Below are positions 1 to 64,000 of a stretch of 64,000 bases of DNA, in pieces; positions within the stretch are counted from its first letter, which is position 1, and every line of letters begins with the position of its first letter. The notes beneath the pieces are model-generated. The model made no database searches and was not told the DNA's origin. It was given only the letters and a program-made list of their open reading frames with translations. The translations under genes and the position numbers were made by a program. The DNA lies in the NCBI RefSeq assembly GCF_037042905.1, contig NC_087245.1, forward strand, positions 17,238,001 through 17,302,000, read 5' to 3'. Source of the DNA: Lytechinus pictus (lineage: Eukaryota).

Positions 1-1035
1 TTGCATTACTAATGTAGACAAATAAATAATCCTGCAATTCATTTCAGTTTTGTTAATAAATAATATAATATAGATTTTGAGACTACATGTATACATTCTA
101 TGACCAGGTTCTTGTTTAGAAGGTTATTTCATACCTCTTATATCCAATACATGTACATTTAACCTGTAATGAAGTTTTGTATTCTAAGTTAGTTCATTTA
201 AAAAATGTATTCATGAGATACCATTACATACTAAAATCATGACTTGAAGGTACATGCAACATTGAGCATGGCAATTTAGGATTGAAATAAGGCTTTCAAT
301 TCAATAAAGGGTAAGCTGACAATGGACTAAACTCCTATTGAAATTTACCATGGGTATATTTTGTGAATAGACTTCCTGTCTATTCATACATGACCTAGGG
401 TAGTTCTGAATAGACTTTCCTTTTATTCATAGAAACCTCGGTACTTGTGAATAGACTTCCCTTCTACTCATACTTGTACAGAAGTATCACTTCATATTGG
501 TCTTCTTTACATGCAAAGTTGTGCAAGTTATTAGAATGAATAGAAGGCCTAGATTGAAGTTCTTCACTAATGGCTAGTCAACAACACAATGTGCTTGTAA
601 ATTTGCCAGATTATGAATTGTAGAAAGCTGGTGTAAAATAAAATAAAATCAGAATGTATTCATCTACATAGATTACACAGTGTTCTCATACAATAGTAGG
701 GGCGTACTAGTTCATCAGAACATTTCTGTAAGCAGTTAAAAACCTGAATTTTTCTCAAAAACTCTCAATGCTAACAGTGCAGACAAAAGCTGTAATGGAC
801 GTTGGATGTGTATACTATGCAATTCATGCATCACTAATTCTATATGTGTGTGAATGATAGAATTGGCAGCCCGCTGTATATTCCTTGAGTCTAACGAAGC
901 CAGTAAAGAGTTAACAGTACATGTAAAGAACATCCAATTCATGTGATGTTCCTACAAATATATTGACAAACTAGTACTGAATTTGCATACTGTATATCAC
1001 AATGACAATGCCTGCAGAAATACTTCATTTCATAC

Positions 1036-1267
1036 CTCTTCGGCAGTATCCTTTGAACCTCCTGCTGCTCCACCCCTTGGTGATGTTGGCCCGCCTCCTC
1101 TCTTAGGCTCCTCCCCTGAGCTGAAGAGGCGTGGCCTCCTGTTGGGTGTAAGCGCCGCCCCTCTCCTTGCGGAATAGCACTGTAAGCATGTCCAGTGTCT
1201 CTGCCCATCTATCATGGCTGAACAGCCAGCAGTCTGCAGGCAGGTTGAATGGTAAGTATGACCGCAG
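1036..1267 (-). CDS. VPS8: VPS8 coding exon 39 (second half of RING-H2)
   Basis: CGHTYHSTCLQTAGC...WTCLQC; donor gtatga at 1035. Confidence 0.92.
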
Positions 1268-4200
1268 CTGACGTACAGACACACAAAAAGGAACATTTGG
1301 GTTTTAAGCATTCACAGCAGACCTAATCCAATCGTGTTTATCCTTCAAAGGGGGACTGATCCCTAAGGAGCACAATCCACAAATACTTAAAAAACAATGT
1401 GAAATAAGTTGTGACTTCTGGTAAAAGATAATGATGGCAATTTGACCTTTATTAACTCTTAATGTGCCAGTACGAATACCCCTTGACTGCCAGGGGTATT
1501 CGAGGGAATCCTAAATTGACCGAAACGTAAGCAGAGACTGATTTTAAAACGGTTTTAATTCTTTACCCGTACATTGTATAATGAAATCTTCAACACATGA
1601 AATCATGCATGGTTCATGGACTTTATGATCGTGTTATTATCTTTCTATTTGCGTTTTAAAAAAATGAGAACAAATGTAATATTTTACATTGTCTTATTTT
1701 TTCAATAAGTAAAACCTAATAATTATAATTTCATGAACATTTCAACGAGCAAATAACCTGATGAATTGTAGAGATACCAAGAAATTAAGAAGATAAAATA
1801 AAAGTTCAATGTTTATCCTTTTAAATGACGTAGATATTGATGAAATTGAAGAAACAGAAATAACAAAAAATAATGCTCTTTTGAATGAAATACTATTTTG
1901 GCTTTTTAAGTTGCTTCCTCTGAAGAATACACACACAATTGAAAGCGTTCTTTTCCAAAAAAGGGCATCGTCTTCTATCAAGTGACCAATCACAGAACAG
2001 CTGTGATCCCCACGCGAACACACACAATAATATATCAGAACCCTGTATCTTCAAAGTGTGGCCAACCGTAAACTTTCATTCGTGTAGTCTTCAAAATAAG
2101 ACCCTGTGTTTTTTTATTCGTAGTGTAGCAAACAAAGTTATTGCCAGTCAGAAGGAGACAAAATATAAATTTAAAGATGATATATCGAAATATAGATAAA
2201 GAGGGCTCGGACAGATTCACTACTAACAAGTTTGGGGTATAAAATCCCACAAAATGATATGGGCGTCCTTGGCAAATTACAAAAAAGCAAGAAAAAAAAA
2301 AGTTTATTTTTCGTGAATCAAAGAAGAGGAAATGCAGATCAGTTACAAACAAAAAATCAATACAAATTTTCAAAAAAGAAAATAGGCCTATTTGTTCTGT
2401 ATTGCTGGTCTGACCAATGCAGCCACCCGTTAACATTCTCCGCGACTACATTCTTTTGTTCATGCCACCAAGTCATGAACAATAGATGCCCAGACTCTCT
2501 TTCATGAGGAATCTCTAATCCACGCTCCCTATTATCTAGGAGAGCAATTTAGCACAGGATGTTCTTAGAAATCGGGGCTCACGCACGACTTTTGATTTGA
2601 CTATTCAATACTTTCAAAGGTTCCGATATTTATTTCTTTTTACATTTTACTTTTTTGTGGGTGACCCAGGTAAAAAGAAAACAATTACCCCCCCCCTCCT
2701 ACATAAAAATCCGGCATCCACCAAGGGTCTCCCCAGCTCGTAGCACTATCCGTAGTAAAAAATAATAATTTGTTCAGATAACATGATGTACAATATATAA
2801 AGGCCTGGTCACACCGCCCGAGCGTTGTTGGAGCGGAGAGAAAAAAATCATCACCGCTCGCTACTGTTCGCCATTTTCGATTTCGATTGTTTTTTTTGTT
2901 TTTTTTGATTTTTGTTTTCGATTCCCCAATTTTGTGAGCGAAATTCGACCCTCTCTCCCTACCGCTCCACGACCAACGCTCGGGCGATGTGACCAAGCCT
3001 TAAGAAATGTAATATTTAACCCATTATCGTCATCATTTTCATTTCTACTCTCTAAAGTCGTTTTAAAATCTCCTTGATAGTGAATTCAATGCAGCAACTA
3101 ACAGGTCGGTCTGATCGGTTTGTTAATGTAACTGGCAGCTGTCCCGCCCTATCCCTTTCTTTCTTTTCCTCAAAACATCTGATATTGATGTACATACTCG
3201 GTTTACATTTTCTATTACCAATGGTTGGATTTAGTAAAGGAAAAACATTCACTTTGAACAAAAGAGATAAATCTTTAGAGGAATAAAGCGTTATTATCGG
3301 CAGTTTTAATTATCAAATTTTTTGCCTTTTCCTATTTTATTCGAGGAGAATATTGAACGATTCATATCTTTGTGAGAAGTTTGAATATGATATTGATAAG
3401 CATAACAATGTCAATCATTTCTTTAAAAATGGTTTGGGTTATAAAAAGACAAAACGAATATGACCCGTTATTTACCAGATCTTAAGTTTATGAAGAGAGA
3501 GTTTGGCTGCAGAAGAAATGCAATGGATATGATCACAACAATTATTTTTGAATAATAATCATAATGATGATGACTCTGATCGCAATAACATTAAAGGGTT
3601 TAAAGGAAAATATTCATATCTTTATACATAGAGCAGAATTCACTGAGCAAAATGCCGAAAATCTCATCAAAATTGGATAATAAATTATAAAGTTATTAAC
3701 ATTTAAAATTCAGTTATATTTTGTGAAAAAGAGTCGTCATGAATATTCATTAGGTGGGCTGGTGATGTCACATCCCCACTTTCTGTTTTCTTATGTTATT
3801 ACATAAAATCATAATTATTTTATTATTTCATACTTGTGTGAATAATATGTCTCCCTTATAATGAAATAAATATATAATGCATTAAATCAGTTGTCTAATA
3901 TCTAATGCATGAAATCAGTTGTCAATTCAATTTTTCTAATGCTTGGAGGAATTAAGATTGAATAAACCTAATTTCATATAATAAAATACAAAAGAACAAG
4001 TGGAGATGTGACACCATCAGCCCACCTAATGAATATTCATGACAACTGTTTTCACAAAATATTGCTAAACTTAAAAATTCAATAACTTTGTTATTTTGTT
4101 ATCCGATTTTGATAAAAATTTTCAGTATTTTGCTCAGTGAATTATGCTCTATTTATAAAACTATAAATACTTTCAGCCCAGACAATTCCTTTAATAATAA

Positions 4201-7200
4201 TAAGAAGAAGAAGGTGAAGGAGAAGAATAATGATAATAATAATTACAATAACAATAACAATAATGATAATAATGATTATGATAACAGTCATACTAATAAT
4301 GATAATAATAATAACAATAATAAATGAATAAATAAATAATGAGTGTGATGATTGTAGTGCGCAGACGAGAGTTGGAAATGACAGCCTTCTTTATTCATAT
4401 ATTCATAGCGAGAACAATTTTTTGAGAATGCTAAAAACAAAGTATAAAACCTTTCCCCCCCCCAAAAAAAAAAAAAATAAAATCTTCCACAAATCGTGCA
4501 CATTTGCTGGCAGATAAAGGCCTTGACACAAGAATACTACCATACCGGCCTGCAAAAGACCCGATCGATAGCTCATGAATATTCATGTGACAATAGCGAA
4601 TGGGCGAGTAGTGTTGGGTGAGGAACATCGTACCGCTCTGTCATTGGTCAATTCCGAGCTGAATATGCCCTCGCACATTCGCCTTTGCTCTGCTCATAGA
4701 AGTACGTGTCTTGCTACACACAACCGTTATATCACACGTGTCTATAGGGGAAATCTTGATTCAGATTGCGGCAATATCCGAAATCAACTCTTCAAAATAA
4801 TGATGCAAAAATACAATTTTACTCAAAAAATGTCAATGTAAACCACTATTTTTTATATGATAAAATGAATTGCGAATTCCTTGCCAGTATAACAACATAA
4901 AAAAACAGAACATGGTGTTGATTTTCTGGCTGTAAAATTGGTTAAACAAAAAAAAGTTGCTTGGGCACGTATACGTGCCAATGGCATTAGAGGCCTAAGG
5001 GCACAAATAGCTGCCAATGGCTCTTAAAGAGTTAAAAAACAAAAATGATTGGAAGCATACTTTCATTTCTTGGGAAAATATTATGGTATAAAATGTTTTA
5101 AAAAGCAGCAGAAATGTAAATGGGTACCATTCTAATGGGTATATATTACAAGACTACATGATCAAAATGATGCATTCTGGGTAAAGACCAGGAAATATTC
5201 AAGTGGTTTGGGACTTAAGCTGATACTGTCTTGCTACTTTGGCTTCAAGAATAGGTATTGGCAATGTGTAATTCTTTGTTTTAGTAAGTTTACAGGTTTA
5301 AAGCTTATTAATATTAGCAGATATCATAAGATACAACTACCTAAAATATCCATTTTTTTTTTCAATTTTCAAAATTTGCACTTTTACTAAGATGAATGAA
5401 AAAGCCTTACCTGAAGATCAGTAAGTTATCAGACTCGGTAGAATATGAATAATTCTTCCCACATATCATGCAGCTCTCTCTACGAGGCATGAGCCCTCTA
5501 TTGGCAGCCATAGTTAAGTTCTTCACCGAGCCGTACAGATCCCTGTCTAATAATCGATTGGCCGTCTTCAGCAAGGTCTAAAGATAGTAACCAGAGCAAT
5601 GAAGATTGTGAAAGAATGGGGTTTTGCTAAATAATAAGAAGCAGGAGAGAGATCAAAGGTTAATTTACAATGTTGTTGGGGGGAGGGAGGAAGGAACTCA
5701 TGTACATGAGAACAACATCAGCAGCAAAGATTAAAACGTTAGAAAAATCAGAAGTATAAGTATTTCATTTCATTTAAAGTCAATTACTTTCATATCATTT
5801 TGAATCTATATGGGGTAGAGTTGATTGTTGCAAATGCTCGGATTACATACTAAGTACTGCAATATATTTCCATAATATATTGCATAGCTTGAGGGACTTA
5901 TAAATGATGTTTCATACATGAAATGAGCATAATCATACATATATACTGTTTTTCTGTAGTGAATGTGACACACAGTGAACAAACAAGGAAGAATTACTGT
6001 CGTATGTTTTGATATACTACTACTCACAGATTCATATGTGTATGTTTCCAACATTCCAACAATAAGCTCACGGATCTCTCCAAACCTTCCTGTACTGTAT
6101 GTGGGATCCTACAGTCAATTAAGAGAAACAAATTATAATCTTGACTTTCTGGTCATTATTAACCCTAATTCTCCCGGGGGGGGGGGGCCATAATGGCCCC
6201 CCCCTTGACAATTTTCGCGATATATCTGCTGCGCAAATTTTTTTGACCTCGCCGCTCACTGACTTTTTACTTTCAAGTCTCGTGCAAATTTTGAGACCAA
6301 ATTTGTGACGCCCGGGTACACGGTTACGACATTACGCAACATTATGTAAGTGCATGTCAGACCCAAAATTGCTCATAAACGTGATTTCATGTACAAATCC
6401 AATGCAAATTGTGTATTTAGCCAAAATTCATAAATGTATCATTATTTCTACTTTTACTGATTAAACTGAATTAATTTTGCCTTGTTTATGATCAGAACTA
6501 AGTCTGGAATGATTTCCATTGAAAAAACAATAAAAAACAAAAAGTAAAAAAACAAAGAAATACATAAGAAATTCATAAAACAATAAAATACATAAGAAAT
6601 TGATTTCCGAACCGAAGTTTTTTTAATTGCGATTGTTAAGATTGCTACAAAGAATTTTTTTACCAAAAATTAGCATTCTAGGAGCTTTATTTAGTGAATT
6701 ATAGCAAAGAGTATGATTTATGCATAAATTAGCATAATTAATTCATATAAAATAAAATCTCATTATTTTGGAAAATTTTACCATACAGCCTTGTAGATTA
6801 CATCGCACACTACCAGTGTGCAAATTTTTGCGTCGCTCGCGCAATCGGCGGCCGAGATCTTAAGGGGGGGCCATAATGGCCCCCCCCCGGGATTGACAAG
6901 AATCAAAATACCCCGGGAGATTGAGGGTTAACATAAAAAGAGGATCATTCAAATCAAATACTTCTTTGAGAGGTGACACAACATTTGCTCCAGCGACATT
7001 TGCTCCTGTCTTAACCCAAAATCTCCCGGGGTATTTTGATTCATGTCATTCCCGGGGGGGGGGGGGGATCTCGGAGATCTCGGCCGCCGATCACGTGAGC
7101 GACGCAAAAATTTGCACCCTGGTAGTGTGCGATGTAATCTACAAGGCTGTATGGTAGAATTTTCCGAAATAATGAGATTCTATTTTATATGAATTAATTA

Positions 7201-10200
7201 TGCTAATTTATGCATAAATCATACTTTTTGCTCTAATTCACTAAATAAAGCTCCTAGAATGCTAATTTTTTGTAAAAATATTCTTTGTAGCATTCTTAAC
7301 AATCACAATTAAAAAAACTTTGGTTTGGAAATCAATTTCTTATGTATTTTATTGTTTTATGTATTTCTTTGTTTTTTTACTTTTTGTTTTCTATTGCTTT
7401 TTCAATAGAAATCGTTCCAGACTTAATTCTGATCATAAACAAGGCAAAATTAATTAAGTTTCATCAGTAAAAGAAGAAATAATGATACATTTATGAATTT
7501 TGGCTAAATACACAATTTGCATTGGATTTGTACATGAAATCACGTTTATGAGCAATTTTGGGTCTGATATGCACTTACATAATGTTGCGTAATGTCGTAA
7601 CCGTGTACCCGGGCGTCACAAATTTGGTCTCAAAATTTGCGCGAGACTTGAAAGTAAAATGTCAGTGAGCAGCGAGGTCAAAAAATTTTGCGCAGCAGAT
7701 ATATCGCGAAAATTGTCGAGGGGGGGGGGCCATTATGGCCCCCCCCCCCCGGGAGAATTAGGGTTAAATATCTCAGATTGCATAGTGTTAGAGTTAGGAT
7801 TGTAATAGAGTTTTTGGTTCAGAATAATGTAGGATTAGGGTTTATTTAGGAAGTTAAGTTTATGACTGGCTTAACATACATATTTTCCATCAGAGCAAAT
7901 GTCATGGAACCCTTTGAGATTGATCTTCAACCCATCTTTTGAGATACTTGTGAAATACACATGAGATACTTCACATATAAAGTACCGGTATACTTTCAAG
8001 ATACTTATGAGAGGTGAATTATATACTAAAGGGCTAGTTAAAAGACACATATGAGATACAAGTTTCAAATTTGTTAGATATCAATGAGACAGTAATATAA
8101 CAGAAAATAATGAGACACTGAGATGGTTATGAGCATTGACACTTGCTGGGTACTAATGATATACAAAGGATTTCAAAACATCATATTTCATTGGGAGGAA
8201 TCAAATTAGGCTGTAAAAATTATCAAGATTGAGTAACACAATTATGAAAGATAACCTTTTCTTAACTAGAGTGAAATGGGTACATACTCCCCCTCCCACT
8301 CTTTTCTTGTTACTTTTCAATTTGTCTTTATAAAACTGTGATTACAATTTACTGCCTAGAAAAAGGAAGGAGCGAGTGTAACAACATCAATCTTCTAATA
8401 CCCGATCATGAAAAATGTCAAACTTGAATTCTTAAGACAAACCTGCATGATTTTCTGAAGGATTCTGGGTAATGAGAGATGTCCCATCATGCTATTCAAA
8501 ACATGCCTTGTCAGCTCTTTGAAACCTGGCAGAAGAAAGTACAAAATTACCATGCTTTTAGAAAACAAATAAATAAATATTTAACACTTCGACTGGTTAT
8601 TGTCTGATTAAAATGAAAAAAAAAGAGCAGGGCCTTACAGGTAAATCTATTAGGAAATGATGATTTAGAAAAGGTAATGTTCGAGTGATAAATTATTTTA
8701 GTTGAGATTCATGTATGAAATTATAAAAAACACACATATATTCTAAAAAGTAATTACCGGTACTTGAACAAATATTACAAATGACATAAATGCATAATCA
8801 TTCCTTGGTTACAAATTAAATGCTGAGAAAAAAAAAAACATCTAGACTCATAAGATTAACTAAAACATTTAGATTCTTACTTTCAAACTGGGTCTCATTA
8901 AAGGATGGTTTGAGTCTTCTCTGTGTTGTCATCATCAGATCCAAGAGGGGAAACCATAATGTCTAGGGAAATTACATGAAATATGAAAGTAAAATTCATA
9001 ACTTTGAATGTTACCACCTAAATTACAACAAAATACAATTTTCACTTTACACTAGTATCATTGTCATCTCAATCACAATAGTGAAGATGATGTATCATAA
9101 TCGTCATCGTCATCGCCATCGTCATCGTCATCACCATCCCCATCGTCGTCATCACCATCCCCATCGTCGTCATCACCATCACCATCACCATCACCATCAC
9201 CACCATCACCATCGTCATCACCATCATCATCATCAATATCTTCATCATCATCATCATCTTCATCATCACCACCACCCAAACTGCATTATCTATCTAATCA
9301 TCATCAACATTATCGCCATCATTATCACTTGCATTGCCATCGCATCATCCTCATCATAACCATCTCCAGTCACCATCAGCAACCTCAAATTAATGTCAAC
9401 ATCATTCAGGTTTGATGTGTTTACCTCTCGGCCTTCTTCATCTAACTTTGGTGAGTTCCTCTGGCAAAGTTGAACAAGAACCATTAGAACTACTTGCACA
9501 TTGGACAGACCCAAGGTGATATCCATTCCTACAAGAACAAGAACACCAACAAATAACATCAGAATTGTACAAATGTGACACTCGGATAAATTTTAGATAG
9601 AAAAGCAGAAACAGCCTATCACCAAAAGTGTCAGAATACCACAATATTTTAATTGAACAATCAACCATTGGGTAATTTCAGGTTCAGTTTTGGTGTTGAG
9701 AGCATGAATCATGTAGGCCGACTACCACAATAATGTGGGATGGGTGTTGGAGTTTCCTTTGAGAGCATGGAGTGTTAAGTACACTATCATTTTCGTGAAC
9801 GTATAAGGAATATGATTCCTATTATTCCATATAAGTGTGGAATCAACTTATTGTTCATTCTTGATTTAAACTCAGATTAAAGCTAAATGACAGTAGTTGC
9901 AGTAAAATACTGATTTCCTGAGGAAGTCTGTAAAACCAAGTTTAAGTATTACTATATCATCGTGGATCTAGATCTGGTAGTTACATAAACTGAACTTTGT
10001 GAAATCATAATATCTAAGCTAAAAAACGATCATACTGAAGATCGCCAACACAGATAGGCACACGTGGGACAGTGTATTATTATTGCTAGAATAAAGACCC
10101 GACGGAAGTGACAGAATCCGCGCTTATTTTGCTTATTTCTTAGCAATTACACAATTTCTTCCAGAATCCTTTGGCACATATTTTTTATTCATACAAACAG

Positions 10201-13200
10201 ACACTTTGGTGATCATTATATCAAATTCTGTAAAAAGTCATTTTGAGATCATCCCCACAACTGGAATTTATCTTTAACTTGTGAGAATACCACCCATTAT
10301 ATTTTAAGGGTGACAAAATACAAAAACTTGAATCCAAGTTTCTCACCATCATTCTGACTTCCATCATGACCTTTGACCACATCCGAGAGACCTTTCACCT
10401 TAGTCTGTAGGTTCTCCATGAGAATCCCAAAGGCTCCTTGAATGTCTCCAGATTTCTCCAACAAAAAGGCAGTGGCTTCTGACATCTTGTGTTTGCGTAC
10501 AATCTGTAAAAAGCAAATAATTCAATTGAATTCCCAGGTATCACAGTAATTATTGCATACATGTTTCTTGGTGGTTTACAGAATTGATTATAATTGCCAT
10601 CTTAAGCTGTAACCATTCACACACATTTCTCCCTGATGTAAAACAAACAAACGGCTGTATAGACATGTAATGTGGGTGGAAGTGATAAAGGAAGTAGAAT
10701 AAAAAAATAACATTCTTCTCCCAGAAATCTAGTATCATATGCAGCACTGGCATACAGATGTTGGGGGAGCATATAAATGAAAATGAGAAAATGTAAGAAA
10801 AATAAAAGAGGGTGAATTATGGTATTATATTTTTAATATTAAATAAAAATTCATCACAAAGTTAGATTTTCATTTGAATAGGGCCAAAAAATTTCACTTG
10901 CTCGCAACATTTTAGAAATTTTCTCAAATACCTCAAGTTGTGCTCATTATGCCACATTCACATCCAGTAATGTCCCTTAAACATAGTGATACTGGACTAG
11001 AGGCTTGATTGAAATAATATGAAGATAAACTTACATGAAGTGCTTCCTCAAGTCTGTAATTCTCTGACATCATAACAAAGTTAAGGACCTTCTTAGGATT
11101 GAATGTACACATCAGATCCAGGAACTTCTCATGTAGATAGCAGTCAGGCTGTGCCTCATCTCGTCCATAGAGGGCGCTACCTGTATCTCTGCCATCAAAC
11201 ACACCTTCAAGGAATTCATACTGCAGTTCTGGTTGGTTCTGAAATTTGGGTAAAACAGAAATCTGGTGTATAATCCTGCCTTGAATAAACCTTTTGCTTT
11301 GACAAATTCTAGAGTTGAGTTCCAGGATGCACATCTTTCAAAGTCATTTGATTTAAAGAGATGATAAGGAAACAAGAACTTTTGGTAGCTTACCTGAAGT
11401 TGTATGACTACATCACTCAACGAATGAGCAAAGACTTTCAGGACCAACTGGGCAGTCTCTCTGCTGTCTATGGCAACAAGATCCTGTATAATACAAAACA
11501 TGAAAATAAAACTGCAACAAATTACAAATTTAGGTAACACAGATCTACTGAACAAAGCAAAGAGCATGCACAATCCTGTACAAGTTGGAATATGATATAG
11601 ATTGTTCAGCAGCTTTGTAAATGTATTCATCTCTTAGCTTTTAGTTTTTGTAAACGAGAAACATTGTTTTCTTCTCAAATAATGAAGTCTAAGGTACCGA
11701 TATTGGTTGATGCACACAAAGTACAGATTATTTGTGCTTTCAAAATGGGGAAACAAGACAATTTTCACGATTGCAGTCGTAAGTAAAGATTAAACACAAA
11801 CTAGGTATTATTTGTAAAGAAAAAGAATTCATGATTAAAACTACAATTAACTGTAGATTAACTGAATTACAATGCTTCACACCCTTTCTGGAGCCTGTAA
11901 TACAAAGCTAAGCGATGAATAGCAAATATGAAAGAACACTTCTGATTGGTTCCTAGTCTGCACTCTATCGATTTAGCAAGTAATCGCTAATCTTTGTGTT
12001 ACGGACCCCTAAGAATATTGTCAGGTTGACTGATATACGGGGGTAAAATGTCATTCATGACCTATGAATACTACGGCCCGTATTCTGAAGTCAGGTTTAA
12101 CTTAGACCACAGTCTAAAATTATGGAGAGCCAAAAGTTCGAAAATTCTGTTTATATTGTATATTTCTTATGTTTACTATTTTGTTTCCTTTTGCTTTCTT
12201 AATGAAGAAAAATACTTTAGTTATCATTCCCAGACAACTATGAACAATTTGGGTGTCATATGAGTTAATAAATTGAATGTGTACTGTTAGGGATTTGTAC
12301 TCCAATTGGCTCTCCATAGTGAAACCACAACTTTAAACCAGGGTTTAATTTTAACCCGGGTTCAGAATACAGGCCTACATGGGTCTATTCTAAAATTTGT
12401 TAGAGTCATCTACAACCTACATGTACAAGTACATGATCAAAATATACATAAACAATTAATTTGCTTATTATTTATACCTGAAGATGTTTAATTGCCTGTC
12501 GCTGGACTGCATCTTTCTCTGCTTCCGTGTAGTAACTCTCCATCATCACTTGGTGAATGTACGAGAATATGGTAGCCTGAAAGAGAAGAAGGAAAAAAAG
12601 AAAACATTTCAAATACATCATAAAAAAATAGTGAATCCTGTATTTAAATACAACCCAATGTAGACAAAAAATGTGGTCTTTATAACAGGTGGTCATTGTG
12701 AGTTAGGTTCCAGAAAACATATTTCAATTGGAAAAATTATTCAAAGGAGCCTAAAGTTGTGGTCTCTATAGATGGTTCTTATTTAACGGAGGTTGCTGAA
12801 GCAGGTTTGACTGTATCAAGCATAGGATCATCTATTCTAATAGCATACATGTATACAATTTTGGCTTCTAAAATCAATTGATAAAAAATTCTGTGCAAGT
12901 CTACTTTCTCCCTCCAATTGTTTTACACTCATATCATTCATCTATCACTTGAAAGAAAAAAAACAGGGAGATGTTTGAATGAATACTTACTTTCCTTGAT
13001 GAATCTCTTAAATGGCAGAGAAGAATCTTATCAAACTCCCTTCTTCTTTCATATAAGACTTCACATACTCGGTAGCTAGAAGAGAAAAGAGAGAAACATA
13101 AGCAGGAATAGGTGTAAATATGCCATTATCCATTGACTATATGAGGCTCTGAGAATTGGTAGCGAAAGGTCAACCCTGAGAACATAATAAAAAGACAGAG

Positions 13201-16200
13201 GGTTTGTGAAAAAATCACAGAAATTCTCTCTCAACATAATTAATGTGTTATATGTCAAAGACAAATGTGATACAAACAGATAAAACCCTACTATTGCAAT
13301 TGAGCAAAATCAAAATACAAAGGGGTTCCGTTTAGATCAACCAACATCACATCAATCCTCAAAGAACCTCACTGGCTACACATCAAATCACGAATTCGCT
13401 TCAAAGTCCTTCTAATAACATTTAATCCTGTCCATGGTCTTGCCCCTCAATATATTTCTGAATTTGTTTCTCCATACACCCCTCAAGGACACTTAGATCA
13501 TCAACTCAACAAGTCCTTCAAGTACCTAGACTAAGAACTAAGACGCGTAGCGAAAGGTCCTTCTCCTACAGTGCCCCAACCCTTTGGAATTCCCTCCCCA
13601 GTACTCTCCGATCACAAAATAATCCTGGACTTTTCAAATCCCAACCTAAAACATTTCTCTTAGTGTTGATTAAGTGTTATTCTAAGTAATTCCTTATGTT
13701 TTATAATTTTATTTCTGTAAAGTGCATTGAGAGTCCTTTCAGGTCTGAAATGTGCTATATAAGAACTGCATTATTATTATTAGGTCTAAGCAGGCTGAGT
13801 TCTGAACATTTCAGAGGCTGATCCATACGGATTGAATACAATACCATTTCAGGGGTCATATTGTATCTTATCCAACTGGATCTGCACCAGCATATAATAA
13901 TCTTGCAATTCGATGGATCAAGATATATTGATATAGGGTGCCCATTTGTCCAGGAGCCAGTCAGAATCAAATGCTTTTACTTATTGTTCATTTAAAAAAT
14001 ATTTTCTTATTTTTCACCTTAAAAATACAGTGATGCACAATGTAAAAAAGCTCTGATGAAAAATTAGAAAATTACTTTTCACTTAGAAAAGGATATCCTA
14101 AAATATAATGAAGATGATCTCTCTACAAAGCCACCATGTGATTGAGTCAGAAAAAGGTAAGGTAGGTACATGTAGGTAAGGTCTAAATTGCAAACACTCA
14201 CAATTTGGCTCCTTCTGCCAGCTGGAGGAGCCTTTCATGATCCACCTGGAGCAGGTCTCCTGCATTTAAGAGCTCCAGGAGAGCCTGCTCCCTCTCTTCA
14301 TGCCTTGTCTCTCCAGATGGATTGGATAAAAATTCTAAAACCTGTCATAAAGATAGCACGTAAAACAAGTGAAAATGGTGCAATAAAGGAAATGAGCAAA
14401 GATTAAAAGAATAATTGGTAAGATAGAATACGACTGCAGTATCAAGAGAAAATGACATAAGGACAGGGGTGTTATGGATGACCAGTTGCACTCAAGTTTA
14501 CATTATATAACTAGAACTTTATATAATAAAATACCTGCATTCAATTGTACGAAATCACACATCTCATTTATGAGACCAATTTATAGCATTAAATAATACA
14601 TGTAGTGTGAGTGTTGAATCCTGTCAAAAACAGAGAAGTAATACACATCTTATAGGGAAAAGCAATACAAGAGTTTACTACAATTATGGAGACCATATAA
14701 AGCAAGTGTTTGGTTGAGATGAGTTTAACAGGCATGTACATGTACATGTACATGCACACTTTCAGGAGTAGCTATACATGTATGTAACTCAAAGAGAGGA
14801 CATGATGTCTATTGCTGCCAGTAGACTGATAAAATTTTCATATCCCCTATTCAAGATCATTCCATGCAAACATAACAAAGAAATATGCACAAAATATTTT
14901 TGTTCCACATCATTATTATTAATATCAGTCATAAAATAGACCACAAAACAATGTAAACACATCATGGAACTGGACACCAAATAATATCCTAAGACTGATT
15001 ATTAGTATACATGTATTTACTATCAAGATAAATTCTATAACAATCTTACACTTTGCATGAAACATTCATGATGGATAGATGAAGCATATAATTTGATAGA
15101 AGTAAGGATTTTTTTTCATACCTGTTCAAAGAGCATTCTATTGACGTAGATAGTGTTTTCATGTTTGGCCATCTGACGAGCTAGGAATGTGAAGAGACAG
15201 CCGACCTGAGCAGGCTAAAATGACAAGACAAAAAGATCAAAGAAAGTAGAAAATACATGGATGCCACTAAGAATTTATAGAAATAACACATTCATATTGA
15301 AAACAAAATTATGAAAAAAGTAGGAGTCCCTACTTTTCTCTAAAAAAGGCAACCTTGTAATTTAGAGATTTAATCAAATTCAATTGACATGAATAAAATC
15401 TGTACACAAGTATATTAAGGTCAATAAAAACACATTATTAAAAGCATGGTAGCAAATGTTAACACATTTCAATCATGAAAATCTTATCAGTTGCTCAATT
15501 GCTGCATCTCAACATCACAGCATAAGCAAATACTCAATGTATTGACAACAATTAATACAAAAATTGTAAAAAAATTGGTCTGTGAGAAAAGTCTGTGACA
15601 TATTAAGTATATAAATAAAAATCATATAATACTTCTCAACTACATATAATTCTTTTCATTGGATTATGTAACTTTACACTCAATATAAAAAAACCTATTC
15701 TATGCCAATCACTGACCATAATCATTATGTGTTACTTTACTTACCGAGAAGCCAACGCTTTCTACCATTACTTGTAGAAGAATGTCTACTATCCTTTGTC
15801 TAGATTGCATTGAACTGGAAAAATGGAAACATCAAAAGGTTATTGAGATTACTATTCATTATCAATATTCTTTCTTTAAAAAAAACTTCTCACCTGGGGA
15901 GCGTTTCATCAACATTACGACAAGCTGTCAGATCTGACAGCTCTTCTGGATTTTGATTGGCTGAGAAGCATTGTTACTGTGGTAACTGTCTGATAAAATG
16001 GGACTTGTCGGATAAAACGTCTGACAAGTCCTTTCATGAAACGCTCCCCTGAAATGTTCTATCCCGGAAATGCCATGACTCTCTAAATTAAACATACCAG
16101 AATTTCATATTTGGTAGAACTTAAAAATGATTTTTATGCACCTCAGCTGCACAGAAAAATGTGTTTGCACACAAGGGTTGGTTTGGAAATTGTGCATTAC

Positions 16201-19200
16201 CCATTTAGCTCTTTTCTTTTTACCACACACAGTACTCAGATTATCCTGAATATAATACCATAATGTAGGTCATATTTAAAAGACACCCATCTCCCCCAGA
16301 CATTCTCACAATTCATTAGTACTCCAAATTTGACTTGGCATTTATTTGCAAGTACAATACAGAATACATAATCTACATTTTGAAAAAATCCTTTAAAATT
16401 AAATAGTTGTAATATCATGAAACTTTTATTTACATACATGTATGACGGCAACATCAATAGAAGAAAATTCCATAAAACAATCAAACTATTTAGTATGTCC
16501 AACTCATATTTTACTCCAATCTTAATTCATTTTACATACTAATCAATCCAAAAAAAAATTTGTTTTGGATGGTCAGACAGACAGGCATGAGGGGTCAGTC
16601 GTACAGTGTAATACTTTACAGAATCTTGATTTCTTACTTAGCTTCCTGAGGTGCATCAAACTCTGGTTCCTCAAACGCTAGGGACAGGACATTGAGGAAC
16701 TCCCTGGTGTCAAAGGTCAATAGGGTTCGAAGGTTAGGGTAGGTTGGTTCATCTGGGGACGGGTCTTTGGTATGAAGTGCTGTCAGACATTTCCAAACCT
16801 ACAGTAATTAACAATTATAACAAACAGGAAATATAAAAAGCAGCGCAAAAAAGCCTCTTGAAGAGGTCCATGTATGTCTGAGGAATAAGGCATCATAAGG
16901 ACATGAGTATTGGTTACTTCATGGCACTTGCACATCCAGGATTGCCAAGTAAGGGGAACTTGTGCCTGCCCCCCCCCAAAAAAAAAAGGTTCATTACTCC
17001 AATGGCACCCCTCCCTGGATCCGCCACTGTTTCATAGTGGTTACTTCAGGCCCATAACAGACATTCTTAGGAACTTGCTATAGCTCTGGTAAAATTTAGT
17101 ATTTCAGCATTTAGGGGAGTGTGAAAAGTTTAGCACATCTAGAAATGGTGTTGGTATTTACAGGTGATAACAATTTCTAAACATGAGATAATATCCAACC
17201 AAAAAGAATTATTAATTAATGGGTACATGTATAATTCTATAGAAGAAATATATTACCATGTAATATGGTATTTTTATTATTAAGTAATTTGTCAGACATG
17301 CCAAACCTATAATCATTTCAGACCCTTTTCTTACCCATCACTATACATCAAATTCATAACACCCATATTAAAGATATTCAATCTAAACATAGATTACAAA
17401 AAGCATGCAAGTCTTTTAAAAATTCAATAAAATTAATTTAATAATTCAGAGTTGACCCCTCCCCCCAAAAATATTTTTACTTTGCTTTCAAGAATTGGGG
17501 TAGGGGATTCTTGTGCATGGTCTATGGGATGTACAGAATATAGAAGTCAATGGATTAAAATACAAACAAAATATTCTTACCCCCTGCTTGACATCTTGGA
17601 CTAGGTGTGTTGGTATATCACCCATAGGGTATGCCCTGCCTGCAAGGCAACAACTGAAAGAAAATAAAAACATAGAAAAGAGTGTTATATATTTCACCCC
17701 AAACTAAAATATGCATAGTAGGATCGTCATGAACAATTAAGACAATTACAAGCTCCATTTCACTAATTCTTTCATGATATTTACAGAAAGTTAACTCTTA
17801 CCTGATATACACAAGCAACTTGTTTCCTAGTCTTATTTGGTTGTCTGGGTAAGAAAAAACAAAAACAAACCAAGGAGAGTAATTTATCTGATTATCTACA
17901 ATAAATATTTCAAATAGAAAGCGATCACCATGATTTCCATATGTGACAAAGCAGGGCTCCACACTAACCCTTTTTTCCTACTGGTCCAACCTGATCATGT
18001 CGGACCAGTACATTGCCAGTTTTTCAATTTTTTACTGGACCGAACCTAAAATTTACTGGTCCCAAAAAATAAGGAAAAATATAAAAAAGACTTGAGTTTA
18101 TTTTGCTGTCTTTTATTGCTTATTGTTACCCCCCCCAAAAAAAAAAAGTACACACACACAACATAATTCATGAGAGCCATTCTTATAATTTACAAAAGAG
18201 AAGAAAATATATTTTGTATCAGATAGATATAATCTTACTGGTCATTTTGGACCAGTAAATCTGGCTTTTTCTGAAAAGTTACTGGTCCGACAGCAATTTT
18301 GACTGGTCTAGGACCGTCGGACCAGTGCCAGTGTCGCGCGTTGGACAAAGTGAATATGGTGGGTAAATTCAGAGGGTGGTATGTGGTGTAGTGTTTTTTT
18401 TTTTTACAAATTCACTCTACTTTTCCATTTTTACTTACATCTAGAGCTCTTTTGATCTAACCCTATCTTCAGCACTTTTATAAATGAAATTTACAAATAT
18501 CGAATTATGATGATAATTTTTTAATATTCCAATTCATCACAGCAGGATGTTTTTCCAGGGTGCTAGCCAGAAAGAGAAGAATGTGCATACATCATGAATA
18601 ACATGAGTGAGAGGGAGAAAAAATGTCAACATTTTGTCTAGGGAGTCAAACAAACACATATTACCAACCTGAACAAAAACATTTCAATATTTTAAAAGCT
18701 GAAAATCATTGATTTGGTGAGGAAATCAATATCTTCAAGGAAATGCCATCTATAAGACAACGCATAAAACTGAAATCAGTAGAAATCAGTATTTTGCACG
18801 AATCATTAGTATTCTTCTCACTTCCAGAACAAATAACTGAAAATCAGTACTACTTGACAGCTCTGAATTCAATTCAAGAAAGCTCAATGGGGAGTAAAAA
18901 AAGAAATGAATTAATCTGTTGTGACAGCTACAATTCTGGATACAATCTGAAGAAATACAATGTCCAAATACACAGCAGAATATACAACAAAACATCACAA
19001 GAATAATCCCAGGGAGTGGAGAGAGTGCATTCCAAATAATCTATTTTTCATTAATCCATACCTGACAGTTGACTGCTGGCTCTGACAGCAGCTCTAAGCA
19101 GCTGTAGAAGCTCTTCCAGAGGAGTTACGTAATCATTCATCCCTTTGTTGTACACGTAGATGATGGCGTCGTACAAACCATAAGCCCAACAAAGTGATAC

Positions 19201-22200
19201 AACCTTGTAAAGGAAAAACAAAACATCATTGACAAAGTCACATAAGTAAAAACTCTAAATTGGCAGCAATAATAGTGTTTTTTATGATTTCAACACTGAA
19301 CTTGGTGTTTCTTTTCAGGACCAAACACATGACAAAAAAGATACATACATGATACATGTCACTATCTTTTGAACAAAATAATTCATCATTTCCACACAGA
19401 GACTGAACAGTTCCATTAAAAAAAAAACAGTTTCTGCACAGGGAATCATGGACTTCCAATATCATATATTCAATGGTACTATAGAAAGCTTCCATTATCC
19501 CATTTCCTTGAATTGGTCATGACTCATATATGTTCTTGGACAGCCCATAGTTAAATGTTTGAGCATCTGCCAAATATCAGACTGGATTAGATAGTCTTGT
19601 GCAACTCGGTCCTTATCAACTTACTTGATGAATATCTAAACTTGCAATGTCCATATGCACTATACAGGCCTCGACATTGGATATCAGCTCTTTCTCCCGA
19701 TAGTGCTCAATGAAATCTTTCATGACCTCAGGGGTCACAGAGGTCAAACGGTCGTTGAGGATGTACGGCTCCAGGCACTCTAGGTACACCCCCTTGGCGA
19801 TGATGTCATGTCTGAACTTCTCGTAGATTGATCCGAACAGAACGTCCCTATTAAAGGCAGAGAAACGTATATAGTGTAACACATGAACACACCTACCTAC
19901 AGTGGTTATTACTCTCACACCTCGTCAACCTGGATATCCACAGAGTAGCTCATAGTCAGTAAACAGCTTAATAAGATCAACAGAAAGTCCTGCAGAAGCA
20001 TATCTGAATATCTAAAACTTCAAACTGTGACTGTAATAGATCATTTGAAGATAAAATATATGGTATAAATAGTCATTTATGACTCATCAAATAATCAATA
20101 CAATACAGCTGCTACAGGTTTAACCCGTTATTCCGTATGGTGTCTAGCGATACAACCTGTGCAATGATGCATGCATTGTTAACAAAGAAGGTCTTTGTAT
20201 TTTCTGTCGAGATGAAAATTGAGTTCTTTTCTCATGAATTTCATTTTTCACTACACTCTCACTGATATCACCTGCATCTTTATTGCTTGACCTTTCACCA
20301 TACCCATATCTGAAGTGGGAGAGTCTGTGATTAAATGCATAACCACATATTAGCATTAATTTCACAAAGCTACTAAATCATAGCTAAAATTACAGCAATA
20401 ATGAAGTGATATACCGAACTTGTAGTGAATTAAACATAACTTGGTAACAAACTGGACATCCAAATTTATAACCAAGCACCTTGGACTTGCCTTCTATAGG
20501 TAATCATGGCAAATATATATAAGTATAAAAAAATAATGAAAATGTTTACTTACTTTCTCCCGAGCATCAGGCAATGTTCTACACAAACTGGTACAACTCT
20601 CTGTAAAATGAATAAGATAGAAGGTGAAAATATGGCTGATGAATGTTAATTAACAATAACAAAAATAAAAGAAGAAGGGAAATCTAAGCAAGATGACAAA
20701 TTGTTCCAAAAGAAAGAAAAAACTCAAAGAAGTAGAATGATAAAAATTTAAACAGAGATTAATTGAAAGTCGTGAATTCCAATAGTTTGAATCAATACTC
20801 AAAGAGAAAAACTTCTACATTTGCTAAAATAAGTCCTTGAAATTCCATCTTCTTCTAAAGCTTTACTAAAAAGGACCCTTTTTGTGAGCAACTACAATGA
20901 TATACATGTACATGTAGTATCTATATGTATTTTGATTAATGCAGAGAGGGGAGAATCAATTTGAAGTCAAATGATCATTAAGAAAGCATTAATTGAAAAA
21001 GAGTTGTCATAAGTATTTTTAATAATCAAGTACCATAGACTGCCATTTTCAGATTTAAGACAGTATTAGGTGTTTCCTTTGTCTGCTTTCACATTAATTT
21101 CATTACCGATGTTAGATTACCCTAGCGATTACCGGTACAACTGATTTAGCAAGAAGAAAGACAAGTCTTACTTGAAAGTGTTCTTCTAGCAGGTGAATTG
21201 CTCCTCTCTCAGGTCCTTGCTTCATTGAGATCTCAACAAAATCAAATAAGATCTGAAGAATCTAAGAATAGCAAACAAAATAACATGAATTAATAGTCTA
21301 CATAAATCAAGAGAGTAATACCACAGGAGCATTTCGTGAAAAAAAAATTGTCAGTGATCCTACTGCCTATATGTTATAAGCTACTTAAATTCTTGCATCT
21401 GATTGGCTCAGAGAAATTTTGTCAGTGAAAAGGACTGACAAGATGCTCTATGAGACACTCTCCAGAAGTAAAATTTGGGATTGAATAGAAGAAGCAGACA
21501 TGTCAACCGTTACTCTTTGAGAGTATTTGTTACTCTTTTTTGGCTATGAATACGCCAATACGTTTTTTTATATGATTTGTTACATTTTTTCAAAATTTCC
21601 AATCATGGAGAATCGTGTTATACACGATCAGCTCTCCATAGACCGAGTCACAGCGCTTATCCACGTTCCGTGGCCTTCACGATCCATCATACATCGCTGT
21701 GGCCCTAAACCGCGCATGGCTACCGCGTGTCACATTGCATGCATGCTCAGCAGGGAGAGAAGACTGTATAATCAAAGTTTTATTCTTCAGTGAGGAATTA
21801 CTTTGTTACAGCTTGCAACTACATAATTACAAAGTTCCCTCTTCAAGATGATGTCCTGAAACATGCAATGGTGGCTAACCCAACAAAGCGACTAGACATG
21901 ACCTACTCTTCAGTTGCCTATTTTGAAGATAGGTTCAAGCTTGAAAGCATTGACAAAGATGCTCTGGAGTTAGAATTCGAATCATACCAAGTAGATACTT
22001 TGAATGGGGTGAGAGAGCAGATGGGCTCAGATTTCTAACATGGAGAATAGAATCACTGGCACCAAGAAGTATCCCAACCTGAGTAAGGTCATTCTGACCA
22101 TTCTGACCATCGAGCATAGCAATGCAACTGACAAACGCATCTTTTCGCGAGTCAGGAAGAACTCAACAGAGTTTGGAGCAAGTTTGAAGACTTCAACAAT

Positions 22201-25200
22201 ATCAGACTTTCTTACTCGGAAGGTGTGGAATCAAGCAATGGGCCAAGATTGTCGCCAAATCAACTTCTCTGACAAACTCCTAGAGAAACGCAAATGAGCA
22301 ACAGTTGCATACAACTCAAAATCTCATGAGATGCAGCCCACTTAAAGTAATATATGTACATTGAATGCAGAAAGTTTGAACTCAGTATGCAACTTAACAC
22401 CGCAGATGTGAACCCATAGGAAAGCATTTCACTTTAGTTTGATAGAGCTGAACAATGGTGATGCAATTTTAAGTCATAACTGAACTTCAGAAGTTGCATT
22501 AGAGTGTAGTGGTAACTAAAACATTGGCATCTGCTGTCAGTACAATAGGACAGTTTACATTAAAGTTAGAAATATGGAGCTGCTTTAAAAGACAGAACTG
22601 AAATTTGAAAGCTTTTCAGAGTTTTAATTAGACAAGATATTTCCCATGTAGAATTGGACTCCTGACATTGGAACTGCATTTGATGTAGAACTGAACTGTG
22701 GAAGGTAGTCCAAATTGAAATGAGACACAATTACAGGAGGCTGAAAGGAATTGCTTCTATTCAAATACATGTTTATACCAAATGGAATAAAAGTCACATA
22801 CATATGGTAAATGTGAATTTTATTGGAGAAACTATAAACCTTTTATTTTTTTAATGGGGTGTTCCAGGTAATTTTCACGTTTTCTCATCAGGTTGTACAT
22901 AATCAATAGTGAATGTACATATCATATTTGTGAAATTTACTGTGTTCCCTTTAAAAATCAATACTCTGAAAATTAAAACAAGGATAATGTAATATGAGTG
23001 ACAGTGCTCACACTTTCAAGTAATGCAATACCACTTGCTTAACATTTTCACCTATAGACTTTATGCAGACCTGCTTCTATTGCTCAGCATCCTCTAGAAC
23101 CAAAATCATTCATTATGTAAGCTGCTGTTTCATCATCATTGTTCAATGTGATAAATAGATATATTTTTAATTTTGAAAACATTCTTATTTTTCATCTGGA
23201 TAATGAAACTTTGTACACAGTTTGTAAATATTAATACATACTCAGATGTAACAGTATGGAAATCATCTTAAGGTCTCTAAAGTTTAGTGTACAGTTAAAT
23301 ACATATGTGGAAGTCTGAACAAATGATACATGTGTAGTAGTTTGTAGACATGATGAAAGTTTCAATTATGAGAGTAGATCTGTCTATTTTTTACATAGAG
23401 GATATATTATGGTCTTTTTTATGGAAAGTGTCAAATTTGATACATGGATGTGATTTCAGAGTCTGATTTGTGCGTTCGCTCAGACTTGTTGCATGAAAAA
23501 GAAAAGTAAATTCTTGCTTACGAGCACAAGTAGAGTCATTTCACATGTTTTTTCACTGATCTGACTACAATAGGCTGGCGATTGTTACATGTACGTTGAG
23601 ACAAATTTCTTTAAAATACTCTTTTTTGTCAAAAATACTCTTTGTCAAAAAATACTCCTTTTTTCCTTCTAAGAATACTTTTTTGGTTGTAGGTTGGCAG
23701 GTCTGAAGAAGAAAAATTTCCACATCAACAAGTTGGCTTAGTAAAATAAAACAGTACAAAAATGAAAATGTCATCAAAAATTTATAATGTCTTGCAAGAT
23801 ATCAACTGACATTTAGTACCCTCCCCTTTGGTGATGATAGGTAACCTAGTCAAATGTTCCCCAGGGAGTGGATGTATTCACTGTGAGCTGAGAAACTTGA
23901 CCAGGGTAGTGCTACTGTACTTGTATGTTACACTCAATTTTACAAATTTATGCATGGTTGCATGTTGTTTGGTGCTTAATTAGATTCTCAATCCCCTTAC
24001 TTCTCAGGAGGTAAAGGTAAAATCTGATATCTGCACATACAAAATATTGTTGGTAACAAATATTTGAATGCAACATCCACATTGACATATGTTAAGATTT
24101 CATTGGGATAATAGGAAATATACTCCCACTACACTCTAAAAACAGGTTTACCCAATAGTGGGTAAAATGGGAACATGCAGGGGCATAAAAAGCTGTGAGC
24201 ACCGGAACTAGTAGACTTCTAAAGTAGCTAAGCCGGGGCAATATAGGAGCACCTTGAGCACTTAACCATATAAAAAAATATTTTGTAAATATTATGCAAT
24301 GTTGCGTTGAAATAGCCCAATATGGGGTAAAAAAATACCCAGCAAATATGCATGTTCCCTTTCTACCCAATATTGGGTAAAATTTTACTGTGTTTGTAGA
24401 GAGTACGCTTGAACAGGGAGGTACTGTATATTTGGGTATCTCAATCAGCACAACAACAGATCACCAGTTGTGTGCAAAGTTATGTGAAACATACAAACAG
24501 CTTCATGAAACAGCTGACAGATAAAACATTACTATTATTAAGAGCAATTTGCAAAGTACCTTGTCAGCAACTGCTGCCTGTCTCTGGGGTTGCTTCTTTA
24601 CAAGACCTGAAGAAAAAAAAAAGAATTAGGAGAAAGTTAATATTTAGTTAAGAATATAATCCCCTAGAATACATTGGGATATAAAGAACTGTTAAAACGT
24701 GTCACTTTGAACCTATCTTTGATCTGGGATGGAGAGGGGGGGGGGGGGGGGGGGGTAATATCAAAAGATTGTATTGAATTGTAATATTTGATTGTACATG
24801 ATCATATTGACATCCACTATAGTCTTTGCCATAAAAGATCATAGTCAAGATTACAAGATTTAAACAGCCTTCAAAAGTGTCTATGTATATTGAACTCTTT
24901 TTTTTCAAAGGCAAGAAGTCCTGTTAATTAAGTTTGTAGAACACCTGTAAATAAAACAAAAATGGGATTCAGAATCTCAGCTTGAAATAGAAAATATATG
25001 TAGAGGTAAGCAAAGCAGATGGTATCACTGCTTTCAAGTATAAAATCAACTAATTCATGCCTTTCTCAATACTGTATACTACATGAAATAAACATACTTG
25101 CCATCATGCATATGTATTTCTCATCTTCTATGAACAATCATTATATGTAAATCTTTCAACCTTCTTATTCAATGTACCCTTTCTTTTTTTCTTTTTATAA

Positions 25201-28200
25201 TTATTATGTAAATCTTACCAATCACTGCCTTTGCTTTGCCATTATAAAAGGAGCTGGCAAGCTGGAGGGAGTCCTTGTACTTGCCAGCCTTCAATAAAAC
25301 TTCCAGTCGCTGTGAAATGGAATAACAATGATACAAATGACATTAAAAAGCAGCAAAAAATATGCACCATAGTTATAATATATGCCACTGAGGCATGCAA
25401 ATGGGAACATTCGAATTAATCATCCTCTTTCAATGTTTAAATAAAAAGTACTTGTCTTTATTGAAGAAAAGGGATGTAATAGATAAAGATATGACATCAT
25501 ACCATAACATGATTAAACAACTGCAGCTTAAATGCTACATCAACATCCCAAATCTGCAATAACAATACTCATAAAACCACTGCAAATATTTCACGAAGAA
25601 AAATAAGACTGAACACTAAATCAAAGAAGGCTACACCACTTGATGATCATTATGAAATTATTCAGTAAATATAGACTTTTTGAATTGTCCTAGAGATTTT
25701 CATTGGACTTTCACACAAATAAATGAGTAAGGAATAAGCGTACCTGCTGCCATGTCCTGAGGTTCATTACATGAAGAGACTGTATAAAACAAGACAATAT
25801 AACATAATTGAATCTCACAAACAACATCAGTAACAACTACACATCCAATCAGCACAACCAACATCTAAGACAAAGATATCTTGTTTTACTCATCAATTAT
25901 CAGAAAATTCCCTTTGCTCCCTCATTTTTCATTTAGTTTCTGATTTATTCCTCTTTATTTTCCCTTAGCTTTACAAAAAATGGACCATATCAATTAGTTT
26001 ATACTACTTTCTCATTTATATTTGCCTCCTTTGAACCTACCGCAACCAAAATCAAAATGAAAGATGTATGTGTATCATTAATAACGTAAACAAGGTACCA
26101 CATAAGTCTGAACACACTGACACCTATTTTGATCCCTGGTTAAACTTAACCTGGCTCTATTCAATCATTAGGAATCTATTAAGCATATACATATAATAAT
26201 TCCAAGACAGTGTTTGATCATGTTATATGTAAGTCATTGATATTATATTTTAAGTGTCAATGAAGTTGACAATAAAATAACTATCGCTGTGACATACATG
26301 TATCTGGTCACCCATGGTCAACAGTTAATTTTTTTTTAATATAATAAATTCCAAATTCAACCCAAGTTCAGAATAGGAACTCCTTCTAATCAGGACAAAA
26401 TCTCAATAATCTAATCACAACAAAGCTAAGGAACTTCAATACAAAGTGTTCATTAAAATAAAATTTGGTGTTATACCTTTGTACCAAGAATAATTAGCTG
26501 TCCTTTGTTGGTGGCAATAGATTGGTAGCACGCCCTTTCCCCTGCAAGTGCCTGTAATTATAATACATGTTATAAAACCAAATATTTCTCATTTTCAATC
26601 AAGAAACCACATAGACAATAGTATCCCTTCTATTCAGCTATCTAAACTCCAGAATAAATCATTGACACTAAGAGAGCAAGAACACCTAAATGTCATGAAT
26701 ATTAGTGCTGGAATTGGAACAATAGTCATTTCATATAGATACAGAAACTCAACAGTATCATATGCAATCCCTGAACATTCCTTACTGTAGTATTCAGTTT
26801 TCATGGAAATTTTTTTTAGCAGATCAGGAAGACCTTTCTCATTCAGTAACAAGGTGATTGCGGATAAAGTGATAAATGCAGACAAAATCTATATATATTG
26901 ATAAATTGAATACTGGTAAAAAAAATTGCAGCTTTGGCATCACTTACAGCAAATCCTAAATGATCTCTTGACAATGCTTTGTTATTCGAAGATTACAATT
27001 ACTAAATGATCTTTCATTCATTGCTTTGCTGACTTTACTTATCACAACCCCTCAAATAACAACAAAAAACATCAACTCCATTTTGACCTTGTGCCAATAT
27101 TGTTGAATCTAAAATCAGAGACTTTAAAATATCACCCAACGCCACAAGAATCTTCAACCATTTATTGCTGCCATACTATCCCCAACGCTCCAGTGACAAC
27201 AAACTACAAGGTGATATCTTACCAATGCTTTGCTGACATTGCCTCCTGTGGCAAGGCTCTTGAAGTGACTGCTACCATAAACGAGCTCAACGTCTCCGAG
27301 ATCGATGACCTCCAGCTCTTCTTCTGACTTGACATCGATGACATGGAGCTTCTCCGTTGTATCCACTGTCACTAGAGTCTTTGCATTCATCCACTAGAAA
27401 TTATAATATTTAAATATTCACTAAATATGCATACAGCTGTTTGGATGACAAGATCTAGTATCCTGGATTTCTGGAGTGATCACTTTACTTTGAATGGCTA
27501 TAGTATGTGAAGTCATGACCCAATCCAAATTTATACTCAAATAAAATGATGAAACAATTTTTCATGCTAAAGGAACCCTTCTCTTCACTCTACTAAATAT
27601 TACATTTCTCAAGATGTAAACATTTTAGTGCCCCTGCAGAATATATTGAACAGCTTATTGAATACACAATGTCATTACATTTCATATTGATACTTTTTGG
27701 GTAAACATCCAAAAACCAACATGCCCATGTGACAATGCAATGAATATATAAATTGACCTAGTAATATATATCTACAAACTCCAACTTCTTTTACTTCCTG
27801 TTAAATGCATATTATTCAATTTCTCTTTTTTTCAAAACCATTCATGAATAAGTAAAACATTCTTCTGTGTTGAATTCCTCCATTCACTGGAAAACTGCAA
27901 GCCAAGAGTTGCAGCAAGAGCAAAGTCAGATGATGAGTGGACTATTAGTGATAGTTTCCAGCAGTTTATCAACATGACACTGTCTTAAGAATTGTTTATC
28001 ATATACAAACTGAAGAAGTCAGGAAAATGGTATATGTTTGAGACTTAAGCCATTTCATTAACTTCTGAATGTATTACTGTCAGTCTACTATCACAATTTC
28101 TCATACACTTCTGAAAATGAAAATATCTCTCTCAAGAGGGATGCCATTTCTCTTATTTTCTATATTTTTCACATATACCAGACATTGAATAGAACTCTGC

Positions 28201-31200
28201 TGAACTATATCTTACCTGTACATTGAGAAGACTATAGGGGAGAATTATGCTCTGGAGAGGAGCAAACTTAACCTTGTTACCATCTTCTTGATAAAGCACC
28301 TAAACACAAACACAAAATGGGGGGGGGGGGGTCAGAAATTGAATTGATAAGTGATTAGATCTTACATCTAAGGGTTGATTACAATATTTCCATAATATAA
28401 TCAACCCTTTTGTACATGTACATCCGGTCCACATGTTTCTCTATTCTAACTTGACTTCATGAACTGCCCAAGCCATGAAAATTTGAGAGTATTCCAGTTT
28501 GTCACATGAACTACATACAAAACAAATCATTTGAGGAAATAAAAGGTGGGGGATCAGATAGAACTGTCCATGTATATCTTAACGCAAAATTATTTGGTTT
28601 AATCTACATAAACAGCGTTGCTGAATCCTGTGCATTATTAATGCATAAGACTTAAGCTAGAACATGATTTTAATCATCAGAAAATTGAGAAAGCAGTGAC
28701 CATTCTCTGTGTTTTGAATAAAGTTTAAATCCTTTTTGAGATATTTTATGAAAATCATTTTGACCTTTCATATTGCATGACAAACAATTATTTATATAAA
28801 AAGAGACAAAAGGAAATAAAATTCTCTCACCTGATAGAAGTTGATGGTATTTGTTCGAGCACAGGCAAGGACAGGGTCAACGACCTTAGCAGTGTCAGTG
28901 ACCTGGATGATGACAAACTGCCAGGCAAGGAGGGGCAAAGTTGAAGGGTCTCCCTGATAAAAAAGAAAGACAGTTCGCACTTTAATACTTTCACAGATAT
29001 CATATATTAAACTACTATTATAATTATACGGATTCCAAGTCAAGAAGGAAACACGACTGAAAGGAAAGTGATACATGTAATATCTAAGATCAAGAAATTT
29101 GAATAGGAAAGGGGAACACTTGATAAACATTTTTATTCTACTTCCATTTTTAAAGAATTCCATATCAAATTCTGACAAAAAATATTTCAGAAAGCAGAAT
29201 ATGACATAATTCCTTGATTGGCCGACTGACTATTAAATAGAGAACTTGTCATTTAAGTACATGTATCACCAAGTTTTCCAACTTATTTATGGACAACGCC
29301 CTTTGACCATTTTGAACTTACTCTGAGTTGCTTTGTAAACATTACAGTTAACCTAGGTCTCAGTCCAACAATGAACACCTGAAACAAATAAAAGGAAGTT
29401 ATCTCAACTTTACACACATACATTCAATGATATGCAATATGAAGACTACGTACATTGTAGATATTACCTTAAGAATTCATTCAGGGAACTATGGCAAATA
29501 CAAGTGCTGAAAGTTTTAGTTAAGTCACATCCAATTGCCAAATTCAAGTAGATGCAATAACCCATAATTTTGAGATTCTTTTTTAAATCAAGGAAAATGG
29601 TTAACACTATGATCATACAATAAGCAAAATATTGTGAAACTATGAAAGCTGATTGATAAACAAGCAGTGTTAAAAAAAACACTTAAAAATCACCAAGAAA
29701 AATAAGCACAAGTCAAATGTGGGCACATGCCATATTACACCATGTAATGTTGCTAATTACTGTGTATCTACTGTATTTTGACCAAAATCATTTAATGTTC
29801 ATTCTGTAATAGGTATAACTGGAACTTATTCTCAAGTAACTATCTTTATTAACAACTAAACCGAACGAAAAAGAACAAGTTTTGTTTGTACCTTAGAGAG
29901 AGTAGCCATGGCAAGAAGTGAGAAATCTTTGAGTGGATGACTTGTTATAGTGGTATCCATTCTGAGTGGGGCCAGGGTACACACCTCACCTCGGCTAAGA
30001 AACACAGAAGACATAAATCAAACTTAATTATATTTATTTACATACTGTACTCAACTCTAGGGCTTCATGGTTTTGGGTATTTTGGTATTTGATTTCAAGT
30101 TCTAAAGAAAATAATCAAGTAATTCTTAAAATTTTCTTTTAAATTTTCTGTGTAAGACTTTGTCCAATGCCACGCCTATATGGCTTTTATGGCATATGAA
30201 GATGAACTTGGCTTAATTAAACATGAAGCGTGAAATTGACATGAATCTGCAAAATCTGAGAAAAACTTTACCTTCCTGAAAACAGGCACCTTGACTCACA
30301 CGTTCTCATGCCCATAACTCTCCTGTAAGGAAGGACAAAAAATTCTCAATTGTAATTCAAAAAGTTGAAATGTCAAACAAATTGGCATTAATGCCCAACA
30401 AAATTTATGTGTCCTGTAACATCATAATATGAAATCAATATCTGCGATGTAACCCTCTTCTTTCACCTGTTTTACTTGTCACCAATATTGGCTCTATTTT
30501 ATGTTCATCTATTTCTCAATTTGCTAAACAGGTCTAATTGTATTCAGGTATCATTTGTACTAGTGTGAATAACATTTTTTCCCCTTATGCATTTGATTTT
30601 ATCCAAAAGTCCTAAAGTGTATATTTGATGTATATATATATATATATATAATGCAATCATATTATCAGAGATCAGTCAGACTGCAGGTCCCTATGCTAAT
30701 GAGCAAAAAGGCCAGATTCATCCAAATCATCTCGTGGCTGAATCCTCTTCCTTGCAAAATCTCGTGATTCATGAGATTTTCTTCCTCTAAGAATTTACCT
30801 GTTTTAACCTCAAGTCAAATGAAATATCAATGCACCATCAGATAGAGTAAATTTTACTCTTTCATATTGGTCATTTATTTTGTTTACAATATTTTCATAA
30901 ATAGGTGAATTTCTGGCCTGAAAATGTGCCTCAAAACTGAATTTTCTTCCTCTGTTTTCTTTTGCAAATTGTGCAAAACTTTTTATTTTGAGCCTCAATG
31001 ATATCTATATCACCATAAAGCTGAACTTCTGTACTTTCTCACAATGTCACTCTTGATATGTGGCACCTTTTAATCGGGTCAAGATCACACTTTTCCCTCC
31101 AAGGTACAAGACGAGATTTGGAGTAGCATGAAATCAAGAGTTCTGATTGGCTGGATAAGGTTCACAAAACAGGTGCGGGTAATTTGAGGAGATTACCACA

Positions 31201-34200
31201 TGAGGAGTGTGACCTTCCCGTGAACCCAGGCACTGGAACCGTTGGAATTTGCCATTGTGTGGTCTCTTTGACCAATCAGAGTGCAGTATTCTTGTTTTCA
31301 AGCTGCTTTATGTACTTGGCCAACGAAAAGTGTGATCTTGACCCGATTAAACCAATTCTTATTTTGAAACCTATACCATTTTACAGCATACATATTCAGC
31401 TTTATCATGATCTAAAAATTATTTGGGCTCAAACAGTAATAAAGTGTAAAAATAGCACCTTTGGTCAGGTGAAAATAATTATTTTTTAGCATAGTTTAGA
31501 TCAAAAGTTTCACCTTCGTTACAAAATCCTTGAACAAATTCAAACACATGATCTGAAAGAATGATTCTCCTCCTTTACGATGATACCAAAATCATGAAAT
31601 TTGATGTACAGTTAGAGCAGCAATGACCAAATGAAAAGGTGTTTTGGTCCGCATCAACCTCATTAAATATGCAAAACTTCTCTTGTCATGAATATCACTT
31701 GGATGAAAGAAGCCACTTTTGGGGGACCTGCCTACTGACTGAGATGAAATGAACAATGAACTCAACTGAACTTCATCCTGCTACTACTCAAACTATCACT
31801 ACTCAAGCCACATTCAGCTCATCTCATCTGGTTTACAGTCCTTTTCAGGACTTCACTCACTTTAAAGAAAACTTCTAATTTCCTCTTTTCATCCTTTCTC
31901 GTCTTTCCTTTTCAATTTTTCTGCCTGTATTTCCTTCCCTTCTTCATATAACACATGGTGAACCATAAACCTTCTCCATGTTATAAACTCGACCATGCAA
32001 ACCTACAAAGATCATCGAAATCAACTGATTGGAACAATTTGTACATGGTGTATGCTCAAGGATATTTCTAATTTTTCAGATTACATTCAATAAAGCACAA
32101 GTATTTGGGGTTTGATCAAAAACACTGCTTTAATTATTCACAGGTAGGTAGTGCAGTTAACAGATGAGGATGTCATGAAAAAATTCATTACTGATGTTTT
32201 CAATGACAACTGTTACAAGCTACTCAAATCCTTGAATCTGATTGGCTCAGAGCAGATTTGTCTCAGGAAAATTGATAAAGAGATGTTTCATGACACTCTC
32301 CGCAGATTACTTACTTCATGCTGAGCTCAAAGACAGATCCTCCCGAGTCACTACATATGGCTAAAGTTGGATCATCTGTGAACTGGTGGGAAGGAGGGGG
32401 GAGGATGGATTACAAAGATGCATTTGATAATCATTCATGGTCAATACACTTTACCATTTATCATATTCCCTGACTTCCAATGACCTTCCAGCATCTGACA
32501 GAAAGCTTTAATAGTGACTGAATGTATGTTTGATTTTCATGTTCAATTTACATTGTGGTCTATGAAATCTATCATAAAAAAAAAAAATTATGATCAATCA
32601 CTATGGTTTGCTTAATGAGTCCTGAGCTAAAAATATCATTTGGCATAATATGTCTTCAATAATTGCTATATTCCCTGGTTTTGGATATGGTTTCAGGGGC
32701 ATCGATTGCCAAATATTCAAATACAGAAATTGTTAATGTGGAATTGTTACAGCAGAAAAATTCATCCACTACAAAAAGTTCAGCTATCTCACTTGAATAT
32801 GAAGCACTGCAGAGCCGGGTGGATGGGCGTCAGTGATCGTTCGTAACAATTTTCCCGATGTCAAATCCCACATTGTCATCTACAAAGACGAAATAAACAT
32901 ATTTTTAATCTATTAGAGTTGATATTAATAAATAATGTGGTCAAGAGTAGAAATAGGTCTTTCCATTTCCCATCAAATCTGGGAAGATAGTGTTTCACCT
33001 ATATAAATAATTATTTTTTAAAAATCATAGCTGATGAAACAACCTCTGGAGTATGCATACCACAAATCAGGGGGTGTTTCACAAAGATTTAAGTACGACT
33101 TAGAGTCGCACTTAAATGTCTAGTTGCGTGCGGTATAAAAGGCATGACAGCATTGGTCAGATCACGCCAAGAGGATGCGCACTACTGCGTATTGATCAAT
33201 AAGATTGTGCGTTGCATATCATGTACGCATCGGCATTTAAGTGCAACCTAAGTCATACTTAAATCTTTGTGAAACACCCCCCAGGACTGCCACATCCTTG
33301 AAGTACATGTATAATTCAATTTTTTTTCAACATTATCAATAAAGTTTGATTTATCCTATAGATGTTTCATTAATCTTAAAATCAATTTCAATTTTGATTT
33401 AAGTTGATGAAACTGCAGGCACGGACTATGATTCAAAGTTTAATCAATAAGTGGATCTTCAGACCTCATCTTTTCAAAAGAAATGATTCACACAGAAAAG
33501 TACAAAAGACAGGAACTTTGAGAGTTTCCAGGAATGGTGCCTGAAATAATTACCTGTCCCTTTGCAAAGCCAGCCAACAATCTCGTACAATCATTGTTGA
33601 TACTAAGAGCAGACACTGCTCCGTACTGAGCACCTACAGCTGTGCTACCTAAGCACCATCTTAAAACTTGCTTGGGATCTAGTAGAAACATGATACACAG
33701 AAATAACTTAATGGCCAAGTTCAATAAGTTTGTTCAAATTGAAAAAAAAAGGAAAATCAATATTACTGAAAATATCACCCAAAACAGATGTAGAATAAGA
33801 AAAGTTGTAGCATTTGAAAGCTTTGCTTGTTTTTCACAAAAAAGTTTGAAATTTACCATTGGTGGCTAGGCAAATAAAGATAAAACCATACATTGACTAC
33901 TTCTTTTGTCTACAAAATATGAAACATTTCTATTTTTTCCTCCGACAAGATAAAACATTAAGTTTTGAAGTCAATATTGTTCAATATAGATAAAGAATTT
34001 TATAAGTAGGGAACATGAAAGTCCATGACTTGTTGATAATGTTGTGTTTAAAGTGTTCAGTTCCCAACATTTCATCCACTAGAAAACCAGATTATGCCCA
34101 CTAACTAAGATAAGACACCGTCGGAATCAAGAAAAAAACAACCATTCTGACACGACTCAGTCCTGTTTTCAACCTTCACTGGCCAATCACTTTGGCAACA

Positions 34201-37200
34201 AAAGAATTCTTCTGGTTGTAAAGCACAAAACAATTTAAGAGTCCAACCTTGAATTCACTCAAACATTATCTTTAAGTTAGTTGATGACAATTTTTCACAA
34301 CTGGGTTAATACCATAATGACTGATACTTTTCGTGACATATACAGACAAACATATGCTGCAGTCACACTTGGCAAAACCAACTCCAGGGCCCCATTTCAT
34401 AAATAGTTTATATGACCTTTCATTGGAAAAGCCAATCAAAAAGCAGAATTTTCACTGTTGTCATGGTAGTTGACATTCCAGCAAGCCATGCTATTATGTA
34501 ATTTGACCCAAACCGCACCAATGGTCTGTCATTAGTAATGTATACAGTAGCTTTTGTCGGTCTAGAGTTTGGTTTCCCAGTGTGACCAAAGCAATCATTT
34601 ATACTGATCAAGAATTATCTACATACCAAATACAAGGATGAGACCATGTGATGTCCCAACAGCCATCTGGATAGAGATAGCAATGGCTGTGGGTTTGCCT
34701 GCATCTACACGATCCTGTATGAAACACAGAGAAATTAGTTATTCCTTTCCATATACAGATGTGTTTCCTTGAACTGTCGCAATCCAGCAACCACGGGATA
34801 TTTCTAGATACCTGGGGCCCGTAACACAAAGCTTTGCAATGATCGTAGAACATTTTTCTATGATTGATTCCACTGACTACAATGTACAATCAATCGTGAA
34901 AATCAAGTGTACGATTAATCACCACCTTTGTGTTACTGGACCCTGGAATTAATGCTGTTTATTCTCTACAGGTTTGGATCAGGAGACAAATACATAACAT
35001 TAAATGACCCAAATTTAGGTATTTTTATACTTCTTACATTTTCATTAAATTCTGCATAAAGTTATTTAAGCAAAATTCATGAAATACTTATCATAATCAT
35101 CAGAGACATGTTTTGTGTTTTTTAAGTGATGTTGCTATATTTTTTTACAAGCATAATGGTTTTCCATTGCCCGTACTGCAGCTACATAAAGGTATTAGTC
35201 TTGGGAAGGGAGTTCACTTCAAGTTTCATATTGCAACAATTACCATTTGGGCACTAGTATTCAACCCGGCACAATTCAATCCATTTGTAGAAATTCCCCC
35301 AAATATTTAGAAATAGGGAATTTATCTTAATTTCATACCTTTGTTACTTACAGGGTAATCTGTTGTCGGTATTTTCTTAATCAATCTGTCAACTGTATGT
35401 GTGGAGGATCGAATTATGCGGCGATGATCTTTTGCACTGAATTGCACTAGTATTCAACCTAGTAATGATAGATAGCAAATCTCAAAATGGTTTAGATTGC
35501 TCAACTAGATCTAGATCTATTTAAGTCTCTGGCTTTGACTAATTCCCTGTTTTGTCTCATCTCAAATGGTCTAGTCCACAGTCGGATGGGACAAGGGCAG
35601 ATTGAGAGACAGGGCCATCTTTTATCACTAGGTTGAATACTAGTGTTGGCAGGTTGTATACTAGTGCAAAAAGCCATCGCCACATTATTCCATCGCACGT
35701 GCATATAGTCGACAGATTGATAAAAACAATACTGGCAACAGACAAACCTGAATTTCCTCTTGGAAATGAGAAAGGTCTAAACTTAAGGTAGATTCCCTAT
35801 TTCTATTTATTTGAGGAAGTTCTCCAAACGGGTTGAATACTAGTGCATGCTCTCTCAATAAAGTCAAGGAAGATAATACATTAGAAGTTTGAAGGAAAAA
35901 AATGCAAAGTGAGATGAAGAAGATTTCTATGAATAAGATTGTCTACACTTTTTGAAAATTGACTATTCCTATATGTAAACTTATATTAAAACCTTTCAAA
36001 GCATGTCCATCTCTTAATTTTGTCATGTTACCTGAGCAATAAGTAGAACAAGTAAAGTAGGGGGCCAAAGTATTCAACTGAAAACAAGGACAGAGCTGCC
36101 AACCTTATAAAGTACAAATTAGTACTGCGGCACCTCAAATTTCACAATTAGTAATATTGTACACTGTATGACTTATTTCCTAGAAAAATAGGATGTTGCA
36201 TCATGCGGCATACTTGCACATAGTAAATGATGCATATGATCAAATAATATAAATAAACAGACTAAGAAAAACCATCATAGAAGGGTTTACCACACATGTA
36301 CATATAATGTATTATTACCAAACAAATGGAAAAACTTGCCTTTTCTATGATGTTTAAAGATGTATTTGGACATGTTTAAAAATTACTAATAATAGAGCAA
36401 GTACATATGGCAAAATTTCATGTAACATATAATCAAGCCAGTGAGTATTCAATGTATGTCTATTAGCACTCACATTCATAATTTGTTATTTTGAAAAGTG
36501 GTCTGAAATAAGAAACAATTAGAACAAGTAGTTATCAAACAATCCAATGCTAGGTCAGGCAAAGATGACAGTTCTCAATACTTACAGCAGCTGATGATAC
36601 TTGGGATGCAATTCCTCTTAACATCACATGTCTCAGAATTGAACCATGTGCCTCATATTGGATATTCTTCTTCCTGCAGAAGGAAAAATGGAATGTATCA
36701 ACAGCTTTAAAAACTTAATTATCATATTCAAGACCTTCATCAAACAATTTGCTATGATCATTGCATGCAGGCATCAGGAATCATTCAGGTTTTTTTTAGC
36801 CTATCACTCATTTTTCTTTACAAGTGCATATCCAATGTTTTTATCCCAGCCCCTTTCTTTCTCTGTATGTTTATTTCTGTTTATAGTAATGCTGGGGGAA
36901 ACAGAGAAACAGTAACTTATTGAAATTGGAATTGCGAGAGAATTAAATAACATAGGGATAGCTTGGATGATGTTTACTTTTGTAATAAACTTTTTTTTCT
37001 CAAGATATTGTCTATCAAGTCAAATAAACATGAAGATGAGTATTATTTTTTCTTTCTCTTGAATGAAATTTCAATAACATTAAAAATAATTATACACTGA
37101 ATGCGACTGAAATAGTATGACTTACTGGTGAGCTGAGGGAGATTTATCAGGGGTTGCCGGTGTCTCAGATAAAGAGACACTATCACTGTTGTCAGGGCCA

Positions 37201-39236
37201 CCAGGAAAGAAGCTCAGCGAATGGTTATCAGGTTCAAATGATTCCTCGGGCTAACAAAAGAAGAGAGCAAAATTCAGAAACTTGTCGATAAGATGATAGA
37301 AAGAAAGGTAATTATTTAAAGTTTTCCTTTCCTTGGGTGGACAGCAGAGGGATGAGTGCTCCCAGGGAACCCTACCTCTTCAACTGATTGTTAAACCATA
37401 TTATGGATCTCACTACTTCTCCTGGCTGGATATCTTGTCAGGCTAGGAACACCTATTAATTTGATCATAGCTATCAAATTATTACCAAATCAACAAATAA
37501 GCAAAGATTAATGGGAAAGTTACAATCTATTTGTGCAGTCAAAACTGTACAGAAAACATTGGTAGGTTTCTCCATAAATACTCTTAAGAACATATGGGAT
37601 AATGAATACAAATGTTTGAAAATTATTCACACATATGTTTGTGCACCCTTTCTGTGCATGTTTCACACACTGTGGATTTACATCACAACGACTGCACAGC
37701 CAATTGATCAGCTGGATGTATCAGCTAATATGTGGCCTGCATTCTAACTGCAAATCTAATACATAAGAATATGAAGGCATTCAATAGAAACAAGTGTATG
37801 AACACTCTTTTCGTTATATCCAGAGCATACTTTTCTCTGCAATCTACAAAGTACGATGGATATGGCATAGATTTTGAATGCATGGAATAGAGACTTGTAC
37901 CACTATCTAGATTTCCAGACTTTGGCACTTTTCTTGTGCATTTACTACAACAATGGTTCCAGTACTTTAAAAGCAAGTACTTAGACCCACTCTTGATTAA
38001 TGTTTTTATCTTTTATCTCACAAATTTTGTTGAAAATTACATGGATTTTGATTAAAGTGCAGCTTTATTTATTTTTCAAATATGAAGGCAATGCTAGCTG
38101 AAGGAGTAAATTGGCCAACATAATACTTCCTGCATTGTAAGTGTACATTTCTGAGCTAAACTCGAAAAATTTGATGACATTAACAAGAGTTTCAACAGAA
38201 TAATGGAACTTATTTATAACTCAATGTTTTGATCCTATAATTGTACCTGTCTTTCAATTGACCAATTCATGATAGTAAAAATCATATGGACTTCATTTCT
38301 ACATCGTTGAATAAATACATACAAATTTATTTACAGAATCAATAGCAATTACTCACAAAGTATAGTGAGGATACCTTTGTATTACATTTGAACAACCAGT
38401 ATGATAAGTGTAAAATCACTGAAAATTAAGACAAGAGATGAATGAAGATTATAGAGATCTAATCATTGGTGTATTATAACATCACTAATTCAATTACTTA
38501 CTGCATTAAGAATACTTTCAAGACTTGGAGTTGAATCTAATTCAGGAATGTCAAATTCACTGTCATCAATCTGGAAAGGGAAAAGCACAATTAATGACAT
38601 AAGTTTGCAAAAGTCAGCCTCCATGAATAAAACAAATCAACATTTCAAACCAGTCCATGCAAAATTCATTATCTCATCTATTTAGGATTTCTTTAAAGTC
38701 AACAAATTCCTATTGTCCCAAGAAATTGTAATTACAATGTATATGTATGCAAACAAGTTATCTGTATTTATGTCATTGAACCCACTGAGACAATAGTACA
38801 ATAAGATTATTTCTTTAACTGCTGAAGGTTTCCATGGTGAAAAGCAGATGTGTTGTGAGGTTCACGGTACACCATGTATCTTTCGTGGGCGATTGCGTTC
38901 TTGTCGTCTCCAGGAGAAAGACGGCAAGAACACACTTGTCGAAACGTCAAGTTTGCGTGGTCCTTTTCAGGACCAACAATTGTTGCCCAAGAAAGATACA
39001 AGATTATTTGTCCTAAAGGACAACTTTCCCCAAAATTCCCCAGATAAGTGAGAGCTGGAAAGGCTACAATCGATGGCACCATATTGGATCCTGAATTTGT
39101 AACAGTTTCAATTAGGTCATTTTTTAAAATGACATAATGAGAGGCATTTCATACTTACTGTAACATCATCAAGAGTATAGTCGAGTATATCTGTAGCTGC
39201 TATTGCCGTTTCAACCTCATCACCAGAATCCTCCAT
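1036..39236 (-). CDS. VPS8: Vacuolar protein sorting-associated protein 8 homolog (CORVET subunit); 39 coding exons in window, 3' end not found in window
   Basis: All 39 exons have GT-AG boundaries, consistent phases and join to 4032 nt with no stop. Peptides match remembered metazoan VPS8 motifs: IDDSEFDIP, DAGKPTAIA..AVGTSHG, WDLTSGKLLRTITDAHPPG, RTCESRCLFSGS, SSHFKSLATGGNVSKAL, LECLEPYIL, GNKLLVYISCCLAGRAYP, FDTREFLNVL, LWFPLL and a C-terminal RING-H2 (CMIC..CGHTYHSTC..CLQC). No stop reached: the last exon ends in a donor at 1035. Confidence 0.96.
2801..3000. mobile_element. PIF/Harbinger-like MITE
   Basis: TIR AGGCCTGGTCACACCGCCCGAGCGTTG / CAACGCTCGGGCGATGTGACCAAGCCT; TAA on both flanks. 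Confidence 0.85.
3591..4194. mobile_element. Kolobok-like MITE with long inverted arms
   Basis: TTAAAGG...CCTTTAA termini; ~220-bp arms pair (e.g. ATGAATATTCATTAGGTGGGCTG / CAGCCCACCTAATGAATATTCAT). Confidence 0.75.
4192..4340. repeat. (AAT)n-type microsatellite
   Basis: Degenerate AAT/AAC/GAT trinucleotide run. Confidence 0.85.
5411..5577 (-). CDS. VPS8: VPS8 coding exon 38 (first half of RING-H2)
   Basis: TLLKTANRLLDRDLYGSVKNLTMAANRGLMPRRESCMICGKNY. Confidence 0.94.
6028..6108 (-). CDS. VPS8: VPS8 coding exon 37
   Basis: DPTYSTGRFGEIRELIVGMLETYTYES. Confidence 0.93.
6159..6931 (+). mobile_element. piggyBac-like MITE, copy 1
   Basis: ttaaCCCTAATTCTCCCGGGG ... CCCCGGGAGATTGAGGGttaa; TTAA at both ends. 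Confidence 0.88.
6972..7911. mobile_element. MITE with GG..CC termini and 8-bp TSD, interrupted by piggyBac MITE copy 2
   Basis: TSD CTTTGAGA at 6964-6971 and 7912-7919; TIR GGTGACACAACATTTGCTC / GAGCAAATGTCATGGAACC. Confidence 0.7.
7011..7767 (-). mobile_element. piggyBac-like MITE, copy 2 (inverted relative to copy 1)
   Basis: Reverse complement of 6159-6931 over almost its full length; TTAA at both ends. Confidence 0.88.
8443..8525 (-). CDS. VPS8: VPS8 coding exon 36
   Basis: FKELTRHVLNSMMGHLSLPRILQKIMQ. Confidence 0.93.
8881..8962 (-). CDS. VPS8: VPS8 coding exon 35
   Basis: TLWFPLLDLMMTTQRRLKPSFNETQFE. Confidence 0.93.
9060..9390. repeat. (CAT/CAC/CGT)n trinucleotide microsatellite in VPS8 intron 34
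   Basis: Long CATCAC/CATCGT run; source of the spurious poly-His and poly-Asp ORFs. Confidence 0.9.
9425..9528 (-). CDS. VPS8: VPS8 coding exon 34
   Basis: MDITLGLSNVQVVLMVLVQLCQRNSPKLDEEGRE. Confidence 0.92.
9877..10277. mobile_element. Kolobok-like MITE
   Basis: ttaaAGCTAAATGACAGT ... ACTGGAATTTATCTttaa. Confidence 0.6.
10347..10503 (-). CDS. VPS8: VPS8 coding exon 33
   Basis: IVRKHKMSEATAFLLEKSGDIQGAFGILME. Confidence 0.93.
11035..11238 (-). CDS. VPS8: VPS8 coding exon 32
   Basis: NQPELQYEFLEGVFD...ENYRLEEALH. Confidence 0.93.
11394..11483 (-). CDS. VPS8: VPS8 coding exon 31
   Basis: DLVAIDSRETAQLVLKVFAHSLSDVVIQLQ. Confidence 0.93.
11888..12010. mobile_element. Short MITE, same family as 34812-34945
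   Basis: TIR GCCTGTAATACAAAG / CTTTGTGTTACGGAC. Confidence 0.6.
12075..12375. mobile_element. Harbinger-like MITE
   Basis: TIR GGCCCGTATTCTGAA / TTCAGAATACAGGCC; TAC on both flanks. Confidence 0.75.
12478..12576 (-). CDS. VPS8: VPS8 coding exon 30
   Basis: ATIFSYIHQVMMESYYTEAEKDAVQRQAIKHLQ. Confidence 0.93.
12991..13075 (-). CDS. VPS8: VPS8 coding exon 29
   Basis: YRVCEVLYERRREFDKILLCHLRDSSRK. Confidence 0.93.
13340..13781 (+). mobile_element. 5'-truncated L2-clade LINE 3' end
   Basis: Degenerate ORF2 C-terminus (ITSILKE.HWL..KSRIRFKVLLITF; RTLRSS..LQVPR; FSYSAPTLWNSLP; FKSQ.KTFL), then TGTAAAGTGCATTGAGA...GTGCTATATAAGA and an (ATT)n tail. Confidence 0.8.
14202..14341 (-). CDS. VPS8: VPS8 coding exon 28
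   Basis: VLEFLSNPSGETRHEEREQALLELLNAG. Confidence 0.94.
15122..15214 (-). CDS. VPS8: VPS8 coding exon 27
   Basis: PAQVGCLFTFLARQMAKHENTIYVNRMLFEQ. Confidence 0.95.
15745..15814 (-). CDS. VPS8: VPS8 coding exon 26
   Basis: SMQSRQRIVDILLQVMVESVGFS. Confidence 0.93.
15897..16048. mobile_element. MITE with CTG TSD (Harbinger-like)
   Basis: TIR GGGAGCGTTTCAT / ATGAAACGCTCCC; CTG on both flanks. Confidence 0.8.
16638..16798 (-). CDS. VPS8: VPS8 coding exon 25
   Basis: VWKCLTALHTKD...YPNLRTLLTFDTREFLNVLSLAFEE. Confidence 0.94.
17581..17653 (-). CDS. VPS8: VPS8 coding exon 24
   Basis: CCLAGRAYPMGDIPTHLVQDVKQG. Confidence 0.94.
17802..17844 (-). CDS. VPS8: VPS8 coding exon 23
   Basis: NQIRLGNKLLVYI. 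Confidence 0.93.
17952..18343. mobile_element. hAT-like MITE
   Basis: CAGGGCTCCACACT start and degenerate inverted end; many ACTGGTCC/GGACCAGT subterminal repeats; GACAAAG on both flanks. Confidence 0.65.
19062..19203 (-). CDS. VPS8: VPS8 coding exon 22
   Basis: VVSLCWAYGLYDAIIYVYNKGMNDYVTPLEELL. Confidence 0.95.
19625..19847 (-). CDS. VPS8: VPS8 coding exon 21
   Basis: DVLFGSIYEKFRHDIIAKGVYLECLEPYILND...SLDIHQ. Confidence 0.96.
20554..20600 (-). CDS. VPS8: VPS8 coding exon 20
   Basis: RVVPVCVEHCLMLGR. Confidence 0.92.
21172..21261 (-). CDS. VPS8: VPS8 coding exon 19
   Basis: ILQILFDFVEISMKQGPERGAIHLLEEHFQ. Confidence 0.92.
21495..23705 (+). mobile_element. Defective hAT transposon (internally deleted) in VPS8 intron 18
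   Basis: TIR CAGACATGTCAACC / GGTTGGCAGGTCTG; flanking AAGAAG duplication; transposase remnant inside. Confidence 0.8.
21790..22297 (+). pseudogene. hAT transposase C-terminal (dimerisation domain) remnant
   Basis: KYPNLSKVILTILTIEHSNATDKRIFSRVRKNSTEFGASL resembles the hAT dimerisation motif (YP.L..L.IP.SNA..ER.FS); broken by a stop and frameshift at ~22036-22040. Confidence 0.8.
24132..24404. mobile_element. CACT-type (EnSpm/CMC-like) MITE
   Basis: taCACTCTAAAAA start and degenerate TTTGTAGAGAGTA end; TTACCCAA/TTGGGTAA subterminal repeats. Confidence 0.55.
24560..24606 (-). CDS. VPS8: VPS8 coding exon 18
   Basis: LVKKQPQRQAAVADK. Confidence 0.9.
25219..25309 (-). CDS. VPS8: VPS8 coding exon 17
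   Basis: RLEVLLKAGKYKDSLQLASSFYNGKAKAVI. Confidence 0.93.
25744..25779 (-). CDS. VPS8: VPS8 coding exon 16 (36 nt)
   Basis: SLHVMNLRTWQQ. Confidence 0.9.
26477..26551 (-). CDS. VPS8: VPS8 coding exon 15
   Basis: ALAGERACYQSIATNKGQLIILGTK. Confidence 0.94.
27223..27393 (-). CDS. VPS8: VPS8 coding exon 14
   Basis: WMNAKTLVTVDTTEKLHVID...SSHFKSLATGGNVSKAL. Confidence 0.95.
28216..28299 (-). CDS. VPS8: VPS8 coding exon 13
   Basis: VLYQEDGNKVKFAPLQSIILPYSLLNVQ. Confidence 0.9.
28831..28953 (-). CDS. VPS8: VPS8 coding exon 12
   Basis: GDPSTLPLLAWQFVIIQVTDTAKVVDPVLACARTNTINFYQ. Confidence 0.94.
29322..29378 (-). CDS. VPS8: VPS8 coding exon 11
   Basis: VFIVGLRPRLTVMFTKQLR. Confidence 0.92.
29892..29994 (-). 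CDS. VPS8: VPS8 coding exon 10
   Basis: RGEVCTLAPLRMDTTITSHPLKDFSLLAMATLSK. Confidence 0.93.
30272..30322 (-). CDS. VPS8: VPS8 coding exon 9
   Basis: RVMGMRTCESRCLFSG. Confidence 0.94.
31069..31351. mobile_element. MITE with a perfect TIR of ~27 bp
   Basis: TTTAATCGGGTCAAGATCACACTTTTC / GAAAAGTGTGATCTTGACCCGATTAAA. Confidence 0.8.
32315..32382 (-). CDS. VPS8: VPS8 coding exon 8
   Basis: FTDDPTLAICSDSGGSVFELSM. Confidence 0.94.
32793..32879 (-). CDS. VPS8: VPS8 coding exon 7
   Basis: MTMWDLTSGKLLRTITDAHPPGSAVLHIQ (WD40-like). Confidence 0.95.
33071..33281. mobile_element. MITE with CAG TSD (Harbinger-like)
   Basis: ~50-bp TIR GGGGTGTTTCACAAAGATTTAAGTA...; CAG on both flanks. Confidence 0.82.
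33554..33678 (-). CDS. VPS8: VPS8 coding exon 6
   Basis: PKQVLRWCLGSTAVGAQYGAVSALSINNDCTRLLAGFAKGQ. Confidence 0.94.
34627..34714 (-). CDS. VPS8: VPS8 coding exon 5
   Basis: DRVDAGKPTAIAISIQMAVGTSHGLILVF. Confidence 0.94.
34812..34945. mobile_element. Short MITE, same family as 11888-12010
   Basis: CTGGGGCCCGTAACACAAAG ... CTTTGTGTTACTGGACCCTG. Confidence 0.65.
35252..35845. mobile_element. Palindromic element with CACTAG...CTAGTG termini and internal terminus copies
   Basis: CACTAGTATTCAACC at 35252 and 35446; inverted copies at ~35630, ~35652 and ~35831; long arms pair. Confidence 0.7.
36586..36673 (-). CDS. VPS8: VPS8 coding exon 4
   Basis: KKNIQYEAHGSILRHVMLRGIASQVSSAA. Confidence 0.92.
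37126..37250 (-). CDS. VPS8: VPS8 coding exon 3
   Basis: PEESFEPDNHSLSFFPGGPDNSDSVSLSETPATPDKSPSAH; phase fits neighbours. Confidence 0.82.
38502..38570 (-). CDS. VPS8: VPS8 coding exon 2
   Basis: IDDSEFDIPELDSTPSLESILNA; ag/gtaagt. Confidence 0.92.
38813..38999. mobile_element. Penelope-like retroelement terminal fragment with internal inversion
   Basis: 10-bp flanking duplication AAGATTATTT (38803-38812, 39000-39009); same family as 49230-49412; hammerhead-type CTTGTC-GAAACGTC motif. Confidence 0.6.
39159..39236 (-). CDS. VPS8: VPS8 coding exon 1 (ATG at 39236; acceptor at 39249-39250 implies an upstream UTR exon)
   Basis: MEDSGDEVETAIAATDILDYTLDDVT; donor gtaagt. Confidence 0.8.
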
Positions 39237-39637
39237 GATGACAAACTTCTACAAAGGAGAAAAAATATTTAGCATTTGAGTGGTATTGGTGAAAGACTCA
39301 TTTAGGAAGACATCATTTAATCATCTGTTAGAATAGCTGTAGTATTTATGAACCAAATGTTCATTTCTATGTGCAGACCGCACACACACAAAGACAATTG
39401 GCGATTATGGAGACAAGCAACACGAATAATCATGATATATTGCGACAGGTGAAGACGTCTATAAGGATGATGATGTCATTCAAGTTGGCAAATTTACAAG
39501 TACTACTGACTTTTTCAATTAAGAGAGGTTTTCCTCATTCCTGAGGAATTTTTCTCAAGCTGCAGTCTAAGGTATGAAATTTCTTAATGTATTATCTTTT
39601 TTCCTCATAATGGAGTAATTAAAAAAATAATTAGTCC

Positions 39638-40213
39638 ATTTCTGTCCGGGATATTTGCTCCACTGAGACTTCATCTGGCTCCTTGGCATCCCCTTTGTCA
39701 ATAGACCGAATTCTCCCATAGAACTTGTAGTGCCAATGCTTTGCACGACTCTTAACTGCAGCGTCTATGTAGAAAAGGGTGCACTACCACACCCTCTTTG
39801 ATTTTTCTTTAATCCCTCCATCTGATGGAGAAAACAAAGCGTGTTACCATGATGAATAGGGCATGAACATGATTGGCTGGTGCATTCGCATGCTCAAGCT
39901 GCGATACAAACATGACGAAGAACAATCGATGGAACCCGAGACCGGCTCTTTGCAACAATCATTAAATTTACATCACATAATTATGTTAAAATGTTGATTT
40001 TCATTTACATGTTTTTTCTCCGTCAAAGGGGGGGAGGGAATTAGGAGTAATTGGTGTGGTAGCTCATCCTCTTCTCTTTAGATGCTGAAGTTAAGCGTCG
40101 GTCGAAACTCCACCATTACGAGCCCTATGGCTATGGCCAACATCTGTCTGAGTAAAAGGAGGACCAAAAATTTTTTAAATAAAAAAAAAACTCCTCCAAA
40201 ACAGCGGATATAT
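39638..40213. mobile_element. Foldback/MITE-like repeat, copy A
   Basis: Both ends are shared with 40500-41168 (CTGAGACTTC.TCTGGCTCC; GAAACTCCACCATTACGAG; AAACAGCGGAT). Confidence 0.65.
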
Positions 40214-40499
40214 CAATGTAGATACCATATTATACATCAAAGGTTTTGAATTGATCTAGGTCTAAATATCTGTGGATTGATTTTATGCTGGTCAATGCTG
40301 ATGCTTGAAACTGAAAGTCTGACTACTCTGTCAGCTTTTTCAACCTTATTGAGATCCCAATGTCCCATAGAGTGAGACAGGGTGGTTGCACTGCACTATG
40401 AAAGTGGTGTCTAACTTTTTCACACTAAAACACAACCTAAACATTTTTAGTTCTCACTATCTGCATGGGCATGGCATGGACTAGACCGATAAATAGGTC

Positions 40500-41168
40500 T
40501 ATTTCTGTCAGGGATATGCTCCGCTGAGACTTCGTCTGGCTCCACGGCATCCCCTCCGTCAATAGAATGATGAGGGCCATTGGGCTCGAAGTGGTGGAGC
40601 TCCACCGATGCCTTAACTACATGTACAGCGTTTATGAAGAAAAGGGTGTGCTGACGCATCCTCCTAAATTTTGCTTTTTGACGGGGAAAAGGAGAAGAAA
40701 TAAAGATAGATTTATATTAAATACATTCAGCTTACCACCTTTCTGAAAAATATGATGGAAAATAGCGAATTCTGATGACGAACAGATCAGGATCAGCAAG
40801 GTTCTTCTATGATCGCTCGATCACCATCAGCGCAGCTACAGGTGAGCATACAAACGTGCCAGCTAATCCCCTGATCCTGATGTGTTTGTCATCAAATTTT
40901 CCAGCATATTTTTCAAAAAGGTGGGCAGTGGTAAGCTGATTGTATTCAATATAAATTTATTTTATTTCTTCCTCTTTTCCCTTGTTAAAATTAAAGCAAA
41001 ATTTAGGAGTAATCGAGGAGGTTGCAAAAGTGAACCCTTTTCTCCATAGTCGTTGTAGTTAAGGCGTCGTTGAAACTCCACCATTACGAGTGCAATGGCC
41101 ATCATCCATCCGTCTGTGTAGGAGGAAAAAAAATGTTGAAAAACTCCTCCGAAACAGCGGATTTATGT
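40500..41168. mobile_element. Foldback/MITE-like repeat, copy B, with ~230-bp internal inverted arms
   Basis: 40570-40800 pairs with 40870-41100. Confidence 0.7.
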
Positions 41169-43258
41169 CGAGTCTGCATGGGCCTAGGCCTACATGTACA
41201 ATTGTACGAGAATTCAGTCTACAAAGTATGAAGATCAACTGGTGAGTATAGCCAGCGAAAGTCAGTGGAACAATCAGTTGTATGGTAGGGGGTTCTAAAG
41301 CTACGCACTACTCCATTGCGCATGCAATTTCAATGGCAAATAAATGCTCACTCTAGCTCTGTGTGTGAAGCTTAAGCTGTGACTGTATAGAGTGACGAAC
41401 GATCCCTATTCAATATTTCTACAGAGTGCTTTCAGAGGCTGCAATAAATCCTTGAATGCAGAGAAAACCAACAATTTTTTGGAATTTTGGAGGTGGAGTA
41501 AAACCCTCAAACATCGGACGGTTCCAAAAATGACTTGAACTCCCTTCACTGTAACTACAGGGACCCGAACTGGCAGGGGACTTGCATGCATAAGAATACA
41601 TGAACATACATGCTATTGAGCTGCACACACAGTAGATCCAAGTTGCTGCTCAAAAAAAAAAATTCCAGGGGTTAAATCCAGCGGTAAAATCCATAATTTT
41701 GACTTCCAGAGATTCTTACGACCCTCGCTAATTATGGACTCCAAAAGATCGATGACCAAAAAAATCTCGTAAGGGAGAAGTGACTTTCGTCAGAAACATC
41801 GCCGCTGCGAGATCGCACATGTTCGATCTATCGCAAAAAAATCTGCAAAGAAGAAATATGGCACTATCTCAAACATCGGACATATCGGCCGATTGAATTG
41901 GAAATGCGTGCTGTTAACGCGCGCGCAGGTTTCAAGAACGAAGTCGCGTGCAGCTGAGCAAAGAGCCGAAAGAGGTCCGTTGGGTAAGTAAATTATCATT
42001 ATTTACCGAATTCTATATCAAAGTTATTTATAGTAATAATCAAAATTGGCATTTGCGCAGCTAAAATAAATCATTTTATCAACAAGTCAGCAATTTAATA
42101 GCCATACTTGAAATTATGTTATCCCCCCCCCCCCCCCGTTCCTGCCTTTATCTTAATTTCTCTTATCTTTGCTTATTGATTTGTATAATATATACTTTAT
42201 TCATCGTGTAATCTTTTGTGTGTATCATGTGATATTCTAAATTATTTTGTGCGAACAAATTGAATTTCCATTTATAAATCATGATTGCAATTGGACAATG
42301 AAAATATCTGAATCTGAATTATTTTGGGGTCTACAGCACGATTTAAATCGCCGAAATTGATTGCGGCCAACAACTCTACTCGTCCAATATTTGGAGACGG
42401 CATCCGATTTTGGGCAAAAAAACAAACTTCTGGTAGTAAGTAAATAATTTCTGTTTAGCATAATAATTTTTTCATTTCTATTCTTTAATGACATTAATAT
42501 TCAACATTTGTACTACGGAAATAAACATGATTTATATTTGATGCAACAATTGTATTTTTGTTTTAGTCCAATAATGCTTAAGTGTCCAATATTTGGGCAC
42601 TTTGCTCTATATTCACTCTAATTTCTTTTTTTCCTTTAAATTAATAACACAGACATATTTTAGAAATTTCGGAACAGTAAATACTACTTCTTTGCATAAT
42701 AAATCGAGAGCGTAACTTTTTAGGACCCCTTCTAAATCGGGCGGCGAAACACGGCGGGATTTTCGTAATGCTATTAGTGAGTTTTGTAACACTTTCTTCT
42801 TGGTTAAGGATCTTTAGAATTATAGAATATAATAGATCTAACTTAGAACTAGGCCTAGTGTCTAGTGACGTCTATATTTTACAAAATTAGGTAGGCCTAG
42901 TGAAACTTGAAGATGATTTGTTCAAATATTAAAATTGGCATAGTTTTTATAGTTTGAAAACAAAGTGCGTAGCTTTAGGTCCCCCAATCATACAGAGACT
43001 GAAGCTTTTGGTCTACACTTAAAGTGAAGAGACTAAAGAAAGACATGATTGAAAGAAAAAAAACGACTGACAAAACAACAACACACGTCAAAGTCAATAG
43101 GTGGGGCATAGCAGACTGGATTTTGCTCCTCGGGACACTTGCCTTGGTCTATTTTATGAATTAAAGTAAACCTTGAAAAGTGGACAACGTTTGCATAAAC
43201 TATGAGCAAAACTCAACACAGACTTCTTTTTAAAAAAATCCTTAATACCAGTACTTAC

Positions 43259-43410
43259 AAGTAATTCAGCTCAGACTCGACCTCAGAATCAGTCCAAATT
43301 TGGCTAACCGGCAGACAACAGCAGCAGAGTCTGGACTACGCCCCACAATCGAAGCTCCTGCCGGCCTAGCTAGGCTATAGAGCCTGCATGCATTTTATGC
43401 CGCGCGGGTC
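43259..43410 (-). promoter_or_regulatory. Candidate non-coding first exon and promoter of VPS8
   Basis: Minus-strand donor gtaagtac at 43251-43258 beside a GC/CpG-richer patch. Coding exon 1 has an acceptor, so an upstream exon is expected. Inference only. Confidence 0.35.
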
Positions 43411-44683
43411 ATTTTTTAATAATTTTTAATATCCCCCCCACAAAAAAATCCATATTTATTGTTCGAAATAAATTTACTTAATTTCTACAAGGCACAGATG
43501 AAATAATTTAGATTATCAAGTTTCATTAACTGATAGGTTCTGAAATATCCCCCTAGCAATTTTGTCTCTCCTGTCTAGCTCATGTTTTGTCTTTCCTCTC
43601 TCACCATACGCACTTAGAATGTTGGGCAACATACTGTCCACTGTGTTGGATAATGTATGTTGGTAGAAATATATATATTTATATCCAACTAAACAAATTC
43701 ATTACCCAATTATGTAAGTTTTTATTACCCAATTTGGACAGATTTTTAACAATAGTTGTGTGGACAGTTGTATGTTGCCCAAAGTTGGTTACAAGTTGGA
43801 CATTTTTGCCCAACTATATATTTTTAGAGTGTAGACCTATTTCTGTTTACAGCACCATTCGCACAATCATCCCCTTGTACTCGTTATGTTATACAATATC
43901 CTATGATTTTGTAATGTTTTAATTATAAAGTGACCTCGTTCAGCCCTCACAAAATGATTTATATGTGTCTGCAAGGAATATTCGACATTGAAACTTCCAT
44001 TTTATTTGGGGGGTGCATGGGCACCGCTGAACGCTCCTTGGTATTGATAGCTTTGGACATATTGGGTATGTGACGTGGGGGTTGTATAACTAAATCATAA
44101 ATCACTCAAACTGTTGGAATTTTAACAAACTTTGAAGTAAAATTTCTCTGAAATGGGTTTGAAATGTCGTACCTGCATGTGCGACGGTTCGATTGATCAC
44201 CGACGACATGGTCATCTAAATGGTAAAAATAGCGATGTGAGATGGACGAACGCGTGATGTCGATCAAAAACAAAAAATCATTTTCCAAAGACACTACGAG
44301 AAAGAGGAAGGCAATAGACAGATAGAGGAACTGAGAGAGAGGGGAGAGGGAGAGCAGCAGACTGAAAGAGAACTTGGCCACAGAGCATCATTGCGTCCAA
44401 CCGACATTTGGCATTTCTCAAAAGTTTTGGGCATTTTTATTAATATCCAGTGTGATGAAAATTTTGCCCATTCTAAAGTTATTGCTGCTTGTTTTTTTTA
44501 ACCTTACTGGACAACATGCTTCCTGCGTTGGGTAAGATACTGCCTCAAATTGGTTGAACACATAATTACCCTCGTGGTGGTAAAATTTTAACCAATATTT
44601 TTTTTTACAGTATATGCACCCTATTGGGTGCAAGTGCACACACTTTACACCCTTTAGTGTGCAAACTTACACCCTATGGCCTA

Positions 44684-44830
44684 CACTGTAAAAAATGAAG
44701 TGCTAATTTAGTGACTGCACTACGAGTGCTGATTTTCTTGTTCAAATTTATAAACTAGAAAATCGGCACTCGTAGTGCAGTCACTATACAAGCACTGTAA
44801 GTGCCAAATTAGCACATCATTTTTACAGTG
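44684..44830. mobile_element. CACTG-type MITE (EnSpm/CMC-like), TA flanks
   Basis: taCACTGTAAAAAATGA ... TCATTTTTACAGTGta; internal palindrome. Confidence 0.8.
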
Positions 44831-45399
44831 TAATAAAGGGTGCTGTTATTGTAACTAGGGGTGCAAACTCGATTTTTTTTCTTAGTGTGCACGTAACTAT
44901 TTCGTAAAGTGAAGAAAAAAGGGGAAGGAGACGAGAAAAACAGCTAGAAGAGGGAGAAAAATAAAAATGCAACGTGATGAGAGTTGTGTAACTCTATACC
45001 CTTTTATTACAATGATAAAGAAAACATGATTTCAAAGTTAGGTTATCGTGCTCTTTTCAATCTTGGCATTTTGATCACCCAACATCTATAGCTATATAGA
45101 ATTTATTTCTCATGTACCTTTAATACCATATTAATAATTGCTATAATAATTTCTATAGCTCTTATTTTTATTTCATGGTTTAGGGAAGTAGCTGGAAATA
45201 GCTTACAGTTGGAATATTATTGAACTATAGTATTGGATGACGAGGAGGGTCAGGAGCTGGCATAGTAGGTAAGAAGTTATACGAAAATGATTCAGTTCTA
45301 AAAACTAGCGTTCAGTTTCCCTTCTTTTCCCCTTTTAATATAAATAAGGAAGAGTAAATATAATAATAAGACGGGGAAAGAAAGCAAGAGAGGAAGAAA

Positions 45400-45468
45400 G
45401 TGTGTGTGTGTGTGTGTGTGAGGGTGTGTGTGTGTGTGTGTGTGTGTGTGAGGGAGAGAGAGAGAGAA
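45400..45468. repeat. (GT)n/(GA)n microsatellite
   Basis: Read directly. Confidence 0.9.
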
Positions 45469-46486
45469 ACATCCAAGGGCGGCTGGAGAAAGATAGAGAA
45501 AGATGTGAATAGATAAAAAAGTAGGAAGTTTCCGAACTGAGACGCAGAACGCTTTCAAGTTCAATGGAAATGTATTGTCAAATGGATTTAATGACAAAAA
45601 AACAACTAAAAACTCTTTGTCGAAGATTAATAATCAAATCAGCAGATCGCCCTACACTTTGCACAAACGACATTTTGCAATTGTTCGTCCACTCTGAAAA
45701 TGAGGGCTAAACTGCTGTTCCTGTTCACCAATTTTCGACAAAGCCCTCCCAGGTGTTTTATTTGGCGGGCATTTTCAATACATTTACTTTTTTTTTATTT
45801 GATCTGCGTCGCGGTTTTTTTTATTAATTATTAAAGTAACACAATCACTGAAAATAAAAATGGGGAAGTGGACTTTCGTGATTCGAAAGTCCGCTCCCCC
45901 ATCGTCCCGCTTTCAGTGGCATCATTTTCATCTTAGACATCTCTTATTTATCCAAATATTAGACTTTATACATTGTCACTTACCTGTAAATGATAGGTAC
46001 TGACATTTATATTCATTACGCGACCGGTTCATCCTAACTACAAATAAAACAGTGAGAATAATATATACATTTTTCGAAAACCTAAAAAGACATCTGAAAT
46101 TTTCTGATGAGTGACTATGTAATGGTGCTCTTTCTTTGATGAAACAAAAGAATAAAATATTTTGCACACCCTAATACAGAACAATTTCAAACACAAAAAA
46201 ATATGAAATTTATTTAGAAATGCTAACATTTACTTGATCTCAATGAATATTAAATATTATTTAAATAAGGCGTTAATTAAAAAATATAAGTACACTGATC
46301 ATGATTTTAGAAGAAATAATCACCTTTTCCTAATTGGAGTTAGATTTACTTAATCGAAGCAAGGATACATGAAATTTGATAAATGTATATGAACCCAAAT
46401 AAATCAAGTAATTCAATTGAATTAAAATTCAAGTTAAAGCTACCTAAAAATCGAGAAATAATTTCAAATAATAAATTCTACTTATA

Positions 46487-47460
46487 CAGTGCGTATCAAA
46501 AAAAGTTTACACTGAGACAAAATCCTGTAAAATTATACATTTGTAATATCCTGAAGATTTTTCCACATGTTAACATGGGTACAGATCCATTTAAGCAAAT
46601 GACGATATAACTGTCGAAAAATATTTCCGCTTGGGTGAGCACCACTTACTTTTGAAAAGTTAGTGAAAAATGATTTGCGCAGAACTTTGAAATAGTTATG
46701 CGAATAACAGTAGACCTTAATAATGAAGAACACATGACATTTAGCTAGTAACATTGATTTGAAGATATCTTTTTACCTTTTTAAACTTGTTTTCTTACCC
46801 AAAACACTTCGAAGAGTGCCATTGCGCCCCCCCCCACTCCCCCACACACCGAGGCCATCGTGACGATATTTACACTGAGCTGTGATTTACATGAAATGGC
46901 TTAGGCTTGATTTTCATTTTGTTAATCATTGTCAAGCTTGGGAAAAGTGTGAAGAAACAAGAATTAAATGAAAAATGAAATGTAAACCCACTTTAAATAA
47001 TAAAAACTTGAAAAACGTGAAAAAATGCTGGAGATGTCTGATATAAACATTTGTTTAGATTCAATTATGTCCTCAGATCCAGCTGGCACAAAAAGGGTAA
47101 AGGTTGTGCTTATTAATTTGTTAAAATTTTAAATTGAGTGGCAAAATTGTTACAAAATGCTTGAATGTATCCGTTTTATTTCAATTGACTAAAAGTGCAA
47201 GGGAAATGTATGAAAAATGTTTCACAGGGTAAGTTTGATTTCGCCTTTTCCCCTCGACACAGTGTGAAAACGAGCTTTTCTGCGCAAACAGATTTACAAA
47301 AATGGACAGTACTCACTCAAGTGTAATATTCTGTCAAATCTTTTACTTTCATTGGATAGATGAGACCCAAACCCAAGAATATATGTGAAAAAATTACCCA
47401 CATGTATTTTTTAATTCCCAGGGCTTTTTCAAAGTGAAATTTTTTTTTTGATACGCACTG
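46487..47460. mobile_element. Tc1/mariner-like non-autonomous element
   Basis: taCAGTGCGTATCAAAAAAA ... TTTTTTTGATACGCACTGta. Confidence 0.85.
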
Positions 47461-47815
47461 TATACATTAAGTGTTAAATACTTATTAAGATAATTTTTTA
47501 CCGAGTATTAAAACAACGTTCTATAGTGTGTAGATACCTCATTATTTTGCATTAAGTCTTATTTTACACTCATTCTACAATATCAAGTTTGTTTTTACAT
47601 TTATATATGATGAGCTACACAAACTTGAAGATTGAAAACACCCTAAAAATGTATCACACGAGTCACAAAATAGGTCCATATTTTACATTGCTTGAAAAGT
47701 ATAGCAGATTGTATGAATTGTAGTTGATTACTTCTGAGGATCTTAGGACCTCAATAATTCCAGCAAAAAAAATTTCAATGTGTAAGCCCCTTCATTATGA
47801 AAAAAAAAACACCAG

Positions 47816-47998
47816 GGGGCCGTTTCATAAAGCTGTTCGTAAGTTAAGAGCGACTTTAAGAACGACTGGTGAACCTTTCTTACAAGTTGAACCATCGCCA
47901 ATTAACATTTTGGTGTATATACCATTCACCACAAGAAAGGATCACCAGTCGTTCTTAAAGTCGCTCTTAACTTACGAACAGCTTTATGAAACACCCAC
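47816..47998. mobile_element. MITE with CWG flanks and ~55-bp TIR
   Basis: GTTTCATAAAGCTGTTCGTAAGTTAAGAGCGACTTTAAGAACGACTGGTGA is perfectly inverted at the other end. Confidence 0.85.
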
Positions 47999-48769
47999 CT
48001 GAACAGAAATGTCACGCGAGTCACATTAAGATTTCTTAGGGTTCTCATGCGAGTCACGTTTTTAGAAATCTTTGAAAATAAAGAGAATTATTGATTTTTT
48101 TAAAGATTAACTTTGCCTTTAAAAATTATTTCATGTAGAAGGCTTTAAGATTACATTAATGGTAATAATGCTTTATATTGATTAATCAAGATAGATAATA
48201 ACAAAACACATTCTAAGAAGAATGTCATTTTCTGATCAGCCATTCCTTAGAATTAGATACCCAAGGCTTCAAAATTTAAGCTTTACCATTTAACAAATAA
48301 TAGTTGTTTTTTGCTAAGTGCATGTCTAAAAGGTGTAAATTTGATTTTCACTGCCTTTCACCTTCAAATGACCAGTGACACCATCAGAGTAGTAAAATTT
48401 ACATACCTTTTTGGTACTTTTTTAAATAACACTCATTCATAATAGAAAAAATGGTTCTGTTGTCTGTAAATACATCATTTTTGTATTCTGTCTAATTTTG
48501 TAATCCATTATCAATTTGTTTTTGCGTAAATCTAGTAGAACAAATCTTTAAAAATATTCAATATTGAAAACACCCTTGAAATGTATCATGGGAGACACAA
48601 TAATACTGCAATGTTTTACTTAACTTAAAACGTAGTAGGTAGTTGATAAAAGCATGATGCGAGTAAGGAGCATAAAGTACCAATTATACCGGCAAAGAAT
48701 ATTGCCAAGTGTAAAACCCTTCATAAAAACAACCCCAAAGTATACACATACTTTAATGGTACTCCATAG

Positions 48770-50947
48770 CATAGGTGGATCCTGGGGGGTGGGGGCCGAG
48801 GGGCCCGCCCCCCCCCCTTATGAAGGAGCAAAAAAAGAAAGAAAAGGAAAGAAAAATAAGGGGGGAGGAAGGGAAAAGAGAGGAGAAAAAAGAAGAGGAG
48901 GAAGACGAGTGAATAAAATAAGATGAGGGGAAGACTTGGAAAAAAAAAGAATCTTTCATGTCACTTTACAAAATTTTCGCTCGCGCTTCGCGCTCGCATT
49001 GCCTGTAAGGTGATTTCCATATCTTGTTCAATATGGAGTTTAAATATCAAGTTTGGAAGTCAATATACAGAACATATCTCACCTCGGAAATCGAACTTTC
49101 ATTATTTTGTGTGATCTACAAATTGATTTTTAAAAAGTGCTCTGTAAAAAAAAAAAAATCATTTTTATAGTATGAATATTAACATTATCTGCTCGCGCTG
49201 CGCGCTCGCAAATTTTGATTTATCAGGTATAACTTCTGAACGTTTCCATGGCGAAGAAAAATAGTGTAGTAGGTTTCACGGTACACCATGTATCTTTCTT
49301 GGGCAGATGTTGGTCCTGAAAAGGACCACCCAACCAAGAGATTGGGTGGTCCTTTTCAGGACCAACATCTGCCCAAGAAAGATACATAGTGTACCGTGAA
49401 ACCTACTACACTATTTATCATGTACCTATTATTTTCGTGTATTCCATAAAGTTTTCAAAATATCCCTTTTCAGGTCTGATTATCAGGTCTCAATATTGAT
49501 TATATAACAAACTACTTAAATCCCCTCACCTTTTCATGACAGTTTATCAAAAATTTTGGCTCGCGATTTGCGCTCGCATTGATAGTTAAAATATGTTAAC
49601 TGATGCATCTTATTTATAATTACAAAAGTGCTTGAAATGTCCAGTTTTCAGGCCATAATATCATCAGATTTTGCGCCCTTATTAGGCATTAATGAATAAG
49701 ATTTTAATTGTATAATTAAATTCTCCCATTTGTTTCATCTCGCGCTTAGCAAGAGGAATAGGAAGATAGTCATCATTTTCATATGCATGTCCTAAGGATG
49801 TCCCGGTCCTTTGTTAAAACTCAAAGTAATATATAATTATGAGAAATATCAGCTCTTTATTACGTGCTATCCATATCCACCTCACAATTTTCCTACAAAG
49901 TGCTTGAAGTATAGAGCTGAAATTGACTCTTTTTCAGATCGGAATATCAAATAGTTTAAGCTCGCGCTTCGCGCTCGCTTTGATTTTCATGATAGAAGAT
50001 GTGTTCTAGGTCTAAATATGAAACACGCATGTTTATTCAGATACTCGACTTGTTCTCTATTTAAATCATTATCCAGTTGCAGATCAAATATCAAAAAAAT
50101 TCTGCTCGCGCTTTGTGCTCACATTATTAATGTAGGAAGATTCCATATTACTCATTCTTTTCATGATTTACAAAACATGAATAGAGTGTCCCGTTCTTAG
50201 GTCTAAATCTCGATTTGTTTTCCGCTCGCATCAATTATTTAGTTACATACCTATCATGTCCACGATTGAAAATATTGATTACGATTTTGCATTCTTTATG
50301 TACAAATGTCAAAAATTTTCAGCTCACGCTCTGCGCTCGCATTATTAATGTAAGCACAATCCCCATTTACTTATCTTTTTCAGGATTTACAAAACTTGAA
50401 TAGAATGTCTCTTTCAGTAGGTCTAAATCTCGAAATTTTCCGCTCGCGCTTCGCGCACGCATCAATTTTTTAGTTTACCTATTCTGTTTAGGTTACATAA
50501 AGTGCTTAGAATTTCCATTCCTTAGGTAAAATTGTCAAAATAATTCGCGCTTTGCGTTTGCATTAATTGATTTCTAAAATATGTAACGTCTTCATGGCTA
50601 ACTGCAAGCAGTCTTTAACAGGTACCTTTTCCATCAGTTCATTTCTGCTCACGCTTCACGTCCGCAGTTATTATTCATTTGCATACACATCTTTTTCAGG
50701 ATGAAAAAAAAATACATAAAATTTCCCAAAAAATTTAGCTCGCGCTTCGCGCTCGCATTATATATATATATAAGGATAATAATATTATTAATTTATGTTT
50801 ATTCATAAGAATAAAGCTGAGAAGTGACTATTAGGACTACCCCTTAAAAGAAACCAAAAATTATCTTCGAGCGGCCGATCGGGGAAAATATGGCTGAAAA
50901 AAAATTCCGCCCCCCCCCCCTATTGGCAAAGGCTGGATCCGCCCCTG
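48770..50947 (+). mobile_element. Non-autonomous hAT-like element with an internal array of GCTCGCGCTTCGCGCTCGC motifs
   Basis: 8-bp TSD CTCCATAG (48762-48769, 50948-50955); TIR CATAGGTGGATCC / GGATCCGCCCCTG. Confidence 0.85.
49230..49412. mobile_element. Penelope-like fragment forming a near-perfect palindrome, nested in the hAT element
   Basis: Flanking ATTTATCA(G/T)GTA duplication; homologous to 38813-38999. Confidence 0.6.
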
Positions 50948-51034
50948 CTCCATAGTACTTTCATGGTTCTCTGTGTTTCATAGTACTCCATGGTTCTTGA
51001 ACACTTTCATTGCACTTCGTGGTACTTTCACAGT

Positions 51035-51966
51035 TGTTATATATAAGAAGAATTGTAAGAGCAAATACATTCATTTATTTAGTTATTTTCTCTCTAAGGA
51101 TATTCATAGCATAGAATGATTAAGAACATTCCAAAATGTTTCATTAAAGCTTTGATAGGCATGTCTATTCAATGAGATGGAGTAATCTTTGTTATTTCTG
51201 GAATTTACAAACAATACAGAATGTAGACAAAATGCTTCTAGTGGTAGTGGAAATGAACAATAGGATTAGCTATGTTGTTTTACAATTGTTAATTTCACTG
51301 AGGTCATTCAAGAGTCTTCTAGAATTTGATTGCTCCAGAAAGAAGGAGAATGTTCTTTTTGTAGACAATACTAGAAGCTTCCAGAATAGTGAATAATTTA
51401 TATATAAGCTGGCAGTTTCTTCAAGGAGATCATCACATCATATCAGATCAGAACTCAGAGTTTCACGCCAGACTTTATGTCAGAGCAGAGTTTATTTCCA
51501 CCAGGAATATTTATCTTCTGTGGAATTATTTGCACGCCATCAATGAACTGTTTGCAGTTACTTTGAGAGAGGAATTCTCAGTTCTCATCAAGATCATCAA
51601 GCTGTTTTAATGAACGTTTTTCAACCCATGGATTGCTGAAATTGACTATTAATCACCATCAACATCGTCTTCACGGACATTTCAACTCTTTACGGTGACT
51701 CTTGAAGTCTTGATATTCATCGTGCTTCAACATCAATTTCGTCATCGCCATCATTGTGAACTCTAATTTACGGAATCTTCGCCAACCAACTTGGATTTTA
51801 TTGGGATATAATATCATAAACTTGGATTGCACATCTAACTCTTCAAGACATGTAAGATGTTTTGTTTATATTTTTGTTGATTGATGTACATGTATTTCAT
51901 GTAATAAAAAAAGGAAATCAAATTTAAAACTAAATTTTCATTGTTATTTGTTGCAGTATCGTAACA
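51035..51966 (+). mobile_element. Solo LTR (Gypsy-like)
   Basis: TGTTA...TAACA termini; 4-bp TSD CAGT; internal TATATAA near 51400. Confidence 0.75.
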
Positions 51967-52447
51967 CAGTTCAGTATGGTACTTATGGTACTTGTTTGAC
52001 TGGCATATGATACTTCTACCGTAATACCATGCTACTTCCATATTCAACTTGCAAAGTACTTATAAAGGTTTTATGGAACGTGAAACAATGAATGAATAAT
52101 GACGCAGTTGTTTGCATACATGATCTGTTATCATATTGTCAGGATACATAATGTATAGATTGAAGATTATACTGGAGAAAAGTTTTATAGCACGGAATCA
52201 AAATTTGCTGAACGTTTTAAATATGACTGTATGATTCAACTTCAATTAAGGATTTTTCCAACAAAAAAAAATGTAGACATGTTTTATTTGTGTATTTGAT
52301 GGTACACTGCAGTGGAAAGTGGGATTTCACTATATTATACGTGTAGTTAATTGTCATAAATTTACTTATCAAAACATTCCAACAAACTCCCATCTCTTTC
52401 ACCTCACTTTTAACTCCATGTTCTTGGCCTTGTTTCATTGTACACAT

Positions 52448-54945
52448 CCCTTATAAAAAGTACCATGGTTTTACCATATTACTTTTACTATGGTAATACC
52501 ATAGTATTTCCAAAGTATGGTAAATTGACAGATGAAGGCAGTACATTTACCATGGATTTACCATAGTTGTTCCATAGTATTACTATGGTTGTGCCATAGT
52601 ATTGACATGGTTGTACCTGTCACTTGTTTGTTGCCTGTTTAAAATTTTAAATCGATTTACTTGTTAAATAACTTAAATAACATGGTTACCAATAACATAA
52701 GAAACAGTAAATACTTTTTGACGTTTATAATTCAACTGTTTAATTCAATATTCTGATATCCTAAATCAGCATACAATGGCCAGATGAATAATTACATCCA
52801 ATTTGGAAAAGGCATATGGAGTTTCTATTGCATAATTTAGGGCAGGAAAATAAATATCCTGAATTACAAGAAATGTAATATGAAAACCTGTAACTTTAGC
52901 ATATAATAATATTACTTTCAGCAACTTGATAATTTAAGTTCGGTTTCTTGTGAAAAGAAACTGAGTTCCGGTATAAACTTTATGATTTCAAATATTATGG
53001 TTCAGTCATACTTTCTTCGATGAAAGCGGGTGACAATACCACTGTCATATACTGGCGAACGAAAGTTCTCTTGAGTCGACAGTTGGGGTGTATATGAAGA
53101 CAATCACCAGGAACACAGCGTAGTTCCTCAATACCATTCACTCAGAAGTGTTGAATGTCGACGGCGAGTCCGTCGAAGACCCAATTACATTGGAATTATG
53201 TAGTGTCATCAGGCCCAGAGCCCCGTGTTGTATCTCTTGACAAGGATATTACTCTCTTAGCCCAGCTAAGCGGTAGACCAAAACTGCGAGGATATCTTGG
53301 TAATTCCGGTCCTTGTTGCTGATCATGGTGTGTGTGACAGTCATGAGGATTCTAGGAATAGCCAGCCTGAAAATGCCAGTGTTGAATCGTTCAACCCTCT
53401 TCACACCGGTCTCAACACTCGAGACACATCAGCAACATCTCTCACACAGGAAGAGGTGAAAACCTAACCTTCCCAAACCAAGGTTAAAATATGTTCTGCT
53501 CAGGGTACCTTGCTCAAAATGCTCACTCCAACACACACCTCAATTTTCAGCCAATAATCTCACTGCCTGTCCCTATCACCAAGCAACAGAAAACAATTTA
53601 ATTGCATTCCTTTTGGGGGGGGGTGAAAACAAAATTACCGTGAACTATTACCTAAAAATGCAGCGACCTCATTTTGTGTCAACTCTGTGCAGTGTAGCAG
53701 AAAGGAAAAAGAATTAAGCAAAAAAAAAAAAGAATAGTGTGCAAGCTCCTAACAATGCAGCAGCCTTTTTTGTGTGCAAGCTCCCTACCCTACAGCACCT
53801 GAGGAATGTAAGCAGCTGGTTAAGCATTATATGCAACAAAGAAGTAAGATTAGGACAAAATAAAAACAAAAATAAGTCATGTCCAAGGTGACAGTACCAT
53901 AGTATTACTATGGTTGTACCATAGTATTACCATGGTTGTACTTTAGTATTACCATGGTTCTACCAGTCATTACCAAGGTACTTCTATGTCATGAGTGGGC
54001 CCCATGTAGGTTCATTAAAGAAATAATGATCAGTGTCAAGTATCATTAAGGACCATGGTATTACCATAGTAACCATGGTATTACTATGGTATCTCTTGAT
54101 CTGGACTTCACTCATGAATATTCATTACAACAATAAATGACCAAAATTTTAGCAAATATATCTATAACAATTAATGTGTTTATGCAGTGATTCCACCACG
54201 AAAAGTTTTAGAAAAATGTGTGGTTTATATATCATATTAATCATAATCATGACATTTAATTTTGAACGAATGGCATAGGATTGAATATGGAAAACTGTTA
54301 ACTATAATTTTTAAAGTTTTGTGAACTCGCCCAATATATAAAAGTCAATGACATGTCTCTGTGGTGGCGTGCGCCTGTAATCCAAGCTTTGGGGAAGTTA
54401 CAAATTGATGCAGAGGTTCGAGCCCTGGTCACGTCTTTCGGATGGTGACGTTAAAGGTCGGTCCCAGACGTAAATAATCATATCTGATTGATACACGTCT
54501 GACAAAACTCAAATACACACATCTGTGGATAGGTGTAGGATAGGATTAGGATTATGTAGGATTTTAGGATAGGATAAGATGATATGGCTTAGAGTATAGA
54601 GTTGTAAAATGTGATTCAATGACCTTGACACTAATTATTATTTTTTTTTAGTGAACTCTCATCGGGCCCATATGGGACCCACATGGAATCCAGATGGCCA
54701 ACCCACGCGCATCATGAAAGATTATGGTACAACCATAGTAATACTATGTTACAACTATGGTAATACTTTGGTACAACCATACATAATAATATTATGGTAC
54801 AACCATAATAATATTATTGTACAACTATGGCAAATCCGTGGTAAATGTACTGCCTTCATTCGTCAATTTACCATACTATGGCAATACTATGGTATTACCA
54901 TTGTAAAAGTACTATGGTAAAACCACGGTACTTTTTTTATAAGGG
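52448..54945. mobile_element. Non-autonomous DNA element with CCC...GGG termini, long TIR and ACCATAGTA-type subrepeats
   Basis: CCCTTATAAAAAGTACC... is inverted at ...GGTACTTTTTTTATAAGGG; arms pair for >120 bp. Confidence 0.75.
54358..54528 (+). mobile_element. SINE-like insertion with a 7SL/Alu-domain-like head
   Basis: GTGGTGGCGTGCGCCTGTAATCCAAGCT head; B-box GGTTCGAGCCC at 54415-54425; 3' stem-loop; (CA)n tail; TCTGTGG direct repeat at both ends. Confidence 0.6.
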
Positions 54946-54946
54946 C

Positions 54947-55141
54947 CTGCGCAAATCACTTTCACGAACTTTTCAAATGTAAGTGGTGCTCACTCATGCG
55001 GAAAGTTTTTTTGACAGTTATATCGTCATTTGCTTCAAGAGACCTGTACCAATGTTTAAATGTTGGAGAAGCTTCAGGATATTACAATGTATAATTTTAC
55101 ATGATTTTTTTCTAAGTGTAAACTTTTTTTGATACGCACTG
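54947..55141 (-). mobile_element. Truncated inverted copy of the Tc1-like element at 46487
   Basis: Reverse complement of ~46487-46682, ending GATACGCACTGta. Confidence 0.8.
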
Positions 55142-55640
55142 TATAGTACAATTAGTAGGTGTATATCATTTTACAATTAGTAGGTGTATATCATTTTAAT
55201 CCATATATATTTTTTAACAATAGCCATGGTATGGGCAATGATTTCTGAGATACGCCACTGTGTTGCTGAAAGGTTAGTCAGTATCTAGGACTTGCGGATG
55301 ACAAATTCAAGGAAATTTTTGCAATTTGAAATTCCCTCCCGAATATCGGCGGATTTTCTTTTTATTCATTCCGGCAACATCTCCTTGATTCTTGGTGACT
55401 CCGAATGGTGTAATAATGGCATACTTCCATTTTGATCTACATGAATGTATCAATGTCTTTCACAAGCAGAAGTCTTAGGCGACACTTTGCGGTGCCATCA
55501 GATATGTCATGTATGTTCCTTGGTTTCTCTGGGTCCATACAGCTTTCTTCCAAAGTTCAATTCATCGATCAAGATATTTTCTCAAACGAGGTTACTTGCA
55601 TTCATAAACATAAAATTAAAGTCTCAGGATTCTTTAGTTA

Positions 55641-55894
55641 CACTGTAAAAATATTTGGTAAAATTTTAACCAGCCCGAGGGTAATTATGTGTCCAACCAA
55701 TTTGGGACAGTTTTTACCCAATGCGGGAAGCGTAATGTCCAGTAAGGTTGAAAAAAATAAGCAGCAATTACTATAGAATTTGCAAAACTTTCATCACACT
55801 GGATAAATAAAAATGCCAAAAAAGAAATGCCCAATGTTGGTTGGACACATAATTGTCCTCATGGAACATTTTTTTCCCAATATTTTTTAGAGTG
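55641..55894. mobile_element. CACTG-type MITE, TA flanks; relatives at ~43610-43831 and ~44410-44612
   Basis: taCACTGTAAAAATATT ... AATATTTTTTAGAGTGta. Confidence 0.75.
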
Positions 55895-56139
55895 TAGGAC
55901 CTAGATATTGTGAATTAATATATACTATCCCTTCAAATATATAGGAATCCACTAAGATGTGACCTTCGTCGTATGTGCCTGCAATCTACAGAAGGGCTGA
56001 CTAGTGACTTGTTCTCCCGGAGACTAATTGGAAGGGATTCATTCTCGTGTGTATACGAGGTGTATACATCGTGATTTATCAATTATTTTCATGTGTATCG
56101 GCGCTGTACATGCAGGGATGATGACTTATTAGATGTGTA

Positions 56140-57873
56140 TCACTCTTGTGACTCCCGGAAGATGTAGAGTCTGTCTGGTGTACAGAAAGCTATCTCCCCA
56201 CTCTTGAATGTTTGGAGAAAGTACCAGTTTCTTTCCGGGATTTGAAAGTGGAAGTCGCTGATGATGGTTTTCATCGTTTTGAGCTCGCTTGTGTATAGGT
56301 AGATTTTTGCAACACCTTCCTCATGGTTGACCCATGCAATGAGAACCGTGTCATCAGTGCACAAACATGGGAATCCAGAGAGGTCTTCTTTGGTGACGCT
56401 ATGCAGGATGGTTCCTGATAAACTGTTGATCACCTTTATGGTATTCGAATCCTTTACCAAGATCCTGTTGCTTGTCGACGATGAGAAGATCTGCCGAGGT
56501 TCGTATCCATCACACTTTATCTTTCGGACTGGTATTCCACCTTCTGCATTATACATGTGTATCTCTTTTAGTTTCCTATAACCAATGAAAATGTGACCAT
56601 CTCGATCCTGGGAAAGGCCACCAGAACCACCCTCCTCATCATCCAAAGAAAAGAATGACAGGACCAGCTTCTTACATTTTCGTGTATAGAGAGTGATTTT
56701 GTTCTTTATGTTACGCACGATGTAGCAGCAATCTGACCTATATTGTAAACAACGAACTATAACATTTTTTAGAACTATGCCTTGAATTATACCATCAGCA
56801 GAATATGTGACTATTCCTCCCATATGGCAACCAACAGAGATGGTGTTGTTTGGAGATACAGCCAGAGTATTCATACTATTGGCTGATGGTAGCTGCTTTT
56901 CTGCTACCAATCTCCATATCTGTTTTCCTCGGCGAACGCAGCCCAAGAGATTTCTGGCCGTTCGGTTGTCGCTTTCAAAGTGAATGCGTTCACTTTGGTG
57001 AGTCAATCTTCTTAGCCCTTCCTGATCAGGTTCTGATTCCTTCAAAAGCCTTTCCAGCTCTTCACAAAGGGTTTCGTGTGCTTTCAGAGGAGAGGCTTTC
57101 TGCAGGAAACATTTTAAACCCCCTCTAACTAGCTCACTAGCCTTATTGATATATGTCACTTGCTGATTAGTGATCTTTTCCATTTCTAGTAATGACATTT
57201 TTATCTTCTTCAGTTCATTCTCAACTTTGCTCTTAAGGAGCTCCTTACGCTCCATCAGCTCTGCAACATATTTCTCAAAAGCTTGGTTGATGTCGTCATG
57301 GAGTTCCTTCTCTACCTTCTCACATGTTTCCCATTGTTCAGCTATACAGGCAATGTATTTTTCGATGTCACATATCTTTGTCGCTGCTTTTGCTAACAGT
57401 TCATCAACATTGCTTTTCACGGTATCTTTATGGCGTTCAGCTTCCATGACAGTGTGTCCCTCCTGCACATGCTCACCAATGCCACACTTGTAGCATATGT
57501 ACTTCCCGCAGTTGGCGCAGAAACATTCCTCGCCACCATCCAAATGTTCATCGCACGTACAGGGTCTCTTCAATGTAACGTCAGCTCGTTGCGATTCATT
57601 AATTTCTTTTTCACTCTCAGCCGTTACTACCGCTACCATAGACTGGATTGCTTTGCTCATCGGCAATCCACCAACGTCACCATCTGGAATTGGTGTGGTT
57701 TCTCGGCATACTGGACAGAAGATGTTTTGTTTATCCTGTTGAGAGTTGAGTAGAAACTCAAGACAACCCCTGCAGAAGGTATGCGAGCATGACAAAATTC
57801 GATGATCCTTCAGAAAGCCCAGGCAGATTGGACACTCTAGGTTCATACCAATAGATTCTCTGAGTGAAGCCAT
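56140..57873 (-). CDS. TRIM-family E3 ubiquitin ligase (RING C3HC4, B-box, coiled coil, putative NHL-like beta-propeller), 577 aa, single coding exon
   Basis: Open frame from MASLRESIG (ATG 57873, preceded by a cag acceptor at 57882-57884) to the stop at 56140. RING CPIC..CSHTFCRGC..CPVC; B-box CDEH..CANCGKYICYKC..EH..GH; heptad-rich helical middle; beta-strand-rich C-terminus. Confidence 0.9.
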   Translation of the reverse strand: MASLRESIGMNLECPICLGFLKDHRILSCSHTFCRGCLEFLLNSQQDKQNIFCPVCRETTPIPDGDVGGLPMSKAIQSMVAVVTAESEKEINESQRADVTLKRPCTCDEHLDGGEECFCANCGKYICYKCGIGEHVQEGHTVMEAERHKDTVKSNVDELLAKAATKICDIEKYIACIAEQWETCEKVEKELHDDINQAFEKYVAELMERKELLKSKVENELKKIKMSLLEMEKITNQQVTYINKASELVRGGLKCFLQKASPLKAHETLCEELERLLKESEPDQEGLRRLTHQSERIHFESDNRTARNLLGCVRRGKQIWRLVAEKQLPSANSMNTLAVSPNNTISVGCHMGGIVTYSADGIIQGIVLKNVIVRCLQYRSDCCYIVRNIKNKITLYTRKCKKLVLSFFSLDDEEGGSGGLSQDRDGHIFIGYRKLKEIHMYNAEGGIPVRKIKCDGYEPRQIFSSSTSNRILVKDSNTIKVINSLSGTILHSVTKEDLSGFPCLCTDDTVLIAWVNHEEGVAKIYLYTSELKTMKTIISDFHFQIPERNWYFLQTFKSGEIAFCTPDRLYIFRESQE

Positions 57874-59045
57874 CTTGTACCCTGGAACAGAGATTTCAAA
57901 CGATTTTAAAATAAAAAATAGAAAATACAAAAACGTACAGCGACGAAAAAGTAACTAACAAAACTTGTAGAATATAAAGAGAAAAAAGAAAGAGAAGGGT
58001 GAAATATGATATTATTTTCTGAATATTATGTCAATATCAATCACAACATTGGATTTTTATAATAAAGTGTCGATATTTTTGCTCGCTCGCGTCACTTGCT
58101 CGCAATTTTTTTGTTCATTATGCCACTGTGCTAAAACATCCAGTATTTCCAATGATTCCTTTGGATTATTCCCAAAACTGACCCCCTAAAAACAGCTAGA
58201 CTCGTTCCCAAAACTGACCGCATAAAACATATCCCATTCCCCGTAAAATCGGAAACACGCATGCGGTACAGATGACCATCTGTGTGGGGATTGGGGGAGG
58301 GGGTTGACCTAAATCTCATGTCTACCTTTTGGTAAGTAAGCTCGGTAGATCTACCCATATTACCAACATGATGCACAAGAGTTCCAGTGCGTTGAAACAT
58401 TGAGGAAAATACTTAAACATATTGATAGCATGCATGATAGAAAAACTGCAAAATAATCTGCCTTAACTATATAAAGAAAACACGCATTTGTGTTCAAGAC
58501 ACTCAATCTGGTGTAGCTTACCTAAAAGACTTCTTTTAGTCAAATGGGAGAAAAATCGAGTTAAAAATCCAACAATCAGCTTTTTCAACATTTGGGAATT
58601 TATAACTGCTCAGTCATGACACACAAATAAGTATGCTAACATTGATGAGTACGGATAGTAGAAGCCAACATGATTGCGCAATGTTTTTTGTTGTTTTGTT
58701 TTTTGTTAATTTGATGTTTTTGGTTTTCCAATGGCGGATGTGGATGATGAATGTGACAGTGACTCATGACCTACACTGTTTCCATTTCCTTCCTGACTTG
58801 GATCATTTCAGCACACTTTCCTGGGACGAAGAGAGTAGAGACCGTATGGATCAATAGAACCCATTGGTAGAAAACCTCTACACCTATGATATGATTAGTA
58901 TGAAAGGCGAGCTTAGAATCCCATTGTAGCACTAGAATCTTCGCCAAAATTGTAAACACCCCAACCTGGACCAAGGGGATGTTTCATTACATTAGTGTTT
59001 GGGAACTTCAACCAACTTTACGAATGACTGCAATATAGCAAGCCA

Positions 59046-60096
59046 CAGTGGCGTACCGTGGGTCACGGCATGGGGGGGGGGGACCAACAAAAAATTTGAG
59101 TCACTTTGATAATGCGAGCACGAGCTAAAAAAAAAATTATATTCAGACCTAAAAAGGGGACATTGTAAGCAAATTTTTGTCATCACCTGTCTCGCTAAAC
59201 AAACAATGCGAGCTCGAAGCGCGAGCTGAAATTTTTGTATATATTGACCACAAACGGGCATTTTAAGTACTATATTTTAGGAATATACATATCTCACCAT
59301 AGTCATCTAATGAGAGTGCCAAGTGCTTGCTGATTTTGTTAGAATTACATCTAAACACATGAAGCAATTGTAGTCATTGTTATCATGATTAACATACGCA
59401 TCTCACTAATCAAATATTGCGAGCGCGAGCTGAAAATTTAGGAAATTCAGATCCGAAGAGGGGCATTTTAAGGCCTTGTTTGTAGGAATTCACGAAGACC
59501 ATACGTATTTCACCAACCAACCAAATGATGCGAGCGCGAGCTGAAATTTTTGTATATATTGACCCCAAACAGGGATATTTTAAGGACTATTTTTAGGAAT
59601 TCATGAAAAGCAGACATATCTTACCAATCCACTAATGCGAACGTAATCACGGACAGGAATTTTGTTTATGTTAAGACCTTAAAATGGGGCAATCACTTTA
59701 AGTAGTCATGAAAAAGAAGTATTATGTCACTACATAAAACAATAATAACTCGAAGTGCGAGGAAATATATTTGGTGTATATTGACTTGAAAACGGGAGAT
59801 TTTATTACAACAGGATTATATATCTCGATAAACAGACAATGCGAGCACCAGGAAGCAATGAAGTCATAGGCCCTGAGCAAATTACGTTTCATAAAGTTAT
59901 GAAAAAAAATGTTTCTTACGTAAAATAATTATAATATAATATAACATCATAATGAACAATAATTTCTTCTTTCCCACTAGGTTTCTCTTCTTTTTCCCTC
60001 TTTTTCTCCTTTTCCCCGGTTTTTTTTTGGCCAGCCGATGGGGGGGGGGGGGGGGGGGGGCACGTGCCCCCTATGCCCCTCGTAATTACGCCACTG
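59046..60096 (-). mobile_element. Non-autonomous hAT-like element with GCGAGC..GCGAGC repeats (related to 48770-50947, opposite orientation)
   Basis: 8-bp TSD GCAAGCCA (59038-59045, 60097-60104); TIR CAGTGGCGTA / TACGCCACTG. Confidence 0.88.
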
Positions 60097-60359
60097 GCAA
60101 GCCAGTTGTGTTATAAGTTATGTACGGAAGTTGAAATTATTTTTATTATTAACACAGATTTTGTAGTTTAAATTGTGTAATTTGTTTGAAAATACATCAT
60201 AATTTCTTGTCAGGATGGCTTGCGTGTGAAGTCTGCGTTCGCGGAGCAGGGGTCACCGCACTATCAGAGATGGTTCTCAAAAGGCTGTGCTGTCTCATGT
60301 ACCAGTTGTTTAATTGTGTTAATGACATAAAACTTTCACAGAGGTAACTGGTTTGGAAT

Positions 60360-60883
60360 CCGGGGGGGGGGGCACTTCCATTGAAGAGTGGATACCATGC
60401 GCGACCATGGGGTCTCGAAAAGCACCCTAAACAAGTATGTTCCATATTCTGAAAATGCACCCCTTAACAAGTAATGGCGTGTGAAACCCTACCCTTAACA
60501 AGTATTGGAAACAAAACTATACCCTTTGCAAGTATTTCCTGAATTGAACCCCTAATATTTTAATTGTTATGTCACGGGCCCGTCGTGGCGGTCGTCAGTT
60601 TTATTTTATTTCATCTCGTGCAAATCGGACTCTAAATACGTAGTGTTGGGGCAAAAAGGACGTCCTTTATAAAACCTTTTAGTCTTTCTTATACCCTCGC
60701 AAATTTGACCCTAAACACGTAGCTTTCCTAGCGAAATAGATACCCTTTTTTTCATTATTTTAGTGTTTTTGACAGCCTTATTACGTTACGTACGTAACGT
60801 GCCCTATCTTGAAAAAGACATCTTTCTACGAGTTATTTTGGTCGCGCATGGTATCCACTCATCAATGTAAGTGGCCCCCCGGG
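60360..60883. mobile_element. MITE with ~45-bp TIR (second copy at ~62338-62862)
   Basis: GCACTTCCATTGAAGAGTGGATACCATGCGCGACCA / TGGTCGCGCATGGTATCCACTCATCAATGTAAGTG. Confidence 0.8.
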
Positions 60884-61044
60884 TTCGAAATACTACTCAA
60901 CGGTCTTTCGTGAAGAACACCCCCCCCCCCCCACGCCGGCTGCGAAATTATTTTTCCTTCGAACTTTTTGTTCATTGCACATCTGCACTATGATCATTTT
61001 ACAGATATCATAAATATTCATTAACATCTCTACCGATGATCGGC

Positions 61045-62082
61045 AAGATGGTCATTTTCCGTGATAATTTGTTTCTCGAAAATGATAGTTTCGACATTTT
61101 GAAACAAAATTGAGTACGCAGGCTCTTCACCGAGGTCGTAATTCATTTTGTCTTCACTTTAGTCCAATTCATGTGACGTGGGTAGACATGTGCATTTCCT
61201 GTGTGTTGTTCAGCTTGATGTATCGCGTGATTGTTTCCAATCATGGACTAGTTTAGTAGGTCCATGCCCCAATCAACAAACTTCAAATATACTTAAGATT
61301 TTTTTAATTGCAAATTACATTATCTCTTACAATGATATCTCTCTTTCTCTTTGTTTTAATTCTTTCTTCTTCTTTTTCTCCCATTGCCGCATACATGGCA
61401 TAGGCCTACATTCTCGCTTTCATATGGGTGTCGATCGGTGTTCGAGCATATATAGGGGGGGGGGGGTGACTGATAAACATATTGTTCTCTGTGAGGGATT
61501 TTTTAGGGGGTGGTCATTGGCTTTATGAATCTAAATTTCTTAGGGGGCAGACATGGCATGATGATTTTTGTTTAATGTTTATTGCTATTTGATGAAACTA
61601 TTCCTTTAAGAAACCATAAGAAACCTATGGATGGAGATAGAAAGTAAAAATCCAGGATAAATGGGAATGTTCATATTTATGTGGGGTTTTTTACATTATC
61701 TTTTCGAAATTAACCCCCTCCACAGCCCATCTCCATCGAGTATCGATCTCTGATTTATCTTTTTTTTTCAGTTTTCTTCATTCAGCTTCATGATGTAAAA
61801 TAGTTGAACATACAAAAGTTGATCGTTGATTTCCGCTCAACAACACACAAATGAGCATGCACATGCACTCACATCGCATTTTTAGTAGTAGATCTACATT
61901 GTTCAGTTGGACTAAAGACAAAATGAATTAGAACTCGGTGGTAAGTATACTCAATTTTGTTTCAAATTACGTCTTTGACGCTTGATCGAAATGTCATTTA
62001 AATCGTTATTATTAAATTCTTCGAAAATGTTTAAACTATCATTTTCGAGAGAATAATTAGCACGGAAAATCACCATCCTGCA
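61045..62082. mobile_element. Degenerate element with long inverted arms (second copy starts at ~63023)
   Basis: 61045-61166 pairs imperfectly with 61907-62082 (e.g. TAATTCATTTTGTCTT / AAGACAAAATGAATTA). Confidence 0.6.
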
Positions 62083-64000
62083 TGTATGTCTATATTTGTA
62101 AAGGGAAGTTGAAATTATTTTTATTATTAACACAGATTTTGTAGTTTAAATTGTGTAATTTGTTTGAAAATACATCATAATTTCTTGTCAGGATGGCTTG
62201 CGTGTGAAGTCTGCGTTCGCGGAGCAGGGGTCACCGCACTATCAGAGATGGTTCTCAAAAGGCTGTGCTGTCTCATGTACCAGTTGTTTAATTGTGTTAA
62301 TGACATAAAACTTTCACAGAGGTAACTGGTTTGGAATCCGGGGGGGGGGGGCACTTCCATTGAAGAGTGGATACCATGCGCGACCATGGGGTCTCGAAAA
62401 GCACCCTAAACAAGTATGTTCCATATTCTGAAAATGCACCCCTTAACAAGTAATGGCGTGTGAAACCCTACCCTTAACAAGTATTGGAAACAAAACTATA
62501 CCCTTTGCAAGTATTTCCTGAATTGAACCCCTAATATTTTAATTGTTATGTCACGGGCCCGTCGTGGCGGTCGTCAGTTTTATTTTATTTCATCTCGTGC
62601 AAATCGGACTCTAAATACGTAGTGTTGGGGCAAAAAGGACGTCCTTTATAAAACCTTTTAGTCTTTCTTATACCCTCGCAAATTTTACCCTAAACACGTA
62701 GCTTTCCTAGCGAAATAGATACCCTTTTTTTCATTATTTTAGTGTTTTTGACAGCCTTATTACGTTACGTACGTAACGTGCCCTATCTTGAAAAAGACAT
62801 CTTTCTACGAGTTATTTTGGTCGCGCATGGTATCCACTCATCAATGTAAGTGGCCCCCCGGGTTCGAAATACTACTCAACGGTCTTTCGTGAAGAACACC
62901 CCCCCCCCCCACGCCGGCTGCGAAATTATTTTTCCTTCGAACTTTTTGTTCATTGCACATCTGCACTATGATCATTTTACAGATATCATAAATATTCATT
63001 AACATCTCTACCGATGATCGGCAAGATGGTCATTTTCCGTGATAATTTGTTTCTCGAAAATGATAGTTTCGACATTTTGAAACAAAATTGAGTACGCAGG
63101 CTCTTCACCGAGGTCGTAATTCATTTTGTCTTCACTTTAGTCCAATTCATGTGACGTGGGTAGACATGTGCATTTCCTGTGTGTTGTTCAGCTTGATGTA
63201 TCGCGTGATTGTTTCCAATCATGGACTAGTTTAGTAGGTCCATGCCCCAATCAACAAACTTCAAATATACTTAAGATTTTTTTAATTGCAAATTACATTA
63301 TCTCTTACAATGATATCTCTCTTTCTCTTTGTTTTAATTCTTTCTTCTTCTTTTTCTCCCATTGCCGCATACATGGCATAGGCCTACATTCTCGCTTTCA
63401 TATGGGTGTCGATCGGTGTTCGAGCATATATAGGGGGGGGGGGTGACTGATAAACATATTGTTCTCTGTGAGGGATTTTTTAGGGGGTGGTCATTGGCTT
63501 TATGAATCTAAATTTCTTAGGGGGCAGACATGGCATGATGATTTTTGTTTAATGTTTATTGCTATTTGATGAAACTATTCCTTTAAGAAACCATAAGAAA
63601 CCTATGGATGGAGATAGAAAGTAAAAATCCAGGATAAATGGGAATGTTCATATTTATGTGGGGTTTTTTACATTATCTTTTCGAAATTAACCCCCTCCAC
63701 AGCCCATCTCCATCGAGTATCGATCTCTGATTTATCTTTTTTTTTTCAGTTTTCTTCATTCAGCTTCATGATGTAAAATAGTTGAACATACAAAAGTTGA
63801 TCGTTGATTTCCGCTCAACAACACACAAATGAGCATGCACATGCACTCACATCGCATTTTTAGTAGTAGATCTACATTGTTCAGTTGGACTAAAGACAAA
63901 ATGAATTAGAACTCGGTGGTAAGTATACTCAATTTTGTTTCAAATTACGTCTTTGACGCTTGATCGAAATGTCATTTAAATCGTTATTATTAAATTCTTC

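Follow-up and report, generated by a model that had tools for sequence, protein, structure and literature searches.

No mobile element has been more successful in the human genome than Alu, which is derived from 7SL RNA. To our knowledge, independent origins of 7SL-derived SINEs are considered extremely rare. A February 2026 report by SINE specialists (PMC13023118) knows of such SINEs only in supraprimates, hagfish and, newly, one shrew mole, and describes all of them as having lost ~183 nt from the centre while keeping the Alu domain's 5' part as well as its 3' part. In a second source (PMC11760393), Alu retrotransposition requires a 5' Alu domain of 46 nt, which binds SRP9/14, and the role of the 3' Alu domain is confined to supplying the B box. 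Some vertebrate DeuSINEs carry composite heads made of 5S and partial tRNA sequence, according to PMC4824008.

The window analyzed here, a 64,000-nt stretch of sea-urchin DNA (Lytechinus pictus), contains at positions 54364-54521 what is very probably an inactive member, truncated at its 5' end, of a young and composite family of SINEs that carries a 7SL head and numbers ~1,500 copies. The insertion lies on the forward strand between two copies of the heptamer TCTGTGG, at 54358..54364 and 54522..54528, which the earlier note had proposed as a target-site duplication. Contigs from a second organism (X2) show an uninterrupted target with one TCTGTGG and no SINE, which supports the proposed duplication. 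Since the sequence flanking the window copy is itself repetitive, these contigs with an empty site could be paralogues and not orthologues; they may represent the same locus, or else another copy of the surrounding repeat. This older host repeat (53909..54781, unstranded) is bounded by 57-nt inverted repeats at 53909-53965 and 54725-54781, whose arms are 88% complementary, and its segment 54100-54357 gave 434 first-look candidates in the genome and 39 other scored places at 80-84% identity. The final G of the 5' TCTGTGG (54364) could alternatively belong to the element, as its first base.

All motif strings listed in the earlier note were located in the window at the positions given there, beginning with GTGGTGGCGTGCGCCTGTAATCCAAGCT at 54361-54388, followed by TTGGGGAAG. 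The match of this region to 7SL holds, but not its proposed start at 54361, where the 5' TCTGTGG overlaps the beginning of the claimed match. When aligned with the host 7SL genes and with full-length copies, the 7SL-derived head occupies 54364..54398 (forward strand, as are all parts of the element) and corresponds to consensus positions 11-45; of the Alu 5' domain, these cover a portion of helix 3, the GUAAU linker and helix 4. Full-length copies start with ACTGGGCGTTGTGGCG, so the window copy begins at consensus position 11 or 12 and is missing the first 10 nt. It therefore lacks part of the predicted 5' promoter element and of helices 2-3, and it is most likely inert.

Downstream of the head comes a middle segment (54399..54427), in which positions 54415-54425 form a Pol III B box, GGTTCGAGCCC, at consensus position 62. 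This segment is followed by a short, conserved core, GTCACGTCTTTCGGATGGTGACGTTAAAGGTCGGTCC (54428..54464), that resembles the Deu/Nin domain when compared by eye with the BivaMD-SINE1 consensus sequences in supplement 2 of PMC4824008. The hairpin proposed here in the earlier note is also predicted (GTCAC...GTGAC, 54428-54449), but in an imperfect form, with 4 + 3 pairs closing a UUUCG loop in place of a clean UUCG tetraloop on arms of 9 bp. The 3' stem-loop (54465..54501) is two-tiered: CAGACGT (54465-54471) pairs with ACGTCTG (54495-54501) around AUCAUA....(U)GAUUGAU, and both stems are present in the minimum-energy and centroid folds. The element ends with ACAAAACTCAAATA and a short (CA)n tail (54502..54521), which reads ACACACA at 54515-54521 and varies in length among copies.

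To characterize the head, we compared it with the host's own 7SL genes, of which seven were found, scoring 272-283 bits against the Rfam Metazoa_SRP model. In full-length copies, the 7SL-matching part is the first 45-47 nt and begins at 7SL position +1. The SINE starts with ACTGGGCGTTGTGGCGTGCGCCTGTAATCC, exactly as does the C12 7SL gene (L037); the first 30 nt of the two are identical, and 41 of 45 nt match overall. The Metazoa_SRP model scored 12.6 bits (E 0.51) on the truncated window copy, 34.6 and 31.9 bits on an older locus (L039), and 28.9 bits on a copy of the early subfamily (L079), where it aligned over model positions 1-44. When folded by themselves, the heads give the same pair of hairpins that the initial 45 nt of true 7SL give. 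The 5' homology is thus that of a 7SL-derived SINE (SINE1), and the earlier suggestion of a 7SL head, which had relied on a human sequence, is strengthened by a match to the host's own genes. Similarity ends at nt 45/47: the rest of the SINE scored 15 against the rest of 7SL, and shuffles averaged 15.2. The B-box region, suspected by eye of being further 7SL-derived sequence, was dropped after this shuffle test. We also set aside weak Rfam matches to RAGATH-27, SCARNA7 and sn3060 as chance and to mir-1268 as Alu-related. Relative to the SINEBase definition (PMC3531059), which permits exceptions where Pol III transcription has been demonstrated, the 7SL identity falls short, being ~91% (41/45) over only 45-47 nt.

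The body of the element has a different history. A relic without a 7SL head (L078) aligns with the middle segment of the early-subfamily copy L079 with a score of 32 (shuffle maximum, 23), and the two share 52 columns that run from the middle segment through the B box into the beginning of the core, with a score of 53 (shuffle maximum, 25). Because the relic shares the middle segment, that segment was inherited from an older SINE, and the alignment bears out the earlier view of a chimera between a 7SL head and an older SINE body. Contigs labelled "sea urchin metagenome" or "echinoderm metagenome", whose status as RNA libraries is a guessed label, cover only 54415/54428-54521 and carry other letters upstream. 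A junction of the X15 type had 0 matches in the genome; of 61 matches to a junction of the X16 type, 3 were relevant and led to L078-L080. A DNA search of the genome found no other relatives of L078, and Rfam gave no identifiable RNA origin for its non-7SL head. The core matches the Deu part of BivaMD-SINE1 at ~30 of 40 columns, by eye only, in supplement 2 of PMC4824008, which supports the proposed resemblance to a central domain of deuterostome SINEs. The Meta-domain was also considered as a source of the core and rejected, since the Meta-domain sequences in that supplement are dissimilar and the Deu part is similar.

Subfamilies were distinguished by their junctions, with 542 matches for the young subfamily and 488 for one with a duplicated B box. 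The young subfamily, the youngest and largest, has lost two helix-4 loop nucleotides, and its full-length copy L013 has no Metazoa_SRP match at E ≤ 1. The series records a head swap, running from a relic without the 7SL head through an early chimera and a form with a duplicated B box to a streamlined young form.

We then examined the size of the family. A search of the host genome with the window element gave 1389 first-look candidates, 40 of which were scored to yield 48 matching places; 41 of these 48 are 98-100% identical over ~160 nt, which goes well beyond chance. Whole-genome pattern counts were 1473 for the head, 1475 for the tail and 1610 for the core (up to 3 mismatches allowed), with 0 for each reversed-pattern control. 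The observation that only one copy is visible holds within the window, where a low-stringency BLAST of the window showed no second copy among the imperfect or short matches listed, but not genome-wide. The full-length unit is 168-178 bp, and its consensus contains no internal TTTT. Most copies are dispersed singletons in differing flanks, with a few tandem arrays besides (L008, L025 and L039). The family is accordingly shorter than 1 kb, interspersed and non-tandem in the sense of the SINEBase definition, with which the whole-genome copy counts also agree (PMC3531059).

Signs of retroposition were sought in 66 elements. Target-site duplications of at least 5 nt were present in 10 (permutation mean, 2.1; maximum, 8) and of at least 7 nt in 3 (permutation mean, 0.22; maximum, 2); the other 56 had <5 nt, that is, no duplication by the criterion used. 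In this sample, which is biased, 19 of the 66 are 5'-truncated with an intact 3' end.

No region differs less from copy to copy than the 3' stem-loop (0.3% and 2.4% divergence in two samples), which is presumed to be the recognition site for the reverse transcriptase of a partner LINE. The earlier description of a LINE-type tail is plausible as to form, given the stem-loop, the (CA)n tail, the 5' truncations and the short target-site duplications, but a matching LINE was not found. Three genome searches for the tail joined to non-SINE upstream sequence, with up to 2 mismatches, recovered no LINE bearing the SINE tail among the matches listed. The 61 zero-mismatch tail matches among these are all SINE variants or truncated copies. 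Only 46 tails have upstream sequence unlike the SINE, and they resemble truncated copies or a tandem array with a 1.71-kb period, which contains the tail. The one tail-only candidate that was followed (L074) has single-copy upstream sequence. Open reading frames resembling reverse transcriptase occur near some copies (L075 and L076), and in a consensus BLAST the 3' ends at these loci showed no match to the SINE tail.

Folding energies were compared with those of shuffled sequences. The whole element gave z = 0.16, and the heads gave z = -1.0 to +0.9. The 5' end of true 7SL is no better than its shuffles, so folding energy neither supports nor opposes the structure. No run contained at least half of the sampled words of a 701-nt stretch; the runs are assembled contigs, in which depth over the SINE sums all copies and transcript ends are not readable. 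In the host genome, Pfam matches identified a bindin gene (Bindin, 236.7 and 53.1 bits), which places the host among sea-urchin-like echinoderms, and an exon of SRP14 (30.6 bits).

Could the family be something more ordinary? That it is a tRNA-derived SINE (SINE2) whose resemblance to 7SL arose by chance or convergence is barely credible. The canonical tRNA-type B box would fit such an origin, as would the other heads that a related body and tail carry in other echinoderm samples, and PMC4824008 lists the SINEs catalogued from sea urchins to date as SINE2. The head, however, is not that of a SINE2: it is identical to host 7SL at 30 of 30 positions from +1, the Metazoa_SRP matches of older copies reach E values of 4e-6 and 1.2e-5, ARAGORN predicted 0 tRNAs in 63 SINE sequences and 0 in 3 further ones, and Rfam returned no tRNA match at E ≤ 10. 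The head fits neither tRNA nor 5S RNA better than 7SL. We regard it as very unlikely that the copies, instead of forming a SINE family that propagates itself, are either chimeric 7SL retro-pseudogenes of independent origin or satellite or MITE units. The tandem arrays of the unit and the presence of the tail in the 1.71-kb-period array are in keeping with this idea, and chimeric small-RNA retrocopies are known from mammals (PMC7245038). It does not readily account for one breakpoint and one architecture common to ~1,500 copies, for the ordered subfamilies, or for a population made up mostly of dispersed singletons with differing flanks, (CA)n tails, 5' truncation and some target-site duplications. 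Nothing that the earlier note had held to speak against its own reading was encountered: neither a lone copy, nor a head closer to tRNA or 5S rRNA. A search of the literature, with Repbase, Dfam and SINEBase lying outside it, likewise yielded no paper or catalogued 7SL-derived family that matches.

The role of the head is a separate matter, and a doubtful but serious possibility is that the 7SL piece is a promoter and 5'-end module only, supplying an A-box-type element and a start site, with SRP9/14 irrelevant to the spread of the family. The element has no canonical tRNA-type A box, so some 5' promoter element is needed. The loss of two helix-4 loop nucleotides in the young subfamily, together with the absence of an SRP match in L013, as compared with 34.6 bits in older copies, counts against strict conservation of an SRP9/14-binding fold, and fold energies no better than shuffles are in keeping with a promoter alone. 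On the other hand, the first 31 positions are nearly invariant in 27 older or variant full-length copies, with only position 1 varying in at least 10%; helices 2, 3 and 4 can still form in every subfamily; and the captured 45-47 nt stop at the end of the 5' Alu domain, close to the extent of the 46-nt minimal SRP9/14-binding domain described in PMC11760393.

We consider the chances about even that a successful SINE arose independently in an invertebrate lineage from nothing of the host's 7SL but a 5' domain of 45-47 nt, the unit defined in human-cell experiments as the smallest Alu domain that binds SRP9/14 and promotes retrotransposition, joined in the sea-urchin lineage to a B box, a Deu-type core and a LINE-type tail from an older SINE. 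Such a chimera would have arisen when, while RNA of the older SINE was being copied, the reverse transcriptase changed to 7SL RNA as its template, at about position 45, and continued as far as the 5' end of that RNA. The internal promoter would then consist of the 7SL-type 5' element and the inherited B box, and the stem-loop and (CA)n tail would be recognized by some LINE reverse transcriptase. By analogy with the proposal for Alu, the 7SL 5' domain may bind SRP9/14 and carry the RNA to ribosomes making the LINE protein.

On this account of a 7SL head joined to an older SINE body, the sea-urchin family would be the first invertebrate 7SL-derived SINE and the first 7SL SINE to keep only the Alu-fold 5' domain. 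If the head binds SRP9/14, the family would be a natural replicate; it would show that ribosome hijacking operates outside vertebrates and with a stringent-type LINE other than L1, and that a B box from another source makes the 3' Alu domain dispensable. A question of current interest would become testable in tractable embryos: whether the 46-nt 5' domain, through SRP9/14, gives 7SL-headed SINEs their edge, and whether that domain also functions with LINEs besides L1.

The laboratory counterpart of the captured segment is SA46/AY46, the 46-nt minimal Alu domain of Moldovan, Yin and Moran (2024), which has the same extent as the 45-47 nt found here and likewise comprises helices 2-4 (PMC11760393). 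SA46/AY46 is a construct driven by L1 in human cells. The sea-urchin B box comes from outside 7SL, unlike that of the Alu 3' domain in the same work.

Among natural families, Alu, FLAM, B1 and Tu of Euarchontoglires and Urop of the shrew mole share with the sea-urchin SINE a 5' end formed by the 7SL 5' Alu domain from +1 and a presumed internal Pol III promoter (PMC13023118). A route through SRP9/14 and the ribosome has been proposed for Alu and would apply to the sea-urchin SINE by analogy. These families consist of 7SL sequence only, with 5' and 3' parts remaining after the ~183-nt deletion; they end in poly(A), are moved by L1 and have their B box within 7SL-derived sequence. In contrast, the sea-urchin SINE does not retain both Alu parts; its B box, its core and its tail all come from outside 7SL, the tail being a stem-loop with (CA)n.

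The DeuSINE/Nin-domain SINEs, as presented in PMC4824008, share with the sea-urchin SINE a core of only ~40 nt, seen by eye as GTCACG..TCTTTCGGATG..TTAAA..GGTCCC in the likeness to the Deu part of the bivalve BivaMD-SINE1. Their heads are derived from tRNA or 5S, whereas the head here is derived from 7SL; common to both is the idea that a head can be exchanged when the template is switched to a different Pol III RNA. The sea-urchin SINE2-3_SP is also a member of this group.

The closest parallel is SINE1-1_EBu (Ebu1-1) of the hagfish Eptatretus burgeri (Kojima 2020; PMC7245038). It too has a 7SL-derived head, was born as a chimera between 7SL RNA and an older SINE, carries a non-L1-LINE-type tail ending in a simple repeat, and is young, with a few thousand copies and an origin independent of Alu. 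Its tail matches a known RTE family, whereas a LINE partner was not found for the sea-urchin SINE. It keeps 5' and 3' Alu-domain parts with the usual central deletion, whereas the sea-urchin SINE keeps only nt 1-45/47, and its host is a hagfish, whereas that of the present SINE is an invertebrate.

Seven full 7SL genes were recovered from the Lytechinus pictus genome with the Rfam Metazoa_SRP model (272–283 bits). They start ACCGGGCGTTGTGGCGTGCGCCTGTAATCCAGCTACTTGGAGGTCGGGG, and the gene on contig 12 (L037) starts ACTGGG...CCAGCTGCTTTGGAAGTCGGGG. The 7SL head proposed in the earlier note was confirmed against these genes of the host itself. The first 30 nt of the SINE consensus agree with L037 without exception; of 45 positions compared, 41 match, and the remainder are 2 mismatches and 2 gaps. 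For the older subfamily, the alignment with 7SL extends to 47 nt. The start of the SINE is exactly 7SL +1. The closing pairs of helix 2 are ACU/AGU in the SINE and L037 and ACC/GGU in the other 7SL genes, indicating that the 7SL source of the SINE resembled L037. The Metazoa_SRP model gave 34.6 and 31.9 bits for older copies, 28.9 bits (local, model positions 1–44) for an early-type copy, and 12.6 bits (E 0.51) for the truncated copy in the window.

Beyond position 45/47, local alignment of the SINE to the rest of 7SL gave a score of 15, compared with a mean of 15.2 for 300 shuffles. Judged from these alignments, the 7SL content of the SINE is the head alone, with nothing past nt 45/47. ARAGORN detected no tRNA in 62 full-length copies or the consensus. 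When folded alone, the heads form two hairpins split by GUAA(U), as in the first 45 nt of true 7SL. Neither the SINE heads nor the true 7SL 5' end had better fold energies than shuffles, and the energies therefore prove nothing.

Two of the seven 7SL genes lie outside the window on its own contig, at C1:17206393-17206690 (- strand, 31 kb before) and C1:17408993-17409290 (+ strand, 107 kb after). On contig 10 (~7.91–7.92 Mb), where three 7SL genes stand in tandem, each is preceded by a copy of this SINE in the same orientation, at 877–1046 and 1290–1459 of L031, 1294–1463 of L035, and 1315–1463 of L036, where 7SL starts at 1501 of each locus. These copies share 81–89% identity with the young consensus, and their ends lie ~35–40 bp ahead of the first 7SL base. 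No SINE is present in the 1.5-kb flanks of the other four 7SL genes (contigs 1 and 12). The contig-10 arrangement reflects either one insertion in a promoter region followed by duplication of the unit or a preference for the vicinity of Pol III genes.

The remainder of the element points to an older SINE. The earlier note had proposed a deuterostome-SINE core, and this likeness held by eye only: GTCACGTCTTTCGGATGGTGACGTTAAAGGTCGGTCCC resembles the Deu part of BivaMD-SINE1 as given in supplement 2 of PMC4824008. Among sea-urchin elements, that source places SINE2-3_SP with the DeuSINEs, and SINE2-1_SP and SINE2-2_SP with the MetaSINEs; SINE2-3_SP enters our comparison through this listing. In two presumed RNA libraries of other echinoderm samples, contigs covered only 54415/54428–54521, with different letters upstream. 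Among labelled runs, only a "sea urchin metagenome" and an "echinoderm metagenome" contained part of the element. A pattern placed on one of the contig junctions matched 61 places in the host genome, of which 58 belong to older 7SL-headed subfamilies and 3 are of the other type.

Two of these three, loci L079 and L080, hold the 7SL-headed SINE in an early version with the middle segment TACAAACTGATTCAGCCGAGGACGCAGGTTCGAAACTGAATCG; because they have common flanks, they represent one duplicated insertion. The third, L078, is a relic SINE that lacks the 7SL head and has no tRNA or SRP match in Rfam. Its alignment with L079 starts at AAACTG, takes in the B box and reaches the core (52 columns), with a score of 53 (shuffle mean 17, maximum 25), and the middle segment alone scored 32 (shuffle maximum 23). 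By this similarity, the middle segment and its B box came from an older SINE, and the join between head and older SINE lies at ...GGAAGT / TAC / AAACTG.... A DNA search of the host genome detected no further relatives of L078, suggesting that the parent SINE is all but gone from it, and no source RNA for the parent head was found in Rfam.

Every sequence string listed in the earlier note was present at its coordinates by direct check. The hairpin described there as UUCG-capped exists, but its loop is UUUCG and its arms are interrupted. The CAGACGT/ACGTCTG 3' stem was borne out and encloses a second stem, both appearing in the minimum-energy and centroid folds. A flank-anchored comparison of 28 copies showed that full-length elements start ACTGGGCGTTGTGGCG and end in (CA)n. 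The window copy (54364–54521) aligns to the consensus only from position 11 or 12 onward and is thus 5'-truncated by 10 nt; without them, it is most likely inert.

The proposed TCTGTGG duplication at both ends is supported by X2, a sequencing run of a second, coded organism (organism B), in which contigs have a single TCTGTGG at the unoccupied target. In these contigs, 54362 is joined to 54546 with 26 letters between, corresponding to window 54523–54545. Another X2 contig spans the site as ...GTCTCTGTGGAT..., an uninterrupted target with one TCTGTGG. Because the flank of the window copy is repetitive, these empty sites may be orthologous or paralogous; on both readings, the sequence before insertion and the 7-bp duplication can be seen from them. 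Organism B is rich in the 7SL-headed family, with 3699 contigs aligned, and loose ends read ...ACTGGGCGTT before 54364.

The sequence flanking the SINE is itself a repeat (434 first-look genome candidates for its inner part; 39 other scored places 80–84% identical), and the window copy is nested inside it. Within 53894–54950, this older repeat consists of subrepeats, 11 and 22 nt long, that are related to ATGGTACAACCATAGTAATACT, and it is bounded by 57-nt inverted arms at 53909–53965 and 54725–54781. The identical scores of many scored places suggest a MITE-like or foldback family in its own right. On the - strand, 1.6 kb from the SINE, a 604-codon uninterrupted frame (56140–57954) has a RING finger at its N terminus (Pfam zf-C3HC4, 34.3 bits; zf-RING_UBOX, 34.6 bits) and, after it, a coiled-coil-like region; it resembles a TRIM-like gene without introns. 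A histidine/arginine-rich open frame at 8967–9359 derives from a CAY/CGY-type simple repeat and is probably a microsatellite, not a gene. Elsewhere in the assembly, Bindin, a sea-urchin sperm protein, was matched at a two-exon locus on contig 13 (Pfam, 236.7 and 53.1 bits); with the two labelled metagenome runs, this marks the host as a sea-urchin-type echinoderm.

The possibility of a single copy was refuted by 1389 first-look candidates in the host assembly (811.7 Mb, 368 contigs). Scoring 40 of these yielded 48 matching places, 41 of which were 98–100% identical over ~160 nt. Whole-genome pattern counts, for which the reversed-pattern control was 0 every time, gave 1473 matches to the 7SL-type head and 1475 to the tail (≤2 mismatches each), and 1610 to the core (≤3 mismatches). 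The near-equal head and tail counts indicate that, in the host genome, the tail occurs almost exclusively behind a 7SL head. At ≤1 mismatch, the young junction with a single GGTTCGAGCCC, the type of the window copy, was found 542 times and the duplicated B-box junction (GTTCGAGGTTCGA) 488 times, 32 of the latter in the exact GAAG form.

We measured divergence from the consensus in 62 full-length copies from two samples, both biased by fetching. The 35 copies of the best-hit sample diverged by 0.8% in the head, 1.7% in the middle, 1.1% in the core, and 0.3% in the tail; the corresponding values for the other 27 were 7.9%, 8.6%, 5.8%, and 2.4%. Head variation among these 27 lies nearly all at positions 33–45, and within positions 1–31 only position 1 varies in at least 10% of copies.

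Signs of retroposition were surveyed in 66 elements whose 3' end is intact. The 5' end begins at consensus position 4 or later in 19 and at 31 or later in 11. Target-site duplications (TSDs) of at least 5 nt were found in 10 elements (permuted flanks: mean 2.1, maximum 8, 500 trials) and of at least 7 nt in 3 (permuted flanks: 0.22, maximum 2), by a strict automatic rule that overlooked a 12-nt TSD in L017 as well as that of the window copy, both visible by eye. Since the same rule gave less than 5 nt in 56 of the 66, most copies have a short TSD or none. Loci L012 and L026 are two copies of one host repeat (...CTCTTCTTGCACTTCACTAGGTGGTACG...), each with a SINE, the insertion points lying a few bases apart; they look like separate insertion events at paralogous targets, each the other's empty site.

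Head-to-tail arrays of 2–6 SINE units occur in L008 (C18:3952425-3953037), L025 (C19:10865245-10865943), and L039 (1501–1868), and the L025 units are separated by an identical 5-nt spacer, CCTTA. The arrays resemble the TSD-(SINE-TSD)n arrays of bivalve SINEs (PMC11481361). At C18:3148582-3170645, at least 13 tail-fragment matches (TCTCAGTG + ATTGATACACGTCTGACAAAACTTAAA) recur on one strand at ~1.71-kb spacing, a truncated SINE tail amplified within a longer tandem repeat.

In the most likely mode of action, Pol III would start at the first base, set by the 7SL-type 5' element, and the inherited B box would complete the promoter. The consensus has its B box at position 62 and no internal TTTT; in the description of human 7SL in PMC7245038, the 5' promoter element is at nt 6–15. 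The conserved stem-loop and (CA)n would be what the reverse transcriptase of a stringent-type LINE takes hold of. The LINE-type tail of the earlier note stands as to these two features, but searches of the genome by tail pattern, upstream sequence, and consensus BLAST found no LINE partner with the SINE tail. By analogy with Alu, the 5' domain may bind SRP9/14 and deliver the SINE RNA to ribosomes. In the work of Moldovan, Yin and Moran (PMC11760393), Alu retrotransposition was shown to depend on a 46-nt 5' Alu domain, to which SRP9/14 binds.

The host genome has an SRP14 exon (30.6 bits). Arguing against a strict SRP9/14 role in this family, the youngest and largest subfamily has lost two helix-4 loop nucleotides, which we take to sit at the loop-loop contact site of the Alu fold, and L013, a full-length young copy, had no Metazoa_SRP match at E ≤ 1.

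According to PMC13023118 (February 2026), 7SL-derived SINEs are known only from supraprimates, hagfish, and its own shrew-mole family. Literature searches on 7SL and SINEs in molluscs and sea urchins turned up no such element among the papers listed, judged for sea urchins by title or abstract; "7SL" was absent from the papers listed by a looser echinoderm search, and three specific element strings were absent from the searched literature; a catalogued sea-urchin "SINE2" entry with a 7SL head (Repbase, Dfam, SINEBase) is possible. As described in PMC13023118 and PMC7245038, known 7SL-derived SINEs all retain the Alu domain at its 5' and 3' ends, with a central deletion of ~183 nt. In contrast, the sea-urchin family keeps the 5' domain alone. 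In the account of PMC11760393, the 3' domain of real Alu is necessary solely for the B box within it. With 45–47 nt of 7SL, an extent that agrees with the 46-nt domain defined by experiment, and a B box from another source, the sea-urchin family would be the natural counterpart of that result.
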